Origin: Zootoca vivipara
Taxonomy: Eukaryota
Reading direction: 5' to 3'
Length of the DNA: 64,000 bases
Assembly (NCBI RefSeq): GCF_963506605.1
Contig: NC_083277.1
Location: forward strand, 44,144,001-44,208,000
Shown: positions 1 to 64,000 of the stretch, in pieces
Layout of the letters: every line of letters starts with the position of its first letter
How positions within the stretch are numbered: position 1 is the stretch's first letter
Notes under the pieces: generated by a model
Seen by the model: only the letters and a program-made list of their open reading frames with translations
Databases searched by the model: none
Told to the model about the DNA's origin: nothing
Made by a program: the position numbers and the translations under genes

Positions 1-331
1 GTGTCCCAGATCCAGCCAGTTTGGTGCTCCTTCAGATATGGCTGGACTGCACCTCCTTCCATCAACATCAGCGGCTGGCTCAGCTGCACAGCTACCTGGG
101 CAGGGATAGCCTAACTTCTGCTTTCTGTGCTCCAGTAATCTCTAGGTTAGGTTACTGCAAAATGCAGAGGCTGCCTCTGGAGACAGGTCAGAAACTTCAG
201 CTGGTGCAGAATTCAGCAGCCAAGCTGCTCGCGGAGTCAAGATGGTTTGAGCATATTAAACCCAACCTGGCCTGACTGCACTGACTGCCAATCAGTTTCT
301 GAGCACAATTCAAACCTTAAATGTCTAAATA

Positions 332-617
332 CAGTGGTGCCTCGCTAGACGAATTTAATTCGTTCCACGGGTCTTTTCTTATAACGAAAAATTCGTCTAG
401 CGAATCTCATAGGAATGCATTGAATTTTATTTTATTTTATTTTTTGCCCATAGGAACGCATTAATTGAATTTCAATGCATTCCTATGGGAAACTGCGATT
501 CGCTAGACGAATTTTTCGTAAAACGAATTCGTCTAGCGAGGCAACCTCCGCTCGAAAAATCCTTTCGTTAAGCGGAAATTTCGTTGAGCAGAGCATTCGT
601 TAAGCGAGGCACCACTG
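332..617. mobile_element. Tc1/mariner-pogo (Tigger-like) MITE
   Basis: TIRs cagtggtgcctcgct...agcgaggcaccactg; TA on both sides; internally palindromic. Confidence 0.9.
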
Positions 618-689
618 TACTGTAATACCTCAAGAACTGCCTCACCCCATATGAACCAATCCAGACCCTGCAACAGTAATAGTAATATT

Positions 690-895
690 AATAATAATAT
701 ATGTATATGACACCAATCTGGCTGGGTTGCCCCAATCACTCTGGGCGGCTTACAACAAATTAAAACACAGCAAGACATCAAACATTAAAAACTTCTCTGT
801 ACAGGGCTGCCTTCAGATGTCTTCTAAAAGTCAGATAGTTGTTTATTTCCTTGACATCTGATGGGAGGGTGTTTTACAGGGTGGGTGCGACTACT
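690..895 (-). mobile_element. L2 LINE 3' end (same family as 23291-24170)
   Basis: Reverse complement of the ...agacatctgaaggcagccctgt...cccagagtg 3' region; boundaries approximate. Confidence 0.8.
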
Positions 896-1741
896 ATCTT
901 TGTGTGCCTCCTCCACGGGACGTAAGAGGATGGCAACATGAGAATGGGTCTTTTCCACAGTAGCTCCCCACTGTGCAATGTTCTCCCCAGAGAATCTCAC
1001 CTGGTGACTTCATGATATATCTTTAGGCACCAGGCCAAAACATTCCTCTTCTCCCAGGCCTTTGGCTAATTAAACCATCTATGGCCTTATAAACTGTGTG
1101 TCGGGGGAGGCATTGTTTTGTTTGTTATTATGTGTATTTTGATCCTGTTAACCACCCTGTGATCCTTGGATGAAAGGTGGTCAATAAATTAAGGGAATAA
1201 AACAAACAAACATTAGAAATAAACTCCCATCAACCCTGACTCTTGGCCATGCTGGCTGGGGCTGGTGGGAACAACATCAGGAAGTTGGGTATGAAATAGC
1301 TTGTAGAAAACACTGGTGAACTCCAGTGCTGCTGCAGAAGTACTTTTGCCCATTGATGTTCCTGTTAAGCCAGTTGTATATATTGTTATTCTCGATATAT
1401 ACATTTGCAGCTAACTTCATACACAGGTATGACCAATAAGGGTCCACCTATGTTTATTAAAATTTATAATAAGAAAGATTTGTGATTTCAGATTTGCCAT
1501 ACTGAAATTTTGGTAAATACTGCCTTGTTAATGCAAATTAAACCCCTTCCAGGGCATTCAGAATCAAGCATTTTAAGGTGAGGAGGCCTGCGATGGTCCA
1601 GACATTAGGTCATTAAGTTGCACGTCATTGAGCTTACTTCCAAAACAGTCTTTAAGTGAGAATTTTATAGGAAGTCTAAGTAGCATAAGAAAGCAAAGCC
1701 TGTTTACAATATTGATATAGAAAAGGAGCGAGAATTTTTAC

Positions 1742-1822
1742 CTGCTACCACTGGAGATTTTCTGTCATCTAGAAGCTGAATGGCAGTACTTGCTGTTACC
1801 ACGTTGCTTTTGTTTGCTGTTT
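1742..1822 (-). CDS. CACNA2D3: CACNA2D3 coding exon (~human exon 27), 81 nt: (E)TANKSNVVTASTAIQLLDDRKSPVVA
   Basis: Minus strand ttattgtag|AAACAGC...GTAGCAG|gtaaaa; matches recalled alpha2delta-3 peptide NKSNVVTASTSIQLLDERKSPVVA; phase fits the previous exon. Confidence 0.96.
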
Positions 1823-2407
1823 CTACAATAAAAAAGAAGCAGTTATTCAATATGTATTTTTAAACAACTGGTGGTATGTTTTCACAGCAGCAGATTAAAA
1901 TAAGCTTTGCATGTCATCTGAACTGGAGATTGTAGTCAAGCTCTATCCTGCTAAACCATAATCTGTAACCAAGAACAAACCTTGGTTAAGGAGGGGAGAG
2001 ATTAACCATGACCCCACATTTGGATGGCATGCTAACCCACACATTTGTTTAGTTGCTAGGTCGTGCTGAGCTCAAAGTTGTGGGGAGGGGCTCAAAGGAC
2101 TGTGGCAGCCTCCCTGGAAACCAGTACGTTTGTGTGTTCATGCTAAACAACAGTTCTTTGTGTGCACAGTGAAATTAGAAACTGAAATTACAGCACAATA
2201 TTAAATTAAGTCCTGCAAATCTTAACTGCTTGTAGTTTTAAGTAAGCAAAAATGTTGGGTACCAATCTGGATTGATGGGTGCAATTCCTTCCTTCCTTCC
2301 TTCTTTTTATTTACGTAAAGATTTTATACCACACATTTCACATGTATCTCAAGGTGGTTTTGAGTGTATGAATTAGCTATGAATCGAAGCAAAATTAAAT
2401 GACAAAC

Positions 2408-2529
2408 CTGTGCTGAAAGGGATTGAGTAGACAAAGCTTCCTGGTATCTGTTCTGCAGCTCTTCTGTACCAAAGCGGGAAATGATCAGCATTGAAAATAT
2501 TCTCCTTGTCTCCAGCTGTCAAGAAGTCT
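2408..2529 (-). CDS. CACNA2D3: CACNA2D3 exon (~26), 122 nt: DFLTAGDKENIFNADHFPLWYRRAAEQIPGSFVYSIPFST
   Basis: ttcaag|AGACTTC...AGCACAG|gtttgt; diagnostic FPLWYRRAAEQIPGSFVYSIPF motif. Confidence 0.97.
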
Positions 2530-2920
2530 CTTGAAACAGAAGAAAATATAATATGTTTGCTTGTTTTGGTTTCTACATCTTAAGCGCCTTAAAAAGTTTT
2601 CTTTCTTTCCTTCTTTCTTTAGTTCTCCTGAAAGTAACTCTAAAATAACGTAAGCTACCCTCTCGATACCAGAGTCACTGGTGTCAGAATGGCAGCCCCA
2701 CATGCACCTGGTTACAACTGCGTTTACAATGCCTTCCCAGGTAGAATGCACCTAAAATAAACATACTGCGGTTAATAAGCATAGCTGCTGCTAAGACACA
2801 GAAGCTGGAAAACCTGACTCCTCCTCAGCTTATAGGTAGCCCCAGCAACCAAGCAATGAACATCTTCCAGGAAGCATAACAGACAAGCACATTAGGCCTT
2901 ACTTTATTGATGTTTCAATA

Positions 2921-3108
2921 CAGTGGTACCTCGGTTTAAGTACACAATTAGTTCCGGAAGTCTGTACTTAATCTGAAGCGTACTTAACCTGAAGCGAACT
3001 TTCCCATTGAAAGTAATGGAAAGTGGATTAATCCGTTCCACGCGGGTCCGCGAAGTACTTAAACTGAAAGTACTCAAACCGAAGCGTACTTAAACCGAGG
3101 TATGACTG
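2921..3108. mobile_element. Tc1/mariner-pogo MITE
   Basis: TIRs cagtggtacctcggtttaagtac / gtacttaaaccgaggtatgactg; TA TSD. Confidence 0.9.
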
Positions 3109-3769
3109 TATTTGGTTTCAATATTTGTATTTTTGTTATTTCAGTTTTGATTGTGTAGGTTGCTTTGAGACCCTTTGGTGTAAGAACCAACAAATAAATA
3201 TAATAACAAATAATAATAATAGTAAAGTAGCATGTGTGTTGAGAAAAACCAAGAAAAGGAGTGCATGAAACAATGCTGAACCATTGCTTTCCAGGGTTGT
3301 TGGGTTTTTTTGGGGGGGGGGTGATTTTATTTTACAAAACAAAAGAAACAGATGTGCGCAGAAGGGCTTTGGGCTTGTGTTTTTCAAAGAGCAGTCCTCC
3401 AAGCAACATGTAAATGGAGGTGCTTTCAAAAACATGAGAGTTCAATGTGTAATGGGGATGGTGAGGTTTCTTCTTCTTAGGCATGCTTTAAAATAAGTCT
3501 TGAGATTCTGGGCATTCTCACTTAAAATGTTATTTTGTAGCTAGCAATGCATGATGAATTGGGTGCAAATAGGGAACCATTTTCTTGGGAGATTCAGGGG
3601 GGGGGGGAATCAAGGGGATAGATATCCATTGCCTTTTGGGGGGTATATGAGCTGTATTAAACCTGCTAAAAACAGATCTGCATTCTTTGTGTGATGAGGC
3701 AGGATGAAACAGTTTGAAAACTGAATGAACAATCTGTTATGCACAAGCATCCCAAATTAAATCCCAAAT

Positions 3770-4240
3770 TTATTTTCTTTTTAAACATTTATACACCATC
3801 TTCCAAACAAAATCCCAAGGAGGCTAACACACTATGCAATAGACAAAACACATTGCAATAAATGAAAATGAAATCATAAATTCAGTAACTGGTACATTTC
3901 TCAAGGCCAGGCGTTTTACCTCCATGCCGCCGCCCAAATAAGCTCAGCTGAGGTGTGCAAGTGCACTTTCAAGATTAGCCAAAAACTCAACGAGGTTGGC
4001 ACCCACCTTATTTCCACGAGGACACAGCTCCATAAATTGGGCATTGCAACAGAGAAGGCCTTCCCTGGTTGCTACCAGATGCATTTCTGCAGACTGTAGT
4101 GCAAGCAAGAGGGCCTCATTCTGAGATCATACTGGCTACTCTGGTCTGAAGAGGTGAAGGCATCCCCTCAGATAGCCAGGTTCCAAGTTGTTCAGGGCTT
4201 CCTAAATCAGCAACTGAAGCTCACACTTGGCCCAGCAGAG
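3770..4240 (-). mobile_element. Old L2-like LINE 3' fragment
   Basis: Degenerate L2 motifs (acagagaaggccttcc, ccaagttgttcagggctt); boundaries approximate. Confidence 0.55.
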
Positions 4241-4389
4241 TTTTAGTGTCCTTTGTTTTGACACATGGAATCTGAACTAGAATGCAGAGAACTGGTGGGG
4301 AAGGGAAAGAAGGGACTATATAAAATTATGTGCATGGTTCTCTACTTCCGGTACTGCTTTCTTACATTGCCATATACGGTACTACTTAC

Positions 4390-4485
4390 TGATTAGTTAG
4401 CTGTTCCGGTCCCACAAACAAATTGACACGAGAAAGACCCGTCCGAGTTCCAAGGAAGGCAACTTCCACTCCCTTGTCTGAATTT
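4390..4485 (-). CDS. CACNA2D3: CACNA2D3 exon (~25), 96 nt: NSDKGVEVAFLGTRTGLSRVNLFVGPEQLTNQ
   Basis: cttcttcag|AAATTCA...CTAATCA|gtaagt; in frame with neighbouring exons. Confidence 0.97.
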
Positions 4486-4732
4486 CTGAAGAAGAGCAAC
4501 ACGCAAGGAAGAATTACATTTCCAGACGGTAAATGGTACGCAGATATTCTGAGGTCACAAGAAGTGCAAGCACAAACCAGGACTGCAATTTTAATCAGTT
4601 TTAATAAATATACTAATCAACTTAAGCTTTAACTGAAATTAAAATATTTCCCCAATTAATTAGTGGGAGTTGGACTGAAAGGATAAACTATTAAGCAGTC
4701 AACACAGATGCACAATCTCCCTTCCTCTAACC

Positions 4733-4868
4733 CAGGCATCCCCAAACTGTGGCCCTCCAGATGTTTTGGCCTACAACTCCCATGATCCCTAGCTAACAGG
4801 ACCAGTGGTCGGGGAAGATGGGAATTGTAGTCCAAAACATCTGGAGGGCCGAAGTTTGGGGATGCCTG
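4733..4868. mobile_element. 136-bp hAT MITE
   Basis: TIR caggcatccccaaact...agtttggggatgcctg; perfect 8-bp TSD ctctaacc (4725-4732 / 4869-4876). Confidence 0.93.
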
Positions 4869-4923
4869 CTCTAACCTATAGTTGTGTGCAAATGGCTGCT
4901 TGAAATTATCCGAATTATCCTAT

Positions 4924-5062
4924 ACATCTGAAGGCAGCCCTGTATAGGGAAGCTTTTATAAAGGTGAATGTTTTACTATGTTTTTATGTATGCTGGAAGC
5001 TGCCCAAAGTGGCTGGGGCAACCCAGTCAGATGGGTGGGGTATAAAACAAAACAAAACAAAA
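4924..5062 (+). mobile_element. L2 LINE 3' terminal fragment
   Basis: acatctgaaggcagccctgtatagggaagctttt...ggtggggtataa plus an A-rich tail; matches ~23990-24140. Confidence 0.8.
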
Positions 5063-6449
5063 CACCCTACTTTTAGATGACTGGGAGCACAATTTATCTC
5101 AATTTTTCAAAGTTGGGGAATAAGAAATTACCTAGCAGGTTTTTTCAGGGGGTGGTTGTGGGGCTCACCATTACCAGTGGCTGTAGCACACTACCATTTA
5201 ATTTAATAATGGGGAATATTTTGGGGAAATTATGCGAGGTGACCTTTTTATAGGGGGTGATGGGGGGGGGGGAATCTCAGAAGTTTCCCCAGCTCTAATC
5301 TGATGCTCTATCAAGGCTGCAACCCTGCACATTCTTAGGAGTAAGGACTAGCAGAGTCATTCCAGGATATTGTTTTTCATTGCCCCCCCCCCCTACCCTT
5401 CAAAAAGGAAAAAAAGGAAAAAAGGAAAAGACACTCCACTATTCTTCATGTGCTTTTAAACAATGTCCTATTGGTCCCTTAAGTGAATCTTCTATATTCC
5501 CTTCCCAGTTTCCCTTTTCAAAATTGGTTTTAAATGGCCTCAAATGTGGCCTTAATGCACTGATTTTATGCAAAACACCCCGAGAGCGAGTCAGCAGGGG
5601 CACTGCATGTCAATCTTGGGTTTTATTATTATTATTATTAAATTAAATGCTGTCCGTGCAATTTCATTTTGCAGCTCCAGAAAAAATGACGCCATGAGGG
5701 TTGTCAGGTGGCTGCCTAGAGATTCCCCCCATAGCCCTTTAATGGGCTGCTGACCTGGAAGACAAGAGAGTCCTCATTTCTCTCATCCATTATGCTGCAG
5801 GCTCTGTCATCAGCCTCCCTCCTCAGCTGATGTACAGCTCACTTGCTCATTACAGCGGGTAGGGGATGATTGTAGGGGAATGACAGGACTGAGGATAGCC
5901 ACACAGCTGCCGAATCTTTTATTTTAGTAATGGGTTTAATGGAAAGGAGAAATAGCTGGGTTTCAGCTTAGCAACCCTACATGCCAGGGCTCCAAACGAA
6001 GTCACATCACAGCCCCAGTTTTAGAAAACACCAACAGTTGGTAGCAGCACCTCAGAAGAGAGAGTAGTGGCACTCTCAGGATGCCAGCACAGCAAAGCCT
6101 GTACCAGGAGGACAGTCTAGATCAGGGGTAGCCAGTGTGGCCATTGGCTTAGGGTTGATGGTTCCTGGAGTTCAACAATACCTGGATCACACCACATTGG
6201 AAATCTATGATTTAGGTCATTATTCTGTAAGTATAGTATTTTAACACCCATTACTCTAAACAAAATAAAAAAAATTCCCTCCAGTAACACCTTAGAGACC
6301 AACTAAGTTTGTCATTGGTATGAACTTTACTCTATGAACCATTCCTCTAGTACAGAAGAGGTTCTAAAGAATGTAGACATGAATTGACTCTTTCCACTGA
6401 TACTAATGGAGGAGTCTATAAGGGCAGGTGAATTATTTCTGTGCATCAT

Positions 6450-6923
6450 TGTAAGGGGGACTCCCTACAGGGAGCCAGCCCCCATCATCCTAACGTCCAC
6501 CTCATCAAGTACAGAGAGCACCAGTGGTTCTGAAGCAGCCAGAGGGGGAGGAAGAGACTCAGAGGGGGAGAGAAATCAGAGTGAGGAACAATAGAAAGCT
6601 CAGGCGGAGGGATGCAGGCAGATGCTTGGGGATACTGCAGAGCCAGAGAACCGACTGCTGAGGGAGGAAACTGAAAGGGCATCACTCCTTCCGGCGCCAG
6701 AAATAAGGAGAGCACCGCAACGCAGGTCAAGGGGGTGGCGCTTCGGGGTGCCCAGACTACTTTGCTGGCGTAGGAACAGACGTACGCCATTGCCGGATTT
6801 TGATTCGGGATGAGAGGTCATGTTTTAAGCTGTTTCTACACTGTAAATAAATAGCACAATAAACTTCTTTGAAGACAAACTGGACTCTAGTTACTCTAGA
6901 GTAGCCACGCCGACCCTCTGACA
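6450..6923 (+). mobile_element. Solo LTR, Ty3/Gypsy, related to the LTR at 63309
   Basis: TGTAA...TGACA termini; perfect 5-bp TSD atcat (6445-6449 / 6924-6928); AATAAA signals at ~6846-6863; U5 motif gttactct..agtagcc shared with the 63309 LTR. Confidence 0.92.
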
Positions 6924-7023
6924 ATCATATATTTAAAACAATGAATGAATTGGTGAAAATAAATGTATGCAACCGAGTGAAGACATTATTAAAAGAATAA
7001 TAAGCAATGCTCTGTTCACTTAC

Positions 7024-7117
7024 TCTGATTTGTTCAGTGCAAGGCTGGTCCAATAAGCTTCTATTGGTGCGCTGACCACTGCATCAAACAGTACTTCCTG
7101 TATTAATTCTTTATCAC
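7024..7117 (-). CDS. CACNA2D3: CACNA2D3 exon (~24), 94 nt: (C)[31 protein letters not shown]
   Basis: tttatag|GTGATAA...AATCAGA|gtaagt. Confidence 0.97.
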
Positions 7118-8117
7118 CTATAAAGTTTTTAAAGCATTAATAAGGAGCATGTGTGCAGCCTTCTTACGGCAGTAAACTTGGAGTCAGTAGATATCGGCAG
7201 GAATGCTACATTTCTGTTATTAGAGACTGTATACTTCACTGCGGACTCTGGCCCCAGAAGAACTTGTAAGTACGCAAGTGATGGAAATCTCACCTATTTG
7301 AGATGAGATGGGGAGGAGGGAAATCTCACATACCACGGCTAGCATCTTTCTCTTGCACATGAAAATCAAAATTTCCTGGATTCCATGCACTAATCCTTAT
7401 AGGAGTTCCATATGTCCATACTTTATTTCATCCAGGGACTATCATGCTTGGTAACATCATTCCACAATACTGGTTGTGATCCACCACCACCCATATTCTG
7501 TCCCAGTGCCAGCTATAGAAGACACAATTAGATGAGCACATGGAACATTTGCTTTCTGTGGCCAGCAATGGAAAATTCCCAGTTGCATGTGTATGGTTGT
7601 GCTGCATACAGTACCGTCTCACATCCCAACCACAGCTCAATTGAGTTTTTGTTACCAAAGCACATACAGGTGTGATCATCAAACAGCCTGAACGTCAAAA
7701 TCTGTCTTGGTTTTCTCAGTAATACGTGCCAATGTATTTCTAGTGATGCAAGCAAAGGTTTCACCCAGCGGTTTGTTGTATAACATTCAGTACAAATGGA
7801 ACTTTCTTAAGTAAGGATACTTAGTGTTTATGTAGCATTCAAAGAGCTTCAGAATCTTTATTGTGTTATAATCCATTCAGTGGTAGGTCAGTATTATAAC
7901 CCCAATATTGCAGATGGGGGAACTGAAGCTGAGAGAAAAAAACTTGCCTAGACCAGCTACTGATTTGATGGTTCAAGCAAGCTCAGCCCCCCACCAATGA
8001 TGTATGCTGCCTCTGTATTGCATTAAAAATGAAGCTGGTGTGTTATTCTGTAAAAGGCAAATACAGTTTGGAGGAATGCTGGCAATAATTATCAAAATCA
8101 GTCAACAACATACTTAC

Positions 8118-8215
8118 AAGGAAGCAACGGCTCTTTCCCCATGAGGTAGTTTTGAATAGCCTTCAGCTGAGTCATTTGGCGGTGCTCAGGATGCAAGTCT
8201 GTGTTGCAATATGAC
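8118..8215 (-). CDS. CACNA2D3: CACNA2D3 exon (~23), 98 nt: SYCNTDLHPEHRQMTQLKAIQNYLMGKEPLLP
   Basis: ttctcag|GTCATAT...CTTCCTT|gtaagt. Confidence 0.96.
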
Positions 8216-8357
8216 CTGAGAACATAGCATGGTTAAAAATAATTTCAACAAATATTTGTGAGCGTGATCTCCCATTGTCATTCTGCAGGAGTCGGGCACA
8301 CCACGCATGAACAAAAAGGCCAACACAAATTAAGTGCATGCTTTATTGAAGACTTAC

Positions 8358-8403
8358 CATTCGTCTGCCAAAGATACATCAGGCTGTTCTAAATCAGTCA
8401 ATC
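8358..8403 (-). CDS. CACNA2D3: CACNA2D3 exon (~22), 46 nt: GLTDLEQPDVSLADEW
   Basis: atttcag|GATTGAC...ACGAATG|gtaagt; 142-nt intron to the next exon. Confidence 0.96.
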
Positions 8404-9242
8404 CTGAAATCAGAATACATGACAAAGGTCATTTTCTGAAAGCTATCAGCATCAGTTCAGTGTCTGTATACAGTTCATGACAGTCATTCTTCCTTCTTTG
8501 GGGTAGGGAGGGGGCTGCTAGGTTATATACCATAACTAATGTAAATTAAGTGTATTTCTATCAGTACTCAAAAATATGCAAGAACCAAGGGAGTACATTT
8601 GATTAAACCTTAGGAACTGAATATCATTATATATACAGGATCACATAGGTTAGACAGCTGGAAGACACCTGTACAAACTTCAAGCATGTGAAGACAACAG
8701 GCGCTTTTACCCTAGTTATCCCACAAGCATGATATCCTAAGGATTGTAATCAGTGGGTTGTATCCAATGCTGAGTGTGTGGAATTCCGTGCATGCAGCGG
8801 GACTTCCTTTTCCTCTCCTCCCCTAGTACACCACCCAAATATACTTTTGTGAGTGTGCAGGGAGATGGAGGGGGCAGGAAAGGAATAGGAAGTTCCATCG
8901 CATGCACAGAAACCAGTTGACCAGTGACGCTGCAGTGTTGGGAAATAGCCTTGTGTGTTTCTCTATTCCTTTAGTGATCTTGTGGTACTGTTACATATGC
9001 TCTTTTGTTATTGCTGTCTGTATTTTTAAGTTTTTTAAAAAACAAAACTCATGAAGACGCACAGGCATAAAAGAGCATAGGAGGTGGGTATGAGAGATAG
9101 TCAAAAAGGCAAGTAGCTGAAGATAGGAATGGAAAAGGACGCTGAGATTATATAGTCTTAAACTCTACTGACCGAGATGACAAAACATAATTTTTAATAC
9201 AAAATGAAGATGACCAATGTAGGCTTGGGTAATTGTTTATAC

Positions 9243-9410
9243 AGGAACATAGGAAGCTGCCTTACAGAAGACCCTATGCTGTCCACTCTGGCAGGCAGTT
9301 TCAGACAGAGGTCCTTCACATTAGCTGCATCCAGATCCTCTTAACTGGAGATGCCAGGGACTGAACCAAGGAAATTCTGCATACAAAATGTGTGGTTTAG
9401 GCTGGAACTA
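9243..9410 (-). mobile_element. tRNA-derived SINE remnant
   Basis: aggaacataggaagctgcctta...gagatgccagggactgaacc (reverse B-box-like GGTTCAGTCCC). Confidence 0.55.
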
Positions 9411-9999
9411 TCTATCAAGAGTAACTACAGGGGAATGAAAACTCACTCTCAACCTCAGTTATCATTGTCTGAACAGCTGGACCCAGGTTCTCCTGTATGT
9501 TTTGGCTCTAAAACATTCATGAGTCCCACAACTGTGGTTAGCAGTAAAAAGTAGGGGATCTGATACTCTAATGATGATGCTTTGACCATGAAAAACACAA
9601 ATTGGGGCAGATGGGGTGGGAGTTTTCCTGCTGGGCAAGCAAGGTGGCTGCATAGCTCCGTGGTCCGATCCACCTAACAGGCCTAATCAATTAAAACCAC
9701 AAATCTAGCACAAAGATGCTCACAAAGTGAGGGATAAAATGATGCAGCCATGTTGCCGCTTTCTATGTTACAAGGAATCTTTGTTGTGGGCACTGTCCCC
9801 ATAAATCTCTCACATATATCTTTCATCCAATTAGATATGTGCGCATGCACACACCCACACCCACATACCCAAAACATGCACAAGGTCACTGGGCAATAAA
9901 GCAGAAAAACTGCTTGAGAGACCTACATGCCTTAAGCCCCATTATCATGCAATAGTTGAACAAATGCCTAGGAAATCTGATTTGCTGTGCAAATGCTAC

Positions 10000-10067
10000 C
10001 TTCTTCTATAGTCACGTTTCCTCTGAAGAAATATTTGCCGTGTCCTCTAGAGAGAGCCACACCTAAA
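10000..10067 (-). CDS. CACNA2D3: CACNA2D3 exon (~21), 68 nt: LGVALSRGHGKYFFRGNVTIEE
   Basis: tgcacag|TTTAGGT...GAAGAAG|gtagca. Confidence 0.97.
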
Positions 10068-11234
10068 CTGTGCAGATAAACAAAAAGCAGGCCATGAAAT
10101 CTGTCCCACACACAAAGCTAGGAAAGTGCAAGAGAAAATCTATACCATTTCTCCCGGCATTTTTAGTCCGTGCTCTAGAAACAATTCAGTGTTGTTTCCA
10201 AAACCTTGGTGGTTGCATTTATTGCTCAACCAGCCACTTCAGTGCCATTTCACTTTTACTGTGCCAGGAGCAATGGACTGTATCTATTTGTGTGTTTAGG
10301 GGTGCAGTAACCCGTGCATTCTCTGGCAAGCTCAAACGCAAGCCCCACCAAGGTCAGAGTGGTTTTTCCAGCTGCTTCATTTTCCAGCCAAGGTCTGAAC
10401 ATGCCCATGGGCTCACCAAGAAGGAGGCTCAAAAATGAAAGTCATCTGTGTGCGTGGGGGGGGGGACTGCCCTTACTGATAGTTTGGGCGCCAGTAGAGC
10501 TGCTGAGTGCAAGGAAATACGAGAATGTGTTAATGGGGGTCATAATGACCCACTTGGCATAATTCTTTGTTGCATATTTGGGCATGTTAATATTTTACGG
10601 GATGTAAATAATACCGCATTGGGCTTATCTTCTCCATATAACACGGTCACACACGGAGGACTACTACTATAGAATGTATAGCATGGGCGAATGGCTGGAA
10701 GACATTTCCTCTGTTTTCTAAAGCATTCATGAAACTGCAGTACAGGTGACTTGAATGCCTGGCAAGAGATCAATAGGATAAAGCCCACATGGTTCCCACT
10801 CGGAGATACAATCTATTCTCTGTGGTCAGGTATCTAATTTGTTTGAGAATGGCTATCAACAAACCTTCGGAAAGGAAATTCCAAAGACTCTTTTTTGGCA
10901 CAACAGAAATGTATGCTATAAAAGTACGTTTCCTTTTCTGCCCTTTAAACCATCTACACTACTATCTCTTATCAATACAGAACCCACAATAGAAAGGCAA
11001 GGATCTGGAAAAAAACGTTTTATAAAATAGCTTTTGCACTGCACTTATACTGCTCTCTCATAGGTAGAGGGGCATCCTGATCCACAGCTAAGTTAAGACA
11101 AGGGGCCAACCTGAGGCATGGATGCCACAAATGTCAAGAGCCATTACCAGAATCTGGTAATCTTCAGGCTTCTGTGCAAGTCACTGGTCCAGTGAGCTAC
11201 CAGAACTATGGTTTACAACAGCTTTCGCTAAATG

Positions 11235-11610
11235 ATTATTAATATTTCCATACCATCCTTCGTCAGAGGGTCACAGGGCAGTTTACAATATAAAAGCACA
11301 AAATATACAGCACAATACATATTAACAAACAAAAACAACCCTCCCCCATCTAAAAGGCCATAGGTGGTTTAATTAGCCGAAGGCCTGGGAGAAGAATAAT
11401 GCTTTTGTCTAGCACCTAAGGATATGTAACAAAGGCGTCAGATGAACCTCCCTGGGGAGAAAGTTCCACAAGCAAGGAGCCACCACAGAAAAGGCCTGTT
11501 CTCATGCTGTTGCCCTGTGGACCTTTCGTGGAGGAGGCACACGAAGAGCCTCAGATGATGATCACAGGGTGCAGGTCAGTTCATATGGGGAGAGGCCACT
11601 CTTGAGGTAT
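11235..11610 (-). mobile_element. L2-like LINE 3' fragment (family of 900-1205, inverted)
   Basis: taattagccgaaggcctgggagaaga is near the reverse complement of tcttctcccaggcctttggctaatta at ~1047-1072. Confidence 0.75.
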
Positions 11611-12704
11611 TGCACTTTCCATATGTTTTTACTCCAACTCCCATCAGCCCCAGAATGGCTGGGGTGATGGGAGTTGTAGTCCAAAACATTTGGGCAGCAA
11701 TGCATTTTCAGGCTCCGGACTACCCACCCTGATTGGCTAATGGATCCTCCTGGACAGGAAGGACTCCAAAAGGCTTCCATTTTGGGATGAGACTTTGCCT
11801 GAGCTACAACAGGCTTCTTTACTCTGGTATATTTTAAGAGTCTCTCTCAGCTCTCTTGCCACTTGGCTCTCCTCCGTCTGATGCCTGTGGCTCAGAGCTG
11901 ATATGCAGGCAGTAGGGGCTTACTGCACAATTGGGCAGGAAGAAGAAGAAGAACTGGGGGCCCATTGGTGCCACAGCCAGGACTGAGCTCTTGCCTGCTT
12001 TCTAGAGGCAGATCCACTTGCAGCCCGGAGCCTTTTACAGGTGTTACTGGCCTGCCCCTGGGGCCACACAAATTCTCTCAACCTCTCATGCAATGAGGAT
12101 GAGCTTCTGGAGTGGGGAGTCTTTTGTATTCATGGAAACAATAGAGAACTTTCATCTTCCTGGGTTCTCCTTGAGGGGCTCAGAGAACGTGTGGGAATTT
12201 GGGGAAGAGCTAAACGCATAGCTCTGGAGCCCTGCTGTACCCTTGTTGCCTCTTCAGTCGAGTTAACACCAGGTCAGGAGAGGCTGCATACGCCCAGTAT
12301 CATACTTTGAATGGCTTGTGGTTCAACAAGCCTCCTCAGTTCAGATCCATGGTGCACACAGAGATGCATTTGTGAGTATAATCCTTTAAATGGTACCATT
12401 CCTTTCCCAGAGCTCTGTGGCAAGCAGAGCTGCCTGTTTTCTGGAGTGGCAGGGGCAGTTCACACACACATGCTGCTTTCCCCAAGCACTGAAGAGAACG
12501 GAGGACTTCCTGAATGGCAGGTCCAGATCACAGCCAGGGAGTTTACCTAAAAAGGCATGCTCGGAAACCTTTTCCTTTGCTCTTTGCAGCATTGTCCAGG
12601 AGTATTTTATTGTCAGCCCCTCCTGATGAGCTTTTAATGAGCTTGCAAGGCTTGCAACTGCAATGAGCCTGATGAAATGTTCCATTTATTATGGCCAGCC
12701 CTAC

Positions 12705-12766
12705 CTGAAAGGAGTCCCCTTGATGTCTGTATAATAGTAGTCATTTGTCATCACCAACACCCGCTT
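12705..12766 (-). CDS. CACNA2D3: CACNA2D3 exon (~20), 62 nt: KRVLVMTNDYYYTDIKGTPFS
   Basis: aatctag|AAGCGGG...CTTTCAG|gtaggg. Confidence 0.97.
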
Positions 12767-13058
12767 CTAGATTTAGAAAAGAAAAGAGAAACAACAACAT
12801 GCCTGTTAGGAAAGGTTTGCAGGGTTAAATGCAAAAGCAAACTTAAAATCTGTGACAAGATTAATAACAGCAATATGCACACATACATGCAAATGTTTAT
12901 ATCTGACCCACAATTAATAAACACAGTGGACATCATGTCTCAGGGAAAGTTTTCCACTCCAAACATACACTTTAAACCAATGGCTTGTGGGTGTTTTATT
13001 TTTAAAAAAGCAATTATTTGTTTTACTTCTAGCTGAAAAAGTATTTTCTATACGATAC

Positions 13059-13130
13059 CCCTTTGTCCACTGTTTTCTTCACTTCCATAGAGAATTTTCC
13101 TGTTTTCTGATTCACCATTGCATTTCGAAG
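13059..13130 (-). CDS. CACNA2D3: CACNA2D3 exon (~19), 72 nt: LRNAMVNQKTGKFSMEVKKTVDKG
   Basis: ctttcag|CTTCGAA...CAAAGGG|gtatcg; peptide visible inside track ORF 13029..13277(-). Confidence 0.97.
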
Positions 13131-13696
13131 CTGAAAGTAAAATACAGTCATATAGTTAAACAAGGAATGAGGAAAAAATAATCTTCTTTGTAGTTGGGCA
13201 AAATAAAGATATTTCGCATAGCTGCATAAGGCGTGTGCACACAGTAACCTTCCACCTTCGTGTAATTTAACTATCAAGGATGAGTTGTTTTCAATTCATG
13301 TTAATAGATTATAGATTAGAACCTGATAGGATAGATAAAAATGCATATCTGGATCCACAGGGTTCTGCTAAGACAGCTTCAGGCAAAGTCCTCTCAGCAA
13401 AAACATTTTCCGGCAGTCTTCTTGGTCATGGGTTAAGTGTGCGGACACAATTAATATGAGGTTTGTTTGTTTTTCATGCAGCAGCCATGTGTGGTGAGCA
13501 TTGAAATTAAAAATTTTCTCTTCCTGCCATCGTTATGACAAAAAAAAAAATCACTTGCTGAAGCTGCTACTTTCAATGGAAGCTTCTGCTTGCAAGGAGA
13601 GAAGGATTAGTATGGAAACAAGACACAACCCACATGTTGTGTGCACATTTTTAAATACAATGGCTGCCAGGAGTAGGTCAGGAGTAAAGTACCCCA

Positions 13697-14112
13697 TGTC
13701 AGTGAAGTTAACTCTTTATTCAAAAGAACTCAAACAGTGCAGGCCTAGTGATCCCAGCAACTCTTCCCAGTAGGTCTTGCCCCAACGAGCCAGTTGTGAG
13801 GACTGAAAGCCTCACCTTCCTGCCACTCTCCTCCCCAATTCCTTCCCCAGCAGCCTAAGGCTCTCTCAATGCTCCACCCTCTTCATTTCTCTGCATGCTC
13901 TGGGAGATCAGAACTACTCACAGCAGGAGGGGGAGACTCCCTGGCCTCTTTAGCAGCCTGCCTCCATTTCACCTCTTGACCACCCCCCCTCTGCTTCTGC
14001 TGCTGATTCTGGACTGCTTTCTGTCACAGCCCGTTCCTGCTCACTAAACCCTGTTACCTCTTCAGTTTCCGAAATGTCCTCCTTCCAGCCAGTTCCTCCT
14101 TCTCCCTCCTTT
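13697..14112 (-). mobile_element. Degraded Gypsy-type LTR
   Basis: Minus strand ends ...AATAAAGAG...TGACA; U3 reads as a frameshifted acidic / Ser-Pro / basic peptide; 5' end not resolved. Confidence 0.55.
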
Positions 14113-15533
14113 CTACTAAACTACATGGGCATGTTGGGGTTTCTGGGTTGGATAGAACACCCAAGAAATTCTGAGAAACCCTAAAAGAGTTCCATTCAAA
14201 TTTGGAAAAAAGATATGCACGTGGTGATGGGTACCCTACATATCTCCAACTGGGGTCCTTCTACACTGTGATATTACTTGTTTCTCACCAGACTAGATGA
14301 CCTTTCAGAACCAAGGGCTGCAAAGAAACACTCCACACAGTGAGAAAGAGTCATAAGACCAGAATTGCCTCCATTAAACCAATATGCAGATTTGAGGTGA
14401 AGGTTTCTGCTCAGGAGAAATATCTGATGAGTTTCAGAAAAAGCTAGAAGGATTTATATAAAACTGGTGGGACTTCTAAATGGGTTCCACACATTCTTAA
14501 TTTAAATTTCTTTCTAGAGATTACAGGATGTAGTCCAAAATTGGAAGCTCCTTGTATGTGTGGTTCTGTGCCTGACAATGAAGTAATATTTGTGGGATGG
14601 TCATGTGAGCACCAGAGTTTTGCATCCGAATTATGGACTGGGAGTTCAACTCACAATTTTAGCGCCAGGACATTTCTTTGCCCAAGCATTTTAATGGTTT
14701 TTTTTTTTTTACTTTATAGTCAATTTAAACTTGTTTTATACAGTGTTTCTCCCCCCAATCCCCCTAGCTTTCTATATTTACATTGCTATAAATGATGTCA
14801 TTTTCTTGTTTTTGGTATACTGTCATTTTGGTATGTTCTGTTTCCCATGCTTCAACCTCCCTGGTATTTATATAGATGAAGAATGTGCTAAATGCATGTC
14901 AGACTCAGAAGGAAGTTCCACTAAGTTCAGTGGGGCTTAATCCTAAGTAAATGGATGCAGGATGACAGCCTGAATAATATTTTCAATAAATAAAAAAAAA
15001 ACCATTTCTGCTTCTTTTTTCATTTTGCCTTGAACTAGCCTAACAGAGCTCACACAATATAGCATTTGAATGTGTAAATAATGCATACAGCCCTGGAGAA
15101 AGGACATTTCAGGATACCTTAAGACCCTGCTGCATTCCAGGATTTGAACCCAGTGAGCTTATTCTGCTACCACTGCACCTATTTATTCGTCTCCAATCCA
15201 CTTGCATCCATCATGGATGATTAATTGGACAAGAGGGACAGGCTTTTTTCATTGTCGATTTGCTATCAATGTCCTCCTGAAGGAGGACTGTGCTGTTGGG
15301 GGGGGTGGGAGTAGGGGGTGGAATTGTTGCCAAAGCTTGTCAGGGAAAGAGCTGTTTTTGTGAAGAATTTTAGCATGGCTGTCAGACTGAAAACTGCAAT
15401 GTTTGCAGCTCTTTAAATTTAATTCTGGGCCATCTAGATCGGAGCTAATAATCTTAGTCTTCAGTCAGCAAGTGTAAAAGAATAATTTTTCGCTGGAGGC
15501 ATATATAAAATAAAACATATATTTTACTGTAGA

Positions 15534-15534
<1 letters not shown>

Positions 15535-15563
<29 letters not shown>
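15535..15563. repeat. (TG)n microsatellite
   Basis: Direct reading. Confidence 0.95.
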
Positions 15564-15566
<3 letters not shown>

Positions 15567-16537
15567 CACACAGTGCGTAATAGGCAATTCTGGAAATATT
15601 TTCCCTTTTTAACTTTTGTGGTTTTGGACTAGGAGAGCTGGTCTTAATTAACAATCTACTTTCTAACGTTTAAAGAACTGTTCCATTTATCTTTAACATG
15701 TTTCTCATTTTTCTCCATTTCAGAGCCTGTAGTCTTCCAGCGCCCACTCCCCACACAACCCTCGGGCAAGTCACAGACTTTACAAAAAGGGCCCCCAAAA
15801 CCCTCGTAGCTTTTAAGATCAAGTATGCATGTGGGAATTAGATTTTTATTTTTTTATTTTTATTTAACCCTCTGAATGGAGTTCTTGGCTTTGTAGCTCA
15901 GTTTTTCATCTATTCTGTAGACTTTTGTTCTGCTACCTCTCTGGGGTTGAAACTGGTGACCAGCGATATGGATGCAGAACATCTTTCATCCAAAAGCAGG
16001 CCAGATCCTTTTAAGTATAAGTAACACAATGTGCACTCCCAAATGTAAAGCTTCGTTTTCACTACGGAAGACATTTTAAACACAAAATAAAACTGTACCT
16101 CCTTTAATCTAATTAAAACTGCATGTTTTCTAGTCTTGTTAATGGACACAATGTCACGAAGCAATCTATAGAAAATGGGTAAAGAGGCAGGCAGACAGGT
16201 TGACAAATGTAGCACAATATAAGCTTGCATCCTCTACACCAAGTCTGCCAACTGACAATGTACTTCCTGACTTGTACACAACCAGGTATTGCAGCTTCAG
16301 ATTTTGGGTGGCCCTGAGCAAGGTGTTAAAAGGTCCCTTCAGAACTCACCGCCACCGCCGCCACCGCCGCCCCCCCCCCATGATGTTGGTGCTGCAACCA
16401 CCAGCAGCCTCTTTGTTTTTGGAAGCTTCTATATATCTCTATCAACACTAAGGAAGCCTTTTGGGGTTGGACTGTTTGGTGGCTGCAGTATTGCCAGGGT
16501 CAACAGCAGTCACATTTGAACCAACAGAGGGCCAGAG

Positions 16538-16932
16538 CAGGGGCATCGTCTTGCCCCCCCCCCAATTGAGGGTGTGCGGTCATGTGACGTGATGTATCAT
16601 GTGATGCCACCTGGAGGGTGCCAGGTGGGGGCAGGACGCACGGAGGGCGATCTCTGTGTTTGCTCATCCCAGCCACAGTCCAGGAGCTCAGGAGCCAGGC
16701 AGAGACTGGGACAAGTGAATCAAAGATTGCCCATGCTCCTCCCAGCCGTGCGGAGTTTGGGACAAGCATGGGCGATCTTTGCTTCATTCATCCCAGCTGC
16801 AGCCCGGCTGCTGGGCTGCTGGGTGGAGGCTGGGGTGCACGGAGCGCACCCAGTGGCGGCTCCCTCAATATTGGGGGGGCACTGCCCCCTGCCAAAAAAA
16901 ATATTGGGGGAGCTAAAGCCCCTCCACCGCTG
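16538..16932. mobile_element. GC-rich non-autonomous hAT-type element
   Basis: CAG...CTG ends; 8-bp TSD ggccagag (16530-16537 / 16933-16940); TIRs only partly matched. Confidence 0.7.
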
Positions 16933-17668
16933 GGCCAGAGTGGTGGCTGAAGTCACAGTAATGCTGAGATGATGACGTGGTCTCAAACAAATGCCGGCCC
17001 CAGCAGATGTCCAAGTAATTGGAAGATGACACTGGACATGTTAGTGTCCGGAGTCAACCCAAGATATTGTGTTGGTGAAGTTTTGCTGCCACTGCTACAG
17101 CAGCAACAGTTGGATGCCGCTTTGAATCAAGATAGTGGATTGAAACATCCCAAGTTGCACCAAACAAGTTTATATGCCTGTGAGATGTACTGAGTCAGCA
17201 ACCACACTCTCAAATATTCTTCTGACTGGCAGGGAATAAGAAAAATAAATCTCCCCACCCCAGCTCCAACCACGGAGATAACAGGATCTGAGGTGTACTA
17301 ACTGTTTACTACTACCCTTGGTCCCTTTCTTGATGAGAGCAGCATTATAACAGCAGGCCCCTCCCTTGACCTCTGCAAACTAGTCTAAGGACAAGATGCC
17401 TATCCCGGTTTCAATTTGAAGGGGGGGGGTCAGTCTTTTCCCTTCTTCTAGAAAGCTTGATAGTGCAGGTGCTCTCCAGTGAGTGCTAATGCACAGATTA
17501 AATAGAAGTCTTTGAGTCTCTGGTGAGATGTTCAATGGACTTCAGCAATTGCAGAATCTGGGTATTTTGATTTGAATTGCACAAGTGGGGAATTTCACTT
17601 GCAAATCTCATTTTGAAATGAATTACGCCAAAGTTCAGGTTGAAAATGCAGAAAAGAATGTAGGAAAC

Positions 17669-18051
17669 TGTTATGTACTGAGCTGAATCATAGAACAATA
17701 GGATCCAGAATCAGCAGTCTGATTGGTCCGCAGGAGCCACCCAATCCAACTCCAGGTGGAAGTGAATCCGCAACCTGATTGGCCTGCAGGAGCAGCCAAT
17801 CAGGCGGCTGGCAGAAGTGAATCCGCAACCTGATTGGCCTGCAGGAGCAGCCAATCAGGCTGCTGGCAGAAGTCAATCCACAAACTGATTGGCCCACAGT
17901 TGTAGCCCTGAAGTAGCCAATCACGCAAAGCCCATTGTGTAAATAATGTATATAAGCAGATGGTTTTGGGAAAAGGGCATTCTTCTTCTCTTCAATGACT
18001 ACGAGCTGAATAAAGAGCATGAAATTCACTCTCGACTCCGAGTATATTTTA
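17669..18051 (+). mobile_element. Solo LTR with tandem 55-bp CCAAT-box repeats
   Basis: Starts TGTTA, ends TTTA (CA>TA); 5-bp TSD gaaac (17664-17668 / 18052-18056); TATATAA at ~17950; AATAAA at 18009-18014. Confidence 0.88.
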
Positions 18052-18249
18052 GAAACATCACATAATCTAGTGGAAATGTTTAGGAGCAGAAATCGTAAGA
18101 GCAGAAGGGAAGAGGTGAAAAGTCCCTGAAAAGATGAACTGATTTAATCAGCAAAATAAAGAAAGACTGGCACTGCTAAAGCCCTGAACTGTTTCATTCT
18201 TTATAAACTGAGTAGGGGTGGGCTGACAGAATCAGACATATATTTTGCA

Positions 18250-18900
18250 AGGGAGAAGGAAAACATAAACTTGAGTTGGAGAAAAAGGATAAAAAAATGC
18301 CTACATCTGAATGCTGATAATGCTCCAGAGGCAGACATACGTGATGAATCCCAGATTTCAGAAAGACGTGACACTGTAAATATGGGAACCTTCCGTTGAT
18401 ATATTCAAAACCTCTCCAAAATGAGTGGGTTTTGGAAGGATATAGGGGATGCTAATGTACTGCTGATATTTGAGAAGAGTGCTAGGAAATATCTATGAAA
18501 ATGCAGACATGCAAGCATGACTTTAGTCGGCGCAGACATTATGGGAAAAGCTCAATAACAGGAACCGAAAGGAGAACACCTGGAAAGTTATGATTTAATT
18601 AAGGACAGTCAGCATGGATTTGCACAAAACGAATCATGCCTAACAAATCAGATTTATGGTGGAAGTAACAGAAAGACCAGGCAAAGGTTAAGCCATGGAC
18701 ATAAGGAAGACTTTTGATACAGTGCAGCTCAAGGAATTGACATGTAAATAAAGAATGACACGGAAGGGAGATGCAAGCTGACTGGACAACACAGATATGA
18801 AAAAAGGGAAGAGCATGATCTTGGAACAGAAAGGACTTAACTGAAAAGATTAGCACATACCTAAAAGAAAGTGTTAGATGGACAGCACTAACATGATCTT
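18250..18900 (+). mobile_element. Ancient CR1 LINE ORF2 (RT) fragment
   Basis: Degenerate gatgctaatgta...atatttgagaag (ANV.PIFKK) and agtcagcatggatttgca...tcatgcctaacaaatc (SQHGF...SCLTN); boundaries approximate. Confidence 0.65.
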
Positions 18901-19313
18901 GCAGTTCTGGATTCTGGGGTTTGGACAGAGACCAAAAATGTGGTTCTTTTTAAAATATCGGTTGGTTTCTGGCATTTTAAACTGCTTCATAAGCAACAGA
19001 GAAGTTTCTTCAGAGATATAGAGCAGCCTGGCAAAATTTGGCACAAGGTTTGCTCTTGTGTAATCTAACATCTAAATGGTATTTACTCAGCAGGACCTAG
19101 AGGTGACTCCTGGCTTTTGAAAGTTTGAAGTTCTGCCCCTATGGAGGTGGTGGGGCTTGGCACCTCCTCCTCATTCATCTTACCAAGCTCTATGGCTGGT
19201 GGAGCTTGTAACAGGACTAGTCTCCCTCTGCCAATCCTTACAGCTGTATGTACTATCTATCCTGTGATCATTTGTCACCTTTATTTTCCATCTTCCCACT
19301 AAGCACATACGGG

Positions 19314-19348
<35 letters not shown>

Positions 19349-19777
19349 TTGCAATATTTATACCCTGGTTTTTCACCTTTCTGTCTTTGCAAGGTGGCCA
19401 AGTGTGTTTGTTTCATTTGACCTATACAGCTATGAGAAGCATTAGGCTGAGAGAGTAGGCCTGAGCATGGGTTTGAATATGAGCCTCCCTAGAATTATAT
19501 GTTATGCCAATCCTCTCCACATGACATACAGATTCTGGCTTCCTGAAACCTTTCTGCCCCTTCCTACTGCAGCTGGTATATCAGTTCTACATGGGCTAAG
19601 AGTAGAAGTTTAACAAGTAAACTCAGGGGGAATTCAGTGTAGCACTAGGGCAATCGTTCTGTCAGCGCAAGGATGTTGGCTTGCCAGACAGAATGATCCC
19701 CCCATCTTCTCCCCCTCACACATTGTTCTGGGGATTCTCCCAACCCCTCTAGAGCCTTTTTTTTATAGATGTGGTGA

Positions 19778-20126
19778 CAGGGCCGGATTTAGGTTTGATA
19801 AGGGCCTAAGCTATTGAAGGTAATGGGGCCCTTTATACGCCCAGCTGTCCTTTGTCAACAACCAATTGTGGCTGTTTTTTGGGTTGAATATATGCCACAT
19901 GGTAATTTATGGACCTAATAGGTATCTAAAGCCATTTGCACATAACAAATAGGAGCCTACACAACACAAAACACTGTTGCTGTATGTAGGTTTTATTTTT
20001 TTTTATTTTTATCTTATATTTTGGAAATGTACATCCAGTTTTTTTTCCTTTAAATTTTTTTGGGGCCCCCAAGAGAGCAGGACCCTAAGCTATAGCTTGT
20101 TTAGCTTATACATAAATTCAGCACTG
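19778..20126. mobile_element. hAT non-autonomous element (same family as 45230-45939), nested in an older palindromic MITE (~19626-20216)
   Basis: cagggccggattta...taaattcagcactg; 8-bp TSD tgtggtga (19770-19777 / 20127-20134). Confidence 0.88.
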
Positions 20127-20694
20127 TGTGGTGAGGACAGGGAGGGAAAGCACTGCTGCACTAGCAGAAGTCCTTGCATGGGTTTCCACTAGTGGGGCAC
20201 AATAGTTGAATCCCACCCAGGCTCCATATAACACTGGGCTATCTTCTATTCTCTCCCCGCCCCCCGTCACTGAGCAGCAGACTAAATGAACCAAATGAAC
20301 CAAAGCAGTGTAGGGATTTATACACACGGCCTCTTATTAAGTGCTTCCCTGGACCACCACCCAATATGGCCTGCCCTTGAGGGTCACTTACATGGTAACC
20401 AATGGAAATCAAGATGTTGTGCATGGCAAATGGCAATATATCCTTGGTACATCTATACACGGGGTACGTACGTACGAAGTGGAAGAAGAGTGAGAAAGTC
20501 AGTACTGTATATACCTGGGGGGGGGGGAACTAATACAAAACGAGAAGACAAAAATAAAATTTAAATGGAGAAGGGGAAGAACAAGGGCCATTACCTTTCG
20601 CTTCTCTTTTCTTCCTGCTGCTTAACACTTGAAAGTGATATACTAGTGAATGCAATGACCTTTCTGACAAGCTCTGACAGAACAAATCACTCAC

Positions 20695-20778
20695 CACATC
20701 ATCCCTGTCTTCCCACTCCACCTCGGAAAGGTCGACGCTGCTATAGTTGGGCTTCCTTCGCTTTTTTACTTCTTCATA
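20695..20778 (-). CDS. CACNA2D3: CACNA2D3 exon (~18), 84 nt: YEEVKKRRKPNYSSVDLSEVEWEDRDDV
   Basis: actctag|TATGAAG...TGATGTG|gtgagt. Confidence 0.97.
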
Positions 20779-22233
20779 CTAGAGTTTTAAAAAATATGTG
20801 TTTATTTTTTAAAAAGACATTGGACAAAATGATGAGCCATTTCTTTACAACCTCAAGTTCAGCTTTTATGCTAGATAGGTGTTTAGATGCAGTGGGTGGT
20901 TTCAGCAATGTCTTTGGTTAATCCCGAGGTAAGCACACAACAGCTTTACACAAACAAGTGTTTTGTTTTAACACAACTCTTTGGGGCTCCAGAATGGATT
21001 TCCTTTCATCAGAATGTGCCCTTTTCACAGACTGTAAGCACAGCAATTGTCAGTGTGCCCTTGACACCGAGGGATCAGGGACAAATAAACTTGGACACCT
21101 AATAAAAGAAAATTGCTTTGGAAGAGCACCACAGATACATTAGACTGCCAGCTACTACACCATATGGAAAGTATGCAAGTCGTACTCTCAAAGTTTATAA
21201 AATACATCCTGAACTAGCTCTGCAGCCATGCAGGAAGTGATATTTCCTAAAGTGTTATCAACAAAACGTTTACATATTTCTCTTTAAACAAGATAAGGCC
21301 CTATTCCTAGGAAGTTTGGTGTTAATATCTGCTGATACTGTAGTTTATCAGCCCTTTCATGGGGGCAGATGGGTGGGAGAACACAAGAAGCACACTAATA
21401 GAGACATGCTATTTGTTTTTTATCACTAATATGGCAACACTGTAAATCTCACATTTTAAAATAAGCATCACATGATGACAAATGGCTTTGACACTGGCGT
21501 TCCTGTAATGTAGGAAAATCCTGCCCCCTGCTGCACATCACAACTGAGAGACCCTGAAGAAACACCTTGTTATGGGTTAAAGCTAATACCTACAATGAAA
21601 TGTTGTGAGCTCACCCAAGAAAATAAATCAATGCATTCTGTTACGAGTACATCTCAAGTGCACACAGTTAGTTATTCTGTATTACTCAGTGTTAAAACTA
21701 AGGCTGTACAAAATCCACAGGAAGACATCCATCTGAAAAACTCTTTTCTGGCACCAAGCTATGAATTCTGCCAAAAATCTAACTGCCTATACTAATTCTG
21801 CCAGCATTACTCTAAGGAATTGTTTGCTTCAAGAAAAGCTGTTAAATTCTTTTTAAGCACACACACTTTGCTCACAGTTGCATTGCACAATGGATTCTGT
21901 AATCTCAGTATGGCAATCTATAAACATTTTTACCTTTACTCACACAGAAATGACAGAGGGCTAAATTTCTGAGGATTGTAGCATCTTCTGAACATTTTTA
22001 TTTTGGCCAGCATGTTTCAGAACATTTCCACATTTAGGGCAAAATACAACCTCCCCACTCCACACCAGCAGGGTTCTGCAGAGTGGCAGAATTATTTACT
22101 TCACCTACAGCTCCGCTGCAGTGGAAGAGGGGGAAGACCATTCAGACCCGCTCCTTCACAAGCTCCATGTTAGCATACGGTAGTGATCGGGTTTGAATCA
22201 GGCTTGAGGCCATCACCCAACAGCAGTGACACT

Positions 22234-22768
22234 TGTTGTGACGTGGGGGTTCGTGATTTCAGCAAGCATTACCGCTCTCTGACATAGTATGCTGGAGACA
22301 GTTTCTCTAGTAACTCTTCTTTATTAAGGCAAACAAGACTGAGCCCTGAGGAGAGGGAAGCTACATTTATAGGGAAAGGGAACTTGCTTAAAAGGGATAC
22401 ATTTTGGAGGGAACAATATCAAGCAATCACAGTGCTGCCTTTTGGTGGAAACCAATAGGACTGAGGATCCAAATGCAGCAGTTTAAATGAACCAATAGTA
22501 CCGGTAGCTGTTCCTTCTGGAACCAAAAGTAGCTACTTTACCCCAGGCACCCCCAAACTTTACCCCAGGCACCCCCAAACGTCGGCCCTCCAGATGTTTT
22601 GGACTACAATTCCCATCATCCCTGACCACTGGTCCTGTTATCTAGGGGTCATGGGAGTTGTAGGCCAAAACATCTGGAGGGCTGCAGTTTGGGGGTGCCT
22701 GCTTTACCCTAATGTGAATACAGACAATAGTAATACAGATATAATATCCTTTGAATCAATACACAACA
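22234..22768 (-). mobile_element. Solo LTR (sense to the host gene) carrying an inserted hAT MITE
   Basis: Inverted termini tgttgtg...cacaaca; TSD acact/atact (1 mismatch); minus-strand ATTGG boxes, TATAAA at ~22366-22371, AATAAA at 22320-22325. Confidence 0.75.
22566..22701. mobile_element. 136-bp hAT MITE
   Basis: Same family as 4733-4868; TSD ctttaccc (22558-22565 / 22702-22709). Confidence 0.92.
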
Positions 22769-23290
22769 ATACTAGTTTAAGATCCAGCAAACTGCCACTC
22801 TCAGAACAGCACATTATGGGGTCTTTTCTCTGGGCTCTGCCGACATTGGTATAACCAATACTCTTGCCTACCCTCATATTTGGCAGCAGGCAGCAGGCCT
22901 GCTCAGACAGCAGAGCTGAGCAGAGGGAGACCTCCGCTCAATCTGACCCTCTTCCACAGCCCGGCATAAGGAAAACTAACGATTGTCCTCTCAATCTCAC
23001 TCTAATCCTTTTGAGGTATTACATACCCTGCAACATTCCTCAGATGAAAATAGGGACATTTCCCACTCACTCCCGCAACTGACCCTCCTCAACCCCCCCC
23101 CCCATTTTTTAAATCACACACACCCATGCATTTTCACCACCGCTACACACCCTCCACTGTCCTGAGATTTTGATTTACAAAAAGAAAAACCACAAATAAA
23201 TAAATAAATATTAGAAAGGAGCAAAATTAAATGCAGGCGCAAAAAGCGTGTTTTTTTTTTTAAAAAAAAATAAAAAATCAAGACTCCTTG

Positions 23291-24170
23291 TGATTGAGAT
23301 TGAATCCTGACAAGACAGAAGTACTGTTTGTGGGGGACAGGAGGCGGGCGGGTGTGGAGGACTCCCTGGTCCTGAATGGGGTAACTGTGCCCCTGAAAGA
23401 CCAGGTGCGCAGCCTGGGAGTCATCTTAGACTCACAGCTGTCCATGGAGGCACAGGTCAACTCTGTGTCCAAGGCAGCTGTTTATCAGCTCCATCTGGTA
23501 CGCAGGCTGAGTCCCTACCTGCCCACTGACTGTCTCTCCAGAGTGGTGCATGCTCTAGTTATCTCTCGCTTGGACTACTGCAATGCGCTCTACGTGGGGC
23601 TACCTTTGAAGGTGACCCGGAAACTACAACTAATCCAGAATGCGGCAGCTAGACTGGTGACTGGGAGCGGCCGCCGAGACCACATAACACCGGTCCTGAA
23701 AGACCTACATTGGCTCCCAGTACGTTTCCGAACACAATTCAAAGTGTTGGTGTTGACCTTTAAAGCCCTAAACGGCCTCGGTCCGGTATACCTGAAGGAG
23801 CGTCTCCACCTCCATCGTTCTGCCCGGACACTGAGGTCCAGCTCCGAGGGCCTTCTGGCGGTTCCCTCACTACGAAAAGCCAAGTTACAGGGAACCAGGC
23901 AGAGGGCCTTCTCGGTAGTGGCACCCACCCTGTGGAATGCCCTCCCACTAGAGGTCAAAGAGAACAACAATTACCAGACCTTTAGAAGGCATCTCAAGGC
24001 AGCCCTGTTTAGGGAAGCTTTTAATGTTTAATGGATTTCTGTATTTTAATGTTTGATGGATTTCTGTATTTTAGAATTTCTGTTTTGTTGGAAGCTGCCC
24101 AGAGTGGCTGGGGGAACCCGGCCAGATGGGCGGGGTATAAATAATAAATTATTATTATTATTATTATTAT
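23291..24170 (+). mobile_element. 5'-truncated young L2 LINE; 245-codon open ORF2 C-terminal part (23294-24031), 3' UTR and (TTA)n tail
   Basis: LNPDKTE...LGVILDSQLSM...SRLDYCNALY...LQLIQNAAARL...HITPVL..LHWLPV are L2-clade ORF2 motifs. Confidence 0.93.
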
Positions 24171-26107
24171 CCGCTCCCCCTTTCTTCCTCTGACTGCCTG
24201 CCTGCCCCACCACTGGGGCTGGGCCGCAGTAGTGGCAGCCTCCCTTCCTCCTTGCCCACTCTCCAGCAGCCAATGTGAGTTGCCCAAGGGAGGAGGCTGA
24301 CACCATTGGCATGCTGATAGCAGTACCAGCCTGATGGAACATGTATGAAACCCATAGCAAACATGGGAAAGCACTGAAACTCCTTGTTTTTGGAAGGCTT
24401 TTGGGTAACTGTTACAGGTTTAATCTGGCACGTTGCTGAAACATTAATATTGCTTTTCTCATTGTTATCATGCTTTTATAATTATTTCTATCTCAGTTTT
24501 TCTCTTTCTTTTATCTTGCATTGTTGCTCTCAAGTTGTTGTAAGTAATGCAGGGTGTAAATCAAGTTAATATAAATAATACAGATTGGCTTGAATCCAGA
24601 TAGTTGATGTCCCGGCACTGGGGAACAACCATGGGAGAGGGCTATTATTGCCTGCATGCCATGATCGTTGACTTCCTAAAGTCATCTGCTTGGCCACAGT
24701 GATAGGATGTTGGACGTGATAGGCCTGTGGTTTGATTTCAGCAATGTTCCTGCTTCTGCTTTAAACTTCACTCACAGAATAATCCCATTGCGGGGAAAGG
24801 AGAGGGGATTTTCACCATTTCCCCCCTCTTTTTGGAAAGCTTCCCCAGAGAGTTGGGAACCCTTCCTGAAGAGAGTGGGCTACAGTGGGAAGGTACCTCC
24901 CCTCCCCCCAATCTTCCTGCAGCAGGAACCTCTCCTAGATCTTGTTCCCCTGCATTGATGGAAGAAGCAGAAGTTTAAAAAGGCATGCAACACTGCCAGG
25001 TGTTGCCGGTGGGATAAGGAATTTGTTTAGTTCAAATATCCAAATGACTCAAGCATGTAATAGGGAGATGGGGAGGGAGAGGGGGGAGAGTAACATTTTA
25101 AAAGCAACATGCAAATCCAGTTTGCTAATATCCTTGGCTCTAGACAACATACTTTCTTAGCGAGTGAGCACTTAACAAGGTAAGGCAGAAATATCACGTG
25201 ACAAGTCTAGCCTAGGGAACCCCACCCAGTGTTAGGTTTCATTATTAGAATGGAAGTTAGGCTTCAGCCTTTGGAGCTGCAAAACTCCCTCTCTGCTCCA
25301 TTTATCAGAGTTAAATTCCCAGAGGAAGAATTTAGTTGGCATACGTACAACTCTCCCCCTGGGGATGTGTCTGGGAGCAGCACGGGCTCTCAGTTTAAAT
25401 CTCCACTGGCAGGCTTTTAAGCTTTTTTTATTTAATTTGTTTTTTTTAAAAAAAACTGGTTTCCTGCAATTCTGGTATCATGTGAGCTGCATTTATTTTG
25501 TAGTTGAGCACGATCCTTTACTGAGCCCTGCTGGGCCCTGAATTTGTAAAGCATTTGAAATGTGTTCACTCATAAAAGGGTCCTTGTAAGAGCAAACTCC
25601 CAAGATTAAGATTAAACAAAAGTGTGACTTTCTTTGCTTTCTTATAAGAGAGTAAGAGCTAACCTTTTCCCTCCCTTTCCAAAGAAAGAGCTGCAGACCA
25701 AAGCTATAATTTAAGTTTTTAATCCAGAAATTCTTAGATTATGGTTGGCAATGAAGACCAGTTATTTTGGATTGGAGGTCCATGCCAGCTGGCAGTAACA
25801 ATCTGCCATGCAGTAAAATTTCCAACCCATAATGCAATGGGAAAAAACCCCAACCCTTAACTATGTCACATAAAAGGAGGGGCAGTGGGTGGGGGAATAA
25901 ACCTCAGCTTTCACACAGGGGAAAAAAGGGAAGCAAATAAAGATATACAGCCCTGAAAGAAGCCCCTGGCAATGTAACGTATGAGAAAAATTTCTCATCC
26001 CCCCACCCCCAAATATATGCTTATGTGACAACTAACACAGAACACATCTAAACCTCTGGTTCTCAAAGTGAAAAAGTCTTCTAAAGAGATATAAACAGCT
26101 GTTGGTA

Positions 26108-26177
26108 CCACAGAATTATAGAACTGCAGAGTTGGAAGGGACCCCGAGAGTCATCTAGTCCAACCACCTGCAATGCT
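26108..26177 (-). mobile_element. CR1-type 3' terminal fragment
   Basis: agaattatagaactgcagagttggaagggacc...catctagtccaacc is typical of a CR1 3' end read in reverse. Confidence 0.65.
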
Positions 26178-29100
26178 TGGACAAAGATACAGAAGATTGT
26201 CCTAATACATCAAACCTACCTAATCATAGCAATGCAAGCTGTTGCAAAGTATCTATCAATGCAACTGATAATGAGATCTATTGGAACTTCTCCCACCTCT
26301 CCCATCAATATTTTCAACTTTGGATAACTTTGAAGCAAAGGTAGATCAGAATGTACTGGCTAGACAGAAGATAGCTTCCACTAGATCTCAGACTGATTTA
26401 CAGCATATCAGCAAGGATTCTGACTGTCAACAGCAACACGGATAATAACAATAACAACAACACCCTTCTAAATTAGGCTGCTGAGATAAAGTTTGTTGGG
26501 GTAGGATTTTGTGTGTGACAGGACTATGAGGATATGCTCATAGGCACTCTGTTACTTAATTCTAAGAATACGCTGACACCCCCATTGCTGTTCTGACTCT
26601 CGTTGGTGGATCTTGGGGTTCTAGTAAAAAAAAAAAACCCTAACTAAAAACAGAGCACATCCCACAAGCCTGGAGTCTAAAGGCCCTCAAAGCACCATTG
26701 CCTCTTCTTTCTGAGCTGAGAACCTTTGCTATAGACAGATTATACAGCTGAGGTATCTTTATTTTTACCTTGGCTGTCCTCTCATGCTACTTCTGTGGAG
26801 ATAAAGTCGCTCTTCAGTACAGCTGGAACTTGCTGCTTTTCAAAAGTCTCTCCCCCCCCCAAAAAAATGTGGTAAATTCTACTTTCACAAAGTGAAAAGG
26901 TAGCTGTATGGAATAGCCTGAAGCACTTGGATCTTGTGGTAAAATGCCTTGTGGTAATTTTGTCATATGAAATGGAGAATCTGCCCTCTGTTTTGTATTT
27001 CTGGAGAGCCAAATGGATCAAGCATGACTAAAAGGAGCTTCCTTACTACAAGGCTTTAAGAAGTATTGATCGAAATAAGGGGTAGACAACATGGTGCCAT
27101 CCAGCTACCATTGGACTCCAAAGCCCATCAGCCTCGGCCAGCATAACCAGGGATGATAGGAGCTAAATAAAATTTGGAGGGTACCACATTGGCTACCCCT
27201 GGTCTAAATTAATGACAGCGAAAATAGTGCACAGATCTTTATGTACCTATAAAGGCTGGGTAAACAATACCTTCAGATCAGATCAACCACATACAAGCAG
27301 ATTAGTAGTGTGACGTGTACTTGATTCTTTCCACGGCAAACCCTCTTAATTTAGGATTTAATTTGCATTCTTAAGACCTTATCATTCAGGATTATGTAAA
27401 AATGACAGCTGCTTATAATTATATCTCCTTAGAGTGGAAATAATTTAAACCATCTGCCATCATTTCAACATTACCAGACTTAAAACTCGGTGAGCTTGTT
27501 TCTACCTAATGTCAAAGTTGAAAGTAAAGAAGCAAAGTGAACTGCAAGTATATTACTACCAAATTTCTTGCATTTCATTTGTATGTGCAACTGGTTTTTC
27601 CAGCAAAGCATTCAAACTGTTAATTATCTTTTTAATATATGTAATTTAGGATTGCTAATTAGATAGCAATTTAATGCCCTCACAGGGATTCAGATGCTCT
27701 TTCTTTTTTAACATGTAAACTCCGACAGGAATAATTGTTGACATTAAAGTAATTGAACTCTTCAGTTATTTAAATGAACACAAGGCATTTACACTGTTCA
27801 AATCATTTAAATATTCCACTGTCAGCTACAGCTGTAGAGTTTTATGGAGTCTCTCAAAAAGCAAGGGTAAGTGTAGGTTATCTTAGTTTTCAGGCAGGAC
27901 TCCCCAGAGAGAAATGAGATTTGCTGCTTATGAAAGGCTAACACCGTTTAAGTGGGGCATTAATGTTTCCTCTGAGACTTGGATTTCTCTGTTTTTCTAT
28001 ATTAGGAGAAACAAATTTTCCCAGAATTTACAGCTATGAAAGCCTTAATACTGGTTTAGCAATCTTTAAATACACCGGGTCTTTTTTTGCTACATACAAT
28101 GCATTGTGGCTGTTAATGTTTAATTTAAACTCAGCAACTTGCTCTGGGTACGAAACTGCCATCGTATTTAGGGGAAGGTTTTTTATCTTTCATTCCTATA
28201 TATACACACCTTCCTTTACCAAAGGCAATGATGAAAACAATTGTATAAGGGCAGTTATGATTTTGTGAATATTTATCACGTTAACTACCTTTTGAAAGAA
28301 GAACAAATAGGATTTTGTAGAATACAGGATTACTACAAAAATGAAACCAACACTGCCATCACATCTGAACTAATGTTGGGAATTTGTGTTCTTATTACGT
28401 ACATGAGTTGCAGTTTGCCTGTTAAGTAAAGGAAAGTTTCATTTGCACTGAGCTATCCTACATGACTAGGAATAAGTGTAAGATCACATGGCCAACTGCG
28501 CCTGCAAAGAAACAGCAGAGTTAAACCATCACATGTGTGTGGTCGTAAGAATAGGAGATGGAAGAGGAGTGGAACTAGAAGCAAACTGCATGATTATTTT
28601 CATGCAGGGCAAATGCAGAGAGCTCAGTGCAAATTGTACCTGACCTGGCTACACTGTTAATACGGAGATCTTCCTTGATGGAAAATACATATTGTTAAAT
28701 GAGATAATATACTGGTGTTGGTGGCCTGTATGCAGTGCTAGCGTGGAATAAGTGGGCCTAATGTTTGAAAAAATAAGAAACTCCATCTATGGCGATGAGC
28801 TGATATCCTTTCATGAATTATATGCTTCTGGGTTAGAGTGCTCCTAGTGGCAGTTTTGCTCATTGAAATTACAGGGTTTTGGCATGGGCGCAAAGGTTGG
28901 TGGGCACCATGAAATGTTATGATAAATTTATGAAAGAGGGTCCTGACAAGGAGTCAGTGGTCTTAACAAATGTGGGCACCAGTGTCAATGGAAAACGGAA
29001 TATACCTTTGAATCCCAGGTGCTGGAGACAAGTGGCAGCAGGGGGCCACTTTCCTCTTGTCTTTGTATGATCTATTATACAAGCTCTTAACAACGCATGG

Positions 29101-29367
29101 AAAATCTGGTGTGTGGTTTGAATCTCTATTTCAATTTTTTTTAAAAAACAAACCATTTATTGGGGGGTGGGGGGAATAAAACCCTGTGGCAGGTTCTCAA
29201 TGTCTTTTTCTATGGTTTGATAACATAATGCTAACATTATATTCCTAAATTAAATTGTGTCTAATCCATGATGCTTCTCAATTGAGCATTGGTGCCTATA
29301 AACAAAACAAAGTACAACAGCTGATGAGGTTCTTTTCAGAAAATGAAAGTTCAACAGCCTGCTGTAA

Positions 29368-30060
29368 AATAATAACAAATAATTTTATTATTTATACCCC
29401 GCCCACTCTGGGCAGCTTAAAGCATATCTAAAAACATAATAAAAACATCAAGCGTTAAAAACCTCCCAATACATAGCTGCCTTCAGATGTCTTCTAAAAT
29501 TATCTCTTTGACATCTGAAGGGAGGGTGTCACTACCTAGAAGGCCCTCCGCCTGGTTCCCTGTTGCTTTGCTTCTCACATTGAGGGAACCAGCAGAAGAC
29601 CCTTGGAGGAGGACCTCAGTGTCCAGGCTGAGTGATGGGGGCCGAGACCGTTTAGGGCTTTGAAGATCAGCACCAACACTTTGAATTGTGCTCAGAAACG
29701 TACTGGGAGCCAGTGAAGATCCTTTAGGGCCAGTGTTATATGGTCCCAATGGTCACTCCCAGCCACCAGTCTAGCTGCCGCATTCTAGATTAGTTGTAGT
29801 TTCCGAATCACTTTCAAAGGCAGCCCCACATAGAGTGCATTGCAGTAGTCCAAGCGGGAGATAACCAGGGCGTGCACAACTTGGGTGAAACAGTCTGTGG
29901 GCAGGTAGAGTCTAAGCCGGCGTACCAGATGGGAGTTGGTAGCCAGCTGCCCTGGACACAGAATTGACCTGCGCTTCCATGGACAGCTGTGGGTCCCAAA
30001 TGACTCCCAGGCTGCGCACCTGGTCTTTCAGGGGCACAGTTATCCTGTTCAGGACCAGGG
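29368..30060 (-). mobile_element. L2 LINE 3' portion with small deletions (same family as 23291-24170, inverted)
   Basis: ORF 29912..30094(-) DSLVLNRITVPLKDQVRSLGVIWDPQLSMEAQVNSVS closely matches the 23294 ORF. Confidence 0.92.
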
Positions 30061-32140
30061 AGTCTCCCCCTGCACCCCCCCCCCGGCAAACCAAATTATT
30101 AAACTGAAATGTGTTACTTTATTATCCCCTCCAGCAGCACCTTAGAGACCAACTAAGTTTGTCATCAATACCTTTGATACATTTAAGGAGGCATGGAGAA
30201 CACACACCTCTTTGCTCTTGGACAATAATAGTACTGGAGTCATGGATCGGAGTTAACATCTATATACGAGTTGATTTTTAGTAAAAAGCAGTTTACAGAA
30301 ATAGTTCAAAATCCTAAACACTCAATCATAATCACATTTACTTGGGAGCAAGTTCAAATGATTTCCAAAGAATGACTTGTGAATTTTCCTTGCTACACTC
30401 TTGGAGCAGTTTTCGCCTGCGCAAGGGCTTCCACTTACGTAAAATGGCTTCCCTCTCTTCCGATGCACAACCAAAATTGGGTCCAATATTTACTATTCTG
30501 TTCCATTTTACTAGCCCCACTGGGAGGGTGACAGGTCCCTCAACCCTAAAGTAGCGGATCAACTGCTTTTTCAAGACCAACGTCTTAATGCGGTATCAAC
30601 ATGAAATTGGCTACGACTCAGAACTGGAAGCATTTACACATGCTATTAAACTTTATTAGAGCGAATAGTCCCACAGAAATAAGTTTAAAGCTGTATGAGT
30701 CCAATAAGCAAACTGAGAAACCTACACCTCAACTGAAACCAGATTTTACTGAAAAGGCGCACTGATTTCAATAGTTATGAGAGCCAAAATTCCATATTAA
30801 GAGGCGGTAAACTTTTAATTGCCTCTGATTTATACTAGCACACTATTTGGACCAGAATACATCTGAATTAAGTCCCATTTGTTTCATTTGGATTTATTTC
30901 TCAGTCCATAGAAAAATTTTGACAGTATGAGGAGAATCATCCTGAATATAGTTGGCATTTTAATTTAAAACACTTCCAATGTTATTTATACAGTATGGGC
31001 CTAATTTTGTCCCACTTGCAATGTTCATGCTGATACATGGTGGCTGAAAAATTTATAACCGAGGGAGAAAGATTGTGTACATAAACTTGGCTTTGGAGCT
31101 GGCATCATTGCATCTACCACAACAAGGCACTTTACATGGAACATAGGTTAAAGAATGGTTAGAAGGGTCCTTTGGATGAAAACAAGGGAGCTCAATTATT
31201 GATGAGGAGCTTTGGATGGTCCAAGCATAGAACACAGGGCAGCTTGCCAGGTAGCTTGTGAGAACCACTGAAAATCTGAGTGTATGTGTGCTCACACTGA
31301 AAGCCCAAATGGTGTAGGCTTTTAAGGGTGCAGTCCTAACCGGAGCAAGAGTGTGCAGTGGCAGATTCCTTGCTGTTGGCTCCTGCTGGCTGAGGCAGAA
31401 GGCGAGGGAAGAGATGCTGTACCTATTTTGCTGGGCCAGCTTCAGGCTGCTGCAGCACAGGGGTCCAAAACTAGGCTCCTCTCCAGGAACTGTGTTTGCT
31501 TTGATCCATTGCCAGCCCAGCTCTGCCTTCTCTTCCCCAAATCACCCCGAGGACCTACTGCTGGTTTCTGCTGCTTCAAATACCACCTTTGGCAAGGGCC
31601 TCTGCAATGGTGCAGCCCACTGCTGGTGAAGCCTGTCAGGAGGGCACCTCCTAACCATAGCGAGCAGCACAAACTGGGATTATTCTGCCAAAATTCTAAA
31701 TTGATTGGGTCTCTCAAAGCAGTTACTCCCTTATAAGCCTTCATTCATCCCAATTTTTTTCATCACTTGGGGGAGAGGAACTAGGGGGGGATGCCAATGC
31801 TCTTCAAAGTTTTAGGAAGAGTCTGGACAATTTTAGAGGTGTAAATGAAGTGACTGAGTGACATTCACTCACTAAAAAGAAAAACTAAGTTAATGATTGA
31901 AGTGGCTGGACTCAGCATGTGAGAATGTCCCTGTGAATGATACTATGTCAGGATGTAGGGTAACAAAATACATTATTTGAATTGTTCCTTTTATTTCACT
32001 GGGAAATAATTATTTGTAAAGGGCTTGGGACTCTCTCTCTCTCTCTCTGTGTGTATGGGGTGCCCACCTAAGAATGTATTTTTTTTACAAATATATATGT
32101 GTGTTATATCTGTAATTTTTTACAAATATGTGTATGTATA

Positions 32141-32197
<57 letters not shown>
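32141..32197. repeat. (TG)n(TA)n microsatellite
   Basis: Direct reading. Confidence 0.95.
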
Positions 32198-32201
<4 letters not shown>

Positions 32202-32701
32202 ACTTTATGTTTTTAAGACACAAGATGAGAACAAATGGAATTAATTTGAAGATGTTTCCTGTGCTCTGTATTACACAGTATTACTATATATTCTAATCTG
32301 TAATACAAGAGGAGTCATTACTATTGTGTTTTGAATTGTGGCTGGTGTTTTTCCATTTTTGTCTCTCTGACGCCTACTAGCTTTCCCGTTGTGGAAGATT
32401 TTATATATATATATATATATATCACTGTGCGTTTTAAGTATATGCATTTTTTCAAGGCTGCTTCTTTGGACCGTAGAAACATTTCCTGTTAATATTTCCA
32501 TACTGCAGCCAAACAGAGCTTTCAAATGTAGCAGAAAGTGAAACATATAGAGTTTCTGTTTCCTTGTTGCCATATATGATTTTATGCCAGTGGGGCTTTG
32601 TTTCTGCATTTTAATAATACTGTGTTTTGCAGTAAGGAGAAACACATTCAATACAAGTCTTAACTTTCACTTTTTACATAAACACAACATATTCAAAACA
32701 T

Positions 32702-32705
<4 letters not shown>

Positions 32706-32754
<49 letters not shown>
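32706..32754. repeat. (AT)n microsatellite
   Basis: Direct reading. Confidence 0.95.
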
Positions 32755-32756
<2 letters not shown>

Positions 32757-35746
32757 GGCTCTGCCTGCTCAGATTCCAGTGAAGGCTATGTCAATGGTTG
32801 ATTATACATGGCAGTGCTATGCTGCCATCTAATGTCTGATCTTACATACTGTAGTTCATCACCAGCACAAGTATCTATAAGGAAAGCTACTCAGATGATT
32901 TGAGTTACACTCACCTTTGTTTATCCACAGGGTTTGGAAGATACTGTGGCTAATTTAAACTTACTGCACTCCTCTGACCGTCAACACTAGCTTTTTTCTT
33001 GAAGACTTGATCAAGAGAATGTCAACTTAATTGACAATGATCACAATTAAAAGTGTTATTTATGTCAGGAATGCTGAACCTGTAGCCCTCCAGATTGCTG
33101 TTGGGTTCCAACTCCTATCAGCCCCAAACGGCACGAATGATGGGAGTTGTAGTCCAACAACCTACGGAAGGTCACAGCTTCCCCCTTTCTGATTTGTGTA
33201 AACCTGGCAGGGAACAGAATCTCAACAAGATGATTCAGTTATGAAGTTCAAGTCCGCAAACATATCAATCAAAATATGGCTGAAATGAAGAATTGCTAGA
33301 CAGCTTTAACTTGACTTTTTGTAGAATACACTTACTTCATATGTTAGCCAATTTTTCTAGTCCCCTCCAAAGGGGAATGTATTTCACAATACCTCCTCCT
33401 ACTGCCTGGCTAATGAATCATTTTAAAAAATCTTCATAGTCCTAATCACTTATATGACCTGAGAGCAAATTTCCTTCATACACATAATGACTTCTGGCCC
33501 ATTCGCATTTGCAATTTTCCCACCGTAACAAACCATTCCAATAATCACTGCACCACTAAAAATAAATAAAACATCAAATGGGAATTTTCTCTCATTAGTT
33601 ACTACTGGTTATTAGTTGATCATTTGAATTCATTGCAATTAAGTTGCTCTTCATCCCACAAGCACCTCTGACCTGCACAGCATACACAAGCTAACCAGGA
33701 TATATGTTCATATCCTTCAAATAAATGAGAAAATGGAGATGGCTTTTAAGTTCCTTCTACTGCTGTGCTGATATGAAACAATGCTGAAGGATCCAGATTT
33801 TTTTTTTAAAAAAAAAAAAATCAGTACTCCCAAAACCCACGGAATGCATATAATGTAGTGAGCTCCCTGGTCTCATGGGTTTTATTTATCTGTGCACTTA
33901 CCATTGGAATGATTGTGTATGGTAATGAGCCAGAGATGTGCAGTGATGTGAGGAAGGGAAACATCCACTTTTTCCCCATTAAAAAAAAACTGCTGTCATG
34001 AACAAAAACAAGGAAGGGAGATTACATCATTTGCCAATCTGTCTTGTATCATTTATTGTTGCTGGAATTCATTCCACATTTCCCTCTTAAACAAGGAATG
34101 CATGAGATCTAGTGTATGGAACCCATAATTAAAGAGAGGAAGAAGAAAAGGTAAGCGCCCTTGTGTTACTTTTAAGTTTCACAGAGTAGGAAGGTATCTG
34201 CCTTGCAGGACCTACTTTGTACTAGGATCCTGAGATCCATCAACTGGATTAAAGGATTCTGAAAGCTCAGGAACTTGTTTTGAATACTATCTGAACAGAT
34301 CTGAGTTATCAATGCATATCCTCCTGGATCCCAGTTCTACAATTAGTATGTGCATTTTGTGTGGTCATAGATTCCTTGCAGAAACAGGATACCCATTCAT
34401 TTAAATGGAACAGTACCGCTGAGCAAAATAAGGGGGGTGCACATAAAGGAGTTTATGTGTTTACTAATGGTCCACACCGGTGCAGGGGGCCTGATCTAGA
34501 CTGAGACCACAGCAGGGACACCCCTGACCAGGATCCTGCTCCCGATTTGCTCTGCTCATGCCTGCAATGCACTTTGAGAAGCCATTCACATAATTACTAA
34601 TAGCATAGCTAGCATCACATCTGCTGCTACCCCCAGCTTTACGCTGCTGCTCCCATCCCAAAATACTAAGCAGTTTGTATAGGTAGGGTGATTTGTCTAT
34701 GTCCCTTAAAACAGTTTATACCAAAATAATAATAATTTCACTGCCTTTTTGCACTGTTAAAACAAAACCTCTTAGGGGTGGAAGGAGGAACAGCCAGGAA
34801 AATGTTGGTGTTCTGACAATTTCATTTCATCTTCTCATCAAAACCACTCAAATGTAAATATTAACCAAGTGTAATGCCTAATCCAAACGTTAGAGGGATA
34901 AATGTTTTTGCAAGCTCCAATTATGACTCTATCAATCCTTCTGTACAATAATCCTGATTTTGTTTGATATGCAAATACCCCTCTGAGATATATTGCTGCT
35001 TTCTGCTTATATGTTGTTGAATTCTGATAATTACATTAAGTGCCTACCTGAGAAATGACATCCATAATATATTATAATGAATTCACTAATGCCACTCCTT
35101 TAGTTAGATTCAATGGTGATGAAACTGCTAAAGTGTTCCTATAAAACCAAAAAAATGAAGCTACAGCCTATGCTACCATTCAATAAACTTTTATTTAACA
35201 GACACATCAAACTTCTTTCTGACTTTGGTTAATTAAAAGAAGGCAAAAAGGGTAATGGAAATGAATTTTCACTTTTTTTAAAAAAAGAGTAATTGGGAGA
35301 ATAATCCTTCAAGTGAAGATAAAAAAGAGAAGGAGCTTGCATACAATATCCACACAGTTTTAGAAATTTGAGTCCACTTAAACATGACAAATAGGGGCTA
35401 TTACTTAGGAACACAGAATTCCACTTTAATGTAAGTGTACATAATTGCAGCAATTTATGGCTTTACCTTGCACTTACAGGGGTTTGGGTCTCTCACCATA
35501 CAACCTGTGCATTTCTATATCACCAAAAGGCTTATGTTATTATTTGCATTGGATCTTCTAGGGAAAAAAAAGTCTGCAATATTTTTATTTAAATAGTAGC
35601 CTTTTTAGTAGTCGTCCTTGTGAACCATTATACTTTATACTCTTTAATTATACTCTTTAATTCTGTGTGCTGTATCTTAAGAAGAAGAAGAAAAACATCT
35701 TTATCTCGGGATGTATAAAATCAGTCAACATATTTTTTTATCTTAC

Positions 35747-35821
35747 CAGAGGCCTGAGTTCTGGATGAGTCAGAATGTATCCATTGTTCGTGATTGCGAA
35801 TGCATATCCATGAATACCTAA
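35747..35821 (-). CDS. CACNA2D3: CACNA2D3 exon (~17), 75 nt: [25 protein letters not shown] (Cache domain)
   Basis: cttacag|TTAGGTA...GCCTCTG|gtaaga; [16 protein letters not shown] Cache-domain motif. Confidence 0.97.
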
Positions 35822-36221
35822 CTGTAAGGATATAGGAAAGAAAAGAACCTGAATAAATAGGGCCTACAGAGCAGGTAAACATAAACCATCAGGAAGTTCT
35901 CTGACACAAGACCCATCTAAAAAATGTGAACTGGACAGAAATACATTTCAGTAGTGGGTTTTCAGGAGAATTTCCTGGTGCATTGTGCCTTGACACCTCA
36001 AACCTGGCAATTATAAGCCTTTAGCAACAAAGCATTTCACTCAAATTCAAGTGAAGTCCCTTTTCTTTAACATGTAGTAAAATAAAAAAAATCCCTATAG
36101 CTGTGGGGACCTCAGTATATTAGGGGTGGGGAGCTCTGGCCTCCCCCTTCCTGGGGGTGTCACATAACAATGATGGGTGGGGCTAGAAGCAAAAGATAAA
36201 ATGCAAATTCTACTACTACTA

Positions 36222-36471
36222 CAGTGGTACCTCGGAAGTTGAACGGAATCCATTCTGGAAGTCCGTTCGACTTCCAAAACGTTTGGAAACCAAGGCGCGG
36301 CTTCCAATTGGCTGCAGGAAGCTCCGGCAGTCCACTGGAAGCCGCGGAAGCCGCATCGGATGTTTGGGTTCCAAAGAATGTTCGCAAACCAGAACACTCA
36401 CTTTCCGGTTTGCAGCATTCAGGAGCCAAAACGTTCGACTCACAAGGCCTTCGGGATCCAAGGTACAACTG
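36222..36471. mobile_element. Tc1/mariner-pogo MITE inserted in a (TAC)n tract
   Basis: cagtggtacctcgga...tccaaggtacaactg; TA TSD; palindromic interior. Confidence 0.85.
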
Positions 36472-36827
36472 TACTACTACTATTTTTATTACTGAATTTG
36501 TATACTGCCTTTCATCCACAGATCTCAGGGTGGTTTTTTCTACACACATTTCCACAACCCGCTCTATCTGCCATCCAGGCAGCACCAGAGTTCAAGGACA
36601 CTCAGGGAGGATGCAAAGAGGGGCTGGTGAAGTGTGTGACATGGGGACAATCTGAAGGGCCAGACAGAGAGGCTTGGAGGACTGAATTTGGCTCCCAGGC
36701 CTGAGGTTCCACATCCCTGCAGTAAACAACAGAGCTACAATATTCACCTCATTGCATGCATGCATCTTCTCTCACTCTCTTCTATATTTTAGGGGAAATA
36801 AACAGATATATACACATCAATCTAGCA

Positions 36828-36963
36828 CAGGCACCCCCAAACTTTGGCCCTCCAGATGTTTTGGACTACAATTCCCATCTTCCCCGACCACTGGTCCTGT
36901 TAGCTAGGGATCATGGGAGTTGTAGGCCAAAACATCTGGAGGGCCGCAGTTTGGGGATGCCTG
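36828..36963. mobile_element. 136-bp hAT MITE
   Basis: Same family as 4733-4868; TSD atctagca / atctaaca. Confidence 0.92.
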
Positions 36964-38452
36964 ATCTAACACATTTAGTGTTGCCAGTAGTGGCTGTGGG
37001 ATGCCTTCCGGAGGACCTTGGGCACAGTGGGGTTCTTGGCCCCTCCCTTTCCTCCTCTAGCCACACCTCTCTCTCTCTTGGCCCCATCCCTTCAAACTAA
37101 AACACATATTGATCAGCATGGCAACCCACTATTGTCAAATGTTAGTATTTCACTCGTTGCCTTTATTTATTTATTTAGCCAGCAGTATAACTTGGAGTTC
37201 ACCTAATCCACTACCCTATACACACTCGTCTGGGAGTAAGTCCTACTGAACTTACATGTGGGGCTAATTCACATATGATGGATTAGGTAAAAGGTAAAGG
37301 TAAAATTATTATATGATGGATTTCCCTGTCACAAGTAGACACCTATCACTTATAGAATCCCATGCCAGGAAAAAGTGCAAGAAGATGCTTAAGAAGGCTC
37401 CAAATCTCCACGGCTATCCTTAGAATATATGGAAGCAAGTCTTGTTTATTTTAGCTTCTGTGGTTCCTTTGGACGAGAAAGCCCCCCAAATACAGTATTC
37501 CCAGAAACTGTCACAGCTGTCACTGACAGAGCTTATGACTGAGCTCAATGTGAAATCTCAATTGTTGTGCTTTGTGAGAAATCCAGCTGTCCTGCCGAAT
37601 TAAAATGAGGGGAGGAGTTTCAAATATGCCTGCTCAGGGCTCCTCAGATTTTTAAATTAAAATATCCTGGATTGGGCTATGATGTTTACCATTTACACCC
37701 CAGGGTTTTGGCAGGGCACAAGTTACCCCTTGCCCAGTTCTACTGGTAGCAGAACTTTGGCTTTACAGAAGGGAAGAGAAAAATGAAGCGTCCCTGCTTC
37801 CTTTACTCCAAAGTTAACTGAGCAATATGATTTATCAGAAAGGAGGAACCTAAAACATAATTAGCAGAATGTAAGTGCAGAAGATGTGCTGCTCTTTATT
37901 TTCCATGCAAAATGGGAGTTTTTTTTTTAAATAAAAAAACAACAATGGAGATAAGGAAAAACCTTGATTTGGTTTAAACCACTTCAATACTGAAAGACAA
38001 CAGGAGACTATGGCAAATGGACCTAGGCACCTTACTGTCTGTGATCAAGAGAGTAAAAAATAAATAAAATAGACAGACATAATACTATATGCATAAAAAG
38101 GGGCTATTTCTAATTCAGACGCTCATACAATTTCCACTTTCAAACCTCAGAGATATATTGGAAGTAATCTGAGAGCAATGTAGTGTTGTATTAGGCCTGA
38201 AAGTACATGCATAATCAAATTTAGCACTGCACTTATTCCAATAGCAATCCTACCCCTTTTGACAATGCTTCTGTTACACAGCTGACTGCCCTCATTGATT
38301 GCAATAAATGTATCTTCAAATCACTGATGTCTAGTCATTAAAATGTCCCCTAGTGGAAAAAACCCGCTGCTGATAGCTTTGGCAGATGTTCTGTACAACA
38401 CAGCTTTACCGCTGGGAAGGCAGATCAAATACGGAAATAGTTTTAAACCTGC

Positions 38453-38480
38453 TGTGTGTGTGTGTGTGTGTGTGTGTGTG
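38453..38480. repeat. (TG)n microsatellite
   Basis: Direct reading. Confidence 0.95.
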
Positions 38481-40987
38481 TTGCAGTGCATAACACAACT
38501 TATTTGTAAAATTGCCCAAATCATCTCTTAATCAATTGTGACTCTTCTCAAGACATTCTTTAGCTTAAAGGTCACATTACTTTATATGAAAGGCCACTCT
38601 CTTCAGATAAGGTTCATTCTAAAGTAAGGATCAATCTTATATACCACCAGGGAATGGTGGGATAGATCCAGCGAAGCCTAAACAGTTTTCTGCTTACAGA
38701 ATAGGGCTTTTCTCTCCCCTCCATCCCCGTTTCTCCCATGGCCCTGAAAAGATGTTCTTGAAGGTCAGAGAAATGGTGTGCTATGGGTCATGAGGGGCTA
38801 TAGTTGAAGAGGGAATCAGCAACATTCAAGAGCCACAGTTTTGATGGTACAAAGAGGTTGATGGCTGACCTGCCCTTGAACAGCCCTCATCGTGTGTGTG
38901 TACTTCACTTGCGTGCGCGCGACAAAATTATCAACTAAGGTCATTTCTAATACAATGGGGTGCATAATCAGGCACAGATTGCTTTAAAGGAAATGGCAAA
39001 GGACAATGAAAAGGGACTCCAGTCCAGTGCACTTGAAACTGGTACTGTACTTTTTCGGCACATATATTATCAACTATATTGCACAAGGTACATTGGCAGA
39101 CTTAAAATTGTGATGCAAGAATTTACTATTACTGCCCAAGCCCTGTCCTTATTTAGCTGCTACAGTTTGAACCCAAACTAGTAATGTGCTGCCTTAGGCC
39201 ATTGATCTTCCTATTCGCCTCAGCAAACCTTGAAGATACCAAATCACATATGAGAGTTTCTCCTCAAGACCACTTTGTAGCTAATTCAGAACCTTGGGCA
39301 ATTATACCCAAATTCTAACTCCAGTAAGATAGATAGCCACAAATCTTACAGAAAATAAAAAATGTGTTTGAGAAACTCAAGCTTTTTTTTGGAATCTATG
39401 AAGAACTGCTTAAGTCAACGATCTCTCCCTCTCTCTCTGTGTGTGTGTGTATGCGCGTGATTCATGTGGGTATTGCTATATTGTCCTCTTGTATATTTGT
39501 TTATAGTTTTACAAGCAAAGGAGTGCATTAGTTGCATAGCAACGACTTGGATCTAAAATTATCCTTTGCCCAATATCTTATGTCATTCTTGCAGCTTGGC
39601 TAAGCAAGAGGAAGTCAGTGATATATTGTTCATCCTGCAGTGTGGAATGTGGGAGAGGAAAAGCCACACGTAGGCTTGTGTGGGTTATAAGAGGCCACAA
39701 CTTTATTGATTACAGCTTACTGAGTTTTGGCGTGGCATAGGATGGGATCCAGTTATCAGGCAGCTGTTGATGGAAGTTGCATGACTTGCAGGCCAACCAC
39801 TGTGTGCACTGATACCACTGATATCCTATCCTACAGCCTGGAATGAAGTACGTGTGCTGCCTCCCTGAGGCCTTGAAGCACCACCCAGGATCCCTTAAGG
39901 GGATCTCCCAGAGGGAAGAGAGGTGCTCATCCCTGCTCTGGATTCAACCCAATGCCTTTCCACTTGCAATAATGAGTTGGGGTGAAATATAAAATAATGA
40001 ACAACAACCATCAGAACACAAATGTTGCTATGAGGAAGGTCAAAGACCCACACCAGTTGTGAATGTGCGTGTCAATCAGTAGCTAACCTTCCTTCATAGC
40101 AAACTTAAGTCTCTTTCCTTAAAGTTCTCCCTACACTCTGCTCCCTGGTCTTGCTTCCTAAGCTCCACTGGCAGCACTGGTTGTTCCTGGGCAGTGGTTG
40201 CCACACAACTGGGCAGTGCCGTACAGCGGAAGCAGCACTAAAAGGGTTTGGGTCTGCTTCCTTCCCACATCCCACGTGGTGCAGCAAATTGATGTTTCCA
40301 GAAAGCGAGGTCCGGGGCTTGTAAGTTATCATGATCATGCAGGAGCTTGAGGAAATGCTTGGCAAAGTTTTGAAGGGTTCCTTTAGAAACAAAAACGCTT
40401 CTTTTTAAAGGATTTGGGAAACGTAGGCATTTCCAGAAAAGGGATAGTACATTACTGAGTAATATCTAAGGTATTAAGAGATCTGGGATTCCATGATAAC
40501 ATTTTTTGGGGGGAATGATCTGTGAAGAAAGCTTTCCTAGACTGGCCTTATTATACATAAGAAGCATACCCAATAAATAATTTGTTTGAATAATATGGGT
40601 TGGATCCCCCTCTAGAGCTACATCCATTGAAGAAATGATAGCACTGACAACATTATGCAAATAACAGAAGGCTCAGCACAACATGGTTTTTAGCACAAAC
40701 ACATCTTGGAATGGTGTGCAACACTGAGAGCAATGCCTGGCAAATGTTGCACAAGGCCTTGTGAAAGAGATTGCACAAGAACTCGTGCTACAGAACAACA
40801 CAGTTGGATTTCAGTTCTCTTTGCTTGCACAACGGTTGTGTGCTACATTAAGAAAAGCCCCTTCCCTTTCAGAAGACGCTGCTCATTTGCAGAACAGCAT
40901 ATCTGGATTCAATAGACATTTTGCAGCATATAAATGTAATTTACTTCTAATTCAATACAATGAACTGGTAATCAAAATGTTACTCAC

Positions 40988-41068
40988 CTTGTATTTTGGA
41001 ATAGTCTTTAGAAGTTCTTTCACTGGAACATCTGTGCCCACCACTCCCAAAAGAATGCCTTTCGATCT
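40988..41068 (-). CDS. CACNA2D3: CACNA2D3 exon (~16), 81 nt: RSKGILLGVVGTDVPVKELLKTIPKYK
   Basis: aaaatag|AGATCGA...ATACAAG|gtgagt. Confidence 0.97.
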
Positions 41069-42217
41069 CTATTTTAAAAGATTTTTTTGTTTGGGGGAAA
41101 ATGCAGATTAGTTGGAACAAACAATTACAGTTAGAGCACAGTAATTCAGTCAATAAGTATTTCCCATATGGATTAAAACTGCACTGAGCACTGCCGATAA
41201 CTAGCTAATTCTTCCAACTATTTGACAAGGTATTATGGGTGGCTGCAGCTAATCTGGCTGAATACGCACACAAACAAAATCAATAGATGTCTTCTTTACC
41301 CTACCCTAGAAATAAAATCAAAGGTTGTGTGCAAAGTTGCAGCTGATAAGGATGCTTTCAATTAAACACTCTGACTCAGGAAGCCCCATCCAGACAAAAA
41401 ATATGGCATAGAAAAATGCAATTTATCTTCTTTTTCCAAATAGCTTGCGAAGCCCAGGAGGCAAGAATTAAATGTGAAGGGCAAGGTAAATGCAAATATA
41501 AAATGTAAAATAGATTTTTAGAAACCTAGATCCCTATTATAGAAATATTTCTGGATATATACACTAGCACTAAGAAAAGAATAATTACAGACATTTGCTC
41601 CAATCGGAAAAACCACAGTGACAGCAAAAGCACACGCTTGCGCCTGTGTGCACAGATGTATAGTATCTTATGCACAAACATGTGCACATGTTGCTGCAGG
41701 GAATTTCTATGGTAAAATTGGTTACAGGTGCACATGTGTTACCCTTTTCCTGCCTGTGATCTATTCTGCCTTGAACAGTAGGCTGCTGTGCGCCCAATAC
41801 AATAGTGTGGCAGATCTGAAGAATTCAGGGCAGGATTGGGGTGCTTAGATCCTATTGAAACCTAACAGCTTCCAAGCATAAATAAAAATATATTTAGCTT
41901 TACCTAGATTGCATCCTATTTGATGTCCCCAAACTATGCTAAACAGTATTAAAAACCTTGATATTTGTGTTTTTAATGTGTGCTGCTTCTTAAAAAGGGA
42001 CAAGGTGTTTTTTTATTTATTTCAAGAACCACTGAAAGTTTACTTTTCAGTTCTTTGCTGCTAAGTATGTTGCATGGCCTTTATTTTAACACCAAGTACA
42101 CATTTATGGGGGGAAAGGTAGAGGATCCCAACAGTCGAGAAATGCATAGCTTCATCAAGACGTTCACATTGGTGCTGATTTTGTAGCACATGGCTGGTGT
42201 ATGGCGCGAGTACTTAC

Positions 42218-42289
42218 AGTCTCATTTTGCTTACTAAATACTGGCATGGCAACAGTGGTCATCAAAACCAATCCCTGATCGTCTGCAAG
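42218..42289 (-). CDS. CACNA2D3: CACNA2D3 exon (~15), 72 nt: LADDQGLVLMTTVAMPVFSKQNET
   Basis: aatgtag|CTTGCAG...TGAGACT|gtaagt. Confidence 0.96.
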
Positions 42290-45229
42290 CTACATTTAAA
42301 AAATAAGGAGAGATATTAATACAGAGCAATATGAGATGGGACCATTATCAAAGCATAGCTATGAAAGCATCCAAAGAAGTTATCTTCTGATTAATGGAAA
42401 TGATGTTTAGGAGCCCATCGCAACCTGCATTGCATTGCTTTTTAGTGCATCTAAGTGAGGCTCAGTCCAAAACATGTGCCTATAGGAAGGTGTTGTTGAA
42501 ATCATCTTTCATTTAAAGAAAGAGAAATACTGGTATATTACTGCAATCTTTTACCCATCTGTTGGATATGTATTGAATATTTTTGTATGTAGACAAATCT
42601 CCCTTAATTTTCTTCCATTTCCACTTCTCGTGGGATCCAAATTACTGCATTGTCCACAGGTTTTTTGTTTGTTTTTTTTGCAGGATGAACACTCTGATAG
42701 TAGTAGATGATGGTAGCCTTTGAGCTAGTACCTAAACTCCACTGGGCTGCTTCTTACATGGCTTTCATGCCAGCTTGGTAAGAAGTGAGTTGAGAGCTTA
42801 TGGCTCTCAGCCATAGTCATTTCCACAATCTCCGATGCATTGCAGCTATGTTAGAGATCATGTACGACAATGCTGCTGACCTCCGTGAACTCCTGGCTCA
42901 CAGACTGCATATAGCTCATGCAAACACAGATGACAGGCAAATTCCCTGTTAGCGAAAAAACAGTGCTGAACCAGTCTTCTACCTCCTGCTTTCCCATGGC
43001 CAAATTCAGCCCCAGCATTGGGAAACAATCAAGTTCTATGTTGTCACCAAACATATGGCAACCACATATTAAGATTGTGACTAGAGAAACGGGGACATAT
43101 CCCCCCCCCCCCCGCCCCGGTAGATTTGTGATGGACAATTTTGACTGTTTGCGAAACTGTTCCTGGAAGAATATAAAACTAAGTCTTTATATTATTCCTC
43201 ATATCTCAAAGTTCATATCTCGAAGTTTTTTTTACCTGTAAAGCTGGTATAATGTGGTTTTGCCAGTCAGTGGGAGTTGAGGCATTAATAGTTACTATAC
43301 GATAGCCTTTCATGTAATCTTATGAACAAAGTACACATATAAAGAATTGCTTTATATGGATTACTACTCAATATACTATTTATTTACAAAGCACATTATG
43401 TGGGAGATTAACACTGTGACAGGATATACAGAATTAAGTCACACACACCACACACACACACACATGCACTAAACTAGTCGGGGGCAAGCATATGTTTGGA
43501 ATTTTAAAAATACTGTATATCTCTCTGGATCTTCCCTCCCACACAATTCCCACACATCCCTCAATCCCCTCTAGCCAGGGGCTGTTGAAATGTTCCCTCC
43601 CAGCCACAGTGACATCACTTGTAGGAGCACAACAATGGGTCCAGACAGTATGGCTGAGGTTTCCAGGGTGTAGTGCCAGAAAGCACGTGAGTTATGCACT
43701 CAGGTGTGCCCCCACAGTGTCCTGTAGCACAGCACTTTGGGTGGATGCAGAGTTTTGCCATCTTACAAATGTATATTGGCATGGATAGTTTACAGGTACA
43801 AAGAGCTATCAAAACACGCTGCCATTTCCCCAGGGAGAAACAATAGTTCAAGCAGTCCACCGCCACTGAGAGAATACCACACCTCAAAGTATTTTAGAAA
43901 GTCCATAGCAAAACATCCAACATTTAGCAGAATGTGTATTTAGCTAAAGCACCTGATGTTATATTGACAGGTAGGGATTGAATAGAAGTTATGGGCTGAC
44001 TCTAGAATTAAGCATCTATAATGGAGCTGATTTCTCCACCCCTCCTTCCTGTAAAATAGGGTGCAATGTGGCATGGGGAGGGCTGAGGGGGGAGGAAGGA
44101 TCCTGGAAAACTTGGCAAAAGTGTATTTCACAAGCAGAGCTCCCACTCTCTGAGGTTGCCTGATGTGTGTGTGTGTGGGGGGGTCACCCATCTGCCCATG
44201 CTACAGCCTACCATTCAGTAGGGTCCCCCCAACTCTTGGTGGACCATTTTTGAGGAGGCTGCAATGCAGAGGAGAAAGCAGGTATGTCTGCTTCTGCCAG
44301 CACTGTTATGCACACTTAATTCTGAATCCAACTATTCATTTTTCAAATTGTTTCACAGCCATTTTATTACATGGCTCTTTGATATAATTAGCAAAAAAAC
44401 ATGGCCAAGACATGATGGAAGCTGGAGGGTGTTGTTTTCTCTTTGAAGGCGGTGAACCACCCAAGCAATGTTGTTCCTGGACAGTCAACAAATGCCTAAA
44501 CAAGCAAATGCTTTAATTGGTATATTCCACTGGAATCCATAGGAATTCTGTTATCACGAAATAAGGTAATCATAAGCACGTGTAAGTTTAAATCTAAAAT
44601 AAAATACTTTTTAAAAGATGATAAACCAAGTGGAAATTAGCTAGCTTCTGAAGACAGGAGTCTTAACGTAGTTAGTGAAGGAGTCCCATGGGTTCAAACA
44701 ACATATTTATTAATAATTTGTATAAACAGAGAAGTAGGACAAAAATGTTAAATGGCTAAAGCATCAGATTGAATGTTTTTACAGCTGCCAAATATCACTA
44801 TTTTCTGAACTGGAAAGCACATTGTGAAAGGAATGCCCAACATGAATGAAACTGTTCAGACATTATGCATTTGCTTTTTAAGTTATAAAATGGTTACTTT
44901 CTGTTTAAAGGTTGTTCTTGCCAGGGATGCAAAATATCAGGGAAAATACAAACTCAAGAAACTGAAACGTAAAGAGTGGGAAAGGAGAAGAAACCTAGTT
45001 AATATAGGAAACAGAAATGTAGTGAACTATATTGCCTTTCCGGATGGCCTATAACGTTGGAAGGCAGATTGAAATTAGCGTATAGAAATGAAGCTGGCAA
45101 GCATACCAAAAAAGCAAAGAAGAGCAAGAAATTGGAAGTAGCAGCCAGGACAGATAATACTGCAGAGAAGGTTATGTGAACTGTAGTCCAACAACATCTG
45201 GAGGGCACCAGATTGGCGGAGGCTGGTGT

Positions 45230-45939
45230 CAGGGCCGGATTTAGGTTTGATGAGGCCCTCAGCTACTGAAGGTAATGGGGCCCTTTATATGTCCAGCTGT
45301 CCTTTGTCAACAACAAACTGTCGCTGTTTTTGTGTGTGTTGCATATATGCTATATCAGGGGTCACCAAACTACGGCCCCCGGGCCGGATGCGGCCCAATT
45401 GGCCTTCCAATCCGGCCCACGATGACCCCCGCCGCCCGCTGCCGCCGCCCGCTCTTACAGCACGCGGCGACGATCTTAACAATCGGCAAAAAATCGCCGA
45501 AAATCCTTTGTGCGCATGCGTATGGGCCCCTCCCGACCCAGAAGAGGTCATTTCCGATGCACTTCCAGGTCGGGGGAGGCCCATTCGCATGCACACAAGC
45601 GATTTTCGGCGATTTTTTCCCGACCGTGTGCATGTGCGCATGCGCACGGGTGTGCACTCCCCCGCCCTCCGGCCCGCTGCGCGTGCACTCCCCTACCCTC
45701 CGGCCCGCCGCGCGGTAAGTCTGGGGATCCCTGTGCTATATGATAATTTATGGACCTAATAGGTATCTAAAGCCATTTGCACGTAACAAAATATGTATTT
45801 TATCAAAGTAATTGTTGAATTGAAATACAATTAAGAAGAAGTATTTTAATAGTGAAATACTTTTAATCCCCCCCCCCACACACAAAAGAGTGGGGCCCTA
45901 AGATACAGCTTGTTTAGCTTATACATAAATCCGGCACTG
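45230..45939. mobile_element. hAT non-autonomous element (host of a nested MITE)
   Basis: cagggccggattta...taaatccggcactg; 8-bp TSD gctggtgt (45222-45229 / 45940-45947). Confidence 0.9.
45356..45733. mobile_element. Young CpG-rich hAT MITE nested in 45230-45939
   Basis: caggggtcaccaaact...agtctggggatccctg; 8-bp TSD tgctatat (45348-45355 / 45734-45741). Confidence 0.92.
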
Positions 45940-47420
45940 GCTGGTGTAGATTATTTATGCTGCAAAGAGAATCCCCCTTGCATCAGGCTGTTCCAGCCCC
46001 CTAGCTGTTCCAGCCTCTGCTTGGGGAGTGCTGCATATACAGAATTCTCCATTCCACCAGCCCAATGTGTAAGTGGGCAGAAGTGTCACTGGCGGTATTC
46101 AGGCTAGCGAAGTGATATACCTGCCTCCTTCCAATGTCTTCCACCTCAGCCAGCATGAGCTGCAGGACTGCACACTGTTCTCCAGCCCCAGAGGTTGGCT
46201 GCACCCTTAGATGCCCTTGAGTTATCTCAGGCAAAGATAACTTTGAGGACAGGAACTGAGATGTGCTGCTCCATGGATATGATGGCTTCCAGGGAAGCAG
46301 AAAAAACTTTCAGAAATTCCATGAGGTAATATGTCCATCTTCCACAACACTTTGCTACCGATCTCAAGAGTCATTCCATTCCTATCCTTTATACCTGGTC
46401 AACAGAAGATGCTTCAAGCATCTGAAAAAAAGTGGTCTCTAGTCCACAGTAAGTTATATATTGCACCATAAATCTGTTAGTCTTTAAAATACCATAAGGT
46501 TAATATGGTTGCCTTCCTGAAACGTTCCAGCTTAACTCTAATTGTTATGTTAGGGAAAACATTAACATATTATGTAAGAAGCGGGAAGCCACAAAGCAGA
46601 AGCAATTGAAATAAAAAAAACAGAGCAAGTCTTCCAGACATTGCATCAAGCTTTCTGAATGTTTCTCTTTACATAAATAGGTGAACAGAGCTGAGTCACT
46701 TTTCCTAATGGAACTTGTTAACTATGAGTTGGTGACCAAATAAGAGAATTTCCCCCCAAAGATTAATGTAATATAAAATTTAGCCATCCTTGACATTGCT
46801 ATATATTCCTGGCCTATTAATTCTATTCTTCCTAGAAGTTATTGTACTGTATAGCTGAAGGTGTTTAATAAGCTAGTTCTAGGCAGGATTTTAATAAAGT
46901 AGAAGAGCAAACCAAGTGCAAAGTTTTATAAAGTGAGGGTCCAGAATTCTAGGCATGCATAAGAGAACTGTGGGAAGGTAGGATCAAGTCTTCCTCCTGA
47001 GCCTCACACCTGGTACATAGATGGATATGTATGGCAACACAGAAAAGGAAGGCAGTGGTGACACAGGAGGCTAGTGGAGAGTGCAAACGGACTGTTTCCC
47101 CCCAGCTGAGACAACAGAAGCCCAAAAGTAGGCAGAGTGAGAACCAGTGTCAGGTGGAATCGACTAATTCTAGTTTGGTCTTCATCATCCACCCAACAGT
47201 AAGCAGGCACCAGTGCTCAAAACTCCAAAAAGTGGGAGTGCAGTTTCTGGGGAAACCCTTTTCCTGGATGGATTGAGAAAACAAGCAGTTCCCCCTGATA
47301 AGTGATTCGAAGCAAGCAAGCAGCCAGAAAGAGAGAGAGAGAGAGAGAACAAGAAACACCAAGGCAAGGGAAATCTGAATACCTTCTGCCTAGATATTAC
47401 AAATTCCACACAAGGTAGAA

Positions 47421-47422
<2 letters not shown>

Positions 47423-47470
<48 letters not shown>
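47423..47470. repeat. (TTA)n microsatellite
   Basis: Direct reading. Confidence 0.95.
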
Positions 47471-48024
47471 GTTTCTATTTCTTGGACAGAGGGCACAGTT
47501 CACAGTAGAGGCAGGGATTGCCGAAAGGCAGATGGAGGGACAATCTCCAAACCTTATTCTGAAAGGATTGTGTTCTTGGTTTTATTTGTAAAGAATGGTT
47601 TTGAATGCTCCCCTTCTAACACGACCAACCCTATAAACATTTCACATTACGCTTGGAAGACATGTTGTCCACATAGGGCGACAGCCTCCTGCTTTGGCTG
47701 GCCCAAATACTTCCATGCACTGTGCTCAGGCAGTACCGGTATGTGATGTATATTGTGTCGGAAGGGAGCTCCCCAACCCCCGCCCAACAAGTCACTGCAG
47801 CTCTCAGGAATATGGCCACTGTATGAGGTATTTTGGTGGAGACTTTAAGATTTCCAAGACCGGAGATCATTTACAAGATTTGTGCCTGCAAATCATGTTG
47901 TGTGAATTGGCCCAAAAGTTAGACCTTTTATAACAAGTGTTTATCGCTAGGTTAGTGCCTTAAATTCTAATACAAAACCCCCCCAACCCACCGTTTGTTT
48001 CTGTCAATGTTAATACCAACTCCT

Positions 48025-48026
<2 letters not shown>

Positions 48027-48055
<29 letters not shown>
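48027..48055. repeat. (TG)n microsatellite
   Basis: Direct reading. Confidence 0.95.
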
Positions 48056-48059
<4 letters not shown>

Positions 48060-49715
48060 GAATTTATTTTTAAGATCTTCAGCATTCCTACTCCAAATAG
48101 AAGGATGTGTGTTTGTCCTTTGAAATGCAAGAATAATTAGATTAAACCCAGTAACGAAGTCCAGATTCTCCAACCCCCATTTGCTTTGATTTTTAAAGGT
48201 AAACACATTGTCATTTCTTTTTAAGTGCTATTGCAAAGGGGTATTTTTTTTACATTTCATGAGACATCTACATTTCCTAATTGTAAATGATATGCACAAA
48301 ATTTAAATGGAAGGAAACTTCTTAAGAGATAATGATTTTGGGAGGGAGGGGGAGGAAGTGTGGGGTTTTTTTTGTTGAGAAATAGAACTTTGGGTTTTAT
48401 ATTATGACTCTCCTTTTGAGGTTTTTATAACACCAGTTTTTTTTTTTAAAAAACTATTCAAAGGACCAGTTCAGCATTTAACATAGTAGAATAGTCAAAT
48501 TCTATAGGCTCACAAGATTCCAGGCACCGGGGGGGGGGGGCTTCAGGATGCTGTGCATGTAATATAAGAAGAACTGGAAAATAAAAAACTGCTCTTTCCG
48601 CCCCTGAAAATAAATAAAACAGATTTACTTTTAGTTACAGCCTGATCCTGTGATGATCATACAACTTCTTCATAGGGGCCTACATGTGTAGAAGCCAGTC
48701 TTCATAGGCATGAAAAATGTGATCCAGTATGATTCAATTTTGTGATACACAGATCAGTGATTAGAGTCTACATGTGTTGGGATCCACCTATGCTGATGTT
48801 GATCATGATGCTCCTCCAGGCACACAAGCATTAGCTTTAAAAAGAGTTTAAATGCACCGCAAAGAAAATAAGCAGCAGCACTCCAGAAAAACAACAACCC
48901 ATAAATAGCTACTGTCCCATTATATTGTTCCTTTGTACTTCATTTGGTTCAATTTAACTTTTTAGATAACTTTAATAAAAAATCCTTTAAAAAATTGCTG
49001 ATGCACTTCCACGGCAATATCAGGGTTGCAAATTTTCCACTTTTCCTTGTAATTCAGCACCTTGAAGTAGGAAAAAGTAAATGAAGCAGCGAATGATAAA
49101 TGATGTGTCTAGCTTTTTGGAAACAGAATAGTGTCAAGATAAAAGGACAGCAAGCCTTGCCCAAATAAGTTAAGACTCAAAGAGCAAAGAAGCTGCTGGA
49201 AACTTTGAGGGAGCAAGATTATAGTCTAAAAACATTTCGGGCAGGGGGGAACCATGTTTTCAATGAAGCAAAATTATTTTTTCCAAGGCTGACTCTCTTT
49301 CATTACTATGGCTAATATATAGTCCCTCCTGTTTCATACAGGCTCAGTACTAAATACCTCACAACAGGAATAAGGTAACACAGCTCAAAGCCTGCTGTTT
49401 CAACAAAGCAAGTAAAACAATGCCCCAGTGGGCTATTACATAGGAGTAGCTTATGCTTGAGGAACAGAATAAGTTAGAAACCAGGAGGGCTAAATACACA
49501 GATTCAAAGCCCAGAGTAAACTAATTGCTTCTCTGAATTAATTATTTGGGGTTTTGTTTATGGCATCATAAGCCTGGAAGGCTTATCCAAAAACCAAATT
49601 ATTCGGACAAGTCCAGATCTTATTACAGCATGTCTCTTCTTACATAGTGATCTAGAACTCATATTCAATTCTTATGTTTCAGAAGTGCCACAGCAGCCCC
49701 TTCACAGGATCGGTG

Positions 49716-50064
49716 CCATTCCACATAGAAAGCTGTGTGAAACAGCACACCGGACATTCACTCTATTTACAAACCCCCTATGCAAAATTTAACTCTATGT
49801 CCTTGTGTTCATTTCAAGCAGTACAGTTAATCATATGCATTTGTAGATATGAGGTCTGTCTTGCATCTCACGCTGTACCAAATGTTAACTGTTTATATAG
49901 CCTGACCAAAACATCACACAGAAGAACTTCACAAAATAACAGATGGTTACAAGTTGAAAGATTGCCCCATACTGTTAAGCTTGTGTAAAATTTGTGAGCA
50001 AATTGCTGTCCTAGCTACGTCTCTTCTCTTTTTATGGTAGTCATAATTTTTAAAAGTAACACTT
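49716..50064 (+). repeat. Copy 1 of a ~350-bp direct repeat
   Basis: Aligns by eye with 57706-58061; core 49890-49981 nearly identical. Confidence 0.9.
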
Positions 50065-53000
50065 CCACCTGTTGCTGTAGTTCTGCTGTTTTTCTCTTTA
50101 ACCTTTAGATGACTCTAGAATGCTTCCAGCCATTATTATAAGAAAGGCCACAGAAAGTTTGGTAACAAATACCAACAGAAATATCTAGTGAAAATATGTT
50201 TGATAAATGTTGACATTTACTGATAAATCATGGAAATGGATTGTACTGAAGGCACTTGGTTATTCTTCAGATGTTCTGTTGAATGACAGAAATAATTGAG
50301 TCGCCGGGGCATGACAAATGTTCCCTTTACCAATAAATTATAGGAATGTGAGTGAAATGTGGTCATTTAGGTTTTAACCTTATATACATTTGCCTAGAAG
50401 TCCCATTAACTCCATGGGGCTTACTTCTGAGAAGTCCTATATAAGATGACATTGCTGCTGAAGGAACTTTTGAGTTGCATCCACTGTTCTATTCAGAGAA
50501 GACCCACTGAAATTAATGGGCATTAGTTACTTATGTTCATTAATTTCATTGAGTTTACTCTTAGTTAGTACTAACACTGAATGCAACATTGCTAATTTTC
50601 TTACATTTATTGCTGGCAGCCGAAAAACGTATACTGGTAAATGTCAATTTGTCCTCAATTCCTACCGATGTCCGTTGCACCCATATTTTAAATAACATGC
50701 ACACTGCTTCGTATCTGGTAGGAATTTATAGTAGTTAGCTTACTTAAAACCATTTTCAGTATTTATTTTTTTGCAATAAATACTTCAAATTCTACAGTTA
50801 ATAGTAGCGTAAGAGAGAATCTGCCACTTGTCGCCAAAAAGGTTGTTTATATCCACAAAGAATAACCACACACAATCCCTAAAAGTTGATATGAGATTTC
50901 AAGCAGATAGAAATTTCAAAAAGTAAACTTGGATGGCAACATTGTTATTCTAGAATCATCTGAAGATTAAAGTGAGCATGTTTATAGAGACATGACCATT
51001 TAAAATGTTTATACAGAAAACATTTGTAGATGATACACAGATTCCAACAAAAACACAATACAAGTTCAGACACCATATGGCAAAGCGTACACTAGCATTG
51101 ATTCAAGTCATTCACAAAGAAAAGCATCAGTCCTGCACTGGTCTTCCTCAAACAAACAAATGCCAAATGGATTTGAAAACTTCTCATCATGCTTCAGTTA
51201 GTTTGGGGGGAAAGTTTCAATGTTAAACATCTCCGTGTTATTCAGAATGGGGGGGGGGACTAATTAGTACACTCAACAAAACTCCATTTCCACTCAGAAT
51301 TTCATACCAAGTTCATGTTAGCTATCAAACAACTCCCTGTTGCTTGATACAGATCTGAAGAAGAAGATGTAGCTCTGTAAATATTTCTGTTTGAGGAATG
51401 CCTTATGACTTCGTGAGCCAAATAAGCCATTAGATAGACACACATACACTGTGCATCCAATTTACGCTGCATGTCCTTAGCACTGCAACTGCTCATATAC
51501 CACCAATGACCATTTACAGACAAGTTGCAAGGAATGGGGCTACTGCATATGCAAGCAACCTCTTTTAATGAGCAATAAGGGATTTCTACTAATGAGTGAA
51601 GGTAGAAGTTACTAGTGCCTTGAAAAAAACGTATGCAAATTAAGCTAGGAGCACTAAAAATACCACGACTGCATCCAACATCTGCTAACCATAGAAGAGG
51701 CTGGAGCTAAGCCTAGGAATAAGCAGCAGTGATATTACATTTTAAACCAAACCTGTGGGATGAAAACTAACTATGAGATTTGCAACAATAACTGAAAGAC
51801 AATTATGATGCTGTTCAAGAGACTGAAGTAGAACTGAGACAATAAACCTGACTGATGAGAAAAGAATAACTATTACAATATGGAATCACTTAACAGTTTT
51901 GTAATATCACAAGGGAGACTGGCTTCTGAAGGCTGTTCCAAGTCAACTATAGAGAAACACGGATAAATTGCAGCAAGATATCTCCAACACCTATTATTGC
52001 TTCATTCTTTTCACTTTTCATATCCCTCTTTTATTTCCCTGTTTATTTCCCAGCGCAGGGCCCAAGGCTGCCTGGAAATTGCACCTAGTGGCTTGCAGGT
52101 CATTTTCCTAACAACGTCCGGTGGAGCGAATTGCGGTTACCCAATGTTTTGGAAATGGGACTGTGCATATGCTTAACGATGAGTTCATACTTAACAGGGC
52201 TGTTCCTGGCATTAAAAAGCGGTTCAAAGAATGAACTACAGTGATACCTGAAGGAAATGATTTTATTCCTTGGCGTTTGAGATGCTAAGAAAGCAACAAT
52301 TCTGCCTTTAGAACCTAGAGTTTGTGACTCTGTGCTCAAGGATATATGGAAGTCTTGTAGATCTGTAACAATGAACAACAGCATATACTCCAGAGCTGGG
52401 AACTGGTGGCATGATATTGGCATACTCTTAATAGGAATCATATCCGCCACTACTTTAAACTGGCGATCATATGCCCATAACTGACACAGTGCTTTTACCT
52501 TGGTTGCCTTTGCCTTAACTCTAGTAATAGTCCTAACAAATCACTGTACACTGTACACAAAAGCCCTTTTCAGCTGTTCATTCCATGCTGAATAAGAGGG
52601 CAGCCCCAAAGTGACAGGCTCCACCCCCCCAAAAGCCATACAGATGTTCCAACTCAAGTATTCTCTCCCCGCCCCCTTTCCTGTGGGTAGTTAGTCTGAA
52701 CTGAATGAACAACTAAAAAGGGGCTCGAGCATTTTGGTGGAAGCGTTTAACCAAAAATGGTTTTTACTAAATAATGCAGAAGAATAATGAAGCCACATTT
52801 TTGCTAAGTCTAAAAAGGCTACTAACTTTTACAAGTGGGTTTCAGGAGTTTAAAAAGATTGTGGTCAGCACAATCCTACAAAGTTGAGGCAGAAGTAAGT
52901 CCCACTGCGTTCATTAGTATGAGAATTTAGAATTGCAGCTGCAAGCATCTTCATAATGATTGTGCTTGCTCTGGAAACTAGAGTAGTTACCGTATACCGC

Positions 53001-54553
53001 ATTTTTGCACTGATAATTGGGTTGGAATAGATTTGGCATTTAAAAATTCTTGGTCCTCAATGTATTATTTCTTTATTTACTAACTACATTTCGATACGGC
53101 CCCAAAGCTAAAGCTCCTTGGGTGGTCCATAAAACAGTTAAAGTGGTTTACACCTCAGTGACAGTTTGAGTACTCAGTGACCATTATCTTGCATGCATAG
53201 TTCTCCTCAAAGAAAACAACATGGAGGCTTCCATGTATGTGTGACCCTGTGTTTATCATTGGACCATCTAAACTACAGCCATTGGCTCTGACCTGGAGCC
53301 AAGCTACATGTGAGGCAGAAGAAAGATTTTTGTTTTTGTGTTTTAACTTTATTACTCCAAATGATCAAAGTAACAGCTCTGAGGAAAGGATCTTAAACCT
53401 GTCCCTATTAGCTTCCACCCCCCCCCTTAAAATTAAAATTGCTTGCCCCTGCTTTTTTCCCTTGCCTGCAGAAGAAAATATAGTGGGTGCATGTGTATTT
53501 TTCTCTTGGAGGAGAGAAGCAGCTGGGACAAGGAAAAGCTTAAAGATCGCCTCTGCCGTGCCAAAGGTTTTCTGCCACTCTGGCTTTTTTTATCCATACC
53601 ATGCTACTTTATTCTCTCTGCGTCGATAAAGCAAGTTGTGCAGCTTCATGAAACAAAATGAAAAACGGCGGCGGGGAGGGAGGCTTTCTTGCTTAATAAT
53701 GGCAGGAAAAGTCCAGCTAAGCAGACAAACAGAGGGGCACTTGGACTTTTCCATTCAAGTCTGCTGATCTAGCAATAATTACGGTAAAACAGACGTGAGG
53801 GACGAGGCTATTTTGTTGTAATCATACAGGAATTCTGGGAGGCTAAATGCTGCACCCCTAATAACACAATGACATTCTAAAAACTGTAGCAGTGTGTGTA
53901 TATATATATACACATGTGTTTCAATTATATTTGTGAATTATACAAGAATGATGCAACAGGCATCAAGTGATATGTTGTGCTGGCCACAATTGTTGTTTGT
54001 GATATCATGAAATGCAATGGGGTAGCTCTGGATCATACCATATCAAAGCAGAAGCTGTACAACAACAAGAGCATGTTGCATGGAAACCTCCTTGGACAAA
54101 CCATATGCTAGATGTACTGAGAGGCTTTTGATAAGACAATACAATAGGGACCAGTGAAAGGATATAGCCATGCCATGAATCCCATTGTTCCTCCGGTGGG
54201 GAATGTAACGGCCTAGGGATGGCTTCTTCGTAACTGCCATGTCCATTTGATGGTTGCCTATTATTTTCAAAGTGATAACAAAATGGATCCTTTATTGTGC
54301 AACTCAGCAGTCCACTCCATGTCCATTTTGTTCAAATAGCTCTCACATTGTGTCTGAATTGTAACTCTCAGTGGGTGACTTGACTGCTTACAATGCCTGG
54401 CTTTGATTTAAGCAATGTTATGCTCTCCAGTTCATTACAGCTGTGACATTGTAAAGCATTTCACTGATCACCATTGTACCATATTCATGACACTGTGGAA
54501 ACATGAAGAGTTGGTGATTTCTTTTGAATAAGTATTGATTGAAAATAGTTTAC

Positions 54554-54571
54554 CTTTTGAGCCTGAGGAAG
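54554..54571 (-). CDS. CACNA2D3: CACNA2D3 18-nt microexon (~14): LPQAQK
   Basis: Long polypyrimidine tract ttgttctattttgttcttgtttttttccag|CTTCCTCAGGCTCAAAAG|gtaaac; phase 0-0; matches recalled human ...DST-LPQAQK-LTDDQG. Confidence 0.92.
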
Positions 54572-57500
54572 CTGGAAAAAAACAAGAACAAAATAGAACA
54601 AGCCATCATTATATAATTGATGTGATATATTAACGTGAGTTTAGCTGCTTCATTAATTTAAAAAAAATCACCGAGCTAATAAAAATAGAGGAAGTAACAG
54701 GAGAAATATTTCCAATTAATTCAATCTGCTGCATAAACATGGGACTATAGGAGGAACGAAAGGACAGCTTGTCTGCTAAATATCACTAGCACTATGCAAT
54801 TTGTTAAAACACTGCAGTGCTAGAGGAAAGGGATGGTTTCCCCAAAAGATATGGTATCACACTTGAATTGTGAAGTTCCATCTTCCTGTACACAAATATA
54901 ATTCAATGTAGAGGTAACTGCATCGTTTAAAAGGCCTTTCTTGGATCTCTAAGGCCCCTCTTACTGTTAAGATCCATTCCAATTAATGGACCGTTCAAAA
55001 TACACATTCATAATTGTGTGTGCACATATTTAAACGCAAGTATGAGCTGCATTTGAGTGCCTGTGCATAAGACACAATTATGATTTTGTAAACGAAAGCT
55101 TCATGCTACTAAATGGCAGAATGCTACTGTCACTACTGAAACTGTCACAATTATTTGAGGGCTGAATTGCAAGAACTGTAAAATCTGTGCCATTTGTCTT
55201 ACATACTTCCAAACCGATCAAAGTTGCTGTTGATATCTAAATAAAGGCATATGCCAGTGAAAAGCTACACACTAATTTATGTCACTGAAATCAGTGTGAG
55301 AGATGATTTAGAGATTTCAGTAGGAGAGCTGAGAAAATATTTGACCCTTCTGTTGAAATCACTAGGCCACTGAAATGCTTAACTTTGCCTACATTACTCC
55401 TAAAGAAGACATGCTGATTCAGTCCACATAGATGTACTCATCAGGTATACCATGAGCTACGACTCAAATGAACAATCCAAAATAGGGCTCTACAACTGTA
55501 TATCATACATTATAGGGATGAGGGAGAAGATGGCTTGCATTTTAATGTGAGCGTACTTAACTTGCCCTTCCCAAACCATTATATGACTCGAAACGCAGCT
55601 ATCCTTCAAACTCTTGTTTTTGCAATGCACAAAAGTATACAAAAGGGTGTATTTTAAGGGAAGGTGTGCACACACAAAAAGTATATTAATGAAAGCAATG
55701 TGCAAAAGTGCATTATATTGGTGAAAACTTCCTGAAAAAAACTGCATACAGAAATGTGCAATGTGCATGAAAATACATATGGGTTTTTGTGAGAACTTTT
55801 AACTAAGCATTGCAAAGTGATGTGGAAATGGAGTGAACTGAACTTGAGGCTGGAAAAGTGAGAAATCCAAAGGGACAGATTTGTCCATCCCTACACACAC
55901 ATTACTAGCTAGATAAAACAACTACATTGCATAGTCCCAACTCCGGGGGTGGGAGGGTAGCCACTATGTCTGGTATTTTGTCAATAAAACTGAGCATTAA
56001 CCAGTAGAGTCAATTACAAGCGCCCCACCTCTCTGCCAACACACCCACACACCAATCCTTTAGTATTTTCATTCAAACTCAATTAACTTCCAACCATGTG
56101 CCTGTCTTGAACTGATCCCCTAAGAAACAATGTCAGCAGCAAGTGCTTTCATTAGAAGCATCAGATGAAGACAGAAAACAACAACAAATTTACAAAATTG
56201 CATGCAATGTAAAAACACAGATCAGTACTTGCCAAAGAGAACAGCTGATAAAATACTTCCCTGCTGGAATCTACGAGTTGCTGACCTCTTCCTTAAATAT
56301 TCTACTTCTAATTTAGTAGGGAGATGCTGAAAGTTTCCAACGGACAAGTGCAAACATTACAGGAAGAATCCATGTTCCTCCTAGCCAATTTGACTTCCAT
56401 CCAGTCTTGCTTGCACTGACTGCCATGCCTTCAGTATCACCAATTGCTTGTTTCAATTACATGTTTCCCGGCATGCATTCTTCACACATTCTAGGTCATG
56501 AGTTTTACAGTTTCAGGGCTGCCATGCATCAACAGGGATTCTTGCCCATTTTGCTCATGGGAAGAAGAATGGGGAAGGGTTAAAAAGAGAGAATTATCCT
56601 CTGAATTCAAATGGTTCTGGATTAGAACCCTGAGAAGTGCTGCTGTGACATCAATGTCATGCTCCAGAATTTGGAGGACAAATCTTACCGGCACTGGAGC
56701 TGAGGCCTCTAGGCTAAAGCATATAGGGTGGTATCCAACTAAACAGCTCTGCTGGTGCTAGCAATTTTGGCTACACAGTGGCACTTCCTCTCCCTCTCCT
56801 TTCCACTTCCTCCTAAATATATTCTGGGGCATGAGGTAGTTGGAAGAGAGGGAAAGGAAGTGTCGTTGTACATCCAAAGCTGTTTGTAGAAAACCAATGC
56901 AGCTATGTTAAGGATGTATTTTAAGTCATATGAATAAAACTAAAAGAAGAATGACGGGCCAGTTAGACAGAAGTGGCTGACTTGCTTTACTTGCTTCCTG
57001 GCAGGTGAGTTGCTGTTGTTTACTGGGAGGGGAAAGGGCTGGGTTGAGGTTGGTGCAGTGGTACGGCACAGCAGAAGCACTGGATTGACTCCACCAGTGC
57101 CTTTCGATAGGCTGACCTCTGCACTGCTTCATCTCTCCTGGTAAGTAGGAGAGGCACATGATTGAAAAGCTAGCGTAGCGTCCCAGTCCCTCAGCTGCTT
57201 CTGCATTTAGGATAGCCTCCTCCCAAAATCTACTGGACCCAAATGGTTTCCATAATTTTTCAGGGAAGTGTTTGACTGACTCTATCCGGTTTGGCATTGT
57301 ACTAGGCACACAGGCAACTGACTTAGTAACTCCCAGGTTGTCTCCTCCTCCTTGCCAGAAGAGTTCAAGCATCTTCTTGGTTTACTGAGGGAAACTGAGG
57401 GCAGTGGGGCAGCATGGAAGGTGGCTAAAGCATAGTCAGAGAAAAACTGAACCTGGCCATGCATGAGACACATATTTATGGTCAAGATGTCGTTGAATCT

Positions 57501-57705
57501 GTGTGGTCTCATCCAGTGGAGATATTCCGCATGGTGAAAAGATTGTGAACCCTTGTTCAACGAGGGCTTTGAAATAAACTGTAACAAATTTGAAAATAAA
57601 ACCCTGTATACACCCCCCCCCCCGGTCTCTTTCCACAGGGATGTAGAACTCACACCCAGTTCTTAGGTTTCATTGGTGATGCAATAAACACTCCAAAAAA
57701 AGGAT

Positions 57706-58061
57706 GCAATTCTATATGGAAAGCTGTACCTTCTCACATTTAGCACCAGACATTCCTTCTATTTGCAACCCCGCTATGCAATATTTAATATACAATATAC
57801 TTGCACCCATTTCAAGCAGTACATTTAATCATATGCATCTGTAGGCATGGGGGTCTGCATTTTATCTTATACTGTAGAAAATGTTAATTGTTTATATAGC
57901 CTGACCAAAACATCACACAGAACTTCACAGAGTAACAGATGGTTACAAGTTGAAAGATTGCCCCATACTGTTAAGCTCGTGTAAAAGCTGTCAACAAACT
58001 GATGTCCTAGGTATACCTCTGCTCTTTTAATGGCACCCGTAATTTTTAAAAAGCAATACTT
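57706..58061 (+). repeat. Copy 2 of a ~350-bp direct repeat
   Basis: Aligns with 49716-50064; core 57889-57977. Confidence 0.9.
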
Positions 58062-60772
58062 TTGGAAACAATTTCAAATTCCCTGGATTGACTTCAGTTG
58101 CAAATAATCTGTAGGATTTAGGGCTCCTCTGTAAAAAAAAGAAAATACTTTAATTGTTTTAAACAACTTTTAAAATGACTTTAAATGTAGTAGTAGAGAG
58201 AAGCTGATCTAAAACATCCTTTTCTCGTTTGGTATTAGTGCAAGTCATCATTATTATCAGCCTCAGGCTTTTGACTACCACCTCAGAATTCCAATACAAG
58301 GAAGTAAGCAGCAGCTCCCAAAGGCTGGCTTTTGGAACAGTGTAGTCCCTGTAATAGCTCATTCATCAGACTTGAGAACGAGGAACCTGAGCAGTCCCCA
58401 AGGAAGATTCAAATTCATTCACAGGTCTCCCGCAGTCAGCGAGAGGGGAAGGAACCCTCGGCACCCCTTGTACACACGCAAGACCTGAGGACTTCACACT
58501 CGCTTGTGTTTCTCCTGCTCCACAGTCAGCTATGGCCTTTAATTTATTCCTATCCCATCTTTCTTTCATCATGGATCCCCAAAGCAGAGTGCAGCTGGTT
58601 CTGGTGGAAACTGCTCTGGGTCAAAATGAGAAACGACCTGGTCAAGAGGAAGAGAGGAGCCAGTAATGGACAAAGACCTGTGATTCCTGTATTCAGGCAC
58701 AAGAGGGCAGCATAACTTATTGATGTCATGTGTTTACCACCTCTGGAGAAATGCCTATTTTTAGGGAGGGAAATAGTTAACATATAAATATTTCTGCAAA
58801 TTCTTGGAAAATCAGCAGATTCCTATGGAAAGGGACTGGAAATAACTCATAGGAGTGAACAGATCAGGTTAAAGTGGCATGGATTAGAAATTTGACCACC
58901 CCTACTTCGAAAACAAATAAAATAAAGCTAAAGCTAAGGCATTTTCTGTTCTTAGTAATCCTTGCCCCGTCACATGTGCCCAACCTAACCCTGTGCCTGT
59001 TGACAAGCACATGGGCCAGGGTGGACTGCTTATGAAGAGTATATAAAATGACCCTGACTAAGCTGTAGCTCGGTTGAGTTGGGGAAATGTTTCTCAAAAA
59101 CTTTATTCAAACAGTTATACAAAATTTATGAAATCTCGCATTTGCACAGCATTACTGATCCCAAGGCTTGGGAGTGTTCCTAAACTGTGCCCTGCTTTAA
59201 AGGAGAGGCGCATTACCCAATGTCGGCGTAGGCCACTCAGCTGTTTGACAAAATGTTGCTAATTTCAACACAAAACATGCTAATTTCAACACAAAATTCA
59301 AAACTCATTAAACTTTGGCTCAGCTCTTGTATTTTGACACCATGAATTCACCTATAATAATATGCAACGATGCTTAAGAAAATTATAGCTGTTTGGTGAA
59401 CTTTAGCAAGAGTACAGGAAGAGTTCCAGCTCCTATGGAGCTGGAAGAAAAATTGGTCAAGTTTGGTATGTTGCAGAACACCTCTCTCAATTAATCTTTT
59501 TGATCCACAAAGATTAATAAATATATCGGGCAGTGTTGCATGCATGGAATGAGGTCCACTTGTGCAACAGGATTTTCACCCTACTCCTCCAACTGTGTGC
59601 CCCCCCCCACTTTCCTCCCCACTGTGTGCAAGCAGGAGAAGGGAGGGGAAGTTTTATTGTATGAGCAGACTCCATCCAACAGACACATAGCCCACTAAGT
59701 ACTAAAGTACTATGTTGCATTCTACCCATCACTTTGGGTCATTTTGGCCTCTTTCAGAAAGTGGCGTATATATTTTATTGAACTGGCCGGACTTTTGGTG
59801 CTACTACCTCTCATCTAAAAGGCTTCTTTAAAACATCACATTCCTAATAATTACGAGAAAGTATAATAAAAGTACTAAAACGTGACTATTCATTGACTGT
59901 TAACCTTCCAATTTAGTCCTAAAATGCTGTCATAGTAAATATAAAACTGGAAAAAAGTCTAGTAACTGCAGCACAGACCAAGAAATATCCAGTTCAACAA
60001 TGGATGCATTCACATCTTTTTAAAAAAGTCTGATTAGCCATTATTCACAGTCACTAAGGGTCTGACTTGCTGGACACATAGTGTGACAACCAACTAAGTC
60101 ATAACCAGAGGAGATCAATGCACTTAATTCCATTTTCTGATGTGCTCTGGGTGTGCTCTGCATGTGACTAACACTAGGTATCACCACCTAGCTCAAGAGC
60201 TAAGGAGCCATTGTGTGATAAATCTCCATTCTGTTGCTAGATTGTTTAGAAGTTAGTTGTATGAACAACTCACACTAGACCTGGTTAGGATTTTCTTTGA
60301 AATTACTTGTGCTGCTTTGACTGACACTTTGCCTCCTGAGAGGCCACAGGAAACAAACAATTTTCATAACAGTAGAAGCAAGAGTTCTTGGCTGACCCTT
60401 TACAGCAGAGCATACAAATTACTTATCTCTGCAAAACCCAGTGGGTACTATTGACTCCAGTGGCTTCTTCAGGCTCTGCCAAGACAAGAGTTGAGCAAAA
60501 GAAAAGGCTCCTCAAGCTTTCTAATCCTCAAAAGCAGAGTGTAACAGTTCATTTTCTTGCATCTAATGGAAATGTGTTTTTTTTCCTCCCTCATACCTTT
60601 GCCCAAGTACTATATATGTCATCTGTTTGTCTTTTGAATGCCAGCATTTTAAATTCAGCTTTGAAAAAAATATAAAGTTCACATTAGTATCTTACTTAAA
60701 TAAAGGATATTCTGCAGTTAAAATAATTATGATTCAGTTTCAATCCCTTTCTATGTCTTGCACATGTTATCA

Positions 60773-61208
60773 TGGCCGCCGAGACCACATAACAGTGGTC
60801 TTGAAAGATCTACATTGGCTCCCAGTACGTTTCCGAGCACAGTTCAAAGTGTTGGTGCTGACCTTTAAAGCCCTAAATGGCCTCGGTCCAGTATACCTGA
60901 AGGAGCGTCTCCACCCCCATCATTCTGCCCGGACACTGAGGTCCAGTGCTGAAGGCCTTCTGGCGGTTCCCTCGTTGCAAGAAGCCAAGTTGCAGGGAAC
61001 CAGGCAGAGGGCCTTCTTGGTAGTGGTACCTGCCCTGTGGAATACCCTCCCACCAGATGTCAAAGAGAAAAACAGCTACCAGATTTTTAGAAGACATCTG
61101 AAGGCATCCCTGTTTAGAGAGGCTTTTAATCTTTAATCGATTATTTTATTCTTCTGTTGGAAGCCGCCCAGAGTGGCTGGGGAAACCAAGCCAGATGGGC
61201 GGGGTATA

Positions 61209-61253
<45 letters not shown>
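60773..61253 (+). mobile_element. 5'-truncated L2 LINE with (AAT)n tail
   Basis: GRRDHIT..LKDLHWLPVRFRAQFKVLVLTFKALNG...FREAFN, nearly identical to the C-terminus of the 23294 ORF. Confidence 0.93.
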
Positions 61254-61255
<2 letters not shown>

Positions 61256-61979
61256 TTTCACTGTTTTACAAGGCAGACTTATAGGCCAGTCGAAAACAAC
61301 GTCCACTTGGAGGTCCCACTGAGTTCAATGAGACTTACTAAGAAGGATGCCTAGGACTGTGTTCCAAGTAAATTACAAGACAAATATTTAAGGAAGAAAA
61401 GACAAAGCTGGCTGTTTTGACCACTGGGGAATATAAAAACAGCTCAGATGAGAAATCACCAAAGCTCCCTTTTTATTATTGGAGGATATTCAATAATTAC
61501 AACACAGGAAGGGCCTCAATCTGGCTCCTACACTTTAGTGGCTAATTTATTCATGGTTCCTCTTTTCCATTGCATTTGTGGCATTAAACTATGTTATGAA
61601 ATTGCATTACAAACAATTAGCATGATAATAAATAGCTTTCCAACACACCTAGCACACATTTTCCTTTTTTATTGTCATTTGTTAAAATCTGAGAAAAAAC
61701 ATTTTTTTATGTTTACAGAATGTTTTTAAATTATCTACCACTCTATACCTATAGGAAGTAAGGGTGTCTAGGGGTGTGTGTGTGATATGCCAGTTGATAT
61801 GTGGATTTCACATAGCCCTGTTCTATGCATGTATGCTTGGAAGCAACCCCTATTATGTACAAAGAGGCTCGCTTTCTTGTAAGTCTGCACAGAATGATCG
61901 CCATAAGCAAGCAAGATGCCCCTTCATTTAGTGGAGGGGGAGCTGTAGACAATGACCTCTCCGAACACTTGGAGCTATT

Positions 61980-62920
61980 TGTTGTTGTTGTTTTGTCATT
62001 TAGTCATGTCCGACTCTTCGTGACCCTATGGACCATAGCACGCCAGGCACTCCTGTCTTCCACTGCCTCCCGCAGTTTGGTCAAACTCATGTTGGTGGCT
62101 TCGAGAACACTGTCCAACCATCTCTCCTCTGTCGTCCCCTTCTCCTTGTGCCCTCCATCTTTCCCAACATCAGGGTCTTTTCCAGAGAGTCTTCTCTTCT
62201 CATGAGGTGGCCAAAGTATTGGAACCACAGCTTCAGGATCTGTCCTTCTAGTGAGCACTCAGGGTTAATTTCCTTCAGAATGGATAGGTTTGATCTTCTT
62301 GCAGTCCATGGGACTCTCAAGAGTCTCCTCCAGCACCATAATTCAAAAGCATCAATTCTTCGGTGATCAGCCTTCTTCATGATCCAGCTCTCACTTCCAT
62401 ACATCGCTACTGGGAAAACCATAGCTTTAACTATACAGACCTTTTTTGGCAAGGTGATGTCTCTGCTTTTTAAGATGTTGTCTAGGTTTGTCATTGCTTT
62501 TCTCCCAAGAAGCAGGCGTCTTTTAATTTTGTGAGTGCTGTCACCATCTGCAGTGATCAAGGAGCCCAAGAAAGTAAAATCTCTCACTGCCTCTATTTCT
62601 TCCCCTTCTATTTGCCAGGAGGTGATGGGACCAGTGGCCATGATCTTGGTTCTTTTTTTTTTATGTTGAGCTTCAGACCATATTTTGCGCCCTCCTCTTT
62701 CACACTCATTAAAAGGTTCTTTAATTCCTCCTCACTTTCTGCTATCAAGGTTGTGTCATCTGCATATCTGAGGTTGTTGGTATTTCGTCCGGCAATCTTA
62801 ATTCCAGTTTGGGATTCATCCAGTCCAGCCTTTCGCATGATGAATTCTGCATAAGTAAGCAGGGAGACAATATACAACCTTGTCGTACTCCTTTCCCATT
62901 TTTGAACCAATCAGTTGTTC
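61980..62920 (-). mobile_element. 5'-truncated RTE-BovB LINE (RT C-terminal half), frameshifted
   Basis: NNLRYADDTTL...GLKLNIKK (62608..62910) then MATGPITSWQI.GE...RRIDAFELWCWRRLLRVPWTARRSN (62087..62641); frameshift at the T-run ~62653-62662; (CAA)n tail. Confidence 0.94.
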
Positions 62921-63308
62921 AAAATTAACTCAACTAAAAGATATCATGGAACTCTAGTGCTGAGCAGAATTCTCATGCCTTGAACAAATGATTAGAAGGT
63001 CATCCAAACAAGGACCACTGAGATTCTTTCTGAAAAGAAAGAAATCAAATAACAAAAAGGTGCCAGGCTGAAAACTGTTTTGCTATATGTATCATGCCAT
63101 TTGACTAAAGAGAGAATATTATCCCAAAGTCTCTAGTTTGGTTATGATGTACTGTTAGATTATGTGCTATGGAACATCTAATAAGATATGTAAATAAAGA
63201 GGCTTTACCAAAGCCAAGCTGTTCAGGGTTTAAGATTAATTCCTTCCCAACTAGGCCTAATCTTCCCTGATTGGCCAATAACGGCAAAGAAGACACTCAG
63301 AAGCCCTC

Positions 63309-63736
63309 TGTGAGGGACAGGGGATATCGCGAAGTCCCTCCCCTCCTGAGTTCAAGCCCAGCCCCGAGCACAGGGGAAAGCAGAGGAAGCTCCGAGTCCA
63401 GCGGGGAAGCAGGAAGTCGGGTCCGAGGCTCAGGCAAGGTAGCGGAGCCAGGGTCCCAGGTGGAACAGGAAGGGGCCAAGAAGGAGGGGAGACCCATCCC
63501 CCCAACTCCAGAATTACGCAGGAAGAGGAGGGGAAAGAGGATGGGGCTTCCAAAGCTTTTGTGTTGGGGAAAGACGCGCCAAAAGTCATTCGGAGGTTCT
63601 GAAAGCGACTGACAACATCACTCTGTGTAAATAGCAATGAATTCCTCACTGTAAATACGCAGCACCAATAAAAGAATAAAATGCAGAGCTGCGTAGCGTC
63701 GTTACTCTGAAGTAGCCTGATCCGGCCACTGTGACA
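63309..63736 (+). mobile_element. 5' LTR (428 bp) of a Ty3/Gypsy retrotransposon, Tf1/sushi-like
   Basis: TGTGA...TGACA termini; AATAAA at 63667 and 63675; homologous to solo LTR 6450-6923; followed by a short leader and a gag-like ORF. Confidence 0.9.
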
Positions 63737-63738
63737 GC

Positions 63739-63749
63739 AACCTCCGAAT
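63739..63749 (+). promoter_or_regulatory. Putative self-priming primer-binding site (AACCTCCGAAT)
   Basis: Exact reverse complement of ATTCGGAGGTT at 63588-63598 inside the LTR; no TGG tRNA-type PBS after the LTR. Confidence 0.75.
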
Positions 63750-63779
63750 CTTTTTTTGGGCTACTTTGGAGTTGCCGGG

Positions 63780-64000
63780 ATGAGTGCATCAGAGGCGGAG
63801 AAATGGCGGCAGATCGCGGAGAAAGCCCAACAGGACCTGCAGCAGCTGACGTTGGAGGCGCAGGGGGAATTAAGGGCAGCTAAAGAAGAAACCAAGAAAC
63901 TCCAAGACGACCGGGTACAACTTGCGGAACAGGTGAGAGCGCTCCAGGAAAGAGAGCAGCAATTAAGGGCGGTGGCGGTAGACCTCCAAAACAAACTGGA
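63780..64000 (+). CDS. Gag N-terminus (coiled coil) of the Gypsy element, runs off the window: MSASEAEKWRQIAEKAQQDLQQLTLEAQGELRAAKEETKKLQDDRVQLAEQVRALQEREQQLRAVAVDLQNKL...
   Basis: ATG 44 nt after the LTR end; 73 codons without a stop to the window edge; heptad E/Q/L/A-rich pattern. Confidence 0.8.
   Translation, partial: MSASEAEKWRQIAEKAQQDLQQLTLEAQGELRAAKEETKKLQDDRVQLAEQVRALQEREQQLRAVAVDLQNKL

Follow-up and report, generated by a model that had tools for sequence, protein, structure and literature searches.

The window, by which we mean the whole stretch of 64,000 nucleotides of Zootoca vivipara that was analysed, ends inside an LTR retrotransposon. The LTR at 63309-63736 is the 5' LTR (428 nt, TG...CA) of a full-length element of 5811 nt, the 3' LTR of which is identical to it. 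The window also contains a solo LTR of an older sister family. The features, in window coordinates, are as follows.

63304-63308 (no strand): left copy of the 5-bp TSD; the same 5-mer stands after the 3' LTR
63309-63736 (+): 5' LTR
63310-63612 (+): U3/R frame of 100 aa, closed by the TGA at 63610-63612; at this end of the element it is an untranslatable duplicate
63487-63609 (+): conserved C-terminal block, consisting of P-E-L-R-R, a basic run, G-L-P-K-L-L-C-W and an acidic/Ser end
63588-63598 (+): self-primer, with which the RNA is predicted to begin (11 nt); it overlaps the last codons
63667-63684 (+): two AATAAA signals; poly(A) addition is likely near LTR nt 376, judged from sequence and RNA read ends
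63739-63749 (+): PBS, an exact complement of the self-primer
63780-64000 (+): start of gag (Retrotrans_gag, Ty3_capsid, zinc knuckle)
6450-6923 (+): solo LTR of the older sister family, with a 5-bp TSD at 6445-6449 and 6924-6928
6451-6813 (+): orphaned tail frame of the solo LTR, with one private TAG at 6592-6594

The part of the element beyond the window end lies in locus L031 (G000:C2:44207000-44213600), in the coordinates of which the remaining features are:

1857-5996 (+): pol frame, PR-RT-RH-IN-SH3-chromo-tail, from the frame and the Pfam order
5484-5537 (+): TIM-like motif 1, Pol aa 1210-1227
5574-5627 (+): TIM-like motif 2, Pol aa 1240-1257
5693-6120 (+): 3' LTR, the first 304 nt of which close the pol frame

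Elsewhere in the window there are three copies of a palindromic, MITE-like repeat of about 140 nt (4725-4878, 22558-22711 and 36821-36970), which are 93-98% alike.

Gag comprises 408 aa, and pol runs for 1379 codons from stop to stop in the -1 frame relative to gag. The gag/pol overlap contains the heptamer G GGA AAC together with a hairpin, and we take the heptamer to resemble the slippery site of PEG10; Gag-Pol would be made by a -1 frameshift. The Pfam order on the Pol of the window element (P0002) is protease, RT, RNase H, integrase, SH3 and chromodomain, the last of these (PF00385, Pol aa 1109-1154) scoring 25.6 bits against a cut-off of 25.1 and having a degenerate cage. There is no env, no further long ORF being found between pol and the 3' LTR of this element. 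The self-primer (LTR nt 280-290) is the exact reverse complement of the 11-nt PBS, and the same arrangement, with a different and co-varying 11-12-mer, is found in two of four other elements (one has no match and one gave no result). This complementarity is the predicted self-priming layout of Tf1/sushi elements, as set out in the part of PMC6317226 cited here. In a tree of RT-RH (48 rows, computed without named V-clade reference sequences), the window element groups with chromovirus Pols of fish and Podarcis (11 rows, 100/98). A genome search with the LTR gave 40 scored matches among 2224 candidates, mostly paired 5.4 kb apart. The element is a young, full-length, self-priming chromovirus of the Tf1/sushi type (Metaviridae).

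An earlier note on this DNA described a frame that starts at LTR base 2 and runs to a TGA at an equivalent position in both LTRs. This is correct: the frame covers 100 aa in the window LTR and 120 codons in the solo LTR, in the same phase. In the full-length element, pol meets no stop codon in the polypurine tract (PPT) and terminates 304 nt into the 3' LTR. Because the pol frame is continuous through the PPT, the U3 frame is almost certainly the last 100 codons of pol, that is, of the integrase gene, and its coding copy is the one in the 3' LTR (Pol aa 1280-1379). Of the two origins that had been suggested for it, the C-terminal extension of Pol/integrase into the 3' LTR is thus borne out. 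In all 38 young full-length copies examined the frame crosses the PPT/LTR junction uninterrupted, over at least 24 codons, and 37 of them give the complete 100-aa U3 part, the whole pol frame being open in 15. Among these 38 copies U3 has no stop and no shared frameshift; pol has several. The PPT-LTR junction is spanned by 16 RNA reads, in two of three raw runs.

The same layout is found in relatives. Three Podarcis Pols have the same V-D/V-R junction, and two of them (P0047 and P0048) end in the same C-terminal block. In six elements that are 77-90% like the solo LTR, and decayed by frameshifts, the LTR is immediately preceded by a purine tract, with TIM-like motifs upstream, and for this reason the frame of the solo LTR is regarded as an orphaned Pol tail. 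Its internal TAG, already seen in the earlier note, is private to the window copy (one of 30 family copies, the other 29 having TGG), and the ATG at 6406 belongs to the host flank and not to the solo LTR.

RNA read ends in one run cluster at LTR nt 376, just past the two AATAAA signals (20 molecules at a depth of 55). The cluster likely marks the poly(A) site, and the U3 stop codon is therefore inside the transcript. The self-primer falls within the last eight codons, and since the same DNA is both promoter region and self-primer, these codons are dual-coded, as had been proposed.

Behind the chromodomain, Pol has a tail of 217 residues, of which 117 (27 of them acidic) precede the LTR and 100 are LTR-coded; the last 45 residues hold 14 K/R. 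The pre-LTR part of the tail, which lies beyond the window end and directly upstream of the 3' LTR, contains two copies of W-x-x-[IV]-F, each followed by nine S/T/D/E-rich residues and F-L-G-F. In older families there are two or three such motifs per element, with linkers of 8-10 aa that contain D/E plus several S/T, and with L, V, R, E, P or W as the x of FxGF. A pattern describing only the helix half gave 38 matches and none in a control; 23 matches, in 20 loci, were inspected, and 20 of the 23 have FxGF at the expected place, with Gly encoded by all four codons and with the codons of the motif varying freely at synonymous sites. The motifs are thus conserved at the protein level, and so is the tail as a whole, in several families of the lizard genome and in Podarcis. 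The 29 motifs that were aligned all have W-x-x-x-F, the pattern by which they were selected. Before FxGF, position -4 is usually D, -1 is D or E, and -2 is usually T or M, being acidic in the first-position motifs of older families. The published D/E-x-E-x-F-x-G-F consensus is thus matched in part, with Thr and not Glu usual at -2. The strict motif does not occur in the 127,996 six-frame residues of the window. In three loci (L171, L178 and L196) partial LTR copies have come to lie, apparently by rearrangement or nested insertion, just upstream of the last TIM-like motif and of the 3' LTR.

The published TIM consists of a helix, an acidic, S/T-rich linker of 8-16 aa with CK2-type S/T, and FxGF, and is often present in tandem; in the part of the review cited here, FxGF is given as typical of binders of LEDGF and HRP2 (PMC9987994). 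The W..F spacing of the lizard motif is i,i+4, which is that given for F129/F133 of MLL1 in the cited part of PMC8022399. The predicted tail motifs fit this LEDGF/HRP2-binding layout. The strict FxGF motif occurs once in each of the three Podarcis Pols, together with a looser first one; the other 117 of the 120 Pol relatives have no motif, one of them having a bare FxGF. The motif-bearing Pols (the three from Podarcis and P0002) form one branch of the 48-row tree (100/100, stem 0.91). All four have lost the third aromatic residue of the chromodomain cage and three of the four the first, whereas the third is kept in 13 of 16 others. The same loss of cage aromatics is described for type II chromodomains, in the part of PMC3059260 cited.

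The tail is predicted to be disordered, with no helix predicted in it when free, and AlphaFold2 applied to Pol aa 1014-1379 folds only the SH3 and chromodomain, leaving the C block undocked. A profile of the 29 motifs searched against the PDB missed the TIM-bearing LEDGF fusion entries and returned only IFT43 (E 1.1), and Pfam gave weak matches only for the motifs (XRN1_DBM in 3 of 29, UvrD_C_2 in 2, XendoU in 1) and none for the U3 part. Searches with the tail alone returned no homologue among 3199 candidates, among 1.84 billion representatives or in the PDB; in the ESM Atlas the matches are under 0.9 and owed to the chromodomain. The host genome has the IBD exon of HRP2; the exon search that found it did not return a LEDGF exon. 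A complex of the lizard HRP2 IBD (P0008 461-547) with one motif (36 aa), predicted from single sequences, scored 0.01 in both runs against a mark of 0.34 and is given no weight for or against binding.

We consider that the tail is probably a targeting module of the integrase, which would tether the integration complex to the H3K36me2/3 readers LEDGF or HRP2; that the tail motifs themselves make this tether we put at even or slightly better. Because the motifs match those that grip LEDGF, the tail would likely steer insertions into active genes. In this proposal the tail would stay on integrase after protease cleavage, and TIM-like repeats from several integrase subunits would bind the IBD/TND of LEDGF or HRP2. 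The binding would bias insertion towards transcribed gene bodies, replacing the reading of methyl-lysine by the chromodomain. The LTR-coded basic run could serve in nuclear import or in contacts with DNA or the nucleosome, and V/L-x-x-L-L-C-W may be a further short docking site for a putative partner. The LLCW block presumably bears a partial resemblance to Groucho eh1, PP1 RVxF and HP1 PxVxL. A wider form of the proposal, in which the clade has abandoned the reading of methyl marks by the chromodomain in favour of tandem mimics of the LEDGF/HRP2 motif on integrase, an LTR-coded docking/basic module and gene-body insertion, is in our judgement evenly poised. Tethering by an integrase tail has precedents in MLV and Ty5, in the part of PMC4176367 cited.

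The most serious alternative accepts that the frame is the tail of Pol, and holds that FxGF binds another TND protein (TFIIS, ELOA, MED26, IWS1 or PNUTS) or an unrelated protein of the host or element, and acts in nuclear import, particle assembly or transcription and not in the choice of site. The binding surface is shared among TNDs, and many TNDs read a helix with an acidic linker, according to the cited part of PMC9987994; position -2 deviates from the LEDGF consensus as described above. In addition, an internally deleted copy of the family (L104/L105, G000:C2 near 8.31 Mb) has gag fused in frame with the tail, TIM-like and U3 parts included, so that the tail can travel without integrase; the idea that this copy is a spliced product was discarded, the junction having no GT-AG. 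Set against these points, FxGF is invariant while its x varies, and in the same review FxGF is tied to LEDGF/HRP2; also, the position that the tail occupies, behind the chromodomain of integrase, is the usual one for targeting domains, according to the portions of PMC3059260 and PMC4176367 cited. We therefore regard this alternative as possible, with a clearly smaller chance than the targeting module.

Mimicry of a different host ligand was also considered. Menin binds a motif F-P-x-x-P. Family A, the young family of the window element, and some other families have R-P-[FI]-P-P-x-P, and for this reason menin-binding mimicry was examined; the host MEN1 was found, and the idea was rejected, the stretch not being kept across families. 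It is worth adding that P0058, a sister chromovirus from Podarcis, has no FxGF and an intact cage, and that its acidic tail ends in an R-R-S-A-R-L stretch, which we take to be like the nucleosome-binding core of HMGN. The tail of P0058 may be another LTR-coded chromatin hook.

Returning to the targeting module, its LTR-coded part is very probably under purifying selection at the protein level. The earlier note claimed that the two LTR peptides align despite low nucleotide similarity, which holds: the alignment of window and solo LTR peptides scores 119 against 23.8 ± 7.8 (maximum 69) for 2000 shuffles, and scores in the other two frames are 22 and 25. Global nucleotide identity is 253 of 488 columns, and a self-BLAST of the window lists no match between the LTR at 63309-63736 and the solo LTR. 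Identity is concentrated in codon positions 1 and 2, with 7, 9 and 3 of 13 identical at positions 1, 2 and 3 in the N block and 8, 11 and 4 of 13 in the C block. When this block was searched for with a codon-degenerate pattern, 203 matches were obtained, against 2 for a reversed control. In older families, collected with a pattern in which the C block has no part, codon positions 1, 2 and 3 have nucleotide diversities of 0.12, 0.11 and 0.46 (18 of 30 rows used; of those dropped, 7 also had the motif and 5 were truncated LTRs). The tails of the Podarcis Pols P0047 and P0048 score 64 and 78 against shuffle maxima of 51 and 66; that of P0046 is below its shuffles, at 37 against a maximum of 59.

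Selection was counted on variants common to at least two of 37 copies, scored against the window copy with an expected synonymous fraction of 0.275. In U3, 22 variants are synonymous, 16 are replacements and none is a stop (omega 0.28); the other two sense frames have 2/36 and 8/30 synonymous/replacement. Twenty of the copies were found by a pattern that fixes eight codons, and without these codons U3 has 17/15 (omega 0.34, p 0.002). In the 17 copies for which DNA likeness was the sole criterion of choice the count is 7/11 (omega 0.60, p 0.2). The C block (aa 1339-1379) has 14/6, or 9/5 without the pattern codons (p 0.004), and the linker alone 8/10 (p 0.09). For comparison, omega is 0.07-0.09 in RT, RH and IN, 0.25 in gag and 0.23 in the pre-LTR tail. 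These figures are to be read with the reservation that variant sites are not independent, and that a number of the shared variants derive from lineages with frameshifts (a +1 at element nt 1890 is present in 10 copies). The sister family's old solo LTRs, 30 in number, give an omega of 0.9-1.1 (1/10 without CpG sites), and 12 of the 30 frames are open; an omega near 1 is expected after neutral decay and is uninformative. The proposal in the earlier note that a polypeptide is under selection is supported. Two reverse-strand ORFs over the LTR (63257-63760 and 63297-63617) were dismissed as shadows: one reverse frame gives 20/18 plus a stop variant, its count being due to third positions common to both frames. 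As a separate matter, family A copies show recurrent indels of 1-5 nt at homopolymer runs in pol (element nt 1890, 5247 and 5336), one being common to 10 of 37 copies; copies with such indels have spread recently or slip often, since their LTR pairs are still near-identical.

Some constraint on U3 at the DNA level is likely too, because in the three elements that were compared LLCW is 20 nt ahead of the predicted start of the RNA, lying at about 21-32 nt before it, the second Leu of LLCW is TTA in 15 of 18, the first 13 U3 codons have no shared variant in family A, and the self-primer lies in the last codons. This could be carried further, to say that U3 is kept mainly for DNA or RNA reasons (att end, a promoter element about 30 nt before the start, and self-primer) and that the frame is a tolerated read-through without a function of its own. 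The constant spacing from LLCW to the self-primer and the TTA bias would agree with that, as would the weak signal in the unbiased subset and its absence from the old solo LTRs. However, synonymous changes at third and first positions predominate in the C block, the excess there persists without the pattern codons, the block is conserved in Podarcis, and the 38 copies have neither a U3 stop nor a shared frameshift. An explanation of U3 conservation by DNA or RNA alone is already disfavoured, and we consider it improbable.

RNA-seq reads are several times as deep over the LTR as over the internal region next to it. In three runs (X11-X13), strongly one-stranded reads enter the LTR (L031:5693-6120) from many flanks and fall off after AATAAA, suggesting that host transcripts end in these LTRs. 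The extra LTR reads are read-through from many different flanks (101, 86 and 141 loose ends, with an agreement of 0.42-0.48). They show that transcribed DNA contains many of the copies. This agrees with a gene-body preference without testing it, because poly(A) capture would enrich such copies. The depth over the LTR might also have favoured the second origin suggested in the earlier note, a separate accessory gene of the nef/sag type made from a spliced or internal transcript, but this is very improbable and was abandoned: the frame is continuous with pol, its first ATG is at codon 78 (58 in the sister family), no GT-AG joint into U3 was found in about 6% of each of three raw runs, and the extra reads come from the flanks.

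Coding of pol into the LTR is known from plants, so that the U3 frame alone is a modest extension to vertebrates, and the overlap of pol and LTR in vertebrates may already be in print. What is new is the presence of TIM-like repeats just upstream of the LTR. In the literature that was searched, neither a retrotransposon with FxGF/TIM motifs nor the lizard tail is described; the part of the TIM review cited here names only lentiviral integrases under viral mimicry, with no occurrence of 'transpos' (PMC9987994). If LEDGF or HRP2 is indeed bound, the cofactor of HIV integration would have been captured a second time, independently, by a vertebrate retrotransposon that is young and present in high copy number, and an LTR retrotransposon would have converged on the lentiviral tether by linear-motif mimicry. 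It would also offer an answer, open to testing, to the question of how sites are chosen by vertebrate chromoviruses whose chromodomain is degenerate, and would supply natural motif variants for studies of IBD selectivity.

The window element shares with vertebrate Tf1/sushi chromoviruses the order of gag and then PR-RT-RH-IN-chromodomain, the self-priming PBS, the grouping with fish and Podarcis and the 5-bp TSD; it differs in its 217-aa tail, the 2-3 TIM-like motifs, the 100 LTR-coded residues and the degenerate cage. The closest parallel for the LTR-coded end is in plants. In CRM group A and in Beetle and Bingo of beet, pol likewise runs on into the 3' LTR, and this LTR codes for the end of the integrase, a proposed targeting domain, according to the cited parts of PMC3059260 and PMC3605345. 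There, however, the place of the chromodomain is taken by the LTR-coded CR motif, with centromeres as its target, whereas the lizard element, in a vertebrate host, keeps a chromodomain upstream of the PPT. No Pfam or database match links the lizard tail to the CR motif, and plant Pols are on a distant branch of the RT-RH tree. The window element works like CRM group A in having an LTR-coded integrase end, and is not a member of it.

The predicted motifs resemble the TIMs/IBMs of MLL1, JPO2, IWS1, MED1 and CDC7-ASK, as presented in the cited parts of PMC9987994 and PMC8022399, in having a putative short helix with an aromatic i,i+4 pair, an acidic, S/T-rich linker and FxGF, in tandem and in a disordered context. 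They differ in being carried by the integrase of a mobile element, in the Trp that leads the helix, in the usual Thr at -2, and in having no profile match to solved TIM complexes. The use of a host chromatin reader as a bridge, predicted for the lizard element, is shared with lentiviral IN and LEDGF, the MLV IN tail and BET proteins, and Ty5 IN and Sir4; with MLV and Ty5 it would further share a disordered C-terminal IN tail as the hook, and POGZ, a domesticated transposase, is a known partner of LEDGF (all from the part of PMC4176367 cited). HIV, on the other hand, binds the IBD with its folded catalytic-core dimer, whereas the hook predicted for the lizard element would be a copy of the cell's own linear motif.

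What the first reader, a model, noticed from the sequence alone, without database searches (positions are those of the whole stretch)
63586..63772. Young Gypsy element with a tRNA-independent self-priming layout (Tf1/sushi type)
Seen: after the LTR end (TGACA, 63736) there is no TGG tRNA PBS. Instead 63739-63749 (AACCTCCGAAT) is the exact 11-nt reverse complement of 63588-63598 (ATTCGGAGGTT) within the LTR. The first A of that 11-mer is the +1 of an initiator-like TCA+1TTC. U5 63704-63720 (ACTCTGAAGTAGCCTGA) can also pair over 17 contiguous positions, 4 of them G-U, with leader 63756-63772 (TTGGGCTACTTTGGAGT). Established: S. pombe Tf1 primes reverse transcription with the first 11 nt of its own mRNA and needs a U5-leader stem; vertebrate Tf1/sushi-group elements were proposed to do the same. 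Inference: this is a recent self-priming element in a reptile (CpGs retained, gag open), inserted antisense in a CACNA2D3 intron.
Basis: partly seen in the sequence, partly recalled or inferred. Interest (0 to 1): 0.8.

Follow-up and report, generated by a model that had tools for sequence, protein, structure and literature searches.

The report
Self-priming lizard Gypsy retrotransposon 5' end
This is the left end of a young, high-copy, transcribed Gypsy-type jumping gene in a lizard whose primer site matches its own LTR rather than a tRNA, a layout already proposed for related fish and fungal elements, so it is a further example and not a new mechanism.

Summary
A 428-bp LTR (63309-63736, TG..CA, left duplication ccctc) is followed by a 2-nt spacer. 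Then comes an 11-mer (63739-63749) that is the exact reverse complement of 63588-63598 inside the LTR (about 1e-3 by shuffle, about 1e-4 for that fixed position). The U5-leader stem exists, but its two outer pairs vary among copies. Gag starts at 63780 and is open to the window end.

Reads from the same species show:
- The LTR borders are shared by very many copies.
- The family is high-copy, has copies at least 99% alike, and is transcribed on the sense strand.
- RNA 3' ends pile up at 63684, just after the AATAAA signals.

The predicted transcription start at 63588 could not be resolved. Covariation among copies and an RT/integrase tree could not be done, because the tool that fetches DNA around a protein was closed and all collection scans were blank.

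The only protein relative is a Zootoca vivipara gag. It has a PEG10/RTL-type capsid domain and a CCHC knuckle, which fits a sushi-like chromovirus.

The scan has already noted this same layout on at least 16 other stretches of this genome. Self-priming is the published common feature of the Tf1/sushi group, so this is a new member of a known kind. Function is inferred, not shown.

The parts
63304..63308 (+). Left target-site duplication candidate (ccctc). The right copy lies beyond the window.
   Evidence: Sequence. A related solo LTR at 6450-6923 has a 5-bp duplication on both sides.
63309..63736 (+). 5' LTR, 428 bp, TG..CA
   Evidence: Reads of many copies break into unlike flanks at 63308/63309 and at 63736/63737. 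Word depth jumps from 3.2 to above 10,000 at 63309.
63309..63587 (+). Inferred U3. One frame is open from 63271 to the TGA at 63610-12.
   Evidence: Inference from the primer position. ORF. Protein-level match to the solo LTR at 6628-6783.
63588..63598 (+). Proposed self-primer, the inferred start of R
   Evidence: Exact 11-nt complement of the PBS. None of the 40 listed variants falls at 63565-63602 (104 variants not shown), while variants lie just outside. The start site is not mapped.
63667..63680 (+). Two AATAAA poly(A) signals (63667-72 and 63675-80)
   Evidence: The block is conserved in the diverged solo LTR.
63684..63684 (+). Likely poly(A) cleavage site, the R/U5 border
   Evidence: In run X13, 19 molecule ends fall at 63684. 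Sense depth is 53 on the left and 14 on the right. The reading of 'begin' as the RNA 3' end is my inference.
63704..63720 (+). U5 arm of the U5-leader stem. The core is 63704-63718.
   Evidence: The motif TTACTCT..AGTAGCC is conserved in the solo LTR. 63719 and 63720 vary among copies.
63737..63738 (+). 2-nt spacer (GC) between the LTR's CA end and the PBS
   Evidence: Sequence. This is the canonical geometry of LTR elements (established knowledge).
63739..63749 (+). Primer-binding site complementary to 63588-63598
   Evidence: Length changes among copies occur right after 63749 and none is listed inside it.
63756..63772 (+). Leader arm of the U5-leader stem
63780..64000 (+). Start of gag (coiled-coil N-terminus), 73 codons open and cut by the window end
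   Evidence: 88% identical to residues 1-73 of P0001, a 408-aa gag with Retrotrans_gag, Ty3_capsid, DUF4939 and a CCHC knuckle.

Best explanation
This is the 5' end of a young copy of a high-copy, transcribed Ty3/Gypsy LTR retrotransposon of a lacertid-type lizard. It is most likely a sushi-like (vertebrate 'V-clade') chromovirus that starts reverse transcription by Tf1-type self-priming.

Proposed working (inferred unless marked):
- Transcription starts at or just upstream of 63588 (not shown) and ends near 63684 after the AATAAA signals (supported by reads). That gives an R of about 97 nt and a U5 of about 52 nt.
- The 5' 11 nt of the RNA fold back onto the PBS at 63739-49. A U5-leader stem (63704-18 with 63758-72) crosses this duplex and holds the 'pretzel'.
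- RNase H cuts after 63598. The freed 3'-OH is extended across GC and U5-R to make minus-strand strong-stop DNA.
- The 2-nt spacer gives the usual CA+2 end for integrase processing.
For: - Exact 11-nt complement placed at +3 after the LTR (p about 1e-3 for any place, about 1e-4 for the fixed position).
- LTR borders confirmed on many copies.
- No TGG-type PBS next to the LTR. No tRNA-like Rfam hit at E up to 10 in 63560-63800. No tRNA gene in the window.
- U5-leader stem of -23.1 kcal/mol; the best U5/leader duplex is beaten by 2.6% of shuffles. Its U5 arm is conserved in a diverged LTR family.
- The minimum-energy fold pairs the 5' end with the PBS.
- None of the 40 best-supported variant places falls in the primer, the PBS or the stem core, though they flank each closely (about 3 expected).
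- Sense RNA runs continuously from U5 through the PBS into gag in run X15. RNA 3' ends fall at 63684.
- The gag relative carries DUF4939, Retrotrans_gag, Ty3_capsid and CCHC. The nearest Atlas clusters are PEG10, RTL and Tf2-type gags.
- Literature: self-priming and the three-duplex pretzel are the common feature of Tf1/sushi elements, vertebrate ones included (bioRxiv 10.1101/2022.12.06.519325; PMC6317226; PMC4600332). Active Metaviridae persist in reptiles (PMC3670739).
Against: - The start site is unmapped. No pile of read ends and no rise in depth appears at 63588.
- There is no TATA box about 30 nt upstream of 63588. TAAATA motifs lie only downstream, at 63628 and 63652. The initiator match is imperfect.
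- The third pretzel duplex is at chance level, and the whole-leader fold has z = -1.7.
- Conservation of 63565-63602 could come from an ORF that runs through U3 to the TGA at 63610-12 and not from priming.
- 104 variant places were not shown by the reads tool.
- No covariation, no pol, no chromodomain and no RT tree could be examined.
- Self-priming has never been demonstrated experimentally in a vertebrate element (my knowledge).
Confidence: 0.78

Rival explanations
1. The R-start/PBS complement is a long-range RNA structure, for example for packaging, dimerisation or translation control. The real primer is another host RNA.
For: Retroviral leaders also form U5-leader and U5-PBS interactions (established knowledge). 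The start site is unmapped. The fold as a whole is not exceptional.
Against: The complement sits exactly where a PBS must sit, CA + 2 nt. It has the same 11-nt length as in Tf1. No other primer site is visible.
Confidence: 0.1
2. The element is primed by a tRNA or tRNA fragment from a displaced PBS, for example the TGG at 63757-59 inside the leader arm, or from an internal tRNA half.
For: TGG followed by 14 nt exists at 63757. Half-tRNA priming is known in some copia lineages (PMC6317226). No vertebrate tRNA set was available for a proper scan.
Against: That TGG lies 20 nt from the LTR end, where a minus-strand start would add a foreign tail to the LTR. The implied acceptor stem would be A/T-rich, unlike cytosolic tRNAs (my knowledge). 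There is no tRNA-like Rfam match at E up to 10 on either strand. The stretch is fully explained as the partner of the U5 arm.
Confidence: 0.05
3. The match arose by chance in one copy, and priming is unknown or the family is dead.
For: Energy-based shuffles give only p about 0.02-0.03 for each duplex.
Against: An exact 11-mer has p about 1e-3 to 1e-4. The segment is invariant among the listed variants of a multi-copy, expressed family. The scan's unchecked notes report the same layout in many other copies of this genome.
Confidence: 0.04

Closest known systems
Tf1 of Schizosaccharomyces pombe (with Tf2, Tj1, Tosmo, Tcry1)
   Same: An 11-nt self-primer complementary to a PBS just after the 5' LTR. 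A U5 sequence pairs with sequence just 3' of the PBS and crosses the primer-PBS duplex ('pretzel').
   Different: Here the mechanism is only inferred. The third duplex is not evident. The U5-leader stem is long, about 15-17 bp. The host is an amniote. The gag relative has a CCHC knuckle, which fission-yeast Tf elements lack.
sushi-ichi and Amn-type vertebrate chromoviruses (V-clade; Butler et al. 2001, cited; V-clade named in PMC2774666)
   Same: Vertebrate Gypsy elements proposed to self-prime. The gag is of the type that gave rise to PEG10/RTL (DUF4939).
   Different: Membership could not be tested: no RT, integrase or chromodomain lies in the window. By word search the gag has no relative of 224-714 aa in the protein collection other than one Zootoca entry.
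Retroviral U5-IR / U5-leader stem around the PBS
   Same: A U5 sequence pairs with leader sequence flanking the PBS.
   Different: Retroviruses use a tRNA on an 18-nt TGG-type PBS. Here the PBS is 11 nt and matches the element's own LTR.

Membership tests
Ty3/Gypsy (Metaviridae) LTR retrotransposon | LTR with TG..CA ends shared by many copies, short target duplication, leader followed by gag | tested here: met
   A 5-bp duplication is seen on both sides of the related solo LTR. Only the left duplication of this copy is visible.
Ty3/Gypsy (Metaviridae) LTR retrotransposon | Gag with a Ty3-type capsid and CCHC knuckle | tested here: met
   Tested on relative P0001, 88% identical over the 73 residues the window holds. 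PF03732 E = 6.6e-16, PF19259 E = 7.6e-11, a CX2CX4HX4C motif.
Tf1/sushi group of chromoviruses | PBS complementary to the element's own LTR, not to a tRNA 3' end | tested here: met
   Exact 11-nt complement at +3 after the LTR. No TGG-type PBS adjacent. No tRNA-like hit.
Tf1/sushi group of chromoviruses | The complementary segment is the very 5' end of the mRNA | tested here: inconclusive
   RNA reads show no pile of ends or step in depth at 63588. Standard RNA-seq rarely reaches true 5' ends.
Tf1/sushi group of chromoviruses | Three-duplex 'pretzel' in the 5' UTR | tested here: inconclusive
   Two duplexes are present and crossing. The third is no better than shuffles (frac 0.46).
Tf1/sushi group of chromoviruses | RT/RNase H/integrase sequences fall inside the Tf1/sushi clade | not testable with these tools
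Collection scans were blank.
Tf1/sushi group of chromoviruses | Chromodomain at the integrase C-terminus | not testable with these tools
   Not in the window. Unchecked scan notes report a degenerate chromodomain in Gypsy copies of this genome.
Tf1/sushi group of chromoviruses | Primer and PBS co-vary among diverged family members | not testable with these tools
   The only diverged relative on hand is a solo LTR without a PBS.

The most novel reading that the evidence does not exclude
A currently active, very high-copy self-priming chromovirus family in an amniote. Its self-primer also lies inside the last codons of an integrase ORF that runs through U3 into R, so the same 11 nt would be constrained both as primer and as coding sequence. 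That would give a tractable vertebrate system for testing Tf1-type self-priming on endogenous RNA and cDNA.
Probability: 0.3. Interest if true: 0.45.

Novelty: new member of a known kind. Interest (0 to 1): 0.27.

Why it matters
Self-priming has been proven only in fission yeast and merely proposed for vertebrate sushi-like elements. A young, expressed, high-copy lizard family offers natural material for checking it in an amniote: mapping RNA 5' ends, looking for strong-stop cDNA, and comparing subfamilies. It is also relevant to the ancestry of PEG10/RTL genes. It does not change the known picture.

Tried and rejected
- Other copies in the window: none by blastn.
- Short-fragment protein search with the 73-aa gag start: nothing.
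- Word searches with the full Zootoca gag and with its capsid region: only the query itself. The second was run at a strict E of 1e-5.
- The look-up of encoding contigs: closed, so no DNA around the relative.
- Protein-guided scans of viral and metagenome contigs, and DNA-pattern scans of metagenome, bacterial-genome and viral contigs: all blank.
- PDB sequence search: PEG10 capsid at E = 0.13 and Ty3 at E = 2.5, neither significant.
- Rfam at E up to 10: only chance-level hits, none tRNA-like.
- The papers of Levin 1995, Lin & Levin 1998 and Butler 2001 are not held.
- A start site at 63684 behind the TAAATA at 63652 was considered and rejected. Sense depth is higher to the left of 63684 than to the right, so it is an RNA 3' end.
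- The CACNA2D3 context was not tested.

Full report
**1. Observation**

- The LTR runs 63309-63736 (TG..CA, 428 bp), with ccctc on its left.
- GC (63737-38) follows the terminal CA. Then comes an 11-mer (63739-49) that is the exact reverse complement of 63588-98.
- The complement does not extend on either side as perfect pairing. With one bulged C, three more pairs form (63599-601 with 63735-37).
- In 20,000 shuffles of the LTR, a complement of at least 11 nt to any part of the 20 nt after the LTR arose 22 times. For the fixed 11-mer at +3 the expectation is about 1e-4.
- The U5/leader pairing (63704-20 with 63756-72; 13 Watson-Crick and 4 G-U pairs) is real. Its energy is -23.1 kcal/mol. The best duplex in that region is beaten by 2.6% of shuffles.
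- The two duplexes cross each other, which is the published 'pretzel' topology.
- The third duplex of that scheme is at chance level. The whole leader fold has z = -1.7.
- The gag ATG is at 63780. Seventy-three codons are open to the window end.

**2. Evidence from reads of the same species**

Both read tools are capped at one call and were used on 63100-64000, with three raw RNA runs and one contig run.

- *LTR borders.* Reads and contigs break into many unlike flanks at 63308/63309 and at 63736/63737. The LTR borders are therefore those of a large family.
- *Copy number.* Word depth rises from 3.2 in the flank to 10,000-56,000 in the LTR and about 4,000-5,000 in gag. This is a very abundant family with an excess of LTRs (solo LTRs or non-autonomous derivatives). 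The tool warns that this depth is not a copy number.
- *Youth.* 231 contigs, and 141 RNA reads in X15, are at least 99% alike.
- *Transcription.* RNA lies almost wholly in the orientation that means sense-strand RNA in standard stranded libraries. In X15 it runs on from U5 through the PBS into gag at about 40-65x. In X13 and X14 it stops inside the LTR.
- *Poly(A) site.* In X13, 19 molecule ends fall at 63684, with depth 53 to the left and 14 to the right. I read this as the poly(A) site, just after the AATAAA signals at 63667 and 63675. R would then be about 63588-63684 and U5 about 63685-63736.
- *Start site.* No pile of ends and no step in depth marks 63588, so the predicted start site is neither supported nor refuted.
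- *Variants.* None of the 40 best-supported variant places (of 144) falls in the primer, the PBS or the stem core. They lie close by, at 63564, 63603, 63605, 63719 and 63720, and there are length changes right after 63749. About three would be expected by chance in those 52 nt, so this is weak support.
- *Subfamilies.* Other subfamilies keep the sequence up to 63601 and then replace 63602-63646 entirely.

**3. What the element is**

- The exhaustive representative search with the 73 residues found one true relative, P0001. It is 88% identical over residues 1-73 and 408 aa long.
- P0001 is a Zootoca vivipara entry that NCBI names 'lysophospholipase-like protein 1 isoform X1'.
- It is in fact a gag. 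It carries Retrotrans_gag, Ty3_capsid, DUF4939 and a CX2CX4HX4C knuckle.
- The Atlas places it nearest to PEG10, RTL and Tf2-type gag clusters. This is a lead, not a test. PDB sequence hits are not significant.
- CpG observed/expected is 0.56 in the LTR, 0.96 in R-U5 and 0.75 in leader plus gag. It is 0.27 for the window and 0.22 for the flank. This fits a recent insertion.

**4. What could not be done**

- Protein word searches returned only P0001.
- Scans of viral, metagenome and prokaryote-genome contigs were blank.
- So there is no DNA of other full-length copies, no pol, no chromodomain, no RT tree and no covariation test.
- The tRNA test was only indirect. There is no tRNA gene in the window, no tRNA-like Rfam match at E up to 10, and no TGG near the LTR end.
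- The CACNA2D3 claim was not tested.

**5. Mechanism**

The best reading is Tf1-type self-priming.

- The RNA's first 11 nt anneal to the PBS, held by the crossing U5-leader stem.
- RNase H cuts after 63598.
- Extension copies GC, U5 and R.
- The 2-nt spacer gives the standard CA+2 end.

Strictly, the mechanism needs the start site to be at or upstream of 63588, not exactly on it. All steps after the sequence layout are inferred.

One confound remains. One frame is open through U3 to the TGA at 63610-12, and it matches a diverged solo LTR at protein level. Conservation around the primer may therefore be partly a coding constraint.

**6. Comparison and novelty**

- Self-priming with a pretzel structure is described as the common feature of the Tf1/sushi group in fungi, vertebrates and some non-seed plants.
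- Active Metaviridae lineages are reported in reptiles. The V-clade of vertebrate chromoviruses is defined in PMC2774666.
- The searches found no paper that describes self-priming in a lizard element.
- The scan itself has already noted the same layout on at least 16 other stretches of this genome. These are unchecked and not independent, because they are copies of one family.

Verdict: a new member of a known kind. The layout is confirmed, the function is inferred, and group membership is untested.

Noticed in passing
window 6450-6923: Solo LTR of a diverged related family, TG..CA, with ATCAT duplicated on both sides (6445-49 and 6924-28). It shares with the studied LTR the blocks CACTGTAAATA, the AATAAA region, the U5 arm TTACTCT..AGTAGCC and an ATTCGG near the end of the U3 ORF.
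   Followed up: partly
window 63271-63612 (+), compared with 6628-6813: One frame is open through the whole U3 and stops at the TGA at 63610-12, 12 nt after the proposed primer. Its product matches the solo LTR at 37% over 54 aa (E = 3e-6), although the DNA barely aligns. The solo LTR's frame also stops just after its ATTCGG. This fits unchecked scan notes that the integrase ORF runs through U3.
   Followed up: partly
P0001 (XP_060128974.1, Zootoca vivipara): A public protein named 'lysophospholipase-like protein 1 isoform X1' is a Gypsy gag (Retrotrans_gag, Ty3_capsid, DUF4939, CCHC). This is probably a gene-model artefact.
   Followed up: yes
window 63602-63646: Reads and contigs of at least two other subfamilies keep the sequence up to 63601 and resume at about 63625-63647, but carry unrelated letters in between. 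This is a hypervariable block just behind the primer and the ORF's stop.
   Followed up: no
window 63717-63736 and beyond (contigs of run X12): Three contigs share an LTR-end variant followed by GGAAGCAAAAT where this copy has GC plus the PBS. The complement of its last 9 nt differs by one base from ATTTTGATT at 6797-6805 of the solo LTR. It may be a subfamily with a different primer/PBS pair. Unexplained.
   Followed up: no
window 4733-4868, 22566-22701, 36828-36963: A 136-bp repeat is present three times at 93-98% identity. The copies also align to one another at about 81-82% in the opposite orientation, so the unit is itself largely palindromic. It may be a small hairpin-forming mobile element.
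   Followed up: no
window 23360-24169, 29397-30064, 60774-61239, 677-894: Several copies of another interspersed repeat at 69-82% identity. One (23294-24031) carries a 245-aa ORF.
   Followed up: no
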